Assembly: GCA_021831125.1 (NCBI GenBank)
Contig: JAKBNI010000001.1
Location: 13,659 to 77,658 of the forward strand
DNA: 64,000 nucleotides
Direction of reading: 5' to 3'
DNA from: Actinomycetes bacterium
GTDB lineage: Bacteria; Actinomycetota; Acidimicrobiia; Acidimicrobiales; RAAP-2
This document shows, piece by piece, positions 1 to 64,000 of this stretch (the first letter of the stretch is position 1; every line of letters starts with the position of its first letter). A model generated the notes under the pieces. It had not been told where the DNA came from and did not search any database. It was given only the letters and a program-made list of their open reading frames with translations. Both the position numbers and the translations under genes were made by a program.

Positions 1-241
1 CGCGGGCTGCTCGGCCTCGACGAGGTCTGGGCCCTCGAGGTCTCACCCGAGACCGCGCTCGCCCGCCTCGCCACCGAGCGCCACATGGATCCCGCCGACG
101 CCCGCGCCCGGATCGCCGCGCAGGTGACCAACGAGGCGCGCCGGCGGCTGGCGGACCGGGTGATCGACAACGAGGGATCCCTCGAGCACCTCCATCGGGC
201 GCTCGACGACGCCCTCGCCGCCCTGGGCGTCGGGGCCCGAC

Positions 242-249
<8 letters not shown>
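1..249 (+). CDS. coaE: dephospho-CoA kinase, C-terminal part (5'-truncated by window)
   Basis: Frame 1 reads ...[23 protein letters not shown]...[14 protein letters not shown]; CoaE C-terminal motifs (RxxxQ, ADxVIDNxGS); coaE-uvrB synteny. Confidence 0.85.
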
Positions 250-2242
<1,993 letters not shown>

Positions 2243-2258
2243 CCGGTAGGGTTCGACG

Positions 2259-5093
2259 GTGGCGAAGTCGATCCGGGTCCAGGGGGCGAGGGTCCACAAC
2301 CTGAAGAACCTCTCGGTGGAGATCCCGCGGGACCAGCTCGTCGTGTTCACCGGCCTGTCCGGGTCGGGCAAGTCGTCGCTCGCCTTCGACACGATCTACG
2401 CCGAGGGCCAGCGCCGCTACGTCGAGAGCCTCTCGGCCTACGCCCGCCAGTTCCTGGGCCAGATGGACAAGCCCGACGTGGACTTCATCGAGGGGCTGTC
2501 GCCGGCCATATCGATCGACCAGAAGACGGCCTCGCGCAATCCGCGCTCGACCGTCGGCACCATCACCGAGGTGCACGACTACCTGCGACTGCTGTTCGCG
2601 CGTATCGGGGTCCCGTACTGCCCCAACTGCGGCAAGGCCATCGCGAGCCAGACCCCCCAGCAGATCGTCGACCAGGTCCTCGAGCGTCCCGCCAACCAGC
2701 GCTTCATGGTGCTGGCCGCCCTCGTCCAGGGGCGCAAGGGCGAGTACTCGGCGCTCTTCAACGACCTGGCCGGCCAGGGGTTCAGCCGAGTCCGCGTGGA
2801 CGGCACGATCCACGAGCTCGCCGAGCGCGAGGCGATCACCCTCAAGCGCTACGAGCAGCACACCATCGAGGTGGTCCTCGACCGGCTCACCGTGAAGGCG
2901 ACGAACCGCCAGCGCCTGACCGAGTCGGTGGAGGCCGCCCTCAAGCTGACCAAGGGCACGGTCACCGTGGCCTTCCTCGAGCCTGAGGAGACGGTGCAGT
3001 TCTCCGAGAGGATGGCCTGCTCGGACTGCGGGATCAGCTTCAGCGAGCTGGCGCCCCGGGACTTCTCGTTCAACTCGCCCTACGGGGCCTGCCCGGTCTG
3101 CACGGGGCTCGGCACGCGCTTCGAGGTGGACCCCGACCTCGTGGTGCCCGACGACACGCTCTCGCTCGCCGAGGGGGCCCTCGCTCCCTGGAGCGGGGCC
3201 CGGCTCAAGTACTTCGAGCGGCTCATCGAGGCGGTGGCCGACTCCGGGGGGTTCGAGGTCACCACGCCGTGGAAGAAATTGCGCGCGAAGGACCGCAAAC
3301 TCGTCCTCTACGGAGTCGAGAGCAAGACCGTGCCGGTCAAGTACCGCAACCGCTACGGCAAGGTGAAGACCTACGACACGAGCTACCGCGGGATCGTCGA
3401 GTGGCTCGAGCGGCGCCGGACCGAGGCCGAGGGTGACTGGACCCGCGAACAGGCCGAGCAGTACATGCGTGAGGTCGAGTGCACGGCCTGCGGGGGCCAG
3501 CGGCTCCGTCCCGAGGTCCTCGCGGTGCGGGTTCACGGACGCAACATCGCCGAGGTCTCGACCCTGGCGATCGACGAGGCCATCGCCTACTTCACGACGC
3601 TGCCCCTCAGCGCGCGAGAGGAGGCGATCGCCCGCCAGGTCGTCAAGGAGATCGTCGAGCGACTGAGCTTCCTGATGAACGTGGGCCTCGACTACCTGAC
3701 CCTCAGCCGGGCCTCCGCCTCGCTCTCGGGCGGCGAGGCCCAGCGGATCCGCCTGGCCAGCCAGATCGGCAGCTACCTCGTGGGCGTGCTCTACGTGCTC
3801 GACGAGCCCTCCATCGGGCTCCACCAGCGCGACAACCGTCGCCTCATCGCGACCCTCGAGCGGCTCCGCGACCTCGGGAACTCGGTGATCGTGGTGGAGC
3901 ACGACGAGGAGACCATCCGCCTCGCCGACTTCGTGGTGGACATCGGACCCGGCGCGGGCGAGTTCGGCGGCGAGGTGGTGCACGCGGGCACCTACGAGGC
4001 CCTGCTCGAGAACACCCACTCGCTCACCGGCCAGTACCTCTCGGGACGGCGCGCCATCCCCGTGCCGGGCGAGCGGCGGGCGGGCAACGGCCAGCGCCTC
4101 ACCGTGCGCGGGGCGCGAGCCCACAACCTCCAAGACGTCACCGTCGGCTTCCCCCTCGGCACGTTCGTCGCGGTGACCGGGGTGTCGGGGTCGGGCAAGT
4201 CGTCGCTCGTCAACGCCATCCTGCTGGCCTCCCTCGAGCGACAGATCAACCGGGCCAAGGTCGTCGCCCTCGAGCACGACGGCATCGACGGGGTGAGTCA
4301 CCTCGACAAGGTCGTCGCCGTGGACCAGCAGCCGATCGGACGCACGCCGCGCTCGAACCCCGCGACCTACACCGGGGTGTTCGACAAGATTCGCCGCCTC
4401 TTCGCCGAGGTCCCCGAGGCCAAGGTCCGCGGCTACCAGCCCGGCCGGTTCTCCTTCAACGTGAAGGGTGGGCGGTGCGAGTCGTGCGCCGGAGACGGCA
4501 CCATCAAGATCGAGATGCACTTCCTGCCCGACGTGTACGTGAACTGCGACGTCTGCGACGGCCAGCGCTACAACCGCGAGACCCTGGAGATCCTCTACCG
4601 GGGCCGCTCGATCGCCGACGTGCTCGACATGCCCATCGGCGAGGCGCTGGAGTTCTTCGAGCGCCAGCCGGCCATCGCCCGACACGTCCAGAGCCTCATC
4701 GACGTCGGCCTCTCCTACGTGCGTCTGGGCCAGCCGGCGCCCACCCTCTCGGGCGGCGAGGCGCAGCGGGTCAAGCTCGCCACCGAGCTCGCCCGACGCC
4801 CGACGGGCCACACCTTCTACGTCCTCGACGAGCCCACGACCGGCCTGCACTTCGAGGACGTGAGCCGCCTGCTCACGGTGCTGCACCGCCTGGTCGACCA
4901 GGGCAACACGGTGCTCGTCATCGAGCACAACCTCGACGTCATAAAGACCGCCGACTGGATAGTCGACCTCGGACCCGAGGGCGGTCGCCGGGGTGGGCGG
5001 GTCGTGGGCGAGGGCACCCCCGAGGCGATCGCGGGCCTCGACACCGCGACCGGAACGGTGCTGAGAGAGGTCCTCGCCCCCGGGCGGGCCTAG
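2259..5093 (+). CDS. uvrA: excinuclease ABC subunit A
   Basis: Two ABC ATPase domains ([26 protein letters not shown] x2) and CxxC zinc fingers. Confidence 0.98.
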
Positions 5094-6940
5094 TGCTCGA
5101 CAAGCCCGCCGGCATCCCGCGCCAGAGCGGCTGCTACCTCTTCCGCAACGCCCGCGGCGAGGTGGTCTACGTGGGCAAGGCCCGGGTCCTGGCCCAGCGG
5201 CTCTCGAGCTACTTCCAGCGCCGCGACGCGCTGTCCGAGAAGACGCGTCTCTTGATGGACGAGGCGACCTCGGTCGAGTGGATCGTCACCCCGAGCGAGC
5301 TCGACGCGCTGGTCCTCGAGAACGAGCTGATCAAGGCGAACCAGCCCCGCTACAACCTTCGCCTGAAGGACGACAAGAGCTTCCCCTACGTCGCCCTCGA
5401 CTCGCGCACCCCCTACGCCGCGCCGTACCTGACCCGCGGGGCCCACGTGAAGGGCGTGCGCTACTACGGCCCTTTCGTCGACGTGGGCGCCCTGCGCACG
5501 ACGATGGACGAGCTGCTCCAGGCCTTCCCCCTGCGCACCTGCTCGACCCACAAGTTCCGCTACCACGAGCGCGTCGGGCGCCCCTGCCTGCTCTACGACA
5601 TCGGTAAGTGCTGCGGGCCGTGCGTGGGCAGGGTGGACGAGGCGGGCTACCGAGAGATCGTCCAGTCCTGGGCGCGCTTCTTCGAGGGCGACGTGCGCCC
5701 CCTGCGCGAGCGGCTGGCGGCCCAGATGGACGAGGCCGCCCAGAGTCGCCACTACGAGGCCGCCGCCCGCGCGCGCGACGGCCTCGAGGCCCTCGAGCGG
5801 GCGTCGGCGAGCCAGAGCGTGGTCCTCGACGACCACTCCGACCTCGACGTGGTGGCCTCGGCGAGCGAGGGGTCGCGCACCGCCCTGGTGCGCTTCCGGG
5901 TCCGCTTCGGACGCATCGTGGGGCGCACGGCCCACCTCATCGACCGCACCATGGACGAGGACGACGAGGAGCTCTTCGAGGACGTGCTGGCCGACCTCTA
6001 CACCGAGGGCGAGCCGGTCCCCCCGGTCGTGGTCGTAGAGCGCCCCGGGTGGGCGAGCGCGCTGGCGGCCGCCTTCTTGGGGGCCCGGCGGGGTCGTCCG
6101 GTGGAGGTCGTGGCCCCCCGGCGTGGCAAGCGCCGACGGGTGGTCGAGCTGGCCCGGGCCGACGCCGTGGCGGTCGTCGCGCGTGACACACTGCGCCGCC
6201 AGGCCGACCACAACGTGCGCAGCCGGGCCCTGCTCGAGCTCGGGGGGTCGCTCGGCCTCGCGGCGCCGCCCTATCGCATCGAGTGCTTCGACATGAGCCA
6301 CCTCCAGGGCACCAACTACGTGGGCTCGATGGTCGTCTTCGAGGACGGGCTGGCGGCCAAACGCGAGTACCGACACTTCAACGTGCGCGAAGTGCTCGGC
6401 AACGACGACGCGGGCGCGATGGCCGAGGTGGTGCGCCGGCGTCTGGCCCACTGGGACGAGGGGGAGGGGTCGCGCTTCGCCCGGGCCGACCTGATCATCA
6501 TCGACGGCGGCCTGCCCCAGCTGCACGCCGCCGAGGCGGCGGCGGCGGAGCTGGGCCTGGCCGGTCGGGTCGAGTTCGCGGCCCTCGCCAAGCGCGAGGA
6601 GCTCTTGTACCGCCCGGGCCGGGCGACCCCGATCGCGCTCGAGCGCGGGAGCGAGGCGCTCTACCTCGTCCAGCGCGTGCGCGACGAGGCCCACCGCTTC
6701 GCGATCACGTTCCACCGCTCCAAGCGGGGCCGCTCGATGGTGGCCTCGACCCTCGAGGGCGTCGAGGGCCTCGGTCCCGCCCGGCGCGAGCGGCTGATGG
6801 GGCACTTCGGCTCGCTCGAGTCCCTGCGCGCGGCGCGGCTCGAGGAGCTGACGGCCCTCTCGTGGCTACCGGACAGCGTGGCGACGAGCCTCTACGATCA
6901 CCTGCACGCGCCGGGGGCGCCCCGGCCCGAGAAGAGGTGA
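5093..6940 (+). CDS. uvrC: excinuclease ABC subunit C
   Basis: GIY-YIG region (GCYLF...YVGKA), RIECFDMSH, IDGG, RDEAHRFA, HhH; GTG start overlaps the uvrA stop, and the upstream part of track ORF 3479 is spurious. Confidence 0.96.
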   Translation: MLDKPAGIPRQSGCYLFRNARGEVVYVGKARVLAQRLSSYFQRRDALSEKTRLLMDEATSVEWIVTPSELDALVLENELIKANQPRYNLRLKDDKSFPYVALDSRTPYAAPYLTRGAHVKGVRYYGPFVDVGALRTTMDELLQAFPLRTCSTHKFRYHERVGRPCLLYDIGKCCGPCVGRVDEAGYREIVQSWARFFEGDVRPLRERLAAQMDEAAQSRHYEAAARARDGLEALERASASQSVVLDDHSDLDVVASASEGSRTALVRFRVRFGRIVGRTAHLIDRTMDEDDEELFEDVLADLYTEGEPVPPVVVVERPGWASALAAAFLGARRGRPVEVVAPRRGKRRRVVELARADAVAVVARDTLRRQADHNVRSRALLELGGSLGLAAPPYRIECFDMSHLQGTNYVGSMVVFEDGLAAKREYRHFNVREVLGNDDAGAMAEVVRRRLAHWDEGEGSRFARADLIIIDGGLPQLHAAEAAAAELGLAGRVEFAALAKREELLYRPGRATPIALERGSEALYLVQRVRDEAHRFAITFHRSKRGRSMVASTLEGVEGLGPARRERLMGHFGSLESLRAARLEELTALSWLPDSVATSLYDHLHAPGAPRPEKR

Positions 6941-6941
6941 G

Positions 6942-7787
6942 ATGAGCGAGGTCCTGCTGGTCACCGGGATGTCGGGCGCCGGGCGCTCCACGGCCTCGGC
7001 GGCCCTCGAGGACCTCGGCTGGTTCGTCATCGACAACCTGCCGGTCGAGCTGGCGGTGCGGGTGGGCGAGCTCGCCACCACGCGCAGCGCGCGCGACGCC
7101 GGGGTGGCCTTCGTGGTGGGCCGCTCGGCCGACCTCGACTCGGCCGCCCTGCTCGAGGTGGCCCGCGAGCTCCGCGAGCGCCACGGGGCCTTACGGATCC
7201 TCTTCCTCGACGCGCCCGACGACGTGCTCATCACCCGTTTCGAGGGCAACCGGCGCCGTCACCCCATCGACGCGCCGTCCCTCGCCGAGTCGATCGGCGC
7301 CGAGCGGGCCCTGCTCGCCCCCATCCGCGACGCCGCCGACCTGGTGATCGACACCGGAGGGCTCAACGTCAACCAGCTGCGCCGCCGAGTGATCGAGAGC
7401 GTCGCCGCCCCCGGCGACGGGCGCGCGATGCGGGTCTCGCTCGTGAGCTTCGGCTTCGCCTACGGCATCCCGCGCGACGTCGACCTCGTCTTCGACTGCC
7501 GGTTCCTGCCCAATCCCCACTGGGTGGAGGAGCTGCGCCCGCTGACGGGCCTCGACGCGCCGGTCGCGCGGTACGTGCTCGCCCAGGAGGGAGCCATCCG
7601 CCTGGTCGATGAGGTGGTCGGGCTGCTCGAGTGGCAGATCCCGGCCTTCGCCAAGGAGGGCAAGTCGTACCTCTCGATCGCGGTGGGCTGCACCGGGGGG
7701 CGCCACCGCAGCGTGGCCGTGGCCGAGGAGGTCGCCCGACGCCTGGGCCTGGAGAACCCGCCCTTCCACCGCGACATCACCCGATGA
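6942..7787 (+). CDS. rapZ: RNase adapter RapZ / YvcJ P-loop protein
   Basis: GMSGAGRS, IDNLP, FDCRFLPNPHW, GCTGGRHRSV. Confidence 0.95.
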   Translation: MSEVLLVTGMSGAGRSTASAALEDLGWFVIDNLPVELAVRVGELATTRSARDAGVAFVVGRSADLDSAALLEVARELRERHGALRILFLDAPDDVLITRFEGNRRRHPIDAPSLAESIGAERALLAPIRDAADLVIDTGGLNVNQLRRRVIESVAAPGDGRAMRVSLVSFGFAYGIPRDVDLVFDCRFLPNPHWVEELRPLTGLDAPVARYVLAQEGAIRLVDEVVGLLEWQIPAFAKEGKSYLSIAVGCTGGRHRSVAVAEEVARRLGLENPPFHRDITR

Positions 7788-8650
7788 GGGCCGTCGCCGT
7801 CGGGGGCGGCCACGGTACGGCCGTCTCGCTGCGGGCCCTCAAGTCCCTCTCGGCCGAGGTCACCGGCGTCGTCTCGGTGGCCGACGACGGCGGCTCGACG
7901 GGGCGGCTGCGCGCCCTGCTCGACGTGGCCGCGGTGGGCGACCTGCGCAAGTGCCTGGTGGCCCTGGCCGACCCCGAGAACCCGCTGACGCGCTCCTTCG
8001 AGCACCGCTTCTCGGTGGGCGAGCTGGCGGGGCACGCCGTGGGCAACCTCCTGCTCGTCGGGCTGATCGACGCCACGGGCGACCTCGAGGAGTCGGTGCG
8101 CGCCCTCGCCGAGGTGATGGGGGTGACCGGGGCCATCGTGCCGGCGAGCACCCAGGGCGTCGAGCTGATCGCCACGACCCGCCACGGCGCCACGAGGGGT
8201 CAGAGCGAGGTCGCCCGGACCGGGGCCATCGAGCGGATCCGCCTCGAGCCGCGCCACGCCGCCGCCCCCATCGCCGCGGTCGAGGCGATCGAGCGGGCCG
8301 ACCTCGTGGTCGTCGGGCCGGGTTCGCTGTTCACGAGCGTGCTCGCCGCCTGCGCGGTGCCCGGGGTGACCCAGGCGCTGGCCGCCACGCGGGCGCGCAC
8401 CCTCTACGTGGCGAACCTCCACCACCAGGTGCCCGAGACCGAGGGCTTCAGCCTGGCCGACCACGTCGAGGCGCTGGAGCGCCACGGGGTGGTGCCCGAC
8501 ACGGTCCTCGTCGACGCCCGGTGCCGCTTCGCCGAGGGGGCCTGCGCCCGACCCGTCGTGCGGGCCGACCTCGCGGACGACCGGGGCCTCGTACACGATG
8601 TGCAAAAATTGGCGTCGGCGCTCGCGGACCTCGTGGGGCGCGCGGCGTAG
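7784..8650 (+). CDS. yvcK: YvcK/CuvA family (UPF0052) gluconeogenesis/cell-wall factor
   Basis: VGGGHG, DDGGSTGRLR, GDLR, GHAVGN, GPGSLFTS; ATGA overlap with rapZ. Confidence 0.93.
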   Translation: MRAVAVGGGHGTAVSLRALKSLSAEVTGVVSVADDGGSTGRLRALLDVAAVGDLRKCLVALADPENPLTRSFEHRFSVGELAGHAVGNLLLVGLIDATGDLEESVRALAEVMGVTGAIVPASTQGVELIATTRHGATRGQSEVARTGAIERIRLEPRHAAAPIAAVEAIERADLVVVGPGSLFTSVLAACAVPGVTQALAATRARTLYVANLHHQVPETEGFSLADHVEALERHGVVPDTVLVDARCRFAEGACARPVVRADLADDRGLVHDVQKLASALADLVGRAA

Positions 8651-8656
8651 ATCGGA

Positions 8657-9673
8657 GTGGCGGTGGCGATTCGGGTGGGCATCAACGGCTTCGGCCGCAT
8701 CGGGCGCAACTTCCTGCGCGCCGCTCTCGGACGCGAGGGCCTCGAGGTCGTCGCGGTGAACGACCTGGTCGCCCCGGCGACCAACGCGCACCTGCTGAAG
8801 TACGACTCGACCCAGGGACCCCTCGGGGTCGAGGTGGGCCTGACCGACACCGGCCTCTCGGTCGGAGCCAGCGAGATCGCGGTCTTCGCCGAGCGCGACC
8901 CCGGGGCCGTGCCCTGGGGCGAGCACGGGGTGGACGTCGTGATCGAGTCGACGGGCCTGTTCACCGCCCGGGAGAAGGCGGCGGCGCACCTCGTCGGCGG
9001 GGCCCGGCGGGTCATCGTCTCGGCCCCCTCCCCTGACGCCGACGCCTCCTTCGTGGTGGGGGTGAACGACGACACGTTCGACCCCGAGCGCCACGTCGTG
9101 GTCTCGAACGCCTCGTGCACGACCAACTGCTTCGTGCCCATGGTCAAGGTCCTCGACGACGCCTTCGGCGTGCGCGGGGGGCTCATGACGACGGTTCACG
9201 CCTACACCAACGACCAGAACCTGCTCGACCTCGCCCACAAGGACCTGCGCCGGGCACGCGCCGCGGCGCTGAACATCGTGCCCTCCTCGACCGGCGCAGC
9301 CCGGGCCACCAGCCTGGTGCTCGAGTCGATGAAGGGCCGCCTCGACGGCACGTCGCTGCGCGTGCCGGTTCCGGCCGGTTCGATCACCGACTTCACCGCC
9401 GTCGTGCCCGCCACGACCGTCGAGGCCGTCAACGCCGCCTTCAAGGCGGCGAGCGAGCGGGCCCTCGCCGGGGTCCTCGTCTACTGCGACGAGCCGATCG
9501 TCTCGAGCGACGTGGTGGGCAGCCCGGCGTCGTGCACGTTCGACTCGCTCATGACGATGGTCCAGGACCTCGACGGCACGAGCTCCCTCGTCAAGGTCTT
9601 CGGCTGGTACGACAACGAGTGGGGCTACTCGAACCGGCTGGTCGACCTGGCCGAGCGCGTCGGGGCGCGGTGA
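8657..9673 (+). CDS. gap: glyceraldehyde-3-phosphate dehydrogenase type I
   Basis: GINGFGRIGR, SNASCTTNC, WYDNEWGYS. Confidence 0.98.
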   Translation: MAVAIRVGINGFGRIGRNFLRAALGREGLEVVAVNDLVAPATNAHLLKYDSTQGPLGVEVGLTDTGLSVGASEIAVFAERDPGAVPWGEHGVDVVIESTGLFTAREKAAAHLVGGARRVIVSAPSPDADASFVVGVNDDTFDPERHVVVSNASCTTNCFVPMVKVLDDAFGVRGGLMTTVHAYTNDQNLLDLAHKDLRRARAAALNIVPSSTGAARATSLVLESMKGRLDGTSLRVPVPAGSITDFTAVVPATTVEAVNAAFKAASERALAGVLVYCDEPIVSSDVVGSPASCTFDSLMTMVQDLDGTSSLVKVFGWYDNEWGYSNRLVDLAERVGAR

Positions 9674-10806
9674 GGCCGCTGCCGTCGCCGGCGCGCTGGG
9701 GCGACCTCTCCGGCAAGCGGGTGCTCGTCCGGGTCGACTTCAACGTGCCCGTGGCCGAGCACGACGGCGAGGTCGTGGTGACCGACGACTTCCGCCTGCG
9801 GGTGGCGCTGCCGCTCTTCGACGACCTGCTCGCGCGTGGGGCGAGCGTGGTGGCCTGCACCCACTTCGGCCGGCCCGAGGGCCGGGAGGATCCGCGCTAC
9901 TCCCTCGAGCCCGTGCGCCGAGCCCTCCAGGCGCTGCGCCCGGGCGTCGAGCTGATGGAGAACCTGCGGTTCCACCCGGGCGAGGAGGCCTGTGACCCGG
10001 CCTTCGGCGCCTCGCTGGTCGAGGGCGTGGACTACTACGTGAACGAGGCCTTCGGGGCCTCACACCGGGCCCACGCGTCGATCATGGTCCCGCCGACCCT
10101 GGTGCCGAGCGCGGCTGGGCCCAACCTCGCCCACGAGGTCGAGACGATCCTCTCCTTGCTCGAGAGCCCTCGGCGACCCCTCGTCGCGATCGTCGGGGGG
10201 GCCAAGGTGCGCGACAAGATCAGCCTGGTTCGGGTCCTCGCCGAGCGGGCCGACCTGGTCCTCGTCGGAGGGGGGATGGCCCACACCTTCGCGCTGGCCG
10301 AGGGGCGTCGGGTCGGTGACAGCCTGGTCGATCCGGACCGGCTCGAGGAGTGCCGGACCCTGTTGAAGGGCGGCACGGTCGTGATCCCGGTGGACCGGAG
10401 GGGCCTTCGCACCGGGGCGCCCTTCGGTCCCGACGGGGGGGACGACCCCGTCGTCGAGTTCGCCGGCGACGTCCCCGACGGCTACACCGCCCTCGACATC
10501 GGCCCCGAGACCGTCGCCCTCTTCTCCGCCGCCCTCGCGGGCGCCGGCTCGATCCTGTGGAACGGACCTATGGGGGTCTTCGAGGACCCGCGCTTCATGG
10601 CCGGTACCGAGGCCGTCGCCCGGGCGGTCGCCGCGAGCGAGGCGCACAGCGTGGTCGGGGGAGGGGACTCGGCCGCCGCCCTCGACGCCCTGGGTCTGCG
10701 CGAGGCGGTGACCTTCGTCTCGACCGGTGGGGGAGCCACGCTCGAGCTCGTCGAGGAGGGCGACCTGCCCGGGCTGCGGGCGTTGCGCGAGAGCCCCTTC
10801 GGCTGA
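9670..10806 (+). CDS. pgk: phosphoglycerate kinase
   Basis: RVDFNVP, HFGRP, HRAHAS, GGAKVRDK, NGPMGVFE, GGGDS, STGGGA; GTGA overlap with gap. Confidence 0.96.
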   Translation: MRPLPSPARWGDLSGKRVLVRVDFNVPVAEHDGEVVVTDDFRLRVALPLFDDLLARGASVVACTHFGRPEGREDPRYSLEPVRRALQALRPGVELMENLRFHPGEEACDPAFGASLVEGVDYYVNEAFGASHRAHASIMVPPTLVPSAAGPNLAHEVETILSLLESPRRPLVAIVGGAKVRDKISLVRVLAERADLVLVGGGMAHTFALAEGRRVGDSLVDPDRLEECRTLLKGGTVVIPVDRRGLRTGAPFGPDGGDDPVVEFAGDVPDGYTALDIGPETVALFSAALAGAGSILWNGPMGVFEDPRFMAGTEAVARAVAASEAHSVVGGGDSAAALDALGLREAVTFVSTGGGATLELVEEGDLPGLRALRESPFG

Positions 10807-11579
10807 TGCCCACGCCCGCCGTCTACGGCAACTGGAAGATGAACCTCGACGTCGTCGAGGCGATCCATCTCACCCAGCAGCTCGGGGTGCTACGGCGCCG
10901 CTCACCGCTCGAGCACGTGGAGGTCGGCGTCGCGCCCCCCTTCGTGGACCTGCGCAGCGTGGGCTCGGTGAACGAGGCCGACCGGATCGGTCTGGTGTTG
11001 TGCGCCCAGCACGTGAACGAGCACGAGTCGGGTGCGTTCACCGGGGAGGTGTCGCTCGCGATGCTCGAGCGCCTGGGCGTGCGCGCGGTCATCGTGGGCC
11101 ACTCCGAGAGGCGACGGCTCTACGGCATGGACGACGCGCTCGTCGCGAGCACGGTCGCCCGGGTGGCCGGAGCCGGGCTGCGGGCGATCGTGTGCGTGGG
11201 CGAGGACGCCGAGGTGCGCGCGTCGGGCGGGGAGGAGGCCTTCGTCGCCGAGCAGCTGCGCGCGGCCCTGGGGGGCCTGACCGAGGGGGCGCGAGGGAAC
11301 GTGACCGTCGCCTACGAGCCGCTCTGGGCCATCGGGACCGGCGTGGTCGCCGAGACCGCCCAGGTGGCGGCGCAGAACCACTCCATCCGGGTCACGCTGG
11401 ACGAGCTGGGCCTCGAGGCCCCGGTGCTCTACGGCGGCTCGGTCAGCCCCGAGAACGCCGCTGAGCTGGCCCGGGAGGGGGCGGTGGACGGCTTCTTGGT
11501 CGGGGGGGCGAGCCTGCGGGCCGAGGCCTTCCATGCGGTCTGTCGGGCCGTCGACGACTGCTACGCTTCTACCCGCTGA
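10806..11579 (+). CDS. tpiA: triosephosphate isomerase
   Basis: GNWKMN, GHSERR, AYEPLWAIGTG, LYGGSV, LVGGASL. Confidence 0.97.
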   Translation: MPTPAVYGNWKMNLDVVEAIHLTQQLGVLRRRSPLEHVEVGVAPPFVDLRSVGSVNEADRIGLVLCAQHVNEHESGAFTGEVSLAMLERLGVRAVIVGHSERRRLYGMDDALVASTVARVAGAGLRAIVCVGEDAEVRASGGEEAFVAEQLRAALGGLTEGARGNVTVAYEPLWAIGTGVVAETAQVAAQNHSIRVTLDELGLEAPVLYGGSVSPENAAELAREGAVDGFLVGGASLRAEAFHAVCRAVDDCYASTR

Positions 11580-11595
11580 ATTCTCGGAGGGAACC

Positions 11596-11826
11596 ATGCT
11601 GACCGCGCTGATCATCGCTATCGAGGCGATCACGGCCGTCGCCCTGGTCTTCCTCGTCCTCCTGCACTCCGGACGGGGCGGGGGGATCTCGGACCTGATG
11701 GGCGGCTCGGTGACGACCGCCGCCTCGGGGTCGACGGCCGTCGAGAAGAACCTCGACCGGATCACCATCGCCGTCGCCCTGGTCTTCACCTTCGCCACAC
11801 TGGCGCTGGACCTACGCCTCCAGTAG
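11596..11826 (+). CDS. secG: preprotein translocase subunit SecG
   Basis: Two TM helices around LHSGRGGGISDLMGG, EKNLDRIT; GGAGG RBS; follows tpiA. Confidence 0.95.
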   Translation: MLTALIIAIEAITAVALVFLVLLHSGRGGGISDLMGGSVTTAASGSTAVEKNLDRITIAVALVFTFATLALDLRLQ

Positions 11827-11831
11827 CCGTC

Positions 11832-13496
11832 GTGGGTCGACGGCTCGAGCGACGGGCGCTCCTCGTCGCGGCCCTGGCCCTGACGTCGCTGGTCTACCCG
11901 GCGCTCTCGAGCGACGCCGCGCGGACCCCCGGGGGGACCAACGAGAACTCCCACACCCTGGTCGTCTCGCTGCCCGGACCCTTCTCGGGCTGCACCTACC
12001 TCGACCAGGCCGCCACGGCGAGCGACGACGCGTTGAACGACCTCGTGACCCCCTCGGCCTTCACGACCCTGCCCACGGGGGTGCTCGTCGGCGAGGGCGG
12101 GCCGATCGCCTCGGCCGAACTGACCTCGCTCTCGCCCGAGACCGTGCGCTACAGCGTCGCCCCCCACCAACGCTGGAGTGACGGGCGCCCCTTCAGCGCC
12201 CGCGACCTGGTGGCGTGGTGGCAGCGGGCCCGCCAGCTCGCGAGCGTGGCGAGCGACGGCTACCGGGCCATCGCCTCGATGCGCGTGTCGGACCACGGGC
12301 TGGTGGCGACGGCGGTCTTCGCCCACCCCTACGCGACGTGGACGCTGCTCTTTCGCGACGTGGAGGCGCCCACCGCGAGCGCCGGCTGCTCGATCGCCGC
12401 GTTCGCCGCGCGGCCCACCCTCGGGCCCTACGAGGTGCGCAGCGCCACCGCCCGCCGGGTGGTGCTCGTGATGAACCCCCGCTGGCCCCTCGACCCCAAC
12501 CGCTTCGGCCGGGTCGTGGTGACCACCTCGCGCACCCTGCCCAAGCGCGCGAGCACGATCTACGCCGGGTTCTCCACGACCGTCAACCAGGCCGAGGTGC
12601 TCGCGACGACCTCGGACCCGGCCGTCCAGAGCCGCATCGGCTCGGCCTCGGGGATCGAGGAGCTGACCCTCTCCCCACGCAGCGCCACGACGGCCCCGAT
12701 CGCGGTGCGCGAGGCCCTCAGCTGGTCGATCCTGCGTCAGGGCCTCATCGACACGATCTACGGGGCCTACACCTACGAGCCCGCGGCCGCCCAGTCGGCC
12801 CTCTACTCCCAGGGGCAGGCCCAGTACCCGGGATTCGGGGGGACGAACCCCTCGAACACCACGACCACGACCACCATCCCCGACGCGACGACCAACGGCC
12901 TGCACGACTGCCCGGCCTGTGCGGCTCAGGTGCTCTCGGCCAACGGCTTCGCCCGGGGGGCCCACGCCTGGCTCACTCCTCAAGGACGGCGTCTCGTGGT
13001 GCGACTGGCCATCGGCCCGAGTCACCTCGACCACACCGTGGCGTACCTCATCGAGCGCGACTGGGCGCGCGCGGGAATCCTCTCCACCTCGGTGCCCGAG
13101 ACGACCGAGGTGGCCACAGCCCAGGCCGTCGCGACCGGCCGGGTCGACGCCGGGGTCCTCGTGCGCCCGACCATCGAGGGGCCGTCGTACACGGCGCGGT
13201 CGTTCGTGGGCGCGGCGTACCCGGACACGTACCCCTCGGGGGTGCGCCTCGCGGGGGTGGTCGACCAGTACAACGCGGCCATCGCGAACTTCAACCCGGC
13301 TACGGCAACCTCGTCGTGGTTGGCCCTCGACCGCGACGTCATGAGTCTCTTCTGGGTGCGGCCCCTCTTCACCCCGCCCTCGCTCGAGGTCTGGTCGACC
13401 CAACTCTCGGTGGTCGCGGCGACCTTCAGCGCGCCGAGTTTCCTCGACCAGGTGCCCACCTGGACCGTGCTGCCGCCCACGACGACCGGGTCGTAG
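11832..13496 (+). CDS. ABC transporter substrate-binding protein, family 5 (OppA/DppA-like), divergent
   Basis: Signal peptide; RWSDGRPFSARDLVAWW motif; LGPYEV; VREALS. Confidence 0.75.
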   Translation: MGRRLERRALLVAALALTSLVYPALSSDAARTPGGTNENSHTLVVSLPGPFSGCTYLDQAATASDDALNDLVTPSAFTTLPTGVLVGEGGPIASAELTSLSPETVRYSVAPHQRWSDGRPFSARDLVAWWQRARQLASVASDGYRAIASMRVSDHGLVATAVFAHPYATWTLLFRDVEAPTASAGCSIAAFAARPTLGPYEVRSATARRVVLVMNPRWPLDPNRFGRVVVTTSRTLPKRASTIYAGFSTTVNQAEVLATTSDPAVQSRIGSASGIEELTLSPRSATTAPIAVREALSWSILRQGLIDTIYGAYTYEPAAAQSALYSQGQAQYPGFGGTNPSNTTTTTTIPDATTNGLHDCPACAAQVLSANGFARGAHAWLTPQGRRLVVRLAIGPSHLDHTVAYLIERDWARAGILSTSVPETTEVATAQAVATGRVDAGVLVRPTIEGPSYTARSFVGAAYPDTYPSGVRLAGVVDQYNAAIANFNPATATSSWLALDRDVMSLFWVRPLFTPPSLEVWSTQLSVVAATFSAPSFLDQVPTWTVLPPTTTGS

Positions 13497-13514
13497 GCGT
13501 CGTGAGGCGTCGGC

Positions 13515-13520
13515 TAGAAT
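13515..13520 (+). promoter_or_regulatory. probable -10 element (TAGAAT) of tRNA-Leu
   Basis: TAGAAT 10 nt upstream of the tRNA 5' end. Confidence 0.5.
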
Positions 13521-13530
13521 GGGTTCCCAC

Positions 13531-13617
13531 GTCGGAGTGGCGGAATAGGCAGACGCGCCAGCTTGAGGGGCTGGTGCCCGAAAGGGCGTGTGGGTTCAAG
13601 TCCCGTCTCCGACACCA
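13531..13617 (+). tRNA. tRNA-Leu (anticodon GAG)
   Basis: Acceptor GTCGGAG/CTCCGAC-A-CCA; anticodon arm CCAGC-TTGAGGG-GCTGG; long variable arm GCCC-GAAA-GGGC; GGTTCAAGTCC T-loop. Confidence 0.97.
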
Positions 13618-13619
13618 GA

Positions 13620-13650
13620 TTGTACGAAAGTAAGGCTCATGTTGTACAAT
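13620..13650 (+). promoter_or_regulatory. TA operon promoter/operator (TTGTAC ... TTGTACAA palindrome overlapping -10 TACAAT)
   Basis: TTGTAC at 13620 and TTGTACAA at 13642-13649; TGTACA cores are known YefM-family operators; TACAAT lies 6 nt before ATG 13657. Confidence 0.6.
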
Positions 13651-13656
13651 ATTGGC

Positions 13657-13905
13657 ATGAGCAGAATCTCCGTCAGCAAGGCGCGCGACAGGCTCTCAGA
13701 AGTCGTAGAGATGTCTCGATCCGAGCCCGTCGTTCTGGAGCATTACGGTCGCGCGGCCGCAGTGGTGGTGAGCCCGGACCGCTACGACGAGATGCTTGAA
13801 GCGTATGAAGAGTCGCTAGACGTAGAGGCGTTTGACGCTGCACTATCCGAAGAGGGGGAAAACATCCCCTGGGAGCAGGTGAAGATCGATCTCGGCTGGT
13901 CGTGA
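13657..13905 (+). CDS. type II antitoxin, Phd/YefM family
   Basis: ISVSKARDRLSEVV...EPVVLEHYGRAAAVVVS; acidic C-terminus; coupled to the toxin gene. Confidence 0.92.
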   Translation: MSRISVSKARDRLSEVVEMSRSEPVVLEHYGRAAAVVVSPDRYDEMLEAYEESLDVEAFDAALSEEGENIPWEQVKIDLGWS

Positions 13906-14159
13906 GTGAGTATCGAATTGAATTTAGACCGGCAGCTTTGCGCGAGATTCGAAGAATCGACCGGTCCGCTCAGCCGCGTATTCAAGGCGCGATCGCACTT
14001 CTCGCGCACGATCCTCGCCCGCCCGCGTCTCGCCCGCTTCGTGGACGTCCCGGTTACCGTCTACGAGTTGGCGACTACCGCGTCATCTACACCATTGACG
14101 ACGGGATCCTTCTGATTGTTGTCGTCACAATCGGACACCGACGCGACGTCTACCAGTAG
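13902..14159 (+). CDS. type II toxin, RelE/ParE family
   Basis: YRIEF...PRP...YRLRVGDYRVIY...IGHRRDVY. Confidence 0.93.
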   Translation: MSEYRIEFRPAALREIRRIDRSAQPRIQGAIALLAHDPRPPASRPLRGRPGYRLRVGDYRVIYTIDDGILLIVVVTIGHRRDVYQ

Positions 14160-14194
14160 TCAGTTGCGCATATCTGGTTGCTTCCACGTGCAAG

Positions 14195-14377
14195 CGCCAA
14201 TGTGCGGTAGCGGATCCGTTGCTTCGAGTCTCCGACACCAACACTTCACCGCATGAGCCGCTAGTGTGCGGTAGCGGAGTCGTCTTGACCCGTCTCCGAC
14301 ACCAACAACGCCGAGTCATCCTGCGAGACGCCAGTGACATGTAGCGGACCCGTTAACTCGTGTCTCCGACACCAACA
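14195..14377 (+). repeat. three tandem 49-bp degenerate repeats ending in the tRNA-Leu 3' end (14195-14243, 14259-14307, 14329-14377)
   Basis: Consensus CGCYARTG-N4-GTAGCGGA-N13-GTCTCCGACACCAACA; spacers 15 and 21 nt. Confidence 0.9.
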
Positions 14378-14479
14378 GGTTGCGGTCCCATTGAAGTCAT
14401 CAAAGTACCTGAGCGGGGTCGTCGTCTCACTCGACAAGGTGCGGGATGCAGGCACGTTCACCGATGCGAGGATGCGTTC

Positions 14480-15004
14480 GTGCAGAGTGAGAACCTCCGG
14501 GACGAGTTCGGACTCGAGACGGATCGCTTGCTGCTCAGACCTTGGCGGATGTCAGAGGGTGTCATCTTGCGCGAGATATGGTCGGAGCGCGATCCACGGG
14601 TGCCGCCGCACCGCCGCATCGACGCGCTCGGCAACCCCACGGTGGCACACCTGGAAAGGGAGATAATCGCCTATAAGCCCGCGTCGGTCGGACTGCTTGC
14701 TGTCGAGCTGAAAGAGACCGGGCGCGTCATCGGCTACAGCGGTCTAATTGACAGCGGGCGCGGAGCGCGCGAGCCGGAACTAGCGTATGAGTTGTTGCGT
14801 CGGCATTGGGGTCGCGGATACGCGACGGAAGCCTCGTGGGCAATACTGAACTGGGCGAGATCGTCACGATACGAGCGTCTTTGGGCCACCGTCTGGGACT
14901 GGAATGCAGGCACACGCCGAGTGCTCGCGAAGATCGGGTTTGTCGAAGTGGGTTTCGAGATGACGACTCACGGGACCAACATCGTGACCACGAAGTTCCT
15001 GTGA
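14480..15004 (+). CDS. GNAT N-acetyltransferase, RimJ/RimL family
   Basis: LETDRLLLRPW, ELAYELLRRHWGRGYATEA, RVLAKIGF; start uncertain. Confidence 0.88.
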   Translation: MQSENLRDEFGLETDRLLLRPWRMSEGVILREIWSERDPRVPPHRRIDALGNPTVAHLEREIIAYKPASVGLLAVELKETGRVIGYSGLIDSGRGAREPELAYELLRRHWGRGYATEASWAILNWARSSRYERLWATVWDWNAGTRRVLAKIGFVEVGFEMTTHGTNIVTTKFL

Positions 15005-15061
15005 CCCTGGCCATTCGTTCACACGTCCGTCGTGAGGTCGGGTCAGTTTGCCGGCGCGAGC

Positions 15062-15179
15062 CTCCAATGCCCGGTAGCAGACTCGTCTTGAACCTTCTCC
15101 GACAGTAACAACCCGAGTCATCCTGAGAGCCGCCAGTGACTGTTAGCGGACCCGTCTACTCGCGCCTCCGACACCAGCA
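15062..15179 (+). repeat. two further 49-bp repeat copies (15062-15110, 15131-15179)
   Basis: Same consensus; spacer ACCCGAGTCATCCTGAGAGC matches the 14308-14328 spacer, so block 14259-14377 is duplicated here. Confidence 0.85.
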
Positions 15180-15568
15180 CCAGTCGTTCAAGTCATGACC
15201 TGTCCTTGCGTGTAACCAGTTGGCTCTGGCCGCGATACGCACGCGTGAACTCGATGTGGCAACTCATGTGGGCGCCGGGCCCGACAGTGCGACGCGGCTC
15301 GGTCAGATGTGGCGACACCACCGTTCCGCAGTGGGGAGCCTCGAAGTGGGGGCCAGTGTCGCGCGTCGTCTCGTGGCTCGCCGTCTCCCCGGGGACGTTC
15401 GAAGGAGGAAGCTCTCGCTTGGGGGTGAGAGCGAAGTCCCCCGCGTCGCCCGAGGGTGGCGGCAGCTCTCCATCGTCCAGTGAACCCTCTCACGAGCAGC
15501 GTGCGTCTGCCGGGACGTCAGCACAGTGATTCACTGTGGAGAGACCCATGCTTTCCGGGAGGGGCGGT

Positions 15569-16345
15569 GTGACGGCATTCCAGGTTGACCGACACTGGTA
15601 CGGCGCTGACGCTTCTCAGTACGCGGAGCTCTATCGCCCCCACGGGCGAGCAAGGCACACGGTGGTCGTGCTCTTCCACGGAGGCTTCTGGCGATCGGCC
15701 TACGGCGCGGACCACCTCGCGGGTGTCGCGGCGGACCTGGCAGGGCGGGGCTGGGTGGTGTGGAACGCGGAGTACCGACGGGTGGGCAACGGCGGCGGGG
15801 CGAGTGAGACGCTCGCCGACGCGTCGGCGGCCGTCGACGCCCTGGCCGAGGTCGCGGAGACGCGCGCCCGGCGGGTCGTCGTGGTCGGCCACAGCGCCGG
15901 AGGCCATCTAGCGACCTGGGTGGCCGGTCGGGGCGCCGCGGCCCGTGCGGGACTCGGGCCGGCGCCGCGAGTGGAGGTGGAGGCCGTCGTGAGCCTGGCC
16001 GGCGTCCTCGACCTGACCAGGGCCGCCACGGAAGCCATCGGCGAAGGTGCGACCGTCTCTTTCATGGGCGGTCCGCCGGAGGACCTCCCCGACCTCTACA
16101 CACTCGCGGACCCTCTCGCACGGATCCCGATCGACGCGGTCGTGCGATGCGTGCACGCGAGGTCCGACCAACGGGTGCCCTTCGCCCAGAGCGAGACGTA
16201 CGTGACCCTCGCCCGAGCGGCCGGAATGGACGCGACGCTCATCGAGGCGACGGGCGATCACTTCTCCGTGGTGGACACGGCCGCCGCGGACTGGTCGGTG
16301 GTCCTGGAGGTCCTGGAGGGTCTCTCCGCGGCATCCAACTCGTGA
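15569..16345 (+). CDS. alpha/beta hydrolase (esterase/lipase-like)
   Basis: HGGFW oxyanion motif, GHSAGG nucleophile elbow, DQRVP, GDHF; start uncertain (15536-15569). Confidence 0.9.
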   Translation: MTAFQVDRHWYGADASQYAELYRPHGRARHTVVVLFHGGFWRSAYGADHLAGVAADLAGRGWVVWNAEYRRVGNGGGASETLADASAAVDALAEVAETRARRVVVVGHSAGGHLATWVAGRGAAARAGLGPAPRVEVEAVVSLAGVLDLTRAATEAIGEGATVSFMGGPPEDLPDLYTLADPLARIPIDAVVRCVHARSDQRVPFAQSETYVTLARAAGMDATLIEATGDHFSVVDTAAADWSVVLEVLEGLSAASNS

Positions 16346-16917
16346 GGAGGACGGCGATCGCTCGAGACGGTGCACGGCGAGGGCGCGACGGGTCCTCGAG
16401 CTCCGCGAGGACTCCGCGGCGCGGTCGCGGCGCGGCGCTGGTCGCCCTCGCGGGACTGGTCGTGGCGGCGTGCGCCCGAGTCCCCGCCCCTTCGGCCCAT
16501 CACGGCGTGGGCCGCGCTGGCGGCGTCCTCTACGAGGGGCGCGACTCGAAGAGCGAGCGTCAGCTCCTCCTCATCGCCCGGGCGTTCAACGACGCCTACC
16601 AGCAGAACCGCGACCGAGCCGTCTACGCGCGGTGGGATGCCCGCAGCCGCGCCGTCATCTCCGAGGCGGCCTACCTCCGGCGTCACCGGGAGTGCCCGAA
16701 CGACCCACGCACGCGGGTCGACACGTGGGGCGTCTCGCGCGGGCCGCGGGGGGCGTGGCTGGTCCACTACGCCATCGACGGCCAGGAGCTCACGGACTGG
16801 TGGTACTACGTCGCGGGGCGTTTCGTCTTCGACCTCGCCCGCTCGAACCCCTCGGCCGTCGCCCTCTACCGGGCGTCGACTGCGCGCTACCTCGCCTTGT
16901 CGGGCTGCGGGTCCTGA
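16342..16917 (+). CDS. putative lipoprotein of unknown function
   Basis: Basic N-terminus, hydrophobic stretch and lipobox-like VVAAC; GC3-rich codons; GTGA overlap. Confidence 0.6.
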   Translation: MRRTAIARDGARRGRDGSSSSARTPRRGRGAALVALAGLVVAACARVPAPSAHHGVGRAGGVLYEGRDSKSERQLLLIARAFNDAYQQNRDRAVYARWDARSRAVISEAAYLRRHRECPNDPRTRVDTWGVSRGPRGAWLVHYAIDGQELTDWWYYVAGRFVFDLARSNPSAVALYRASTARYLALSGCGS

Positions 16918-16955
16918 CGCGGGCCGAGCGGGGACCAGCCCAGTCCGAGGGGAGG

Positions 16956-18041
16956 CTAGGTGCGTCCGACCGAGACCGCGAGGGTCACCCCTTCGCCCTG
17001 GAGGGTCATCTCTTCGAGGACGACCCGGAACGAGGCGTCCCCGAGAGCGATGACGCTGCTCGCCGCCGTGGTCGAACGGGTCGAAACCGAGAAGCCCTTG
17101 GACTCGAGGCGGGCGACGTAGGTGGCGAGGGCGCGGGACGAGGTCTCGGTGAGCAGCGCGTACCACTTGGTCGGGCTGAGTCGTGTGGCGCTCATGATCG
17201 TGCCCGGGGGCGCGGGCACGGCAGAGGGGAAACCCGAAGGCAAGCGGCCCGAGACGCTCGAGGGCGGCGCCGGGACGGTCGTCGTCGGCGAGGACGTCGC
17301 GGGACCCTTGGGGACTCGAATCTCCCCGACACGACCGATCGAGGTGACCGAGAACGTCTCGGACTTGCCGGCGAGTCCGATCGCGCCCGCGGCCGAACCC
17401 CCGGCCACCCCTTCGGTGAACGAGAGGAGGGCGCCGTCCCGGCCGACACAGGCCCGCTCGGAGACGGCGAAGACGCCCTGAGAGGCCGCGGGGGAGCGCA
17501 GGTCGTAGACCGTGCCACGCTGTCCCGCGACCCGACACGCTCCGGCGGTGTCGACGCGTACCCCGGCCACGTGCTGCGTGCTGACAAGGGCCTCGGCCCA
17601 CGTCTCTTCGCCGTTGAGGTGGGTGAGCCCCTCGGGTGTCTTGAAGGCGATCTTGGTGACCGCGGGGAGCCCCTTGACGAGGGAGTACCCGTGGCCGCCT
17701 ACGTCGTAGGTGGTCACCGACGGACCCCGGGACGCGACCGAGACCGTGAGGCGCCAGTCGGTCGGACCGTGGACCTCGCCGACGGCGGTGACCCCCTGCG
17801 AGGACTTCGCGTAGCCGTAGGTGAAGGTGTAGTCGCGCAGCCCCGCCAGACGCGCGAGGCTGAAGTCACCCTTCACGGAGCGCGAGCTCGCGATCCGTCG
17901 AGAAGGAGTCCGTGGGGTCACGGCGGCGCCCGAGGCGACGAAGGGCGCCAGGGCGAGCGAGGCGGCGAGCGCCAGCGCGCCCGTCGCGAGATACCTCGCG
18001 CCGACGAGCGCCGAGGGAGGGTCGACGCGTCGGCGGGTCAC
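16956..18041 (-). CDS. secreted hypothetical protein (two domains, Ser/Thr/Pro linker)
   Basis: Signal peptide (LAPFVASGA); TSSPTTTVPAPP linker; LPSGFPSAVPAP C-terminal domain; -10 TAGCGT 6 nt before GTG. Confidence 0.7.
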   Translation of the reverse strand: MTRRRVDPPSALVGARYLATGALALAASLALAPFVASGAAVTPRTPSRRIASSRSVKGDFSLARLAGLRDYTFTYGYAKSSQGVTAVGEVHGPTDWRLTVSVASRGPSVTTYDVGGHGYSLVKGLPAVTKIAFKTPEGLTHLNGEETWAEALVSTQHVAGVRVDTAGACRVAGQRGTVYDLRSPAASQGVFAVSERACVGRDGALLSFTEGVAGGSAAGAIGLAGKSETFSVTSIGRVGEIRVPKGPATSSPTTTVPAPPSSVSGRLPSGFPSAVPAPPGTIMSATRLSPTKWYALLTETSSRALATYVARLESKGFSVSTRSTTAASSVIALGDASFRVVLEEMTLQGEGVTLAVSVGRT

Positions 18042-18129
18042 GCGCTCACGCTAGTCGGGGACCTCGCGCCCGGGCACTCCCTTGGGTAACGTGGCGGCGG
18101 CCGAAGTCGTCGAGTCGGGGAAGGTGGGG

Positions 18130-18693
18130 ATGCGCGCGGTCGTCCTCCAGCAGTACGCGGTGTCGCTCGACGGGTTCAGCTGCGCGGACGACTCAGAGTT
18201 CCAGAGCTTCGTCTTCGCGCTCGACGACCCGGCGCTCGACGAGGCGTTCATCGATCTGCTGGGCCGCGCGAGCACTCACGTCATGGGCCGGGTCGCCTAC
18301 GAGGGGATGTCGCGCCACTTCCCGGGTTTGGCCGGACCGGTGGCCGACGCGATGAACGCGGTGCCCAAGGTCGTCTTCTCGAAGTCTCTCGCGAGCGCCG
18401 ACTGGCCCGACTCTCGCGTGGCCCGGGGCGACCTGGCCGAGGAGATCGGGGCGCTCAAGAGCGAGGGCGACGGGGAGATCCTCGCCCACGGCGGCTACCG
18501 CCTCGCCCAGTCCCTGGTGCGACAGGGACTCGTCGACGTCATCCGGCTCTTCGTCTTCCCGGTGGCCCTGGGCCACGGGACCTCGATCTTCGCGGGAGTC
18601 GACCGGCTCACGCCGTACCACCTGGCGTCGAGCACCCCCTTCCCCTCGGGCGTGGTGCTCCAGGTGCTGAGTCGAGACCGGCCCCTGGACTGA
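18130..18693 (+). CDS. dihydrofolate reductase family / RibD C-terminal domain protein
   Basis: VSLDGF, MGRVAYE, PKVVFSKSL, HGGYRLAQSL, PVALGHG. Confidence 0.9.
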   Translation: MRAVVLQQYAVSLDGFSCADDSEFQSFVFALDDPALDEAFIDLLGRASTHVMGRVAYEGMSRHFPGLAGPVADAMNAVPKVVFSKSLASADWPDSRVARGDLAEEIGALKSEGDGEILAHGGYRLAQSLVRQGLVDVIRLFVFPVALGHGTSIFAGVDRLTPYHLASSTPFPSGVVLQVLSRDRPLD

Positions 18694-18706
18694 GTCGCCC
18701 GCGTCG

Positions 18707-19312
18707 CTAGGTGCGCTCGAGGTCGGCCAGCCACGCCACGACCGAGGGCGTTCCTCGACCCGGATTGATGCTCAGGCCGACGCGCGTGAGGCTCTCGAAG
18801 CGCCATCCCGTGGCGAAGGCGACGTGGAGCTCCTGCTCGCTGATCCGGCGCGGCCCCCAGTCTCCGGGCTCGTCGTCGCTGAAGCACAGGAGGTGGAAGT
18901 GACCACCCACGCGCAGGACCGAGCGAACGGACGCGACGTAGCGGGCCTGGTCGTCGTCGTCAAAGACGTGGAAGAGCCCCGAGTCGATCACGGTGTCAAA
19001 GGTCTCGCCGAGGGTCTCGAGGCTGAGGGCGTCGTGAACGTCGAAGCGTGCCTCGACCCCACGTTCGGCCGCCTTGGCCCGGGCGGTGGCGATGGCGCGG
19101 GGCGAGAGGTCGACGCCGCGGGCGCGCGCGCCGTGGCGCGCGGCGAGGATGGTGTGCTCGCCGGTGCCACAGCCCGCGTCGAGCAGCGCCCCCGCGAGCG
19201 CTCCCGTGTCGGCCAGGCGGGCGAGGGCCGGTTGGGGACGGCCGATGTCCCAGGGGGGAGGGGGACCGCCGTAGGCGTCATCCCACTCGCGTGAGGCATC
19301 GGTGGAGGCCAC
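18707..19312 (-). CDS. class I SAM-dependent methyltransferase
   Basis: PPWDIGRPQP, LDAGCGTG, FDTVIDSGLFH. Confidence 0.92.
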   Translation of the reverse strand: MASTDASREWDDAYGGPPPPWDIGRPQPALARLADTGALAGALLDAGCGTGEHTILAARHGARARGVDLSPRAIATARAKAAERGVEARFDVHDALSLETLGETFDTVIDSGLFHVFDDDDQARYVASVRSVLRVGGHFHLLCFSDDEPGDWGPRRISEQELHVAFATGWRFESLTRVGLSINPGRGTPSVVAWLADLERT

Positions 19313-19454
19313 GGCGCAGTCTGGCACGCCGAGAGAGAGTCCGGGGGACCGGTGCGACGACCCGCGGGACGGCCCGGGTCCCTGGGCGGTGGCGTGACCC
19401 GCGAGCTCGTCCGAGGGGATAGTCTCAGCCGCGGGTCGACCTCCGGGGGGAAGG

Positions 19455-20675
19455 GTGATCGCTTCGTCGAGGGTTGCCAGGGCGCGCGCGGCGGCCCTGG
19501 CCGTCGTGCTCGGTGTGGCGGGCGTGCTCACTCTCGCGGGTCCGGCCGAGGGCGCCGCGGGTTGGCACCTCCTGCCCACCGTGCGAACCGCCGGTCGCCT
19601 CTACGGCCAGCCGGCCTGTCCGACGGTCACCCGGTGCGCGGTGATCGTGAACGACCGGGGCCACGCGGGGGTGGTGGTCTCCTCCAACGAGGGCCGGACG
19701 TGGCGGACGTCGTCGGTCGCCGGGGCGCCGAGCGGCCTGGAGGCGCTGGCGTGCCCGACGGTGACGCTGTGCCTGGCCGTCGGCTACCGGGGGTCGCTCG
19801 TCGCAGACTCGACCATGGTGATCGAGCGCTCGAACGACGGAGGGACGTCCTTCGCTCCGGTGGCGCTGCCCCCGACGCTGTCGGGTTCGGGCCGCGGCGA
19901 CCAGCTCGAGGCGCTGGCCTGCGCGTCGGCGACCTCGTGCGTCGCCTCGGGCCAGGCCACCGAGACCGGGCCGTCGCCGGGGTGCACCCCGCCCACCTGC
20001 ACCACCACCCAGCCCTACGTGACCTTCGGATCCGTGGTGCTCGCCACCTCCGACGGTGGGCTGACCTGGAGCGCGGCGCCCGCGTCGGGGGTGTTCGCCC
20101 AGGCCTACGCGGCGACCTGTCCGAGCACGGGAGCGTGTCAGCTGGTCGGCATCGCGCTCAGCGCCTGTAGTCCGAGCGGCTCGGGCGGGTCGCGCTGCGG
20201 GGCCGCCGGGGCGGCGTTCTCGGTCACACCCGGCGCGTCGAGTGCTGCACCGGCATGGGTCACCGAGAAGATCCCCGGGGGCGTCTTCGCCCTGAACGGA
20301 GTGTCCTGTCCGGATGCGACGACGTGCGTCGCCGTCGGTCAGTCGGCCGATAGCACCCTGGGCCATGGCGTGGTTCTCCGAACCGAGGACGGGGGCGCCA
20401 CGTGGCGGTCGCAGCCCCCGCCCGGTGGTACCAGGGGCCTGATGGCGGTCGACTGCCCCTCCAGCCGCGTCTGCCTGGCGGCGGGGGGGCTCGGTGGGGG
20501 CGACGAGGCGGCCGTCTTCGCCACCGCCAACGGGGGCGCCTCGTGGCGCGTCGCCGCGCGAATCCCGGGACTCAGCGGCGTCGAGCGCATGACGTGCGTC
20601 GGTGCCGGTTTCTGCCTGGCGGCGGGGACTGTGGGGATTGGGCCCGGCGAGTACGGGGTGCTCCTCGCCAACTGA
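19455..20675 (+). CDS. secreted Cys-rich BNR/Asp-box repeat beta-propeller protein
   Basis: Signal peptide; five Asp boxes (SNEGRTW, SNDGGTSF, SDGGLTW, EDGGATW, ANGGASW) alternating with C-P-x4-C units. Confidence 0.85.
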   Translation: MIASSRVARARAAALAVVLGVAGVLTLAGPAEGAAGWHLLPTVRTAGRLYGQPACPTVTRCAVIVNDRGHAGVVVSSNEGRTWRTSSVAGAPSGLEALACPTVTLCLAVGYRGSLVADSTMVIERSNDGGTSFAPVALPPTLSGSGRGDQLEALACASATSCVASGQATETGPSPGCTPPTCTTTQPYVTFGSVVLATSDGGLTWSAAPASGVFAQAYAATCPSTGACQLVGIALSACSPSGSGGSRCGAAGAAFSVTPGASSAAPAWVTEKIPGGVFALNGVSCPDATTCVAVGQSADSTLGHGVVLRTEDGGATWRSQPPPGGTRGLMAVDCPSSRVCLAAGGLGGGDEAAVFATANGGASWRVAARIPGLSGVERMTCVGAGFCLAAGTVGIGPGEYGVLLAN

Positions 20676-20704
20676 GCTCGCGAGCGCCCGTGGGGCCGGG
20701 CGGG

Positions 20705-21205
20705 TCAGCGGATGCTCGAGTGGCGCAGCCGACGGCGTCGGCGCACGACGTGGACGACGGCGTAGATCGTGAGCACGACCGCGGCGAGCTTGTGCCACTG
20801 GACGAGCCCCGGCGGGAACCCGAGGGAGCCGAAGAGCGGCAGGTCGTTCGTGTGGTGGGTGAGGCCGTCCACGAGGCCCGAGACCAGCACGTCGAGCACG
20901 AGCAGCTCCAGCACGGCGTCGGAGAGGGCGAGTCGACGACCCCTCCCGGCTCGGGCGCCCGACGCACCCCACTGGCGTACCAGGGAGGCGATCGTGCGAC
21001 GGCGCTGGGCGAAGTGCGCGAGCAGGGTGAGCATGAAGACGACGCCGATCACGACGTGGACCGTGATGCTATGGCTGAGCCAGATGAGCGAGACCAGTGA
21101 GCCGGCGTACGACACCATCAAGGCGAGGTGCACGTACCAGCGCCGCCGCTGCGACCCCGTGGTGGCGGACGAGCCTGTGGCGCTCGCGGTGGCTGCCTCT
21201 CGCAT
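20705..21205 (-). CDS. His-rich 4-TM membrane protein (DUF4405 / cytochrome b-like)
   Basis: Four hydrophobic helices with His pairs H-x13-H (HVVIG...AHF; WHKL...VHV); family call is inference. Confidence 0.65.
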   Translation of the reverse strand: MREAATASATGSSATTGSQRRRWYVHLALMVSYAGSLVSLIWLSHSITVHVVIGVVFMLTLLAHFAQRRRTIASLVRQWGASGARAGRGRRLALSDAVLELLVLDVLVSGLVDGLTHHTNDLPLFGSLGFPPGLVQWHKLAAVVLTIYAVVHVVRRRRRLRHSSIR

Positions 21206-21249
21206 CGAGGCGACGCTACGGCGCGGTGGTTCGGTACGCGCGCCTCGCA

Positions 21250-21474
21250 CCTCGGGGCGAACCCCGAGGACGGCTCCGGGCGACCCCGAGGGATCGGCGT
21301 ACGTCGTCGAGGGGGTGACGTCCCCTCACGCCGTCAGGACCTAAGTCACGAGCCGAGCGTGCAAGGGGCTCGTGGCCCAACACCTGACCTTTATCCCTAC
21401 GGGACCGCAGGCGGGCGCCGGGAGACTGACCACGGCCCGAAACATAAGAGCCAGATAAGTGAGGAAAGCACAGA
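21250..21474. promoter_or_regulatory. structured divergent intergenic region / candidate cis-regulatory RNA
   Basis: Hairpins CCTCGGGG/CCCCGAGG and GAGGGG/CCCCTC; GTCAGG...CCTGAC enclosing GTCACGAGCC/GGCTCGTGGC; ATAAG direct repeat at 11-nt spacing. Confidence 0.4.
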
Positions 21475-22050
21475 ATGAAAGCCTCCCCAGCCAGCAAACT
21501 CCTCGCCGCGGCCGCCCTCGTGGGGTCCGTGGGTCTCGTGGCGGCCGCCGCGGGCGCCAGCGTGACCCCCACCTCGGCGCACGCCACGCCGCGCGCCGAG
21601 GCCAAGCCCCACGTGGTCGCCTTCCGTGCGACCTACCACGGCACGATGTCGCTGCTCTGGAGCAGTTCGTCGGTCAAGGTGACCTCCCTCGTGGGCACCG
21701 GCACCATCCCCGGCGTGGGGGCGAGCACCCTCAGGGGCACCGGGATCTCGTCGCCGTCGAGCACCTGTGACCCGTTCTCGGGCACCGGCTCGATCACGAG
21801 CGCGAAGGGCGCCCTCGTCCTACGGGTGGTCGAGTCGGCCAAGCAGTCCGCCTGCGCGTCGGGCAGCGCCGCTCCCACCACCGTGACCGTGAAGGGCGTC
21901 GCGACGGTCCTCACCGGTCGGGGGATCTACCTCGCCGCCAAGGGGAGCCTCGCGATCAGCGGCTCCTTCTCGATCCAGTCCACGGCCGCGGGGTCGCACG
22001 AGAGCGACCAGTTCACCGCGACCCTCGTCGGCAAACTCACCGTCAAGTGA
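21475..22050 (+). CDS. secreted hypothetical beta-rich protein
   Basis: Signal peptide, GAGGAAAG RBS, Ser/Thr/Gly-rich, two Cys. Confidence 0.8.
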   Translation: MKASPASKLLAAAALVGSVGLVAAAAGASVTPTSAHATPRAEAKPHVVAFRATYHGTMSLLWSSSSVKVTSLVGTGTIPGVGASTLRGTGISSPSSTCDPFSGTGSITSAKGALVLRVVESAKQSACASGSAAPTTVTVKGVATVLTGRGIYLAAKGSLAISGSFSIQSTAAGSHESDQFTATLVGKLTVK

Positions 22051-22076
22051 CGACGGTGGAAGGAGAAAGGCACAAC

Positions 22077-22736
22077 ATGAGGAGAATCATAGGGAGCGCC
22101 CTGGCGGGCGCCTTCTGCCTGGGGTCGGTGGTGCTCGTGGGGACGGGCTCAGCCGGGGCCCAGGACACGACGACCACCACCACGACCGCACCGACGACGA
22201 CCACCACGGCCGCCCCGTACGTGAGCGGCAACAAGTTCATGGCGGTGAACGTGGACACGGTGGTGGGCTCGGGCAGCCCGACGGGGTCGGTGACCTCGGG
22301 CGGGTGCGGCCTCGAGAACGTCTTCGGCCAGGGGGCGACCGTGGTCTTCCGGATGTGGGGCATCGCCAACGCCACCGGCCAGCCGCTCGTCGCCTCGAAC
22401 GTGAAGAGCGTCGTCATCCAGGACCTGCCCGGGGTGACCACGCCCCCGGCGATGGCCTACGCGCCCCGTGACGGGTACTGGACCTACGGCTGGAAGACCT
22501 CGTCCGCCACGCCGATCGGCGTGGTGCCCTTCAAGGTCGTCGTGACCCTCAACCCGATCGGAGCCGTCTACAAGACGGTGCGGGTGGCCTACAAGGCCAA
22601 GGTCAACGGCGTGACCAAGACGCTGCGCAAGAGCGTGAAGGTCCTCGTCTCGGCCAAGGTGCCCGCGGCCAGCTTCACCTTCACCCAGACCGGCCAGGCC
22701 GCGACGTCCCAGCTCACGATCCAGCAGTCCGTCTAG
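22077..22736 (+). CDS. secreted hypothetical protein with poly-Thr linker
   Basis: Signal peptide (SAGA|Q), TTTTTTT linker, AAGGAG RBS; DTVVGS...GCGLENVF..GATVVFR core. Confidence 0.8.
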   Translation: MRRIIGSALAGAFCLGSVVLVGTGSAGAQDTTTTTTTAPTTTTTAAPYVSGNKFMAVNVDTVVGSGSPTGSVTSGGCGLENVFGQGATVVFRMWGIANATGQPLVASNVKSVVIQDLPGVTTPPAMAYAPRDGYWTYGWKTSSATPIGVVPFKVVVTLNPIGAVYKTVRVAYKAKVNGVTKTLRKSVKVLVSAKVPAASFTFTQTGQAATSQLTIQQSV

Positions 22737-22769
22737 TCCCGCAGTCGCCGTACGCGCTGTACCGCTGTC

Positions 22770-22808
22770 CCCGGGTCCGGGCCGTCCCCGGACGGGTCCG
22801 GACCCGGG
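22770..22808 (+). terminator. strong intercistronic hairpin (terminator or mRNA stabiliser)
   Basis: CCCGGGTCCGG / CCGGACCCGGG arms plus inner CCGTC/GACGG; no U-tract. Confidence 0.5.
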
Positions 22809-22842
22809 TGACGCGCCCGAGGCACCACCCAAGGAGAGAACC

Positions 22843-24639
22843 ATGAAGATCGCACACGGGTCGACCCGGTGGGGCCGGGCGCTCGCCGCCCTCACCGCGC
22901 TCACGCTGCCGGCCACGTTGCTCGTGGCGAGCGGGCCGGGCGGGGCCTCGCCCACCGCGCTGACGGCCCCCCAGGCCTCGGCCGCCCAGGTGGCCGAGGC
23001 TCCGAACGCCGACGCCCTCACCGCGCCGGCCAACCTGCCCGCGGTCGCGGCGCTGCCCGGTCCGGTCAGCCCCGCCTTCACCCTGGGCAGCTCCCTCGGG
23101 GTCCTCACCACCCGGTCCTCGGGCGCCCAGTACGGGGTCTCGGGCTCGGGGACCGAGGGCCAGCCCCTCACCATCTCGGGCACCAAGCTCCCGGCCCACG
23201 CGAGCGTCGCCGTCGAGTGGTCGACCGCGAACGAGACCTGGGTCACCGACGTCGAGCCGGCGACGGTCAACTACCTCGGCACCGCGGTGAAGAACTTCAA
23301 CGTGACCCTCGGGACCGCGACGACCGACGCCGCGGGCTCGTTCACCTACACCACGACCGTCCCCGAGGACTTCGGGGGCCAGCACACGATCTACGCGGTC
23401 GTGCGGGGCCAGGAGGTCGCCCAGGGCGGCTTCACGACGATGCGCACCTTCACCATCTCGCCCACCCGCGGCCCGATCGGCACGATGATCCACGTGACCT
23501 ACACCGGCCTCGGGGCGACCGCCTACACGCTCGGCTCGGCGCTCGACTGGGACAACCACTTCGTCGGCGAGTTCCAGGCCGCGTGGACCCGGGGCACCGC
23601 GTCCTTCGACATCCGCGCCGCCGGTCCCGTCGGCCGCCACGTCCTCGAGACGGGGGCGGCCGTGGGCACGCTGTACATGAACTCCGACCAGTCGCCCATT
23701 CCCTACGCCAACCTGTTGAAGGCCTACTTCACCACGACCCCGGGCGGGTCCCTGCCCGCGACCCAGGTCGACTGGCCGGCGTCGGTCACCCCGACCGTGA
23801 GCCAGTTCACGACGGCCGCCTCCTCGGGCGTCGACCCCTCCAGCACGGCGACGGCCAGCCTGTCGAGCACGAGTGGACCCGTGGGCTCCAAGGTGACCGT
23901 CACCGCCACCGGCCTCTCGGGGACGGGCACCGATCAGCTGGTCTGGTCGTCGGTCGTGGGGAGCCGCGTCAACTGCCCCAACGGCGCCACCACCTGCTGG
24001 GCCTACGCCAGCACGCCGCTCGGCTCGGCCCCGGTCGCCAACGGCCAGCTGCGCGCGACGATCACCGTCCCGGTCACCACGGCCGGTGAGCCCGGGGCCG
24101 GGCTCGGCGGGTGGCACGTCATCCAGGTGGTGAGCGGCTCGGCCATCGAGGCGCAGACGCCCTACTACGTGAAAGAGAGCGTGGTCGTCTATCGCGGGGC
24201 GGGCGGACGGGTCCTCTCCGCCGGGGTCGCCGCGGCCGCCCCGGTCCCGACCGACGTCTCGAGCCCCACCCTGACCCAGGTGGCCGGCGTGGGCCGTCCG
24301 ACCTACACCTTCAAAGAGGGTGAGGAGTTCACCATCGCCCTCGACGGGGTGGGCTGGACCGAGATCGACAACACCCTCGCGGTCGACTACGACAACAGCC
24401 TGGTCGGCTACGGGTGCGGGTTCAACTCGAACGGCTACACCGCGATCCACCTCTACGCGACCGGTGGGCCCGGGGTGCACCTCATCGACCTGTACCCCGA
24501 GCTCTACACGCTGAACCCGAACTACGCGACGACGGCCTACGGCATGCTGCCGGTGCTCTCCTACGCCCGCGACTTCCCGGGGCTGGCCCTGGGCTACCAG
24601 GTGCCGGCCTTCCGCTTCGCCATCCGGATCGTCAAGTAG
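22843..24639 (+). CDS. large secreted protein with internally duplicated Ig/IPT-like modules
   Basis: Signal peptide, AAGGAG RBS; SPTRGPIGT..VT.TGL / SSTSGPVGS.VTVT.TGL repeats; four G-x-H motifs. Confidence 0.82.
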   Translation: MKIAHGSTRWGRALAALTALTLPATLLVASGPGGASPTALTAPQASAAQVAEAPNADALTAPANLPAVAALPGPVSPAFTLGSSLGVLTTRSSGAQYGVSGSGTEGQPLTISGTKLPAHASVAVEWSTANETWVTDVEPATVNYLGTAVKNFNVTLGTATTDAAGSFTYTTTVPEDFGGQHTIYAVVRGQEVAQGGFTTMRTFTISPTRGPIGTMIHVTYTGLGATAYTLGSALDWDNHFVGEFQAAWTRGTASFDIRAAGPVGRHVLETGAAVGTLYMNSDQSPIPYANLLKAYFTTTPGGSLPATQVDWPASVTPTVSQFTTAASSGVDPSSTATASLSSTSGPVGSKVTVTATGLSGTGTDQLVWSSVVGSRVNCPNGATTCWAYASTPLGSAPVANGQLRATITVPVTTAGEPGAGLGGWHVIQVVSGSAIEAQTPYYVKESVVVYRGAGGRVLSAGVAAAAPVPTDVSSPTLTQVAGVGRPTYTFKEGEEFTIALDGVGWTEIDNTLAVDYDNSLVGYGCGFNSNGYTAIHLYATGGPGVHLIDLYPELYTLNPNYATTAYGMLPVLSYARDFPGLALGYQVPAFRFAIRIVK

Positions 24640-26749
24640 ACGACCCCCGTCCGGCTCCCGGGCCGCCCGGATCCTTCAGGGCGCCCGGGGGGAGGGACGC
24701 GCTCTCGCGGGCGAACGCGCGTCGCCCGAGGAGTCCGAGGACGCTCGGCAGGGCGACGCCGCGCACCACCACCACGTCGAGCAGCACGCCCGCGGCGAGG
24801 CCCAGCCCCAACTCGCGAAGACCGGTGACCCGACCGACGACGAGGCCCGCGAGCGCCCCCACCATGACCAGGGCGGCGGCGCTCACCACGGAGCCGGTGC
24901 GCTCGAGCGCCTCGACCACGGCGGCGTCGGGGTCGGGCCGGTCCGCGAACGCCTCGCGAGCACGCGCGAGGATGAAGACCTGGTAGTCGGTGGACAGACC
25001 GAGGAGCAGGGCGAAGAGGAAGACCGGGACCCACCCCTCGACCTGGACGGAGCCGGGCGCCATCGCGACCCCGAGGCGCACCACCGCGACGGTGATCCCC
25101 AGGGCGACCGCCTGGCTGAGGAGCGCGAGGGCCCCCGAGAGCAGGGCGAGGACCCACGACGACAAAGCCAGGCCGACGAGTAGCGACGTGGCGACCAGGG
25201 CGACCAGCGCGACGAGGGGAGCGGCGGCGTAGACGCGCGAGAGGAAGTCGACGCCCTGGGCCGGCGCCCCGCCGACCGCCACGGTGGTGCCGGCGGGGAA
25301 GCGGGACGAGGGAACAAGGCGGGTGCGTACGCGTGCGACGAGTGCCTGAGCGGCCGGCGAGCCGAAGGCGTCGCGCGCGATGACGTCGACCTGGGCGAAG
25401 CGCCCCGCGTCGGCGGCGAAGGGCGCGGTGTCGCCCACGGCCGCGATCTCCACCTCGGGGTCACGCGAGAGGGACGTCGCCAGGCGGAGCCGGGCGGCGG
25501 CTTCGCCCGCGACGGCGTCGCCGTGGGCGCGGTGGGTGTCGATCACCACGACGAGCGGGGTGGGGACGCCGGGGCCCAGCCGCGCGCTCACCAGGTCGAG
25601 GGCGCGCACCGAGGGCATGGACGACGGCAGCGAGGCGATCGTGAGGGGCGTGAGGCGCAGCCCGAGCAACGGGCTGGCGAGCGCGCTCACCACCACGAGC
25701 GACCCGGTGAGGGCGAGACGGCGCCGGGCGAGGACCACCCGCGCGAGACGCCCCCACACGCCCCGGCGCGCCCGCGGGGCGCGCGCCCGCGGGCGCACCA
25801 GTGAGAGCAGCGCCGGGGCGAGGCTGAGCGACGAGGCGACCGCGACGAGGGCGACGACGAGCCCCGCGATTCCGAGCGAGCGCACGAAGCCGACGGGCTC
25901 GACCAGCAGGGCCGCGAGACCGGTCGCCACCACGAGGCCGGAGAGGACGACGGTACGCCCGGCGCTGCCCATGGTCGCCACGAGCGCCGCGGGGGGCGCG
26001 GCGCCCCGGCCGGTCTCCTCACGGAGTCGACCCACGAGCAACAAGGCGTAGTCGACCGCGAGACCCAGTCCGACCAGCTCCACGAGATTCGGTGCGTAGA
26101 GCGAGATCGTGAGGTAGCGCGCGAGCAGCTCCAGCGCCGCGAGCGACGTCCCGACGGTGGCGAGGGCGAGGGCGAAGGGCACGAACAGAGCCCCCGTGAG
26201 CCCGAGGGTGAGCGCGAGCACCACGACGGCCGCGCTGAGCGCGACGACGAGCCCCCGCGCGAGGTCGGCGCGCAGGACCGGCCCGAGGTCGCTCTGGAGG
26301 GCCGGAGGCCCGGTCAGGAGGGCACCGCGGGGCCCCTCGAGCGCGAGACGGTGGCGCAGGGTGCCCGTGAGGGCGCTCGCGCGCGTGAGCGTGAGCGGCG
26401 TGCTCACCACCGCGTACCACACCCCGCCGACGGCCTGGCTCTCGACGACCCGGGCGCGCGCGACCCCCGCGAACGCGTGCGCCACAGCGACGCGTAGCGC
26501 CCGCTCGCGCGCCGGATCGAGCCGGCGACGGGCCACCACGACCGTGAAGGACCCGTCGACGTTCTCGTGGAAGGCGCGCGCGAGCATCGCGTCGGCGCGA
26601 GAGCTGGGCGTCCCCGGGACGTCGAGCGACGTCGAGAGCCGCTCCGAGAGCGAGCCGGCGCCCATCACCCCAAGGACCGCGACGGCGGCCCAGAGCACGA
26701 GCACGGCCGCGCGGACGCGCACGACGGCGCGGACCCAGCCCTCGGACAC
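24632..26749 (-). CDS. MMPL family (RND superfamily) transporter
   Basis: GLGLAVDYALLLVGRLREE, AGRTVVLSG, GLSTDYQVFILARARE; duplicated TM bundle; -10 TACACT 6 nt before GTG 26749. Confidence 0.92.
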   Translation of the reverse strand: MSEGWVRAVVRVRAAVLVLWAAVAVLGVMGAGSLSERLSTSLDVPGTPSSRADAMLARAFHENVDGSFTVVVARRRLDPARERALRVAVAHAFAGVARARVVESQAVGGVWYAVVSTPLTLTRASALTGTLRHRLALEGPRGALLTGPPALQSDLGPVLRADLARGLVVALSAAVVVLALTLGLTGALFVPFALALATVGTSLAALELLARYLTISLYAPNLVELVGLGLAVDYALLLVGRLREETGRGAAPPAALVATMGSAGRTVVLSGLVVATGLAALLVEPVGFVRSLGIAGLVVALVAVASSLSLAPALLSLVRPRARAPRARRGVWGRLARVVLARRRLALTGSLVVVSALASPLLGLRLTPLTIASLPSSMPSVRALDLVSARLGPGVPTPLVVVIDTHRAHGDAVAGEAAARLRLATSLSRDPEVEIAAVGDTAPFAADAGRFAQVDVIARDAFGSPAAQALVARVRTRLVPSSRFPAGTTVAVGGAPAQGVDFLSRVYAAAPLVALVALVATSLLVGLALSSWVLALLSGALALLSQAVALGITVAVVRLGVAMAPGSVQVEGWVPVFLFALLLGLSTDYQVFILARAREAFADRPDPDAAVVEALERTGSVVSAAALVMVGALAGLVVGRVTGLRELGLGLAAGVLLDVVVVRGVALPSVLGLLGRRAFARESASLPPGALKDPGGPGAGRGSST

Positions 26750-26879
26750 CGGCGCAGTGTACGAGCCCCCGGCGCCCTCGACGGGGGACCGAAGGTCCCA
26801 CCGGGCGCGCACCGCGGCCATCCACCCCCTCGTCGTCCGACGTCGCTAGCCTGGTGGGAGCGGAGTTCTGGAGGTCACC

Positions 26880-27116
26880 ATGGCCGATCCTCGCGAGCCA
26901 ACGCCGATCCACTGGGCCGAGCGTGCGGGGCGCACGCGTCAGCCCGCGTCGGGCCCCTGCGGGTGCTCACGGCGCTCCTGCTGGCACCACAGCAACTGCC
27001 GCTCGACGGGGGTCGTGAGGGTCTATCGCGCCCCCCAGCCCGACCGGGAGTTCCCGCCGTCGGTGATCTTGTGCCGCGAGTGCGCGGCGCCGACTCAGCG
27101 CACCCGCGTGGCCTGA
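26880..27116 (+). CDS. small Cys/His-rich hypothetical protein (possible zinc finger)
   Basis: Strong GGAGGT RBS; CGC-x4-CWHH-x2-C ... LCREC. Confidence 0.55.
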   Translation: MADPREPTPIHWAERAGRTRQPASGPCGCSRRSCWHHSNCRSTGVVRVYRAPQPDREFPPSVILCRECAAPTQRTRVA

Positions 27117-27556
27117 GCCCAACGCGACCGGGGTGGCCCGGGGAGGCGCGACGTCACCCGCGGGCGGGCCGAGACGAGCGCGCGCGTCGCGCGCAAGATG
27201 ATCTCGACTTCGAGCGGCCCGTCCGTCGGCCGGGGTCCCTCGCCGGTGAGGACGCGCACGACGCCGTGACGGGCGCCGGGGTCGAGCACCTCGAGGGTCC
27301 CGGGCACGACCCGGCGCCGATCCAGCGTGCGCAGAGCCCGGGTCGCCGCCGCCTTCGCCGCGACGATGCGGGCGAGGGTCTCGGCGGGATCGTGCGCGCG
27401 CTCGAGGAGGGCCACCTCGCGCGGGGTGAGCACGCGCTCGTTGAACTCGTCCCGGCACTCCTCGAGGACGTGGCGCATGGCGGCGACCTCGACCCTCTCC
27501 TCCGAGGAGTCCCCACCGAACACGCCCACCCCCGGCTCGCCGCGCACTGCGACCAT
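27095..27556 (-). CDS. degenerate holo-ACP synthase (AcpS)-like protein
   Basis: VEVAAMRHVL...FNERVLTPREV...LARIVAAKAAATRAL follows the AcpS pattern, but GxD and KEA are altered. Confidence 0.55.
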   Translation of the reverse strand: MVAVRGEPGVGVFGGDSSEERVEVAAMRHVLEECRDEFNERVLTPREVALLERAHDPAETLARIVAAKAAATRALRTLDRRRVVPGTLEVLDPGARHGVVRVLTGEGPRPTDGPLEVEIILRATRALVSARPRVTSRLPGPPRSRWAQATRVR

Positions 27557-27621
27557 GCTCGCCGGCCCCCGTCGACGCCCGTAGGGGAGAAGGTCCCCTT
27601 CGCGCGGGGTGGGGTCGGGGG

Positions 27622-28311
27622 CTAGGTCGAGCGCGGGGGGTCGCCGGCGGGGCCGAGGTCCCGGTCGTGCATCTCCCAGGCGTGGTCGAGCACGTGGTAC
27701 GCGCTGTGGCGCACGAGGAAGGGCAGGGTCCAGGTGCGGGCACGTCGACCTTCGTCTCGGTGGTCCCGAACGGCCCTCCGGTACGCCTCTCGGTGGCGCG
27801 CGAGGGCCGCGGGGTCCGTGGCGAGGTCGCCGTCGGGGGTGACGGCGAGCTTGCGCGCCCAGTCCTGTTCGCACGAGAGCACGTGGGCGGCGATCGCCTC
27901 GCGGTCGCGTCCGCCCCCCCGGGGGCCCCTGCGCAGGCGGGCCGACACGCTCGTGCGCGCGTCGTCGAAGACGGCCCACGCGCCGGCGAGGATCTCGAGC
28001 GCGCGCTCGGTCTCCTCGGCCGACTGGGGGGCCTCGTCGAGGGCGCACGACGCGAAGGAGATGCCCCAGAAGTCGGTCGAGCCGGTGCCCGGATAGCGCG
28101 CCACGACCCGGACGGGTCCGGTCGAGGTGAACTCGCGCCCGCGGCCGGCGCGCCGCGCCACGAGCGCGTAGCGCTCGCGGTACTGCTCGAGACGCGCCAG
28201 CGCCTCCTCGGGCGTCGCCCCCCCTCGCTCGAGGCCCGGCCAGCGTGTCGCCCACGCGGCGACCTTGCGTCCCCGAGGCCCGAGCTCCACGGCCACGTCG
28301 AGAGTGCTCAC
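27622..28311 (-). CDS. conserved hypothetical protein (HicB-like N-terminus, DinB-like C-terminus)
   Basis: WPGLERGGATPEEAL; GPRGGGRD; IAAHV; HVLDHAWE metal-site-like motif. Confidence 0.7.
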   Translation of the reverse strand: MSTLDVAVELGPRGRKVAAWATRWPGLERGGATPEEALARLEQYRERYALVARRAGRGREFTSTGPVRVVARYPGTGSTDFWGISFASCALDEAPQSAEETERALEILAGAWAVFDDARTSVSARLRRGPRGGGRDREAIAAHVLSCEQDWARKLAVTPDGDLATDPAALARHREAYRRAVRDHRDEGRRARTWTLPFLVRHSAYHVLDHAWEMHDRDLGPAGDPPRST

Positions 28312-28414
28312 GGCTCCCCCTCTCGGGGCGATGCTAGCGAGTCGTCCGGGATCGGTCCCGGGGGCCGTGCTGCCTGAGGGCCGGGAGCGCGCGCCGTTGG
28401 CTAGGTTGGCCGAC

Positions 28415-29425
28415 GTGCGTCGCGCCGTGAGCCCCTTCGCCCTCGCCCTCGCGCTCGTGGGGATTCTCACCCAACCCGCCGCGGCCTCGGGCACGACCAC
28501 CACCACCACGTCGCAGCCCACGACTACGACGACGACCCGTCACGTCTACCTCGACCCGCTGACCGGACTGCCCGACCCCCGCCGCCTCACCGAGCACCGC
28601 TCCGCGCTCACCATCAAGATCGACAACACCCCCCAGGCCATGCCCCAGTACGGGGTGCAAGAGGCCGACGTCGTCTACGAGGAGATCGTCGAGGGCGGCA
28701 TCACCCGACTGGCCGCGATCTTCGACTCCCAGCTGCCGACCGTCGTGGGCCCGGTGCGCTCGGTGCGCCGCACCGACCGGGAGATCGTCTTCCCGATCGG
28801 TGGGGTCTTCGCCTTCAGCGGGGGGGCCGAGTACGCGCTGCGCAGCATCGCGACGGCCCCGGTCAAGCTCTACGACGAGTCGAACAGCGGATCCGCGATG
28901 TTCCGTGACCCCAACCGACCCGTCCCGCACAACCTCTTCGCGAACGCCCAACTGCTCATGAAGAAGGACGGGGTGCCCCGACCGACCCGGCCGCTCTTTA
29001 GCTACCTCGCGCCGGGCCAGTTCGCGCACGGACCCAAGGTGCGCTCGTTCACCGTCGGGTTCGAGGCCGGCTACGCCGTGACCTACACCTGGAACTCGAG
29101 CACGCGACGCTGGGACCGCTGGCTGTTCGGCGCGCTGGAGAAGTCGGCCAACGGTGTCCAGCTCGCTCCGAAGAACGTGATCGTGATGTCGGTCAACTAC
29201 GTCGGGGGCGTGGGCGTCATCGACTCCTACGCGCAGATGGTCGGCTCCGGCCCGGCCGAGGTCTTCACCGGCGGCGTCGTCCAGCACGGCCACTGGTCTC
29301 GCTCCAACCTCTATCACCGCACGGTCTTCACCAACGACCAGGGCAGGGTCATCGAGCTCGCCCCGGGCCAGACGTGGGTGGAGCTGCTCTCGAACACCGA
29401 GCGCGTGACGATCGTCCCGGGTTGA
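28415..29425 (+). CDS. DUF3048 (YerB-like) secreted protein
   Basis: PLTGL, KIDN..PQ.G...ADVVYEE.VEGGITR, GPVRSVR, PHNLF, LAPGQTWVE. Confidence 0.9.
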   Translation: MRRAVSPFALALALVGILTQPAAASGTTTTTTSQPTTTTTTRHVYLDPLTGLPDPRRLTEHRSALTIKIDNTPQAMPQYGVQEADVVYEEIVEGGITRLAAIFDSQLPTVVGPVRSVRRTDREIVFPIGGVFAFSGGAEYALRSIATAPVKLYDESNSGSAMFRDPNRPVPHNLFANAQLLMKKDGVPRPTRPLFSYLAPGQFAHGPKVRSFTVGFEAGYAVTYTWNSSTRRWDRWLFGALEKSANGVQLAPKNVIVMSVNYVGGVGVIDSYAQMVGSGPAEVFTGGVVQHGHWSRSNLYHRTVFTNDQGRVIELAPGQTWVELLSNTERVTIVPG

Positions 29426-29875
29426 CTAGAGGTCGGCGCAGCCGACCGAGCCGTCGAGGGACTGGTGTGCGCGGGGACCGCGGGCCGGTGTCACGGCCAC
29501 GGTCGTCCCCGTCCACGCCAGGGTGAAGGTCGGGCTCCCCGTGGGCCAGCGCTGGCCGGCCAGGGGACCGCCCGCGCCCGTGGCCCAGGCCGTGCCCGCG
29601 GGCGGGGGCGCTCCGTGGAGGGTCTCGTAGGCGGCGACGGCCGACTCGATCGCGGCGACGTCGGCCACGCACGCGGCCCGTTCGGCCGCGGGCGGAGCGC
29701 TCGCCAGAGCCGGCTCCGACGACGGCGTGCCGGCACGGCTCGGCGGGGAGGCGCCCCGGTGGCCCGGGCCCCCGCCGACGGTCTGGGAGAGGACGATCGC
29801 GCCGAGGACGAGCACGATCACGACGCCGGCCAGCGCGGAGACGACCGACGCCCCGGTCTCGGCGCCACCCCTCAC
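29426..29875 (-). CDS. pilin/pseudopilin-like membrane-anchored protein
   Basis: G|ASVVSAL followed by a hydrophobic helix; ACVADVAAIESAVAAY...G..P helix; C-terminal Cys. Confidence 0.5.
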   Translation of the reverse strand: MRGGAETGASVVSALAGVVIVLVLGAIVLSQTVGGGPGHRGASPPSRAGTPSSEPALASAPPAAERAACVADVAAIESAVAAYETLHGAPPPAGTAWATGAGGPLAGQRWPTGSPTFTLAWTGTTVAVTPARGPRAHQSLDGSVGCADL

Positions 29876-30165
29876 GAGCGCCTCGCGCCGAGGCGGATCG
29901 TGATGCCCTCGACTCCATCGACGAGGCGGCGGCCCCTCCAGGGGTCGCTCGCCAGCGCGTCGAGGAGGTCGTCGGGACTCTCCGCCGGGCACACGAGCAC
30001 CTCCCGCTGACCGTCGCCGTCGGGCCCACCGATGACGACGACACCCCCTGTGACCAGGGAATCCATGAGCCGCGCGTGCTCGTGCCAACCGGACGGGGCC
30101 TCCATCGGGCGCCTCGGGTCCCAGGACGGGCAGCTTGGGTGGCGCGTGAGCAAGAGGGCCGGCAC
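29872..30165 (-). CDS. YCII-related small protein
   Basis: WHEHARLMDSL...GGP...DPW pattern. Confidence 0.65.
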   Translation of the reverse strand: MPALLLTRHPSCPSWDPRRPMEAPSGWHEHARLMDSLVTGGVVVIGGPDGDGQREVLVCPAESPDDLLDALASDPWRGRRLVDGVEGITIRLGARRS

Positions 30166-30189
30166 GCCCTCCGGCCTAGCACCACCGGC

Positions 30190-30717
30190 TCACGGCGCGC
30201 CCGCGAAGGGGAAGGACCGGTCCCTCACGTAGGCCACGGCGGGCCCCGCGCGCGTGAGGAGCTCCAGCGCCTCGACCACGAACGGTTGGTGCACGAACGA
30301 GGGGATCGACTCCCGGTCGAGCGTCGCCAGCGGGTGGCCGTGGTGAGCCACGGCGATGGTGAGGTGCGCCACGAACGGCGCCACGCGTGGCGCGAGCTCG
30401 AGGGCTCCCTCGAGCGCGTCGCGCAGCCGGTAGACGCCGTCTCCCTCGACCACGAGAAAGCGGACGCGATCGTCGAACGACGACGTCTCGCCCAGGCGAA
30501 TGGGGAACGGCGCGGTCGCGGCGGCGACCCCGCGAACCGCGTCGAGCCAGGCGCCGCCGGGGGGAACCTCGGGTGGGGCGACGAGGGTGACGTGAGGCGC
30601 GGGGTCACGGGTACCGACCTGGGTCATGAGCTCTGCCAGCGCGTTACGGACGCGCGGGGGCGGCACGAGGGCGAGGTAGCTCGACGTCCGGAGTCTGGCG
30701 GGGTCGCGCGGGACCAC
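30190..30717 (-). CDS. 2H phosphoesterase (2'-5' RNA ligase family)
   Basis: Two HxT motifs, PHVTL and AHLTI. Confidence 0.88.
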   Translation of the reverse strand: MVPRDPARLRTSSYLALVPPPRVRNALAELMTQVGTRDPAPHVTLVAPPEVPPGGAWLDAVRGVAAATAPFPIRLGETSSFDDRVRFLVVEGDGVYRLRDALEGALELAPRVAPFVAHLTIAVAHHGHPLATLDRESIPSFVHQPFVVEALELLTRAGPAVAYVRDRSFPFAGAP

Positions 30718-30773
30718 GGCGCGAGCCTAGGGTCGGGCGGACGGCCTCTCGCGAGAGCCGGTGGGGAGGGGGA

Positions 30774-32309
30774 GTGCGCGCAGGCTCGGCCCGGACACTC
30801 GTGGCGACGGCGACGCTCCTGCTCGTGGCGGGTCTCGCGACGCCGTCGGGTGCGACCCCGGGGGTGACGGGCGGGGCGTGGCCCGCCGCCAACGGGAACC
30901 TCCTCAACACGCGCGTCGCCGTCGACTCACCGATCACCGCGGCGACGGTGGACGGGCTGCGCGTCGCGTGGACGTACCGGCTGCCCGGGCGCGCACGCCA
31001 CGGGCTCGAGCACACCGGGTCGCTGGTCGCCAACCCGATCGTCGTCGACGGGGTCGTCTACGTCCAGGACATCTACTCGAACGTCTACGCGCTGGGGCTC
31101 GCGAACGGCCGACTGCTCTGGGAGCACCGCTTCAACGAGAAGCTCCTCAGCGGACCCGGCCCCAACGGCGTCGCGGTCTCGGCCGGCCGGGTGTACGGAC
31201 TCACGCCCCGCACCGCCTTCGCGCTCTCGGCGAGGACGGGGCGGGTCGTCTGGATGGACCGACACCTGCTCACCACGGGCGAGGGGACCTTCGGGATGCA
31301 GCCCGCCGTCGCCGACGGCCGCCTCTACGTGGCGAGCCAGTACGGCCTGAGCCGGGGCGGGGGCGTCCTCATGGCCCTGCGCGCATCGGACGGGGCGATG
31401 CTGTGGCGCTTCCACACCACGATCCGCGAGTCCCCGGGGGTGCGGGCGGCGCGCGCGGGTTCGGGGGGAGCCTGGGAGACCCCGCTCGTCAACCCTGACG
31501 GCACGGTGACCTACGGGATCGGCAACCCCTACCAGTCGATCGGGTCGGCCTACGCCCATCCGGCCCGCCAGCTCTACACCGACAGCGCCGTGACCCTCGA
31601 GGCGGCCACGGGCCACCTCGTCTGGTACTACCAGGCCGTTCCCAACGACTTCAAGGACTACGACCTGCAGACCTCGCCCGTGCTCGCCCGCTCCCGGGGA
31701 CGCGAGGTGGTGATCGCCAGCGGCAAGATGGGCGTCGTCTACGCCTTGGGTGCCCGCACCGGTCACCTGTACTGGAAGACGCCGGTGGGCCAGCACAACG
31801 GCCACCTCGGCGACTCCGAGAACGCCCTCAAGCACCGCCCGATGCCCGCACTGCCGTACTCGTACCTCCCGGGTTCGCTGGGTGGGGTTCTCGCGAACCT
31901 CGCCGTCGCCGGCGAGACCGTGTACGTCGAGACCTTGAACCTGGCGCTCAGCTTCACCTCGACGGCCCAGGCGGTCGGGGTGGCGACGGCCGCCACGCAC
32001 GAGGGCGGGGACATCGAGGCCCTCGACCTCGCCACCGGGAAGGTCGAGTGGAAGGTCGCGGTGAAGAGCCTGCCCCTCGGGGCCATGACCGTCGTGAACG
32101 ACCTCGTGCTCACCACACTCTACGACGGGCGGCTGCTCGCCCTCTCGCGCGCGACCGGGCGCGTCGTCCTCGACCGGTCGCTCCCGACCTCCACCAACGC
32201 GCCGCTCGCCGTGGCCGGACCGTACGTCGTGGTCGCGGACGGGGGACCGGCCACGGGCCATCGCTCGAGTGAGGGCCGTCCCCAGGTGGTCGCGTTGCGC
32301 GTGGGCTGA
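30774..32309 (+). CDS. secreted PQQ-binding beta-propeller protein (quinoprotein dehydrogenase-like)
   Basis: Trp-docking repeats (AxxGxxxW), GGAWETP, GIGNP, YTDS, WYYQAVPNDFKDYD; start approximate. Confidence 0.85.
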   Translation: MRAGSARTLVATATLLLVAGLATPSGATPGVTGGAWPAANGNLLNTRVAVDSPITAATVDGLRVAWTYRLPGRARHGLEHTGSLVANPIVVDGVVYVQDIYSNVYALGLANGRLLWEHRFNEKLLSGPGPNGVAVSAGRVYGLTPRTAFALSARTGRVVWMDRHLLTTGEGTFGMQPAVADGRLYVASQYGLSRGGGVLMALRASDGAMLWRFHTTIRESPGVRAARAGSGGAWETPLVNPDGTVTYGIGNPYQSIGSAYAHPARQLYTDSAVTLEAATGHLVWYYQAVPNDFKDYDLQTSPVLARSRGREVVIASGKMGVVYALGARTGHLYWKTPVGQHNGHLGDSENALKHRPMPALPYSYLPGSLGGVLANLAVAGETVYVETLNLALSFTSTAQAVGVATAATHEGGDIEALDLATGKVEWKVAVKSLPLGAMTVVNDLVLTTLYDGRLLALSRATGRVVLDRSLPTSTNAPLAVAGPYVVVADGGPATGHRSSEGRPQVVALRVG

Positions 32310-32310
32310 C

Positions 32311-32847
32311 CTACTGGCAGGAGAAGGTGAAGTCCCGCGACGTGACGTGTCGCGCCGCCCCGACGGTCACGGCGACCTCGACCGACGCCGTGGCGCTGCC
32401 CCCGGGGGGCACGGGTGCGGAGGTCTCCAGGATCGGCTGGGACGGCGAGGAGCCGGAACCACCCGGCACGCTCACGCTCACCTGGCAGACGCCCAGGGCG
32501 CTGCGCCCACCCACGTTCGTGACCCGCGCGTGCACGCTGACCAGGTCGTTGCTGAGGGCCGTCACGCCGGTGACGCGCACCTCGAGACGAGGCCCGCCGA
32601 TGAACGCCTCACTGACCACCACCCACGCGACGAGGGCGAGGACGATCACCCCCGCCACGACGAGGGCGCGACGGCGGTTGCGCCGCCGGAGGGTGGAGAC
32701 CGGTTCGCTGTCGGGTGCGACGACCTCCGCGCGCGCGCGCTCGGGGTGTGAGAGCAGCTCGGACTTGGCCGCCTGGAACTCCTCGTCGGTGAGCTCGCCG
32801 GCGTCGCGGCGGGCGATCAGTCGGGCGAGCTCGTCGGCGACGCCCAC
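32311..32847 (-). CDS. SHOCT-domain membrane protein
   Basis: ADELARL..RRDAGELTDEEFQAAKSELL, then one TM helix and an extracellular beta domain with two Cys. Confidence 0.85.
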   Translation of the reverse strand: MGVADELARLIARRDAGELTDEEFQAAKSELLSHPERARAEVVAPDSEPVSTLRRRNRRRALVVAGVIVLALVAWVVVSEAFIGGPRLEVRVTGVTALSNDLVSVHARVTNVGGRSALGVCQVSVSVPGGSGSSPSQPILETSAPVPPGGSATASVEVAVTVGAARHVTSRDFTFSCQ

Positions 32848-32853
32848 GGCGCG

Positions 32854-33291
32854 TCAGCCCGCGCGGACCAGCTCGACCACCGGGATGACCCGAGACGTCT
32901 GGCGCTGGTACTCGGCGAACTGCGGGAAGGCCTCGCTCTGGAGACCGTAGACGCGCGCGCGCTCGGGCTCGTCGAGCACGACCGCCCGCGCCGGGTACGT
33001 CTCGCCCCCGCGCTCGACGGTGACCGCGGGGTCGGCGACGAGGTTGCGGTACCAGTCGGGGTGCTCGGGGTGTCCGGCCCGCGACGCGAAGACGAAGACG
33101 CGCCCGTCGAGATCGAGGTACATCATCGGGTTCTCGTAGGGCCGTCCCGAGCGCCGCCCGCGCGTGTGCAGCACGAGCAGGGGGGCGTCGGCGAAGGGGC
33201 CCTCGCGCAGCACGCCGCCGCTGGCGCGCAGCGCCTCGATGACCTGACGGTTGAAGTCGTGGGGCTCGGGTCGGGTCGTGGTGTCGCTCAT
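32854..33291 (-). CDS. deazaflavin (F420)-dependent nitroreductase family (Ddn-like)
   Basis: LLVLHTRGRRSG, FASRAG..EHPDWYRNL, YQRQTSRVIPVV. Confidence 0.93.
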   Translation of the reverse strand: MSDTTTRPEPHDFNRQVIEALRASGGVLREGPFADAPLLVLHTRGRRSGRPYENPMMYLDLDGRVFVFASRAGHPEHPDWYRNLVADPAVTVERGGETYPARAVVLDEPERARVYGLQSEAFPQFAEYQRQTSRVIPVVELVRAG

Positions 33292-33328
33292 GGCTCTGGC
33301 CTCAGACTACCGACGGGCGCGGCGCGCG

Positions 33329-34966
33329 TCAGGAACCCGCGGGGGCGACGGTGGCCAGGTTGTTGTGCGACGGCTCGTAGCGCCCGGCGGGGCCCCGACC
33401 GACCAGGCGCAGGATGTTGTTGGTCATCGTCGTCATGAGCGGGGTCGGACAGCCCGGGTCGCTGCGCGGGCAGGGCCTCAGGTCGCCGATCCAGACGTTG
33501 TTGCCGGTGTCGACCACGCCGGCGAGGCTGTGGGGGTCGGTGAAGTAGACGAAGTCCGCGTAGGTGTAGCCGGCCCAGGTCGTCGAGCTGAACGTCCCGG
33601 TCGAGGTCGGGATGGGCGAGTGCGAGAGCACCTGGAGGTTCACGGGGTTGGCCGAGGAGGGGATGACCCGGTCGATGTCCGAGGCGATGACCCCGGGGAT
33701 CGTCGAGCCGTTGTGCAGCCCGGTCCCCCGGTAGAGCCAGGAGCCCGCGTCGGTCACGACCATCGGCGCGCTCGCCCCCGGGTTGAGGTAGCCGACGTAC
33801 TCCTCGCCGATCTGGGGCACCGGCGACCAGCTGGCCGGCGGGTCCTCCCAGGTGTTGCCGGTCACCTGCTCGGGCGGGCCGTGGCCGAAGAGGGGATCCT
33901 CGGCGCCGTTGCGGTAGTCGACCTCCTGGCGGTCCGGGCCGAGGGACGAGGGCTCGAGGCGAGCGTGGCGCACCATCGCCGCGGCGCCGAAGTAGACGAC
34001 GTTGACCCCGCGGGCGGTGGCGCGCAGCACGGCCATGCGCTCTTGGTAGGTCCAGGTCTCGTCGTGGTCGAGAGTCAGCAGCGCCTTGTGGGCGAGCAGG
34101 AGGGTGGGGTGCTCGTCGAGGGTGATGTCGGTGATGTAGGTGACGTCGAGCCCCTCCTTCTCGGCCAGGCGCACGAGCGGGTACTCGTTGGTGAGGAAGT
34201 CCGACGAGCCGGCCCCGGTGTCGTAGGGGCGGTCGAAGGAGACCACGCGGGCCCGGTTGCACGGGGGGTAGGTGCTGGTGTCGAGGATGCACGGTCCGAC
34301 GCCGGCGTAGTAGGAGTAGCCGCCGTAGGTGTTCCAGCCCTGCTCGACGAGTGCGCGGTTCATGATGACGTAGGTCGCGTGGCTGTGGGGGTCCCAGATC
34401 GTGAGCGGGACGTAGCTCGCGGCGCGCGGCCCGGCCACGAGCTTCAAGAGGTAGTCGCCGGGCACGAAGGCTGAGGTGACGGAGATGGTCAACGACGGGC
34501 TCCAGTTGGCGCAGCTGACCATGTTGGTCGAGGGATCGACCTGGCAGGCCGGCTGGCGCTGTCCGACGAGCCGGCCCGAGCTCCACACCTCGCGCGCGCC
34601 GAAGCCCTGGTAGTAGCCCATTCGGTAGGCGACCACCCGGTACGCGGGGAGGTAGGTCGACACCCGCAGCGTGACGCGCTGGCCGACGGCCGCGTAGGTG
34701 GTGTCGGCGAAGCCCTGGATGGCGGTGACCGATGTGTCGGGCCCGATGCGCCACGAGGACGTGCCGCGACGCTTGTTCTCGGCGACGATGGCCGAAGAGA
34801 CCACGCCGTCGGGGCCGAGGTAGGTGCGGGCCACGCCCGTCGTCGTGGTCGAGCCCGTCGACGGCGACGTGGTCGTGGTGGTCGAACTCGCCGACACCGC
34901 CGACAGGGGCGTGAGGCTCAGCGAGAGGGCCGCGAGACCCACGGCGAGTATGCGGCGGCTCTTCAC
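33329..34966 (-). CDS. secreted N,N-dimethylformamidase beta-subunit-like protein
   Basis: ENKRRGT..W, YRMGYY.G.GAR, WNTYGGYS.Y, VSFDRPY, EYPLV...E..GLDV.Y, HDETW; signal peptide and Thr linker. Confidence 0.8.
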   Translation of the reverse strand: MKSRRILAVGLAALSLSLTPLSAVSASSTTTTTSPSTGSTTTTGVARTYLGPDGVVSSAIVAENKRRGTSSWRIGPDTSVTAIQGFADTTYAAVGQRVTLRVSTYLPAYRVVAYRMGYYQGFGAREVWSSGRLVGQRQPACQVDPSTNMVSCANWSPSLTISVTSAFVPGDYLLKLVAGPRAASYVPLTIWDPHSHATYVIMNRALVEQGWNTYGGYSYYAGVGPCILDTSTYPPCNRARVVSFDRPYDTGAGSSDFLTNEYPLVRLAEKEGLDVTYITDITLDEHPTLLLAHKALLTLDHDETWTYQERMAVLRATARGVNVVYFGAAAMVRHARLEPSSLGPDRQEVDYRNGAEDPLFGHGPPEQVTGNTWEDPPASWSPVPQIGEEYVGYLNPGASAPMVVTDAGSWLYRGTGLHNGSTIPGVIASDIDRVIPSSANPVNLQVLSHSPIPTSTGTFSSTTWAGYTYADFVYFTDPHSLAGVVDTGNNVWIGDLRPCPRSDPGCPTPLMTTMTNNILRLVGRGPAGRYEPSHNNLATVAPAGS

Positions 34967-35076
34967 GGTCTCCTCCGGCGTCGTGCCCGTCGGCAGAGTG
35001 TAGGAGGCGCCCACGGGGTGCGCCGGTCAAGGGGCCTCGCTAGAGTCACCGTGACGCTCTCGACAAGGAGGCAGCG

Positions 35077-35604
35077 ATGTCCCGTAACCCCTACGCCGAG
35101 CTCCCGGCCGTCCCCTCCTTCGTGGTCACCTCGGAGGACATCGACGAGGGAGCCGAGCTTCCCCGGGCTCAGGTGAGCGGTCTGATGGGCGCGGGCGGCA
35201 CCGACACCTCCCCCCAGCTCTCGTGGCGGGGCTTCCCCAAAGAGACCGAGAGCTTCGCGCTCACCTGCTACGACCCCGACGCGCCCACCGCGTCCGGCTT
35301 CTGGCACTGGGCCGTCTACGACCTGGCCAAGGGGGTGACCTCCCTGCCGGCCGGGGCCGGTGACGGCCACGGGAACCTGCCCGAGGGGGCGATCACGCTG
35401 GCCAACGACGCCGGACTGCACCGCTACATCGGGGCGGCCCCGCCGGCGGGCCACGGACCCCACCACTACTACTTCGTCGTCCACGCCCTCGACGTGTCCG
35501 CCCTCGACCTGCCCGACGGGGCCACCCCGGCCTACCTGGGGTTCAACCTGTTCACGCACACCCTCGCCCGAGGGATGATCGTCGCCACCTACGAGCAGCG
35601 CTAG
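35077..35604 (+). CDS. YbhB/YbcL (PEBP, Raf kinase inhibitor-like) protein
   Basis: SPQLSW, DPDAP..GFWHW, GAAPP..HG.HHY. Confidence 0.95.
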
Positions 35605-35623
35605 CGCCGCGACGCGACGACCG

Positions 35624-36463
35624 TTGTCCGCGGATCCCGTCTCGAGTCCGATCGTGCCCGACCTGCTCTTCACCGCCTTCTCCAACCGCACCGACGCCCT
35701 CGAGCTCGCCGCGGCCGTGGGGGCCGAGCTCGCCGCCGCCGGGATCGATTCGTCGCTGCACCTGCTCGACGCCGCCGTGGAGCCCGCGGTCGGGCCCGAC
35801 GCCGTGGTCGTGAGCCTCGGCGGCGACGGGACCTTCCTGCGGGCGGCTCGCCTGGCCCATCGGGCCGGCGCACGAGTCGTGGCGGTGAACCTCGGCCAGG
35901 TCGGCTTCTTGCTGGACGTGCCCTCGACCGAAGTGGCTTCCACCGTGGCGGGCGCGCTCGAAGGCGCCCCGGTCGTGGAGCGCCTGGCGCTACGGATCGA
36001 CGTCGAAGGCCTCGTCGAGGACGAGTTCGCCCTCAACGAGGTCGTGCTCGAGCGACCCGCGGCCGGGCACATGGTCAAGGTGCGCACCTACGTCGACGAC
36101 GAGGAGTACCTGACCTACACCGCCGACGGCGCCATGGTGTCGACGCCGACCGGCAGCACGGGCTACAGCCTGTCCGCCGGGGGACCGGTCGTCGACCCGT
36201 CGATGGGGCTGCTCGTGATCACCCCCGTCGCCCCGCACTTCACGATCGACCGTTCCATCATCGTCCCCGCCGAGGCCGTCGTGCGCCTCGAGGCGCTCGA
36301 CAAGCCGGCCGTCGTCGTGGCCGACGGACAGCGTGTCGCGACGCTCGAGCCCGGCGGCTCGGTCGTCGTGCGGCGCAACGCGAGACCCGTGCGGGTCGTG
36401 GCCACGCGCAACTTCGGCCTGGCCTCACGGCTGCGGCGGAGCCTGCGCGAGGGCCATGCCTAG
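35624..36463 (+). CDS. nadK: NAD kinase
   Basis: GGDGTFL, VNLGQVGFL, ALNE, DG..VSTPTGSTGYSLSAGGP. Confidence 0.95.
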   Translation: MSADPVSSPIVPDLLFTAFSNRTDALELAAAVGAELAAAGIDSSLHLLDAAVEPAVGPDAVVVSLGGDGTFLRAARLAHRAGARVVAVNLGQVGFLLDVPSTEVASTVAGALEGAPVVERLALRIDVEGLVEDEFALNEVVLERPAAGHMVKVRTYVDDEEYLTYTADGAMVSTPTGSTGYSLSAGGPVVDPSMGLLVITPVAPHFTIDRSIIVPAEAVVRLEALDKPAVVVADGQRVATLEPGGSVVVRRNARPVRVVATRNFGLASRLRRSLREGHA

Positions 36464-38036
36464 GGCGCGGCTCCTCGAGATCCACGCCCGCGACCTCGGG
36501 GTGATCGACGAGGCCACGCTCGAGCTCGCGCCCGGCTTCACGGTCGTCACCGGCGAGACCGGGGCGGGCAAGACGCTCCTCGTCGGTGCCCTCGCGCTCA
36601 GCCTGGGCCTCGAGGCCGACGGCGCGCGCTACGCCCTCGGGCCGGCCTCCCGGGCGGTCGCGCTGTTCGAGGTCGACGGGCGCGAGCTGGCGCTCGCGCG
36701 CGAAGTGAGCGGGTCGGGTCGACTGCGCGCCTCCGTCGACGGGGCGCCGGCGAGCGCCGAGGCTCTGCGCGCCCTCGCCCGTGAGCTCGTCGAGATCCAC
36801 GGCCAGCACGACTCCCTGGCGCTGCGCACCAGCGAGGCCGTGCTCGGACTGATCGACCGGGCGGGCGCGATCGACACCGGTGAGCTCGCCGGCGCGCGCG
36901 AGGGTCTGGCCCACCTGCGCCGCGAGCGCGACGCACTCGGCGGCGACCCCGGCGAGCGCGCGCGTCGACTGGAGTACGTCGAGTTCCAGCTGGCCGAGTT
37001 CGACGCGGTTACCCCGAAGGGGCCCCACGAGCTCGACGAGGTGCTCGATGAGCTCACCCGCCTGAGCGAGTTGCGCGACGGCCAGGGCGCCCTGGGCGAG
37101 GCCCTCGCCCTCTTCGACGGCGACGGCGACGACGCCGTCCTGACGGCCTTCGCGCGCGCGCTCGGCCGGCTACCCGACGGCGCGGCGTACCGGCCGGTGC
37201 GCGCGGCGCTCGACGGCGCGCTCGTCGCCGCGCGCGAGGCGGTGCGTGACCTCGCCGCCCTCCACGACCCCGAGGCGGTCGACGAGGGGCGTCTCGCGGC
37301 CCTTGAGGAGCGGGCCCGGATCCTCAACGTGCTCACGCGCAAGCACGCGGGCACCCTCGGCGACGCCCTCGCGCTGCGCGAGGGGCTCCGAGCCGAGCGC
37401 GACGCGCTGGCCACGGCGGGGGCCCGGCTCGTCGAGCTCGACGGCGCGATCGCCACCGCCGAGGCGACGGTGGCTGCGCGAGCGGCGGAGGTACGCGCAC
37501 GGCGCGAGGCGGCGGCCGAGGCCCTCAGCGTCGCGGTCGACGCGCAGATGGGTCGCGTGGCCCTCGCGGGGGCGCGGATCCGCTTCCGCGTCGACGGCGA
37601 CGACGGGTCCCGGGCGTCGGTCCTCTTCAGCGCCAACGAGGGTCGGCCCCTCGGGCCCCTCGACGCGCTGGCGAGCGGTGGTGAGCTGAGCCGCGTGCTG
37701 CTCGCGATCTCGCTCGAGGCGACCGACGGGTCCGCGGTGGCGGTCTTCGACGAGATCGACGCGGGGCTGGGTGGCCTCGTGGCCCAGCAGATCGGCGAGT
37801 GCCTGGCCGAGCTGGCCTCGCGCCAACAGGTCCTCGCGGTCACCCACCTCGCGAGTGTCGCCGCGCGCGCCGATCGCCACTTCGTCATCGACAAGCGCGT
37901 GGAGGCGGGGCGCGCCACGACCTCGGTGCGCGAGGTGGCGGGCGAGGAGCGCGTCGGCGAGATCGCCCGGATGCTGGCGGGGGAGGCCGAGGGCGAGGAG
38001 TCCCGGGCCCTGGCGCGCCGCCTGCTCGGTTTCTGA
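36456..38036 (+). CDS. recN: DNA repair protein RecN
   Basis: TGETGAGKT, HGQHD, ASGGELSR, FDEIDAG, VTHL; follows nadK. Confidence 0.95.
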   Translation: MPRARLLEIHARDLGVIDEATLELAPGFTVVTGETGAGKTLLVGALALSLGLEADGARYALGPASRAVALFEVDGRELALAREVSGSGRLRASVDGAPASAEALRALARELVEIHGQHDSLALRTSEAVLGLIDRAGAIDTGELAGAREGLAHLRRERDALGGDPGERARRLEYVEFQLAEFDAVTPKGPHELDEVLDELTRLSELRDGQGALGEALALFDGDGDDAVLTAFARALGRLPDGAAYRPVRAALDGALVAAREAVRDLAALHDPEAVDEGRLAALEERARILNVLTRKHAGTLGDALALREGLRAERDALATAGARLVELDGAIATAEATVAARAAEVRARREAAAEALSVAVDAQMGRVALAGARIRFRVDGDDGSRASVLFSANEGRPLGPLDALASGGELSRVLLAISLEATDGSAVAVFDEIDAGLGGLVAQQIGECLAELASRQQVLAVTHLASVAARADRHFVIDKRVEAGRATTSVREVAGEERVGEIARMLAGEAEGEESRALARRLLGF

Positions 38037-38053
38037 GGTGCGTCGAGCCGTGA

Positions 38054-40288
<2,235 letters not shown>

Positions 40289-40299
<11 letters not shown>

Positions 40300-41185
40300 G
40301 CCCCTGGAGGAGTACCTGCAGTGGCTGGCCGTGGAACGGGGTCGCTCGCGCGCCACCCTCGAGGCCTACCGGCGCGACCTGCGCCGGCTCGTCGAGTGGG
40401 CCACGGAGCGGGGCCGCGACCCCCTCGCCCTCGGGGCCGAGGAGATCGAGCGCTACGCCAACGCGCTGCGCTCGGCCCAGGCGGCCGCGAGCGTCGCGCG
40501 CGCCCTCACCGCGATCCGGGGCTGGTACGGCTTCCTCGTCGACGAGCGGGTCCTGGCCGAGGACCCGACGGCCCGGCTGGCCCCGTCGCGCCGGGGCCGG
40601 AGCCTGCCCAAACCCCTCTCGGAGGAGGCGGTCGTCGCCATCATCGAGGGCGTGCCCGACGACGGGCCCCTCGGCCGGCGCGACCGGGCCCTGCTCGAGA
40701 CCCTCTACGGCACCGGGGCGCGCGTGAGCGAGGTGTGCGGGATCGACCTCGCCGACCTCGACCTCGACGAGGAGGTGATCAGGGTCACCGGCAAGGGCAA
40801 CAAGCAACGCCTGGTGCCGGTGGGCCGGAGCCTGCGCCGGGCCCTCGACGGGTACCTGGCGCCCGGGGGACGCTCGTCGCTGCTCGCGCAGCGGCGCACC
40901 GACCGGCTCTTCTTGAACGCCCGGGGCGAGCCGCTCAGTCGTCAGGGGGTGGACCTGGTGGTCCGACGCCGGGCGCTGGCCGCGGGGGTGCCGACGCGCG
41001 GCGTGAGCGCCCACGCCTTTCGGCACAGTTGCGCCACCCATATGCTCGCCCACGGCGCCGACGTGCGCACCGTCCAGGAGCTCCTCGGCCACGCCTCAAT
41101 CGCGACGACCCAGGTCTACACGGCCGTCGCCGTCACCACGCTCCAGCGCGAGTACCGTGAAGCGCACCCCCGAGCCCACGACTGA
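40289..41185 (+). CDS. xerD: tyrosine recombinase XerD
   Basis: LYGTGARVSE, GKGNKQR, HAFRHS, LLGHAS..TTQVY; pyrG-nudix-xerD synteny. Confidence 0.9.
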
Positions 41186-41191
41186 GAGCGC

Positions 41192-41815
41192 GTGAACACC
41201 TTCGAGATCTACTTCTTCATCGCGCTCATCCCGTCGATCGTCCTGCACGAGGTGAGCCACGGCTACGTGGCCTACCTCTTCGGGGACACGACGGCGCGCG
41301 ACGCCCACCGGCTCTCGCTGAACCCCCTGCGCCACATCGACCTCTTCGGGACCATCCTGCTCCCGGCGCTCATGGTGCTCTCGGGGCTGCCGGCGTTCGG
41401 CTACGCCAAGCCCGTGCCGGTCAACCTGGCGCGGCTGCGCCGGCCCCGTCAGCAGGCCCTCTGGGTGGGACTCGCCGGACCGGCGACCAACGTGGTGCTC
41501 TCGGCGGTGGGCTACGGCATCTGCGAGTTCGCCATGCACGTCAACGGTAGCTACCACCTGTGGCTCTTCGGGATCGCGGTGGGTCTGTCGAACCTGATCC
41601 TCGCCGTGTTCAACATGATCCCCATCCCGCCGCTCGACGGGGCGGCGCTCGTCGAGCGGTTCTTGCCGGTGCGCTCGCTACCGCGCTACTACTACTGGCG
41701 GGCCCGGCTGCTGCCCTACCTGCTGATCCTGATCTTCCTCGACTACGCGTTCTTCCACGTCGGCACGACGTGGCTGGGTGACCTCGAGAACTGGTGGATC
41801 TCCCTGCTGCGCTAG
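41192..41815 (+). CDS. site-2 protease (peptidase M50)
   Basis: HEVSH and FNMIPIPPLDG; multiple TM helices. Confidence 0.95.
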   Translation: MNTFEIYFFIALIPSIVLHEVSHGYVAYLFGDTTARDAHRLSLNPLRHIDLFGTILLPALMVLSGLPAFGYAKPVPVNLARLRRPRQQALWVGLAGPATNVVLSAVGYGICEFAMHVNGSYHLWLFGIAVGLSNLILAVFNMIPIPPLDGAALVERFLPVRSLPRYYYWRARLLPYLLILIFLDYAFFHVGTTWLGDLENWWISLLR

Positions 41816-42780
41816 GAGAGACCCATGGCGTGGGCGGCGCGCCGGTAGACGGGCCCCGCGACGGCCGCCGCCGCCTCGGCCCCCCGCGCGGCCAGCTCGG
41901 CCAGGTGCTCGGGCGCCGCCAGCAGCTCGGCGTAACGCTCGCGGATCGGCGCGAGCGAGGTCACGATGAGCTCCGAGAGGTCGCGCTTCAGGTCGCCGTA
42001 GCGCGTGTAGCGATCGGCCACCGCCTCGACCCGCGAACCCTCGAAGCTCGCGAAGATCTCGAGAAGGTTCGTCAGGCCGGGCTTGTGCTCCCAGTCCGGG
42101 CGGACCTCGCCGTCGGTGTCGGTGACCGCGCGCGCGACCTTCTTCGCGATGGCCTCGGGCGAGTCGACGAGGAAGATCGAGCCCAGGGGGCTCGAGATCG
42201 ACTTGCTCATCTTGCGGGTCGGCTCTTGAAGGTCCATCACGCGCGCGGCGACCGGCGGCACGACCGAGCGCGGCACACGGAACGTCTCGCCGTAGCGGTG
42301 GTTGAAGCGCTGGGCGAGGTCGCGACAGAGCTCGAGGTGCTGGCGCTGGTCGTCGCCGACGGGCACCTCCTCGGTCTCGTAGAGCAGGATGTCCCCGGCC
42401 ATGAGGACGGGGTAGGTGAACAGCCCGACGCGGTAGCCCTCGCCGCGCTCGGCCTTCTCCTTGAACGCCGTCATCCGGCCGAGCTCGCCGTAGCTCGCCA
42501 CGCACTCGAGCAGCCAGTTCAGTTGGGCGTGGTAGGCGACGGCGCTCTGGAAGAAGATCGTCGACACCCCCGGGTCGAGGCCCGCCGCGAGGTAGGTCGC
42601 GAACAGCTCGGTGCGCTGGCGCGCGAGCGTCGCCGGCTCGATCGGCAGGGTCAGCGCGTGCAGGTCGACCACGCAGTAGAAAGCGTCAGGGTTCTGGGAG
42701 GCGACCCAGTGGCGCAGGGCGCCCAGGTAGTTGCCCAGGTGCAGGTCGCCAGAGGGTTGCATGCCCGAGAAGATCCGCAT
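41812..42780 (-). CDS. trpS: tryptophan--tRNA ligase
   Basis: QPSG.LHLGNY, YPVLMAGDIL, VPVGDDQ, KMSKS. Confidence 0.98.
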   Translation of the reverse strand: MRIFSGMQPSGDLHLGNYLGALRHWVASQNPDAFYCVVDLHALTLPIEPATLARQRTELFATYLAAGLDPGVSTIFFQSAVAYHAQLNWLLECVASYGELGRMTAFKEKAERGEGYRVGLFTYPVLMAGDILLYETEEVPVGDDQRQHLELCRDLAQRFNHRYGETFRVPRSVVPPVAARVMDLQEPTRKMSKSISSPLGSIFLVDSPEAIAKKVARAVTDTDGEVRPDWEHKPGLTNLLEIFASFEGSRVEAVADRYTRYGDLKRDLSELIVTSLAPIRERYAELLAAPEHLAELAARGAEAAAAVAGPVYRRAAHAMGLS

Positions 42781-42831
42781 CGGCCAATGCTACGAGAGGG
42801 AGGGAAGCGCCTCGCGCAGTAGAGTTGCGCG

Positions 42832-43608
42832 GTGACCTTCGTCGTGACGACGCCGGCCTTCTCGGGACCCGTGGAACTGCTGGTCCAGCTGATCTCCACC
42901 CACGAGGTCGACGTCCTCGAGGTCCCTCTCGCGCCGGTGGTCGACCGCTTCGTCGCCCACCTGCGCGAGGCCGCCGACGCCGTCACCCTCGAGGAGCTCT
43001 CGGAGTTCCTCCTGATCGGGGCCATCCTGGTCGAGATGAAGAGTCAGCGGCTCCTGCCCGAGCCCGACGACGGCGAGCCCGACGAGGAGTTCGTGGGCTG
43101 GGAGGAGCGCGACGTCCTGCTCGCCCGGCTGCTGGAGCTGCGTACCTACGCGGGGCTCGCCGACGCGTTCGCCTCGCTCTTCGAGCGCGCGAGTCGCGGC
43201 TACCCCCGCCTGCGCGGGGTGAATGAGGGCTTCGTGGTGGAGCCGCCGGACCTGCTCGCCGGGGTCACCCCGTCGCTGCTCGCCCTGGCCTACCTGCGCG
43301 GCATCGAGGAGAAGCCGGTGCCGGTGGTGCGCCTCGACCACGTGACCGTCGACGCGGTGACCGTCGCCGAGACGGTAGTCGCGCTGGCCCAGCGGCTCCC
43401 GAGCCTGGGCCGGGTGACCCTGCGCGAGCTCACCGTCGGACTCGAGACGCGCATCGAGGTCATCGTCCACTTCCTCGCTCTGCTGGAGCTGTGCAAACTC
43501 GGTCACGTGGAGATCGGCCAGGGCCACACCTTCGGGGAGGTCCAGGTCGCCTGGATCGACTCCGACCGCGGCGTCGACATCGGAGGGGTGGACCTGTATG
43601 AGGGATGA
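42832..43608 (+). CDS. scpA: segregation and condensation protein A
   Basis: FSGPVELLVQLI, EMKSQRLLP, FLALLEL. Confidence 0.93.
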   Translation: MTFVVTTPAFSGPVELLVQLISTHEVDVLEVPLAPVVDRFVAHLREAADAVTLEELSEFLLIGAILVEMKSQRLLPEPDDGEPDEEFVGWEERDVLLARLLELRTYAGLADAFASLFERASRGYPRLRGVNEGFVVEPPDLLAGVTPSLLALAYLRGIEEKPVPVVRLDHVTVDAVTVAETVVALAQRLPSLGRVTLRELTVGLETRIEVIVHFLALLELCKLGHVEIGQGHTFGEVQVAWIDSDRGVDIGGVDLYEG

Positions 43609-44191
43609 GCTCTCGCTCGGCCAGAAGCTCGAGGCCCTGCTCACCGTGGCCCTGGAGCCGATCTCGGCCGAGGAGCTCGCCGACGCCGTCGAGACCGACG
43701 CGTCCGAGGTCACCGGGACCCTGCGCGCCCTGCGCGACGAGTACCACGCCGAGCGGCGCGGGTTCGAGCTGGCCGAGCTCGCGAGCGGCTGGGTCATGCA
43801 GTCCTCGCCGGAGGTCGCGGCCTGGGTGACCCGCTTCGCCAACCGCGACGTGAGCCACCGGCTCAGTTCAGCGGCCCTCGAGACCCTGGCGATCGTCGCC
43901 TACCGCCAGCCGATCTCGCGCGCCCAGATCAGCGCCCTGCGCGGGGTGAACGTCGACGGGGTCGTGCGCCTGCTCGAGCAGCGCGGCTACATCGAGGAGC
44001 GGGGCCGGGCCCAGGCCCCGGGCCAGCCGATCCTCTACGGCACGACCGACCTCTTCTTGGACCGGCTGGGCCTGGCCTCGCTCGGCGAGCTGCCCCCGAT
44101 CGAGGAGTTCCTCACCCCCGTCGAGGAGGCCCGGGCGATCTCTGAGGAGATGGCTGCCGAGCTCGACGAGGCCGGCCCCGGAGCACCCTAG
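43598..44191 (+). CDS. scpB: segregation and condensation protein B
   Basis: LSSAALETLAIVAYRQP, RGVN, YGTT..FL. Confidence 0.96.
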   Translation: MRDELSLGQKLEALLTVALEPISAEELADAVETDASEVTGTLRALRDEYHAERRGFELAELASGWVMQSSPEVAAWVTRFANRDVSHRLSSAALETLAIVAYRQPISRAQISALRGVNVDGVVRLLEQRGYIEERGRAQAPGQPILYGTTDLFLDRLGLASLGELPPIEEFLTPVEEARAISEEMAAELDEAGPGAP

Positions 44192-44935
44192 GTGGAGCTG
44201 GGCGAGCGACTCCAAAAGACGCTGGCCCGAGCCGGCTACGGGTCCCGGCGGGCCTGTGAGCTGCTGATCAGCGCCGGGCGGGTCAGCGTCGACGGGCGCG
44301 TCGCCGTGCTCGGCAACCGGGTCGACCCCGACACCCAGGAGGTCCGCGTCGACGGGGTGATCGCCCCGACGTCCCAGAGCGCCGTCTACTACCTGGTGAA
44401 CAAGCCCGCCGGGGTCGTCACGACGGCGTCGGACCCTCAGGGGAGGGCGACGGTGCTCGACCTCGTCCACGCCCCGGTGCGGGTCTTCCCCGTGGGCCGG
44501 CTCGACATGGGCACCGAGGGGCTGCTCATCGTGACCAACGACGGACGCCTCGCGCACCTGCTGACCCACCCCAGTTCGGGCGTGCCCAAGGAGTACCTCG
44601 CCCGTGTCGAGGGCGACCCCTCGCCGGGCGACCTTCGCCGGTTGCGCGAGGGCGTCGAGCTCGACGACGGGATGACCGCCCCGGCCCAGGTGAGCCGGGT
44701 GAGCGAGGGCCTGGTTCGCATCGTGATCCACGAGGGTCGCAACCGCCAGGTCCGCCGGATGTGCGCGGCCGTCGGCCACGAGGTGACCCGGCTCGTGCGC
44801 ACGCGCATCGGCCCACTGAGCGACCCCACGCTCGCGCCCGGCGCCGCGCGACCCCTCACACTGGCCGAGGTGCGCCGTCTCTACGAGGCCGTCGGTCGCG
44901 TCCACGACGCGGCCTCCACTAGCATTTCGCAATGA
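44192..44935 (+). CDS. rluB: rRNA pseudouridine synthase (RluB/RsuA family)
   Basis: S4 domain (SRR), NKPAG, VGRLD, EGRNRQVRRM. Confidence 0.93.
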   Translation: MELGERLQKTLARAGYGSRRACELLISAGRVSVDGRVAVLGNRVDPDTQEVRVDGVIAPTSQSAVYYLVNKPAGVVTTASDPQGRATVLDLVHAPVRVFPVGRLDMGTEGLLIVTNDGRLAHLLTHPSSGVPKEYLARVEGDPSPGDLRRLREGVELDDGMTAPAQVSRVSEGLVRIVIHEGRNRQVRRMCAAVGHEVTRLVRTRIGPLSDPTLAPGAARPLTLAEVRRLYEAVGRVHDAASTSISQ

Positions 44936-45303
44936 CGACTCCGGCGCTGCGGGCCCTGCGGGGCGCGACCACCTGCGGTGTCGACTCGGCCCAGGCCATC
45001 ACCGAGGCCACCATCGAGCTCCTCACCGAGATGATGGGACGCAACGGGGTCGACCACGACGACGTGGTGAGCGTTCTGTTCACGACGACCCCGGACCTGA
45101 CCGCCACGTTTCCCGCGACCGCGGCGCGTGAGGTCGGCTTCGGCGACGTGCCGCTGCTGTGCGCGAGCGAGATCGCCGTGCCCGGCGCGATGGCACGGTG
45201 CGTGCGAGTCCTGATGCACCTCTACACCACCCGCCCCCGCGCCGAGTTGCACCACGTCTACCTGAGAAAGGCCGTCTCGCTTCGCGATGACCTCCCCAGC
45301 TGA
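44932..45303 (+). CDS. aroH: chorismate mutase, AroH class
   Basis: ALRGAT, FTTTPDL..FPA, RCVRVL, HVYL...LR.DL. Confidence 0.95.
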   Translation: MTTPALRALRGATTCGVDSAQAITEATIELLTEMMGRNGVDHDDVVSVLFTTTPDLTATFPATAAREVGFGDVPLLCASEIAVPGAMARCVRVLMHLYTTRPRAELHHVYLRKAVSLRDDLPS

Positions 45304-46354
45304 GCGCCGGGCCCACGTCGTCGGCCTAGGGCTCATCGGCGCCTCGGTGGCCCGCGCCCTGGCCGAACGCGGCTGGCGGGTCACCGGTGAGGACGCCGAC
45401 GGCGACGTCGCCGCGCGGGCGCGCGCCGCGGGGGTCATCGTCGAGGGGTCCCTCGACGGCGACGTGTCCCTGTGCGTCGTGGCGACCCCCGCCGGCGCGG
45501 TCGCCGACGCCGCCCGGGAGGCCCTGGCCCGGGGGTCGGAGCGTCTGGTCGTCACCGACGTCGCGGGCGTCAAGGCCTCGATCGTCGCCGCCCTCGACGA
45601 CCCACGCTTCGTCGGCGGCCACCCCATGGCCGGCTCGGAGCGCCGCGGCCTCGAGGGCGCGCGCGCCGACCTCTTCGCCGGGTGCACCTGGGTGCTCACG
45701 CCGACCGAGGCGACCGCGCCGGCCACCTACGGCTTCTTGCACGGGGTGTGGCGCGAGCTGGGCGCCAACGTGATCGCGGTGCCCGCCGCCGACCACGACC
45801 GGCTCGTCGCGGTGGCGAGCCACGTGCCCCACCTGCTCGCCGGGGCGCTGATGAACGAGGCGACCGACGCCGCCGAGCAGGACGCGGTGCTGCTCCAACT
45901 GGCGGCCGGGGGGTTCCGCGACATGACCCGGGTGGCGGCCGGCGACCCGAGCATCTGGCCCGACGTGCTCTTCGAGAACCGCGTGGCCGTCACGGCGTCC
46001 CTCGCCGCCCTCGAAGAGCGCCTGGCCCGGCTGCGCCGCGCCCTGGAGACGGGGGACCGTGCGTCGCTCTCGGCCGACCTGGTGAGCGCCGCGCTGGCGC
46101 GCCGGCGCCTGCCGGGGCGGGCCCTGCATCCCGAGGAGCTGACCTACCTGCGCGTCGCCGTGAGCGACGAGCCCGGCGTGCTCGCCCGCGTGACGCGTGC
46201 CGCGTCGGAGGGGCTCGTCAACATCTACGACATCGAGATCGCCCACGGGATCGAGGGCACCGGCGGCACCCTGCTGCTGGCCGTGGAGGCCGCCCGGGCC
46301 GAGGAGTTCGCCGCGGCCCTCGCGGCGCGGGGCTTCGGGGTGGGCCGGGAGTGA
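45287..46354 (+). CDS. tyrA: prephenate/arogenate dehydrogenase with ACT domain
   Basis: GLGLIGAS, DVAGVK, GGHPMAGSE, HD...A..SHVPH, GFRDMTR; C-terminal DEPG ACT domain. Confidence 0.93.
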   Translation: MTSPAERRAHVVGLGLIGASVARALAERGWRVTGEDADGDVAARARAAGVIVEGSLDGDVSLCVVATPAGAVADAAREALARGSERLVVTDVAGVKASIVAALDDPRFVGGHPMAGSERRGLEGARADLFAGCTWVLTPTEATAPATYGFLHGVWRELGANVIAVPAADHDRLVAVASHVPHLLAGALMNEATDAAEQDAVLLQLAAGGFRDMTRVAAGDPSIWPDVLFENRVAVTASLAALEERLARLRRALETGDRASLSADLVSAALARRRLPGRALHPEELTYLRVAVSDEPGVLARVTRAASEGLVNIYDIEIAHGIEGTGGTLLLAVEAARAEEFAAALAARGFGVGRE

Positions 46355-47622
46355 GGGAGGTCACGCCGCTGGGCCCGCTGCGCGGCTCGGTCCGAGTCCC
46401 CGGCGACAAGAGCTACTCGCATCGCGCCGTGCTCCTGTCGGCCCTCGCCGAGGGTCCGAGCACCCTCACGGGCCTCTCGCCGGGGGCCGACGTCGCGGCG
46501 ACGCTCGACGCGGTGGCCCGTCTCGGCGCGCTCGTCGAGCCCGACGAGGACCGGGTCCGGGTGCGCGCTCCCGCGGGAGGGCTTCGTCCGAGCGACGCGC
46601 CGCTCGAGTGCGCCAACTCCGGGACCACGATGCGCCTCCTCTGCGGGGTCGTGGCCGGGATCGCGGGCACTCACCGACTGGTGGGGGACGCGTCGCTGTC
46701 GCGCCGGCCGATGGACCGGGTCGCCACGCCGCTGCGCCTCATGGGCGCCCGGGTGAGCGGGCTGGGCCCCACCCTGCACGCGCCCCTCGTCGTCGAGGGC
46801 GGGACGCTGCGGGGCATCGAGTACCGCGTCCCGGTGCCGAGCGCCCAGGTGAAGTCGGCCGTCTTGTTCGCGGGACTCGACGCACGCGGCCCCACGACCG
46901 TTGTGGAGGCGGTGCGCACCCGCACGACGACCGAGGACGCCATGCGCGCGGCCGGCCTCGCCCTCGAGGTCGCGCCCGAGGGCGGTGGACGACGCGTCAC
47001 GCTCGCCCCGGGCCGACCCGTCGCCCGGACCTGGTCCGTCCCGGGCGACCCCTCCCAGGCGGCCTTCTTCGCCGTGCTGGGCGCGATCCACGACGACGCG
47101 TCGCTCGAGGTCGTCAGCCTGGACGCCGCCCCCGAACGGGTCGGCTTCGTGGGGGTCCTCGCTCGCATGGGCGCTCGGGTGGCCCTCCACGACCACGGGG
47201 CGTTCCACTCCCTCACGGCCCTCTCCTCGGCGCTCGTGGCCACCGAGGTGCACAGCCACGAGATCCCCTCGGTCGACGAGGTGCCGATCCTCACCGTCGC
47301 CGCGTGCGCCGCCGAGGGGGTCAGCGCCTTCCGCTCGATGGCCGAGCTGCGGGTCAAGGAGTCCGACCGCTTCGCGGGCTCCATCGAGCTGGCCCGACGC
47401 CTCGGGGCCGCGGCGTGGGCCGAGGGCGACGACTTCTTCGTCGAGGGCCTCGGCGCCGCGCGGCGCTTCGCACCCTTCCACCTCGACGCCGGACTCGACC
47501 ACCGCATGGTGATGGCCGCGGCGGTCGCCGGCGCGGCCGGGCGGGGCGGTGCGATCGACGGGGACGAGACCGTCGCCACCAGCTACCCCCACTTCTTCCG
47601 CGACTTAGCATTGCTCGCGTGA
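46351..47622 (+). CDS. aroA: EPSP synthase
   Basis: PGDKSYSHRA, NSGTTMR, SAQVKSA, ELRVKESDR, DHRM. Confidence 0.96.
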   Translation: MREVTPLGPLRGSVRVPGDKSYSHRAVLLSALAEGPSTLTGLSPGADVAATLDAVARLGALVEPDEDRVRVRAPAGGLRPSDAPLECANSGTTMRLLCGVVAGIAGTHRLVGDASLSRRPMDRVATPLRLMGARVSGLGPTLHAPLVVEGGTLRGIEYRVPVPSAQVKSAVLFAGLDARGPTTVVEAVRTRTTTEDAMRAAGLALEVAPEGGGRRVTLAPGRPVARTWSVPGDPSQAAFFAVLGAIHDDASLEVVSLDAAPERVGFVGVLARMGARVALHDHGAFHSLTALSSALVATEVHSHEIPSVDEVPILTVAACAAEGVSAFRSMAELRVKESDRFAGSIELARRLGAAAWAEGDDFFVEGLGAARRFAPFHLDAGLDHRMVMAAAVAGAAGRGGAIDGDETVATSYPHFFRDLALLA

Positions 47623-48245
47623 GCGACCGGGTCATCGCCATCGACGGCCCGGCCGGGTCGGGCAAGTCGAGTGTCGCGCGGGCCCTGGCTGAGGCGCTGG
47701 GCTGGTCGTTCCTCGACACGGGCGCGATGTACCGAGCGGTGACGGTGGCGGCCCTCGAGCGGGGGGTGGCCCCCGAGGACGCGGCGGCCGTGGCCCGCCT
47801 GGCGCGCACGTGCGCGATCGAGACCCTCCCTCGTGTGGTCATCGACGGGCGCGACGTCGAGGCCGAGATCCGCACCGAGCGGGTCAACGACGCCGTCTCG
47901 GTCGTCGCGGCCAACCCCGAGGTGCGCGCCCAGATGGTCGAGCGCCAGCGCGACTTCGCTCGCCGCCAACCCGAGGGAACCGTCGTCGAGGGGCGCGACA
48001 TCACCACGGTCGTCTTCCCGAACGCGACGGCGAAGGTCTTTCTCACCGCCTCGCTCGAGGAACGGGCCCGACGCCGCGGTGAGGAGGGCGCCGCCTCGGT
48101 GGCCCGCCGCGACGAGGCCGACTCCTCTCGGGAGACCTCCCCGTTGCGCCGGGCGCCCGACGCCCTCGTGCTAGACACGACGGGACGCACCGTCGAGGAG
48201 GTCGTCGAGGAGATCCGGGCGTGGCTGAGGACGACACCGCACTGA
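47619..48245 (+). CDS. cmk: cytidylate kinase
   Basis: AIDGPAGSGKS, DTGAMYR, EGRDI, RRD..DS.R. Confidence 0.96.
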   Translation: MSDRVIAIDGPAGSGKSSVARALAEALGWSFLDTGAMYRAVTVAALERGVAPEDAAAVARLARTCAIETLPRVVIDGRDVEAEIRTERVNDAVSVVAANPEVRAQMVERQRDFARRQPEGTVVEGRDITTVVFPNATAKVFLTASLEERARRRGEEGAASVARRDEADSSRETSPLRRAPDALVLDTTGRTVEEVVEEIRAWLRTTPH

Positions 48246-48892
48246 GCCGGGGCTGGACCCCGGTCTACCGCTTCGCCCGAGGGCTCCTCGGGGGGCTCGC
48301 GCGGCTGCTCTTTCGCCCCACCGTGGTCGGGGCCGAGCACATCCCGCCCACCGGGCCGGTGCTCATCGCACCGATCCACCGCTCCAACGTCGACTTCGTC
48401 TTCACGATCTTCCTCTCACCGCGCAAGGTGTACTTCATGGCCAAAGAGGGGATCTTCAAGAGCCGGTGGTTCTCACTGGTGCTGCGCGAGGTCGGGGCCT
48501 TCAAGGTCGAGCGCGGCTCGACCGACCGTGAGGCGATGCGTCTGTCCGAGCGCGCCCTGGGCCAGGGACTGGCCCTCATCGTCTTCCCCGAGGGGACACG
48601 CGAGGAGGGCTACCACGTCAAGCCCCTCCACGACGGGGCGATGTTCGTGGCGGCGCGCACCGGCGCCACCGTGGTGCCGGTGGGCATCGCCGGCTCGGAC
48701 GAGGCGATGCCGGTGGGGGCGTGGCTGCCGCGCCCCTCGAAGGTCGTGGTCGTGGTGGGCGAGCCGATCCGCCCGCCGGTGGCCGGGCCCGGGGGGCGGG
48801 TGAAGCGCTCCGAGGTGGCGGCGGCCTCCGAGGAGCTGCGCCGGCGCCTCGAGAGCGCCTACCACGAGGCGCTCGAGCGCCGGGGCGCCTAG
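48221..48892 (+). CDS. plsC: 1-acyl-sn-glycerol-3-phosphate acyltransferase
   Basis: HRSNVD (HX4D), FMAK, FPEGTR. Confidence 0.92.
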   Translation: MAEDDTALSRGWTPVYRFARGLLGGLARLLFRPTVVGAEHIPPTGPVLIAPIHRSNVDFVFTIFLSPRKVYFMAKEGIFKSRWFSLVLREVGAFKVERGSTDREAMRLSERALGQGLALIVFPEGTREEGYHVKPLHDGAMFVAARTGATVVPVGIAGSDEAMPVGAWLPRPSKVVVVVGEPIRPPVAGPGGRVKRSEVAAASEELRRRLESAYHEALERRGA

Positions 48893-49860
48893 GCCCGAGC
48901 CGGCGCGCGCGCGACGGCCTCCAGCGCGGCGAGAACGGTGCTCGCGACGACGCTCACCCACAGCAGCGCCACCGCCGCGAGGTGGACGTCCTGCCAGGTC
49001 GCCGCGGCGCGGGTGAGGGCGCTGGCGGCGCCCAGGGCGGCCACCACGACGAACAGCCCCGCCGCCACCAGGGCGCTCGCGCGCCAGCGCGTGGTGCCGG
49101 CCCGCCAGCGTGCGGTGACGTACACCCCGAGCGCGACCCCCACGAGCAGGGCGAGGGAGCGGTGGACGAGCTGCCAGTCGGCCAGCCCCGACGACCCCGA
49201 CGGGCACAGGGGCCACGCCGCGCAGGCGCCGCCCGCGCCGTGGGCCACGACGAGGCTCCCGCCCACGATGGTCGCCAGGGTCGCCCCGAGGAGCGCCCAG
49301 CCCGTGGGCCCCAGGGCGCGCACCGACCCGGCCGGGCGCTCCGGGCCCCAGAGCGCGACCGCGGCGCTCACCGTGGTGACCCCGAGGAAGGCCAGCCCGA
49401 CCACCAGGTGCACCGCGACGGTCCAGGGCGCGTTCTTCGCGAGGACGGTGAGGGCCCCGAGCGCCGCCTGCACCACGACCAGGCCCACGGCCGCGCTCGC
49501 CGGTGCGAGCACCGCGTGGCGGCGCCGGGCCCGCCACGCGGCCAGCGCGGTGGCCACGGCCACGACGCTCACCACGACGACGAGGTAGCGGTGGGACTGC
49601 TCGAGCGCGGCGTGGAAGCGGTCGATCGGTCCGAGGCGCCCGTAGCAGAGGGGCCAGCTGGGACAGCCCATCCCGGAGTTCGTGACCCGCACGGTGCTGC
49701 CGAGCACGACCAGCGCGTAGGTCGCCCCCGCCGTCACCAGCGCCAGGACGAGGGTGACGGTGCTGGCGCGGTCGAGCGAGGGCGGCCGTCCCTCGCCGCG
49801 CTCGAGCCCCGTCACGACGCCCGACGGACTCGACTCGGCCACGGCGACGCCTCCTTGCAC
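48889..49860 (-). CDS. ctaA: heme A synthase (COX15/CtaA family)
   Basis: GMGCPSWPLC, EQSHR, VAVHL, second C..WPLC, QLVHR, DVHL; start uncertain. Confidence 0.88.
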   Translation of the reverse strand: MQGGVAVAESSPSGVVTGLERGEGRPPSLDRASTVTLVLALVTAGATYALVVLGSTVRVTNSGMGCPSWPLCYGRLGPIDRFHAALEQSHRYLVVVVSVVAVATALAAWRARRRHAVLAPASAAVGLVVVQAALGALTVLAKNAPWTVAVHLVVGLAFLGVTTVSAAVALWGPERPAGSVRALGPTGWALLGATLATIVGGSLVVAHGAGGACAAWPLCPSGSSGLADWQLVHRSLALLVGVALGVYVTARWRAGTTRWRASALVAAGLFVVVAALGAASALTRAAATWQDVHLAAVALLWVSVVASTVLAALEAVARAPARA

Positions 49861-49946
49861 CCGCCCGCCGGCGCGGCCGCGACGTCCTCCGGCGAGTCGG
49901 CCGCCAGGCTAGTGCGTCGCGCCGGGGGCCCCCGGCGCCGGCCCGC

Positions 49947-50747
49947 TCAGCGCTCGCGCCACCAGGTGCCGAAGACGACCCTGGCGTAGCGGAAACCGAA
50001 GAGCCAGTTCTTGCCCTTCTTCGTGGTGCCCGAGGCCCGCGGGTACCAGACCGTCGGGACCTCGCTCGCCCGCCAGCCCCGCTTGAGGCAGGTGATCAGC
50101 AGCTCGGCCGTCTGGTACTGCTCCTGGGTGAGCCGGTCGACCACGTCGGCGAGCATCGTCACGCGCAGCCCCCGGTAGCCCGTCGAGGTGTCGGTGAGCT
50201 CGGCCCCGGTCATGCGGTTCATGATGAACGAGAAGAACCGCACGCCGGTCTTGCGCACCACGTCGGTCGTCTTGTCGACCCCGAGTACGCGGCTCGCCAC
50301 GACGAAGTCGGCCTCGTCGTCGAGGAGGGGCTTGAGGATCTGGCCCATCTCCGCCGGGTCGTTCTGGCCGTCGGCGTCGAGGGTGACGACGTAGCCCACG
50401 CCGTGGTCGATGCAGTAGCGGTACGTCACCTGCAGGGCCACGCCGTGGCCCAGGTTGGTGGGGAACTCGATGACCCGGGCGGCCGGGAAGGTGCGCGCGA
50501 TCTGCGCCGTGCGGTCCTCGCCGCCGTCGACGACCACGAGGACGGTGTAGGGCCGGCCGTCGATCGTCTCGGGCATCTTCGCCAGGACGTCGCCGATGTT
50601 GCCCTCCTCCTCGTAGGCGCACAGGGAGGCCACGATGGGCTCGGGCGTGAAGCCGGGGTAGTCGCCCTCGAAGCGCTCGAGGGCCTGGGCGATCGCGTAC
50701 TCGCGCAGCCGCGCCAGCCGGCGCTTCTCCAGGTCGATCGTGGCCAT
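49947..50747 (-). CDS. glycosyltransferase family 2 (DPM-synthase-like)
   Basis: AYEEE, VVDGG, NLGHG, LDADGQ, DTSTGYR; GGAG RBS before ATG 50747. Confidence 0.92.
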   Translation of the reverse strand: MATIDLEKRRLARLREYAIAQALERFEGDYPGFTPEPIVASLCAYEEEGNIGDVLAKMPETIDGRPYTVLVVVDGGEDRTAQIARTFPAARVIEFPTNLGHGVALQVTYRYCIDHGVGYVVTLDADGQNDPAEMGQILKPLLDDEADFVVASRVLGVDKTTDVVRKTGVRFFSFIMNRMTGAELTDTSTGYRGLRVTMLADVVDRLTQEQYQTAELLITCLKRGWRASEVPTVWYPRASGTTKKGKNWLFGFRYARVVFGTWWRER

Positions 50748-50764
50748 GTCTCTCCTGTGGGTCG

Positions 50765-51307
50765 CTAGAGGGAGTGGGCGCGCGCGAAGACGCGCTCCAC
50801 CATCGGCTCGAAGTGCTCGAGGGGCTCGGTGGGGTAGTCCGGGTCGAAGGCCCGCTGGTCCCACTCGTCGGCGAAGCGCTCGGCCAGCCCGTACCAGGGC
50901 TGACCCGCGTGGTGGCGGCGAAGGTCCGGGTCGAGGCCCAGGTGCGCGTAGTAGTAGCGGCCCTGAAAGTCCTGGTGGTGCGCGACCATGGCGCGGACCT
51001 CGTCGCGCACGTAGGGCCGCAGGATCTCCGCGGCGATCCGGGGGTGGTTGGGGACCGAGATGAGCTTGCCGACGTCGTGCAAGAGGGCCGCCACCACGAC
51101 CTGCTCGTCGGCCCCGTCTCGCTCGGCGCGCGTCGCGGTCTGCAGGGCGTGGCCCCTCTGGTCGATCGAGAAGCCGTCGGTGATCTCCGAGAGGCCCCGG
51201 ACCATGTCGATGAGCCGTCGGGCGACCCGGGGCTGGGCCTCGACGGTGCGCGCGGCGATCTCGCCCCACTGCTCGCGCGTGGAGGCGTCCATGCTGGTGA
51301 AGCTCAC
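50765..51307 (-). CDS. HD-domain protein (PhnZ/TmpB-like)
   Basis: HALQTATRA, AALLHDVG, NH, HH, WD motifs. Confidence 0.85.
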   Translation of the reverse strand: MSFTSMDASTREQWGEIAARTVEAQPRVARRLIDMVRGLSEITDGFSIDQRGHALQTATRAERDGADEQVVVAALLHDVGKLISVPNHPRIAAEILRPYVRDEVRAMVAHHQDFQGRYYYAHLGLDPDLRRHHAGQPWYGLAERFADEWDQRAFDPDYPTEPLEHFEPMVERVFARAHSL

Positions 51308-51339
51308 CGGAAAATACTACCCCGATAGGGGTTTTGGCC

Positions 51340-52368
51340 CTAGGGGGCGGCGGCGAGGACCTCCGCCGCGCCGAACTCGCGGTCGCCCGGCTCCGTGGGG
51401 TCGCCGTGCGCGCCGAGGGCCGCGTCGAGCACCGCCGCCAGGGCCCGGAGGAGCTCACGCAGCTCCGGCGGCGGCGGGAAGTACTCCTCCTCCACGGTCG
51501 TCGAGCGGACCTCGACGCCCCCGCGCGGCGCGAGGCGCGCCAGCACCGCCTCGACGAGCGACTCGGGCGCCGAGGCGCCGGCGGTGACCGCGACGACGCC
51601 CGAGAGGCCCTCGGGGAGCTCGTCGGCCCCGTTGACGCGAAGGACCGGCCCGGCACAGACGGTCGCCGCGACCTTCGCCAGGGCCACGGTGTTCGAGGAG
51701 TTGGCCGAGCCGATCACCACCACGGCGTCGGCGTCGGCCGCGGCCTCGCGCAGCGCCGCCTGGCGGTTGGTGGTCGCGAAGCACAGGTCGCTGCGCGTCG
51801 GGGTCCACACCTCGGGGAAGACCTCGCTGACCCGCTCGCGGACGTCGCGCCACTCGTCGAGGCTCAGCGTGGTCTGGTTCAACAGGGCGACCGGCCCGTC
51901 GAGGCCGGCGAGCGCGTCGACGTCGGCCGGGGTCTCGACGAGGCGCACCGCCGCCGGCGCGACGGCCATCGTCCCGACGGCCTCCTCGTGGCCCTCGTGG
52001 CCGACGTAGAGCACGGTGTAGCCCTTGGCCGCGCGCACCCTGAGCTCGTGGTGCACCTTGGTGACCAGGGGGCAGACCGCGTCGACGACGGTGCCGCCGC
52101 GGGCCCGGGCCCGCTCGACGACCTCGGGGGGCGAGCCGTGGGCGCTCAGCATGACCGGGGACCCGGGGGGCACCAGGGCCACGTCGTCGACGAAGACGAC
52201 GCCCCGGCGCCGGAAGTGCTCGACGACCACGCGGTTGTGGACGATCTCGTGGTAGCAGTAGACCGGCGGCTCGAAGACCCGCGTCATCCAGTCGAGGGCC
52301 TTTATCGCCTTCTCGACCCCGGCGCAGAACCCCCGGGGAGCCGCGAGCACGACCTTCTCGACGTCCAC
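51340..52368 (-). CDS. ispH: 4-hydroxy-3-methylbut-2-enyl diphosphate reductase
   Basis: PRGFCAGV, IVHN, SAHG, DAVCPLV, GHEE, LCFATTNRQ, NSSN, AGASAP. Confidence 0.97.
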   Translation of the reverse strand: MDVEKVVLAAPRGFCAGVEKAIKALDWMTRVFEPPVYCYHEIVHNRVVVEHFRRRGVVFVDDVALVPPGSPVMLSAHGSPPEVVERARARGGTVVDAVCPLVTKVHHELRVRAAKGYTVLYVGHEGHEEAVGTMAVAPAAVRLVETPADVDALAGLDGPVALLNQTTLSLDEWRDVRERVSEVFPEVWTPTRSDLCFATTNRQAALREAAADADAVVVIGSANSSNTVALAKVAATVCAGPVLRVNGADELPEGLSGVVAVTAGASAPESLVEAVLARLAPRGGVEVRSTTVEEEYFPPPPELRELLRALAAVLDAALGAHGDPTEPGDREFGAAEVLAAAP

Positions 52369-52416
52369 GGGCTCAGCCTAGTTTCGGTCCCCGGGGCGGC
52401 TGCCTAGGCTGGAGGG

Positions 52417-53799
52417 GTGTCCGGCGCCCGCATTTCCGCGATCACGCCGGGCTCGCCGGCCTCGCGGTGCGGCCTCGCGGTCGGCGACGAGCTGGTGAGC
52501 GTCGAGGGGGTCGCCCCGACCGACATCATCGCCTACCAGCAGCTCGTGGACGGCCCCTCGCCGACCCTGGTCGTGCGCCGTCCCGGGGAGCTCCTGGCCC
52601 GCAAGGTGGTCGTCGACAAGGCCGCCGGGGAGCCCGTGGGCCTGGCCATCGACTCGGCCGTCTTCGACCGAATCCGCACGTGCGACAACCACTGCACCTT
52701 CTGTTTCATCTACCAGCTGCCCAAGGGGCTGCGCCGGTCGCTCTACGTCAAGGACGACGACTACCGGCTCTCGTTCCTCTACGGCAACTACACGACGCTG
52801 ACGCGCTTCACCGAGCTCGACCTGGAGCGGGTGCTCGAGGAGCGGCTCTCGCCGATCTACGTCTCGATCCACACGACGAACCCCGAGCTGCGCGCCGCCA
52901 TGCTGCGCAACCCCCGGGGCGCCACCAGCCTGCGGTGGCTGCGCGAGCTGCTGGCGGCCGGCGTGGCCGTCCACGGCCAGGTGGTGGTCTGCCCGGGGGT
53001 CAACGACGGGGCGGAGCTGGTGCGCACGCTCGATGACGTCGTGACCCTCTACCCCGAGCTGGCGTCGCTCTCGCTCGTGCCGGTCGGGGTGAGCGACCTC
53101 TCGAACGAGGAGACGATGCGCCCGCACACCGCCACCGAGGCCGCACAGGTCGTGGCGCTGGCCGAGCGCTACCAGGTGCTCACCCGCGACCTCTTCGGGT
53201 CGGCCCGGGTCTTCGCGAGCGACGAGTTCTACCTCGTCGCCGGCCTCGACCCCCCCGGGCCCGAGGCCTTCGCCAGTCTGGACGAGGCGGAGAACGGGGT
53301 GGGCATGGTCGCCTCGTTCCGCCAGAGCTTCGTCGAGCGCCGCGCCATGGCGCGCCTCGGTTCGGGCTTCTTCCAGTCCGTGGACGGGGCGCCGGCCCTG
53401 GGGTACCGCGCGTCGCGGGTGGGCCCCGCGACGCCGGCGGGCCCCGACACCGGCCGTGGCGTGACGGTCCTGACCGGCGCCTACGCCGGACCGATCCTGC
53501 GCGAGCTACTCGACGCCCACGGCTACGGGGCCGTCGAGGTCACCGTCGTCGAGAACCGCTACTTCGGTGGCAACATCAAGGTGGCGGGACTGCTCACCGC
53601 CCCCGACCTCAACCGTGCGCTCGCCGGGGTGGCCCCCGGACGGACGTGCCTCCTGCCCGACGTCTGCCTCAACGAGGGGCGCTTCCTCGACGGCTCCACC
53701 CTCGCCGACCTCGTGCGGCCCGTGACACCGGTGGCCACGACCGGGGTCGACCTGCGCCGGGCGCTCGACGACGCCCTCAGCCCGCTCGTGCCCGCGTGA
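52417..53799 (+). CDS. DUF512 / PDZ-containing radical-SAM-like Fe-S protein
   Basis: PDZ-like N-terminus, CDNHCTFC (CxxxCxxC), KDDDYRLSFL, ENGVG. Confidence 0.92.
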   Translation: MSGARISAITPGSPASRCGLAVGDELVSVEGVAPTDIIAYQQLVDGPSPTLVVRRPGELLARKVVVDKAAGEPVGLAIDSAVFDRIRTCDNHCTFCFIYQLPKGLRRSLYVKDDDYRLSFLYGNYTTLTRFTELDLERVLEERLSPIYVSIHTTNPELRAAMLRNPRGATSLRWLRELLAAGVAVHGQVVVCPGVNDGAELVRTLDDVVTLYPELASLSLVPVGVSDLSNEETMRPHTATEAAQVVALAERYQVLTRDLFGSARVFASDEFYLVAGLDPPGPEAFASLDEAENGVGMVASFRQSFVERRAMARLGSGFFQSVDGAPALGYRASRVGPATPAGPDTGRGVTVLTGAYAGPILRELLDAHGYGAVEVTVVENRYFGGNIKVAGLLTAPDLNRALAGVAPGRTCLLPDVCLNEGRFLDGSTLADLVRPVTPVATTGVDLRRALDDALSPLVPA

Positions 53800-55103
53800 G
53801 CCGCCCGCAGGTCGCCGTCGTGGGCCGGCCCAACGTGGGCAAGAGCTCCCTCGTGAACCGGCTGGCCGCCCGGCGCGCCACCGTCGTCGAGCACCAACGC
53901 GGGGTCACCCGCGACCGCACGAGCGTCGAGGTCGAGTGGGCCGGGCACGCCTTCGACGTGGTGGACACCGGTGGCTGGCTCGAGGCCGGCGACGCCCTCG
54001 AGGAGAAGGTCTCGCGCCAGGCCGAGGCCGCCGTCGCCGGGGCCGACCTCGTCCTCGTCGTCGTCGACGCCGAGACCGGGCCGGTCGAGGAGGACGCGCG
54101 CGCCGCGCGCTGGATCCGCCGCAGCCACCGCCCCGTGCTGCTGGTGGCGAACAAGGTCGACGACGCGACCCGCGAGGCGGCGGCCTGGGAGTTCGTGGGG
54201 CTCGGCCTGGGCGACCCCCATCCCGTGAGCGCCCTGCACGGCCGCGGGGCCGGGGAGCTGCTCGACGCGATCGTCGCCCGGCTTCCGGAGGGGGACGTGG
54301 ACCCCCCCGATGAGCCGGCCGAGGCGACGGCGACGTCGGGCGAGGAGCTGCGGGTGGCGATCGTGGGCCGGCCCAACGTGGGCAAGTCCACTCTCTTCAA
54401 CCGGCTCATCGGCGAGGAGCGCTCGGTCGTGCACGACCTGCCGGGCACGACCCGCGACGCGGTGGACACCGTGGTCGAGACCGACGACGGGCCCGTGCGC
54501 TTCATCGACACCGCCGGACTGCGTCGTCGCGCGAAGACCGAGGCGGGGGTCGACACCTACGCGACGCTGCGCAGCCTGAAGGCCCTCGACGGCGCCGACC
54601 TCGCGATCCTCGTGATCGACGCGACCGTGGGGGCCACCGGGCAGGACCAGCGCCTCGCCGAGCGGATCGCCGGCGCGGGCTGCCCCGCGGTGGTCGTGCT
54701 CAACAAGTGGGAGCTCGTCCCCACCGAGGCCCGACCGGGCGTGCTCGCGACGGTGGGCGAGCGCCTCGCCTTCTTGGGCGACGCGCCCGTGCTCAAGACC
54801 ACCGCCACCTCGGGACGCGGGGTGCACCGGCTGTGGCCGGCGCTCGTCACGGCCGCCGAGGACTACGCCAAGCGCGTGCCCACCGGCGCCCTCAACCGGG
54901 CGATCCGCGACCTCCAGCAGCGCCAGCCGGCGCCCACGGGCAAGATCCGCTACGCGGTCCAGGGGGCGAGTGAGCCCCCGACCTTCACGCTCTTCGTGGC
55001 GGGCCGCCTGCCCGCGACCTACCTGCGCTACGTCGAGCGCAGCCTGCGCGAGCGCTTCGGGCTGGGGACGTCCCCGATCAGGGTCAGGGTGCGCGCGGAG
55101 TAG
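53796..55103 (+). CDS. der: ribosome biogenesis GTPase Der (EngA)
   Basis: Two GRPNVGKS P-loops, DTGG/DTAG, NKVD/NKWE. Confidence 0.97.
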   Translation: MSRPQVAVVGRPNVGKSSLVNRLAARRATVVEHQRGVTRDRTSVEVEWAGHAFDVVDTGGWLEAGDALEEKVSRQAEAAVAGADLVLVVVDAETGPVEEDARAARWIRRSHRPVLLVANKVDDATREAAAWEFVGLGLGDPHPVSALHGRGAGELLDAIVARLPEGDVDPPDEPAEATATSGEELRVAIVGRPNVGKSTLFNRLIGEERSVVHDLPGTTRDAVDTVVETDDGPVRFIDTAGLRRRAKTEAGVDTYATLRSLKALDGADLAILVIDATVGATGQDQRLAERIAGAGCPAVVVLNKWELVPTEARPGVLATVGERLAFLGDAPVLKTTATSGRGVHRLWPALVTAAEDYAKRVPTGALNRAIRDLQQRQPAPTGKIRYAVQGASEPPTFTLFVAGRLPATYLRYVERSLRERFGLGTSPIRVRVRAE

Positions 55104-55285
55104 TGGAGCGCTGGTGTGAGACGTGCGACCGCCCCGTCGAGGGCGAGGTCTGCGAGGTCTGCGGCGAGCCGGTCCCCGAGCCGACCCACGAGCCGGTCCC
55201 GTGGCGCTGGCGGCTCTTCATCGTCGCCTCGGTCATCTACCTGGGTTACCGGATCTACCAGCTGATCCACTGGCTCGCCCACTGA
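55103..55285 (+). CDS. small zinc-ribbon membrane protein
   Basis: CETC-x8-CEVC plus a C-terminal TM helix; TAGTG overlap with der. Confidence 0.7.
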   Translation: MERWCETCDRPVEGEVCEVCGEPVPEPTHEPVPWRWRLFIVASVIYLGYRIYQLIHWLAH

Positions 55286-55321
55286 GCCTCGGTAGTGTGG
55301 CCAGCGTTCGAAGGAGACACC

Positions 55322-55837
55322 GTGCCGATCTACGCCCTTGGTGAGCGCACCCCGACCATCCACCCCGACGCCTTCGTCCACCCCGACGCGGTGGTGATAG
55401 GCGACGTGCGCGTCGGCGCCGACTCCTCGGTCTGGCCCGGGGCCGTGCTGCGCGGCGACTACGGGACCGTCATCGTGGGCGAGCGCACCTCGATCCAGGA
55501 CGGCACGGTCGTGCACGCCGTCGCCGAGTTCCCGACCGTCATCGGCAGCGACTGCGTGGTCGGCCACCTCGCCCATCTCGAGGGCTGCGTGATCGACGAC
55601 GGCGCCCTCGTGGGGAGCGGGTCGATCGTCCTTCACCAGGCGACCGTCCACTCGGGCGCGACCGTCGCGGCGGGCGCGGTGGTGCGCAACCGCACCGACG
55701 TGCCCGAGGGGGCACTCGCGGTGGGGGTGCCCGCGAGCGTGCGCGAGGGGGCGAGCGACCGCGAGCTCATCCGCCGCTCGGCGGAGCTCTACGTCGCCAA
55801 CGCCCGGCGCTACCGCGAGCAGCTGCGCGCGCTCTAG
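55322..55837 (+). CDS. gamma carbonic anhydrase family (hexapeptide repeat) protein
   Basis: IGDV, VLRGD, IQD..VVH, VGH..HL; AAGGAG RBS. Confidence 0.93.
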   Translation: MPIYALGERTPTIHPDAFVHPDAVVIGDVRVGADSSVWPGAVLRGDYGTVIVGERTSIQDGTVVHAVAEFPTVIGSDCVVGHLAHLEGCVIDDGALVGSGSIVLHQATVHSGATVAAGAVVRNRTDVPEGALAVGVPASVREGASDRELIRRSAELYVANARRYREQLRAL

Positions 55838-56799
55838 GCGTTGGTGAGCGCCACGAGCCGCTCCAGGGCGCGCGCGGCGTGGCCCTCGACGACGGCGGCG
55901 CTCGCCAGCGCGAAGCCCTGCACCAGCGTCTCGGCCCGGCCCGCGACCCGTAGCGCCAGGGCGGCGTTGGCGCACACCACGTCGAAGACGGGGCCCTGAC
56001 GGCCCTCGAGGAAGGCCCGCACCACGGCCACGTTGTGGGCGAGGTCGCCGCCGCGAATCGCCTCGGTCTCGTGACGCAGCCCGAGCTCGCCGGGTGCGTC
56101 GAGCGTCTCGGGCACGACCGCGAGGGGCGTGACCACCATGAGCCGCGAGGGCGTGGCCAAGGTGAGCTCGTCGAGGCCGTCGCCGCCGTGCACCAGGATC
56201 GAGTGGTCCGTCCCGCGCGCGTGCAGGACCCTCGCCATGCGCTCGAGCTGGGGCTCGTGGGCGACCCCGATCAGCGCGCGGCGCACGAGGGCGGGGTTGG
56301 CCAGCGGGCCGAGGACGTTGAACACGGTGCGAAAGTTGAGGGCCCGGCGGATCGGCCCGAGGTAGCCCAGGCCCTGGTGGTACGCGGGGGCGAAGAGGAA
56401 GCCGATCCCGGCCTCGGCGACGCAGGCGGCGGCGACCTCGGGGGGCACGTCGAGGCGCACTCCGAGCGCCTCGAGCACGTCGGCGGCGCCCACCGAGGAG
56501 GAGGCGGCGCGATTGCCGTGCTTGGCGACGGGCACCCCGCACCCCGCGACCGCGAGCGCGGCCATGGTCGAGACGTTCACGGAGTGGAGCTGGTCGCCCC
56601 CCGTCCCCACGATGTCGATGGCGGCGGGCCCGACGTCGAAGGTCGTCGCCGCGTCGATCATCGCGTCGACGAAACCGGTCATCTCCTCGACGGTCTCGCC
56701 CTTGACCGTGAGGGCCGTGAGGAAGCTCGCGATCTGCACGCCCTCGACCCGCCCGGCCAGGATCTCGGCCAGGGCGTCGCGCGCCGCGACGCGCTCCAT
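55834..56799 (-). CDS. trpD: anthranilate phosphoribosyltransferase
   Basis: DIVGTGGD, NVST, KHGNR, RTVFNVLGPL.NP, DGLDE; start probably ATG 56799. Confidence 0.96.
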   Translation of the reverse strand: MERVAARDALAEILAGRVEGVQIASFLTALTVKGETVEEMTGFVDAMIDAATTFDVGPAAIDIVGTGGDQLHSVNVSTMAALAVAGCGVPVAKHGNRAASSSVGAADVLEALGVRLDVPPEVAAACVAEAGIGFLFAPAYHQGLGYLGPIRRALNFRTVFNVLGPLANPALVRRALIGVAHEPQLERMARVLHARGTDHSILVHGGDGLDELTLATPSRLMVVTPLAVVPETLDAPGELGLRHETEAIRGGDLAHNVAVVRAFLEGRQGPVFDVVCANAALALRVAGRAETLVQGFALASAAVVEGHAARALERLVALTNA

Positions 56800-56926
56800 G
56801 TCGGTGCCGCGCACGAGGGGGTTCAAGACCTCCAGGGCGAACGACGCGATCACGCGAGGGCCCGACGCAACATCTCGCAACGATACCCGTGGTCGTCCCG
56901 AGGGCCGACCCGGGTACCATGCCGTG

Positions 56927-58342
56927 ATGGGCGCCACGTACCTCGACGACATCGTCGCGTGGCACCGGGAGCGGGCTCGCGCCGACGAGCGTGACTGGCG
57001 CGCCCGACTCGAGTCGCCGCGTCACGTCGGCCCGTCGGCCCGCGCGGCGCTGGCCGCGGGCCCGCACGTGCGCGTCATCGCCGAGGTCAAGCGCCGCTCC
57101 CCGTCGCGAGGGGCCCTTCGAGCCGAGCTCGACGCCGCTGACCAGGCCCGTGCGTACGTGGCGGGTGGCGCGGCCATGGTCTCGGTCCTCACCGACGGGC
57201 CCCACTTCGCGGGCTCCCTCGAGGACCTGGTCGCGGTGGGCGCCGCCGTGGACGTGCCCCTGTTGCGCAAGGACTTCACCGTGGCGGAGAACGACGTGCT
57301 CGACGCGCGCGACGCCGGGGCCGCGGCGGTCCTGCTCATCGTGGCGGCCCTCGACGACGACGAGCTCTCGCGCCTCCACTCCCTCGCTCACCGGTTCGGC
57401 CTCGACGCCCTCGTGGAGGTGCACGACGAGGGCGAAGCGGCGCGCGCGCGCGACCTCGGCGCGACCCTCGTCGGGGTGAACCAGCGGGACCTGCGCACCT
57501 TCGCCGTCGATCCCGAGCGGGCCGCGCGCGTGGCGGCGTCGCTGCCCGCAGGGTGTGTGAGGGTGTGCGAGTCCGGTCTCGCCACGCCCGCGGACGTGCG
57601 CCGGGCCGCCGACGCGGGCTTCGACGCGGTGCTCGTGGGCGAGGCCTTCGTCACGGCCGACGACCCGGCCGCGACCGTGGGGGCCTTCGCCACGGTCGCC
57701 CGGCGCCACCCCCTCGACGGTGCGGTCAAGATCTGCGGGGTGACCAGCGTCGAGGACGCGCTGGTGTGCGCTGAGGCCGGTGCCGACGCCGTCGGCCTGA
57801 TCCTCGCCCCGTCGTCTCGCCGCGTCTCCCCGGAGCGGGCCCGCGAAATCGCCGCCGCGCTCGCGGGACGCGCGACGCGCGTGGCGGTGTTCAAGGACCA
57901 GCCCAGCGACGAGGTCCGCGCGGCCCTGGCGGGGCTCGAGATCGACGCCGTCCAGGTGCACGGCCCCCTCGAGGACGCGCTGCTCGACGACCTGCGCGCC
58001 CGCGGGGTCCGAGTGATCAAGGCCCTCAGCGTCGGTGAGGGGGAGTGGTCGAGCTTCGACGACCGTCGCGTCGACGCGGTGCTCGTCGACGGCTCCGTGC
58101 CGGGCTCGGGCCGGCGCCACGGCTACCGCGGGCGCGCCGAGCGGCCCTTCGCGGTGCCGGTGATCGTCGCGGGCGGGCTCGACGCGACCAACGTCGCCGA
58201 GGTGGTCCGGGTGACCGGCGCCGACGGCGTGGACTGCGCGACCGGCGTCGAGTACGCCCCCGGGCGCAAGGACCCGGCCCGGGTCCGCGCGTTCGTCGCG
58301 GCGGCGCGCGGCGCGCTGGAGCGCACGAGGGCGGAGCGATGA
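56927..58342 (+). CDS. trpCF: bifunctional indole-3-glycerol-phosphate synthase / phosphoribosylanthranilate isomerase
   Basis: [25 protein letters not shown] (TrpC) fused in frame to VKICG, VQVHG, AGGL, GVE...GRKD (TrpF). Confidence 0.93.
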
Positions 58343-59511
58343 GCGTGATGGGGCCGCCCGACGGACGCGGCCGCTTCGGCGACTTCGGGGGGCGCTTCGT
58401 GCCCGAGGCCCTCGTGCCGGCCTGCCTCGAGCTCGAGGCGGCCTTCGCCGCGGCCTGGGCCGACCCGGCCTTCGTGGCCGAGTTCCACGAGACGCTGCGC
58501 CTCTTCGGTGGGCGACCGACCCCGGTGACGCCCCTGCCGCGGCTCTCCGAGCGGCTCGGACTGCGCGTCTACGCCAAGCGCGAGGACCTCGCCCACACCG
58601 GCTCGCACAAGATCAACAACGTCGTCGGCCAGACGCTGCTCACCCGACGCATGGGCAAGGGACGGGTGATCGCCGAGACGGGGGCCGGCCAGCACGGGGT
58701 CGCCACCGCGACCGCCGCGGCCCGTCTCGGCCTCGAGTGCACGGTCTTCATGGGCGAGGTCGACACCCGACGCCAGGAGCTGAACGTCTTTCGGATGGAG
58801 CTGCTCGGGGCGAGGGTCGTGCCCGTGACCTCGGGGAGCCGCACCCTGAAAGATGCCGTCAACGAGGCGCTGCGCGAGTGGGTCACCTGTGTCGAGGACA
58901 CCCACTACTGCATCGGCTCGGTGATGGGGCCCCACCCGTTCCCGTGGATGGTGCGCGAGTTCCAGCGCGTCATCGGCGACGAGGCCCGCACCCAGCTCGA
59001 GGAGCTCGGTGTCGGCGTGCCCGACGTCGTCGTCGCCTGCGTCGGCGGGGGCTCGAACGCGGCCGGGGTCTTCGCCGGCTTCGCCGACACCCCGGCGCGG
59101 CTCGTGGGTGTCGAGGCGGCCGGCGGGTCGGCCATCGGTCACGGCGCGCCCGGGGTCCTGCACGGGATGCGCTCGATGCTCCTCCAGGACGAGTACGGCC
59201 AGATCGAGGAGGCCCAGTCGATCTCGGCCGGGCTCGACTACCCGGGCATCGGGCCCGAGCACGCCCACCTCGCCGCCACGGGGCGCGCGAACTACGTCGG
59301 GGTCTCGGACGACGAGGTCCTCGCCGGGCTCACCCTCTTGAGCGAGACCGAGGGGATCATCCCCGCGCTCGAGACGGCCCACGCCGTCGCCTGGCTCGCC
59401 GGCGCCGCCGGCAACGAGCTGGCCGCGGGGACGACGGTCCTGATCAACCTGTCGGGCCGGGGCGACAAGGACGTGGCCCAGGTCCGGGCGCTCCTGCGAG
59501 GCGAGCGGTGA
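58339..59511 (+). CDS. trpB: tryptophan synthase beta chain
   Basis: [44 protein letters not shown]. Confidence 0.98.
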
Positions 59512-60281
59512 CGACCCTCGACGAGCGCCTGGGCGCCCTGCGTGACGGGGGGCGGCGCGCCCTCGTCCCCTACCTGATGGCGGGGGTCCGACCGGACTGG
59601 GGTCGCCTCCTCGAGGCGCTCGTGGCCGGCGGCGCCGACGCGATCGAGGTGGGCCTGCCCTTCTCGGACCCCATGATGGACGGCCCGGTGATCCAAGAGG
59701 CCGCCCTCGCGGCCCTGGCGGCCGGTACCACCTTCGACTCGGTGGTCGCCGAGCTGGCCTCGCTCGACCTCGGGGTGCCGCTCGTGGCGATGACCTACTG
59801 CAACGTCGTCTACCACTACGGCCTCGAACGGGCCGCCGGGCGACTGCGCGAGGCTGGGGTGCTCGGGGCGATCCTGCCCGACCTCGCGCTCGAGGAGCTC
59901 GGCGAGTGGTCCGCGGCGGGCGACGACGCCGACCTCGCGACCGTGCTCATGGTCGCGCCCGCGACGCCGCCGGAGCGCGTCGCCGCGGTCGTCGAGCGCT
60001 CCCGGGGATTCGTCTACGCCGCGGCGCGCATGGCCGTCACGGGCGCGGCCGACGGCCTCGGCGACGGCGCGGCGGTCGTTGCGCGGATCCGCGCGGTCTC
60101 GCGGACCCCGGCCTACGTGGGCATCGGCATCGCGAGCCCCGAGCAGGCCCGGGCGGCCACGCGAGTGGCCGACGGGGCGATCGTCGGCTCTGCCCTCGTG
60201 CGCCGGGTCCTCGACGGGTCGAGTCCCGAAGAGGTCCAGTCCTTCGTGCGTGGGCTGCGCGAGGCGATCGACCACCCGTAG
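59508..60281 (+). CDS. trpA: tryptophan synthase alpha chain
   Basis: [27 protein letters not shown]. Confidence 0.97.
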
Positions 60282-60296
60282 GGACTTTGGTCCCTG
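60279..60296. promoter_or_regulatory. DosR/DevR-like palindromic box
   Basis: TAGGGACTTTGGTCCCTG resembles GGGACTWWAGTCCC; upstream of satP-acs. Confidence 0.35.
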
Positions 60297-60422
60297 GCGC
60301 GGGTCCCACAGCCGTTCTCCCGCAAGCGCGTTGTGGACATCCCACGCCGGGTGGCCCGGATGGTGTGTAATCACTGTGGGCCGTCACCCCGACGGCCCGA
60401 CACACACGTGTGGGGGGAATTA

Positions 60423-60980
60423 ATGGAACACAAAGTCGCGGACCCGGGCCCTTTGGGGCTTGCCGGGTTCGCAATGACCACCTTCTGCCTCAGCAGCGCT
60501 AACGCCAACATCTGGCACGGCGGCGGTGTGGCAGCGGCGCTGGCCCTGGCCTTCTTCTACGGCGGCCTGGCCCAGCTCTTGGCTGGGATGTGGGAGTTCA
60601 TCCGCAAGAACACCTTCGGCGCGGTCGCGTTCACGTCGTACGGTGCCTTCTGGCTGGCCTTCTACGCCCTGATCAAGTTCAACGTAGGGGCGGGGACCGA
60701 CACCGTCGGGATCTTCCTATTGGGTTGGACCATCTTTACCCTGTACATGACGATTGCGGCCGCCAAGACCAACATGGCGGTCTTCGTCGTCTTCATCCTC
60801 CTGTCGGTGACCTTCATCCTCCTGACCATCGGCGCCTGGGGCGCCGGGCACGCCACCGCGACGCACTGGGGCGGCTACATCGGCCTCGCCACGGCGGCCG
60901 GAGCCTGGTACGCCTCGATGGCGGGGGTCGTGAACGAGACCCACGGAAAAGTGGTGTTCCCGGTCGGTCCGCGCGGCTAA
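60423..60980 (+). CDS. satP: acetate uptake transporter, GPR1/FUN34/YaaH (SatP) family
   Basis: ADPGPLGLAGF signature, YGG..Q, NTFG...F.SYG.FW; six TM helices; next to acs. Confidence 0.92.
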   Translation: MEHKVADPGPLGLAGFAMTTFCLSSANANIWHGGGVAAALALAFFYGGLAQLLAGMWEFIRKNTFGAVAFTSYGAFWLAFYALIKFNVGAGTDTVGIFLLGWTIFTLYMTIAAAKTNMAVFVVFILLSVTFILLTIGAWGAGHATATHWGGYIGLATAAGAWYASMAGVVNETHGKVVFPVGPRG

Positions 60981-61017
60981 CCTAGGGGTCACTGGTGGCT
61001 TGCCACCGGACCCAACC

Positions 61018-61063
61018 GCCAACAGCGCCCGCTCCGCGAGGAGTCGGGCGCTGTTGGCATTTT
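61018..61063 (+). terminator. intrinsic terminator-like hairpin between satP and acs
   Basis: GCCAACAGCGCCCG/CGGGCGCTGTTGGC 14-bp stem plus inner CTCC-GCGA-GGAG, followed by ATTTT. Confidence 0.7.
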
Positions 61064-61141
61064 CGGGCGAATGAGGGGTACTGTCAGGAAAGTCGCCGAC
61101 GAGGGTTCGGTCGAGAGGGACACCAACGACTAGGGGGAACG

Positions 61142-63106
<1,965 letters not shown>

Positions 63107-63111
63107 CGGGG

Positions 63112-64000
63112 CTAGGAGTCGAAGCCCATCTTGAGAGCGTCGAGGAGGCGCAGCCACAGGTTGCGCCTCCCGGCGTTCTCGTCGGCGCGCCGGATGGCGC
63201 GCTGGGTGAGCCTGATGAACACCCAACGCAGCGGCTCGGGCGGGAACGGCCAGGGCTTCTTGCGCACCATCGAGAGCCGGGTGCGTTCGGTGTCGAGCCC
63301 GTCGAGCAGGTCGAGCATGGTGGTGGCGCCGAAGCGGGTCGAGGCGACCCCGAGCCCCGTGAAGCCCATCACGTAGGCCACCTTGCCCGCGTGCGCGGTG
63401 CCCCAGAAGGGGGAGTAGCGCGTGCAGGTGTCGATCGACCCGCCCCAGGAGTGGGTGAACTTGATCCCGGCGAGCTGGGGGAAGGTCGTGAGGAAGTGGC
63501 GCGCCAGGCGGTAGAAGGTCTCGGGGTTGAACTCGAACTCGCGCTGGGCCTTGCCCCGGAACCGGTAGATCGCGTCGTAGCCGCCCCAGAGGATCGAGTT
63601 GTCCTTGGTGAGCCGGTAGTAGTGGAACTGGTTGCCGGCGTCGCTCACGCCCTCGCGACCGGCCCAGCCGATGCTCTCCATCTGCTCAGGAGTGAGCGGC
63701 TCGGTGACCAGGGCGTAGTCGTAGACCGGCACGACGTACTTGCGCGCCGCGCGCACCAGCGACGGGAAGACGTTGGTCGCGAGCGCCACTTTGGCCGCCG
63801 TGACCGCGCCGAAGGGGGTGTGCACGCGCACGGCCTCGTCGACGTCCTCGAGCCACTCGACCCGCGAGTTCTCATAGATGTGCACCCCGAGCGAGACGCA
63901 GGCCCGCTCGAGACCCCAGACGAGGCGCGCCGGGTCCACCAGGGCCGTCCCGTCGTGGTCGTAGAGACCCCCGAGGTAGGAGGGGGAGTGGATCCGCTGG
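63112..64000 (-). CDS. FAD-dependent oxidoreductase (DadA/PuuB-like), 5'-truncated by window
   Basis: Frame open to the window edge; DPARL..GL, ALATN, YYRLT, GFTGLGV, PPEPLRW. Confidence 0.88.
   Translation of the reverse strand, partial: QRIHSPSYLGGLYDHDGTALVDPARLVWGLERACVSLGVHIYENSRVEWLEDVDEAVRVHTPFGAVTAAKVALATNVFPSLVRAARKYVVPVYDYALVTEPLTPEQMESIGWAGREGVSDAGNQFHYYRLTKDNSILWGGYDAIYRFRGKAQREFEFNPETFYRLARHFLTTFPQLAGIKFTHSWGGSIDTCTRYSPFWGTAHAGKVAYVMGFTGLGVASTRFGATTMLDLLDGLDTERTRLSMVRKKPWPFPPEPLRWVFIRLTQRAIRRADENAGRRNLWLRLLDALKMGFDS

Follow-up and report, generated by a model that had tools for sequence, protein, structure and literature searches.

A repeat array behind tRNA-Leu(GAG)

The window analyzed here, a stretch of 64,000 nucleotides from an Acidimicrobiales genome, contains a tRNA-Leu gene followed on its 3' side by five co-oriented repeats of about 50 nt, each terminating in a copy of the tRNA 3' end (Table 1). 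ARAGORN and Rfam agree on tRNA-Leu(GAG), as originally predicted, and the repeat positions given in that prediction (14195, 14259, 14329, 15062 and 15131) were all borne out. A repeat search returned one family of five copies, with 69-80% identity over 55 nt. Searching the 64-kb window for the two-arm pattern with up to 3 mismatches gave 4 matches against 0.00 expected from 100 shuffles; the fifth copy, R4, was recovered at 3 mismatches in a genome scan. The 16-nt copy of the tRNA end reported within repeat 2 is exact (13602-13617 = 14289-14304).

The repeats delimit a small stack of genes, and the cargo proposed for it, a toxin-antitoxin (TA) module and a GNAT acetyltransferase, is supported by Pfam for all three proteins (Phd/YefM, ParE and GNAT). 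Two of its units are gene cassettes (Phd/ParE and GNAT), and three are "empty". The first cassette has its own TTGTAC-type palindromic operator region (13620-13650). The GNAT reading frame is open over 14360-15004, with the GTG at 14480 as its likely start, and the Pfam domain begins at residue 56 of the long frame. Part of the stack is duplicated: R2 and R3 with their spacer, and R4 and R5 with theirs, are copies of one unit of about 120 nt (82% identical), and the R3 unit (14308-14377) is the same unit as 15111-15179 (85%) and recurs in a related genome, G001, where it is the unit next to the tRNA. GC content is 59.5% in the array (13618-15179) and returns to 72% in a hydrolase gene (15536-16345).

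Table 1. Features of the array in window coordinates.
Feature	Position	Strand	Evidence and remarks
tRNA-Leu(GAG)	13531..13617	+	ARAGORN; Rfam RF00005, 49.2 bits; array head, putative attB/attI-like anchor
Cassette 1, Phd/YefM-ParE toxin-antitoxin unit ending in R1	13618..14243	+	
Phd/YefM-family antitoxin gene	13657..13905	+	PF02604, E 4e-10
ParE/RelE-family toxin gene	13902..14159	+	PF05016, E 2e-13
Site R1, putative attR-type (cassette-borne P arm and tRNA-derived 3' end)	14191..14243	+	58.4 bits
"Empty cassette": 15-nt spacer and R2, which bears the 16-nt exact tRNA-end copy	14244..14307	+	62.9 bits
"Empty cassette": 21-nt spacer and R3	14308..14377	+	64.9 bits
GNAT acetyltransferase cassette ending in R4	14378..15110	+	Acetyltransf_3 PF13302, E 2e-21
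Site R4	15058-15110	+	57.3 bits
"Empty cassette": 20-nt spacer and R5, final site of the array	15111..15179	+	64.9 bits

The genome that carries the window (G000) is a 2.0-Mb MAG, 87% complete. A scan of it found the repeats at a single locus (C49:27839-28838); since they occur only behind tRNA-Leu, they are not a dispersed MITE or REP element in this genome. We did not find the serine recombinase domain PF00239 in G000 nor in G001. The prediction that no integrase accompanies the array thus holds for G000 as assembled, and the action of a recombinase there is something we infer. In the absence of a large serine recombinase (LSR) in the assembly, the local array is an orphan, like a CALIN (an integron cassette array without an integrase). 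The window sites score 28-48 nhmmer bits against 50-60 for typical sites of the genus, and given this deviation from the genus consensus they may be inactive. The window array is a small, degenerate, recombinase-less member of a genus-wide system.

The site family and its cassettes across the genus

A model built from the five window copies finds sites in 98 of the genus's 151 genomes, where they cluster into co-oriented arrays that usually stand behind tRNA-Leu(GAG). We mapped 166 sites in 21 sources; the evidence is comparative throughout and comes from MAGs, the relatives being non-independent samples. In 12 of 20 loci fetched from relatives the tRNA stands first, on the strand of the array; copies are co-oriented within every locus, and some relatives carry sites on several contigs. 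The richest arrays hold at least 21 sites, a density of at least 21 per 14 kb. Conservation of the site begins abruptly 47 nt upstream and ends directly after ...GACAC, and in several relatives neither the tRNA gene nor the sites encode CCA after this point.

Most units between sites contain one ORF. Intervals of 60-2000 nt make up 126 of the 158 measured, with a median of 748 nt among those of at least 60 nt. Another 20 of the 158 are "empty cassettes" of 12-56 nt, too small to circularise, and these count against the explanation that we favour below. Cassette genes are compositionally distinct (median GC3 of 0.63, compared with 0.85-0.95 for core genes) and highly diverse, the 238 cassette ORFs falling into 203 clusters, 183 of them singletons. 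The cargo includes TA, GNAT, glyoxalase, kinase-like and unknown genes. ORF orientation in 88 single-gene cassettes is evenly divided, 43 lying on the same strand and 45 on the opposite one.

Comparison between genomes shows that the cassettes are modular. The first window cassette is, over its full length, 87% identical to a cassette in locus L064 of genome G137, and copies with 75-86% identity occupy other array positions in L066, L068, L065 (two copies) and L074. Its homology extends from just past ...GACAC(CA) to the end of the site. The same holds generally: identical cassette families occur in different genomes and positions, with homology running exactly from site end to site end. Locus L065 contains two TA cassettes, 97% identical, within one array; the right halves of their upstream sites differ and their whole downstream sites are identical. 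For this reason we rejected a crossover in the middle of the 47-nt site, at its CAGAyCTG palindrome.

The gain or loss of a cassette at the 16-nt repeat can be seen cleanly by setting G000 beside G001. In the latter, the tRNA end is fused directly to the sequence that follows R2 in G000, and 13618-14304 is therefore an indel flanked by a 16-nt direct repeat. The GNAT cassette is missing from G001, where a different cassette follows the shared site. Cargo between conserved sites is variable among relatives, and neither of the conditions that would have spoken against the original prediction, fixed gene content in relatives or a dispersed MITE/REP, was borne out.

Large serine recombinases and the symmetry of the site

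Relatives encode LSRs of 472-492 aa with Resolvase, Recombinase and Zn_ribbon_recom domains. The L065, L075 and L072 proteins match PF00239, PF07508 and PF13408, and the catalytic columns R8/S10 and D77-R78..R81 are invariant in 13 sequences. These genes are closely tied to the tRNA and the sites. In 17 of 30 genus loci the LSR gene is convergent to tRNA-Leu(GAG), its 3' end overlapping the tRNA, and in 12 of the remaining 13 it adjoins a site or half-site; its stop codon falls within the tRNA 3' end or within a site. In other Acidimicrobiales MAGs the LSR abuts the tRNA in 16 of 32 loci. LSR elements terminate in a normal P-type site, and fragments of LSR genes persist in the arrays of genomes without an intact one. 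We did not find PF00239 in G084 or G097, the two genomes richest in sites; for these two, as for G000 and G001, action in trans or in the past must be assumed. Among the 238 cassette ORFs no second recurrent recombinase was found, and only LSRs and their fragments recur.

PDB and Pfam matches of the LSRs show generic serine-recombinase similarity only. Scanning IMG/VR with the site pattern gave 0 matches, and scanning it with the LSR profile gave three contigs at 46-48% identity, on which the 3' ends of the LSR genes abut partial tRNA-Leu-like sequence. On one of the three, a large terminase is matched weakly (E 6e-7) and a PHROG of unknown function strongly. These contigs hint at a phage origin of the LSR.

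Taken together, the inner 24 nt of the site (P) and the sequence beside the LSR gene (P') make an imperfect palindrome of 48 bp whose centre is GT|CT. Aligned with the reverse complement of P', the P half-site agrees at 17 of 24 positions in clade A (0 of 20000 shuffles as good) and at 14 of 24 in clade B (69 of 20000). An LSR attP typically has this anatomy, and the centre is the predicted cleavage dinucleotide. The loose complementarity between the two repeat arms, pointed out in the original prediction, is real; it is weak, and it is not the symmetry that counts. At every locus the sites have the same central base (T or C) as the resident tRNA; in three C-type genomes this applies to 6/6, 7/7 and 5/5 sites, and the same cassette families are present in both T-type and C-type genomes. 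From the palindrome centre and this base match, we place the putative crossover dinucleotide of the window, TC, at 13606-13607.

The P' arm is present only in LSR-bearing units. Ordinary cassettes show no conserved left-end (P') motif, and in 79 full sites nothing is conserved beyond ...GACAC on the right. A canonical LSR attP therefore exists only in LSR-bearing elements, and the small cassettes, which have no complete attP, are non-autonomous at best. Capture of a single cassette would demand recognition of one and a half half-sites, and the LSR half-site accounts for only 24 of the 38 conserved nucleotides. The window cassettes, like most of those in relatives, lie between P-type sites of the same kind as the right ends of LSR elements and encode no recombinase, which places them among CIMEs and non-autonomous att-flanked cassettes. 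Relatives show the recombinase domains, the att symmetry and the adjacency of gene and site expected of LSR integrative elements, without a complete attP in each unit.

We regard the repeats as probable attR-type attachment sites of a family of small gene cassettes integrated by LSRs at the 3' end of tRNA-Leu(GAG). The first reading offered in the original prediction, integron-like accretion of cassettes at a tRNA by a recombinase acting in trans, is backed by the variable cargo, the shared cassettes and the association of LSRs with tRNA and site ends. In the mechanism that we propose, each site would comprise a cassette-borne arm of about 38 nt, whose inner 24 nt would serve as the P half-site of the LSR, and the last 9-11 nt or so of the tRNA (CTCCGACAC...). 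In LSR-bearing elements P', at the 3' end of the LSR gene, mirrors the P half-site across the tRNA end, so that P|P' makes up the imperfect palindrome of about 48 bp; the crossover would fall at GT|CT, where acceptor and T-stem meet. Once integrated at the tRNA, an LSR element might take its right end from any P-type site downstream, and could thereby gain neighbouring cassettes, transport them and leave them behind (cis-mobilisation by accretion); insertion of cassette circles in trans may also take place. Repeated rounds would build a co-oriented stack behind the tRNA that outlasts the departure of the LSR element.

In a bolder version, which we put forward tentatively and think less likely than not, unrelated parts would have given soil Acidimicrobiaceae a genuine counterpart of the integron in function. 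Here an LSR would capture and release single-gene cassettes at tRNA-Leu(GAG), recognising only the cassette half-site and the 9-nt tRNA end, and the extra 14 conserved nucleotides would act as accessory or directionality sequence. On this view the arrays are a bank of genes under active shuffling, not a hitch-hiking deposit.

Other readings and related systems

The strongest rival, which we nevertheless judge unlikely, is that the arrays are fossil tandem islands. Each site would be the attR scar of a once-autonomous element inserted at the tRNA that has lost its recombinase and most of its genes; the cassettes would never have been mobile as small units, and nothing would move now. Several observations fit: no LSR was found in G000, G001, G084 and G097, LSR fragments lie within arrays, the window sites are degenerate relative to the consensus, and similar tandem decay has been described for tycheposon islands (bioRxiv 10.1101/2020.12.28.424599) and Dehalococcoides ssrA islands (PMC3146451). 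However, cassettes of about 0.6-0.8 kb recur with the same left and right boundaries across genomes and positions, including the 97%-identical pair within one array. One-gene units also dominate the interval sizes, and dozens of elements decaying independently would not be cut back to exactly one gene and one site.

Much less probable is that the site folds as an attC-like single strand and is recombined by a tyrosine recombinase, which would make the system a true analogue of integrons, or by Xer. Three short hairpins can be drawn from the consensus, and in a few pairs both positions change (GTAGCA/TGTTGC and GTGGCA/TGTCAC, for instance). This three-hairpin model, applied to 150 copies, performed barely above shuffles (78.9% paired compared with 78.1%, and 5 double-change pairs compared with 6.4 expected) and was dropped. 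An RNAalifold structure of the five window copies (-5 kcal/mol, no compensatory pairs) was also rejected. Fold z-scores of single sites are ordinary, from -1.6 to +0.7 on the sense strand, with one antisense copy standing apart, and there are no R''/R' core motifs. The apparent hairpins are better read as inverted half-site motifs of a double-stranded LSR site. As for the enzyme, the nearest gene with PF00589 is a syntenic Xer-like gene (about 40616-41131 of the window), which lies 27-58 kb downstream in conserved synteny; yet all PF00589 matches in G000, G137, G064, G006 and G049 are at least 27 kb from the tRNA, and none was found in or next to any array examined.

The second reading of the original prediction found no support. 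It took the sites for RNA-level elements, mimics of the tRNA 3' end on a read-through transcript that RNase P or RNase Z would cut at CCA, releasing mRNAs and small RNAs. Every site does end like the 3' strand of a tRNA acceptor, and all are in the tRNA sense. Against this, cassette ORFs lie on either strand, CCA is often not encoded, Rfam at permissive thresholds returned the tRNA only, the folds show no excess stability, covariation is weak, and the symmetry partner of the site is the end of an LSR gene. We consider such processing highly improbable. A dispersed MITE/REP-type repeat clustered here by chance is hardly credible, even with sites on several contigs in some relatives, since the G000 copies share one locus, copies within any locus always point the same way and stand between units of gene size, and they lack terminal inverted repeats and target duplications.

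Returning to LSR-integrated cassettes, the closest published systems are SCC/SCCmec and the Dehalococcoides ssrA islands with the LSR DsiB (McMurdie et al. 2011, PMC3146451). Like our arrays, the ssrA islands are arranged in tandem downstream of a tRNA-like gene, are inserted in the T-loop/T-arm region and are bounded by a direct repeat of its 3' end with an adjacent conserved motif; a reverse-strand LSR gene lies beside attL and overlaps the repeat, and some islands without an integration module are discussed as cis-mobilisable (PMC3146451). The likeness to DsiB is drawn from that paper's description. They differ in targeting ssrA (tmRNA) instead of tRNA-Leu(GAG), in being multi-gene islands (rdh operons) with a six-gene integration module (DsiB/DsiA) that includes a second small recombinase, and in having about a dozen repeats per genome, in contrast to mostly single-gene units of about 0.75 kb with a conserved site of about 47 nt.

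SCC/SCCmec composite islands are described, for example in PMC11470126, as moved by CcrAB/CcrC LSRs. They share with our arrays an LSR-driven cassette stack at the 3' end of one conserved gene, short repeated integration-site sequences between cassettes, and reliance of some cassettes on a recombinase encoded nearby. Their target is the protein gene rlmH (orfX), their cassettes span 3-60 kb and their repeats about 15-20 bp. The LSR family also differs, given the generic nature of the matches reported above.

CIMEs, ICE/IME accretion and tycheposons likewise stack att-flanked, recombinase-less units at a tRNA or att site, and tycheposons leave partial tRNA copies at the joints (bioRxiv 10.1101/2020.12.28.424599). 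The tycheposons of Prochlorococcus are mostly autonomous, 910 of 937 having tyrosine recombinases, plus replication genes, with 1-2 per genome (same source). CIMEs are few and multi-gene, and neither CIMEs nor tycheposons are long one-gene arrays with a conserved 47-nt site.

At the level of function, the closest likeness is to integrons and CALINs: one anchor, behind it a co-oriented series of cassettes that mostly hold a single gene, are foreign in composition and highly diverse, a recombination site at the 3' end of each, cargo rich in toxin-antitoxin, acetyltransferase and glyoxalase/bleomycin-resistance-type genes, and common orphan arrays without a recombinase. In contrast to integrons, the array is anchored on a tRNA gene and goes with a serine recombinase rather than the IntI tyrosine recombinase, the sites are conserved as sequence without an attC hairpin signature, and the cassette ORFs do not share the orientation of a common promoter (43 vs 45). 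With few exceptions, known gene banks of the integron type use IntI tyrosine recombinases, and most are in Proteobacteria; to our knowledge no integrons have been reported in Actinomycetota, and we found no description of an Acidimicrobiaceae cassette system in the literature. Soil Acidimicrobiaceae appear to have an integron-like system that runs on LSRs instead of integron integrases, with the same architecture (one anchor, dozens of diverse one-gene cassettes, TA and detoxification-type cargo, orphan arrays) in uncultured soil and peat Actinomycetota. If true, this would be a case of convergent evolution of cassette platforms, would explain a hypervariable locus in an abundant soil lineage, and could supply a compact LSR/att pair whose site is defined (48 bp) and whose natural landing pad is a tRNA.

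The tRNA-Leu(GAG) array of the window

The window derives from contig C49 of a MAG (G000) of 2.0 Mb in 139 contigs, estimated to be 87% complete. Behind tRNA-Leu(GAG) we found a Phd/YefM-ParE toxin-antitoxin (TA) pair, three repeats, a GNAT gene and two further repeats, in the order given by the original prediction. The five repeats (R1 to R5) group as a single family, as it had also proposed: their identity is 69–80% across 55 nt, and the two-arm pattern had 4 matches with at most 3 mismatches in the window, against 0.00 expected. R2 and the tRNA end do share the claimed 16 nt without a mismatch. A unit of about 120 nt is present twice, as R2-spacer-R3 and as R4-spacer-R5. GC content is 59.5% in the array, 72–73% in the flanking genes and 72.6% in the genome.

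Coordinates of features in the window and in fetched loci
Feature	Sequence	Position	Remark
tRNA-Leu(GAG)	window	13531–13617	heads the array
Array	window	13618–15179	
TA cassette	window	13618–14241	
TTGTAC(A/G)A boxes	window	13620–13650	two, palindromic
Indel relative to G001	window	13618–14304	
Xer-like gene	window	about 40616–41131 (+)	PF00589, 144.8 bits
CGTCTCCGACAC, tandem copies	L064 (from G137)	13596–13700	at least five
CGTCTCCGACAC, threefold	L074	around 11055	
Hybrid half-site	L066	4644–4667	
Antibiotic-modification-like cassettes	L065 (from G064)	11899–12648	
	L068	9125–9745	
	L064	14316–14666	
	L066	10969–11484	
	L068	6332–7066	
IS-type transposase	L064	16612–18150	inside one long interval

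Sites and cassettes across the genus

A sequence-only model built from the five window copies was run on 151 genomes sampled from the genus and matched 98 of them, with up to at least 33 scored copies per genome, clustered on one strand. According to the contig titles, the hosts are soil and peat MAGs of Acidimicrobiaceae/Acidimicrobiales. We fetched 20 loci, and mapped 166 sites in these and the window. Site orientation was uniform inside every locus, and in 12 of the 20 the array has a same-strand tRNA-Leu(GAG) at its head. The genus consensus is far sharper than the window copies: conservation sets in abruptly 47 nt upstream of ...CCGACAC and stops directly after it, with no information content to its right in the mapped sites.

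At five tRNA-Leu(GAG) 3' ends (L064, L069, L074, L079 and L082) CCA is not encoded after ...GACAC; the bases there belong to the first cassette, so that CCA must be added post-transcriptionally. The 12-nt core CGTCTCCGACAC is repeated in tandem directly after a site in L064, and again in L074, which could be amplification by slippage or by aberrant recombination at the crossover region.

An all-against-all comparison of the inter-site segments revealed the same cassettes recurring across genomes at differing array positions, with homology that begins in the first bases past a site and stops where the next site ends. The window TA cassette aligns along its full length with the second cassette of G137 at 87% identity; further copies were found in G057, G097, G155 and, twice, G064. 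The two G064 copies (97% identical) have the same downstream site and different upstream sites; the 47-nt site therefore moves in its entirety with the cassette to its left. The closest relative with data is G001. There the unit found behind R2 in the window adjoins the tRNA end directly, which defines an indel bounded by copies of the 16-nt repeat; the cassette that comes next carries the GNAT gene in G000 vs another gene set in G001. Such variation of cargo between relatives is what the original prediction had proposed to check.

All TA cassette copies keep the TTGTAC(A/G)A boxes at their left end, in the window upstream of the antitoxin start; these probably form an autoregulated operator/promoter through which the cassette drives its own expression.

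Serine recombinases and site anatomy

No tyrosine recombinase was found in or adjoining any array examined, and the array of G000 (87% complete) had no resident integrase of either type, in agreement with the original prediction. The tyrosine recombinase gene nearest to the window array is Xer-like. It is syntenic downstream of the tRNA-Leu locus in G137, G064, G006 and G049, at 27–58 kb from the tRNA, a distance that may track array size; no link between this gene and the sites was seen.

Several arrays encode proteins of 472–492 aa whose Resolvase, Recombinase and zinc-ribbon domains identify them as large serine recombinases (LSRs). Relatives are present in 48 of the 151 genomes (a tally that takes in one unpublished genome, G151; the other results are independent of it), and they form two clades, A with 60–100% and B with 41–48% identity to the query. 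In 17 of 30 fetched loci the LSR gene converges on tRNA-Leu(GAG) and overlaps the tRNA 3' end; in 12 of the remaining 13 it adjoins either a full site or a half-site resembling the tRNA. LSR-tRNA adjacency was also observed in 16 of 32 loci of further Acidimicrobiales MAGs. LSR-bearing units end on the right in a normal site, as do all other cassettes. The largest arrays have no LSR, no resident LSR was found in G000, G001, G084 or G097, and LSR gene fragments remain in some arrays of this kind.

The 24 nt left of CTCC and the reverse complement of the 24 nt past the tRNA crossover match at 17/24 positions in clade A (0/20000 shuffles) and at 14/24 in clade B (69/20000 shuffles). Site and LSR-gene end therefore form an imperfect palindrome of about 48 bp centred between GT and CT, in size and form as is established for the attP of serine integrases of the Bxb1 and phiC31 type. 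The outer 14 conserved nt of the site lie outside this half-site. Immediately left of the centre stands a T or a C, which equals the same-place base of the resident tRNA in every locus; three C-type genomes have C sites only (6/6, 7/7 and 5/5), and the same cassette families carry T in T-type genomes. The exchange is thereby located at that base or to its left, and a matching central dinucleotide would call for just such agreement. Ordinary repeats thus combine a cassette-borne P arm with a tRNA-derived end as attR-type joints, the tRNA itself being the attB/attL side. No P' arm, the mirror sequence at the LSR-gene 3' end, is conserved in ordinary cassettes.

LSR genes or arrays located away from the tRNA (L090, L096, L097, L104, L105, L108, L110, L111 and L066) sit behind a partial tRNA-like half-site, the outer part a copy of the tRNA T-arm and the inner part following the cassette-site consensus (GGGTTCA-CGTCGG...); these hybrids may be secondary landing sites. 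Clade-B-like LSRs (46–48% identity) also occur on three predicted viral contigs from IMG/VR (L194, of 16 kb, L195 and L196), where their 3' ends adjoin partial tRNA-Leu-like sequence. On L194 a PHROG of unknown function is matched strongly and a large terminase weakly, and temperate phages may be the source of the LSR family.

Likely mode of array growth, and cassette cargo

An LSR element at the tRNA would have a canonical attL, and any downstream P-type site could act as its attR. Depending on the attR chosen, excision could take along a variable number of neighbouring cassettes, which would be left behind if re-integration at another tRNA-Leu were followed by excision at a nearer site. We infer every catalytic step of this accretion route, which needs canonical LSR reactions only. 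It explains the co-orientation of sites, the absent P' arm and the LSR-less arrays, including those with LSR gene fragments. Single-cassette circles may also be captured directly in trans.

Pure decay of autonomous islands may describe the present state of the window array, where site scores fall short of the genus norm; however, it cannot explain precise, recurring one-gene units. The integron-like recombination sites of the original prediction are supported by the cassettes shared between conserved sites, the variable cargo and the LSR tied to tRNA and sites; the arrays failed all tests of integron membership, leaving integrons and CALINs as a functional analogue, and an attC-like fold was unsupported. 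Its other proposal, RNase P/Z-type processing at CCA-bearing mimics, found no support: in many cases ...GACAC is not followed by an encoded CCA at all, and cassette ORFs lie on both strands (43 vs 45). A dispersed MITE or REP element fails in G000, where a search of the whole MAG (87% complete) found no copies outside the array locus.

We found no published description of the Acidimicrobiaceae system in the literature. The nearest published one is that of the Dehalococcoides ssrA islands, which are tandem, bounded by ssrA 3'-end copies with a conserved adjacent motif, and in some cases without an integration module; the gene for the LSR DsiB is on the reverse strand and overlaps the repeat (PMC3146451). 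SCCmec composite islands are a second LSR analogue. Tycheposon islands have tRNA-fragment joints as well, but most of them are autonomous elements with a tyrosine recombinase.

Inter-site intervals (n=158) are bimodal, with 20 at 12–56 nt, 126 at 60–2000 nt and 12 above 2 kb; the median is 748 nt among those of at least 60 nt, and "empty" units of about 65–70 bp are frequent. Most intervals contain one ORF. Cassette GC3 is about 0.63 vs 0.85–0.95 in core genes. Cargo is extremely diverse (238 ORFs in 203 clusters, 183 of them singletons), and the sample includes toxin-antitoxin parts (PIN, Phd, ParE), GNATs, RibD_C, DUF4232 and DUF998 proteins, an epimerase and many family-less proteins. Other cassettes encode APH-type and chloramphenicol-phosphotransferase-like kinases and several glyoxalase/bleomycin-resistance-fold proteins, antibiotic-modification-like cargo that resembles that of environmental integrons. 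The G137 array also contains an IS-type transposase with an rve core and a Mu-transposase C-terminal domain.
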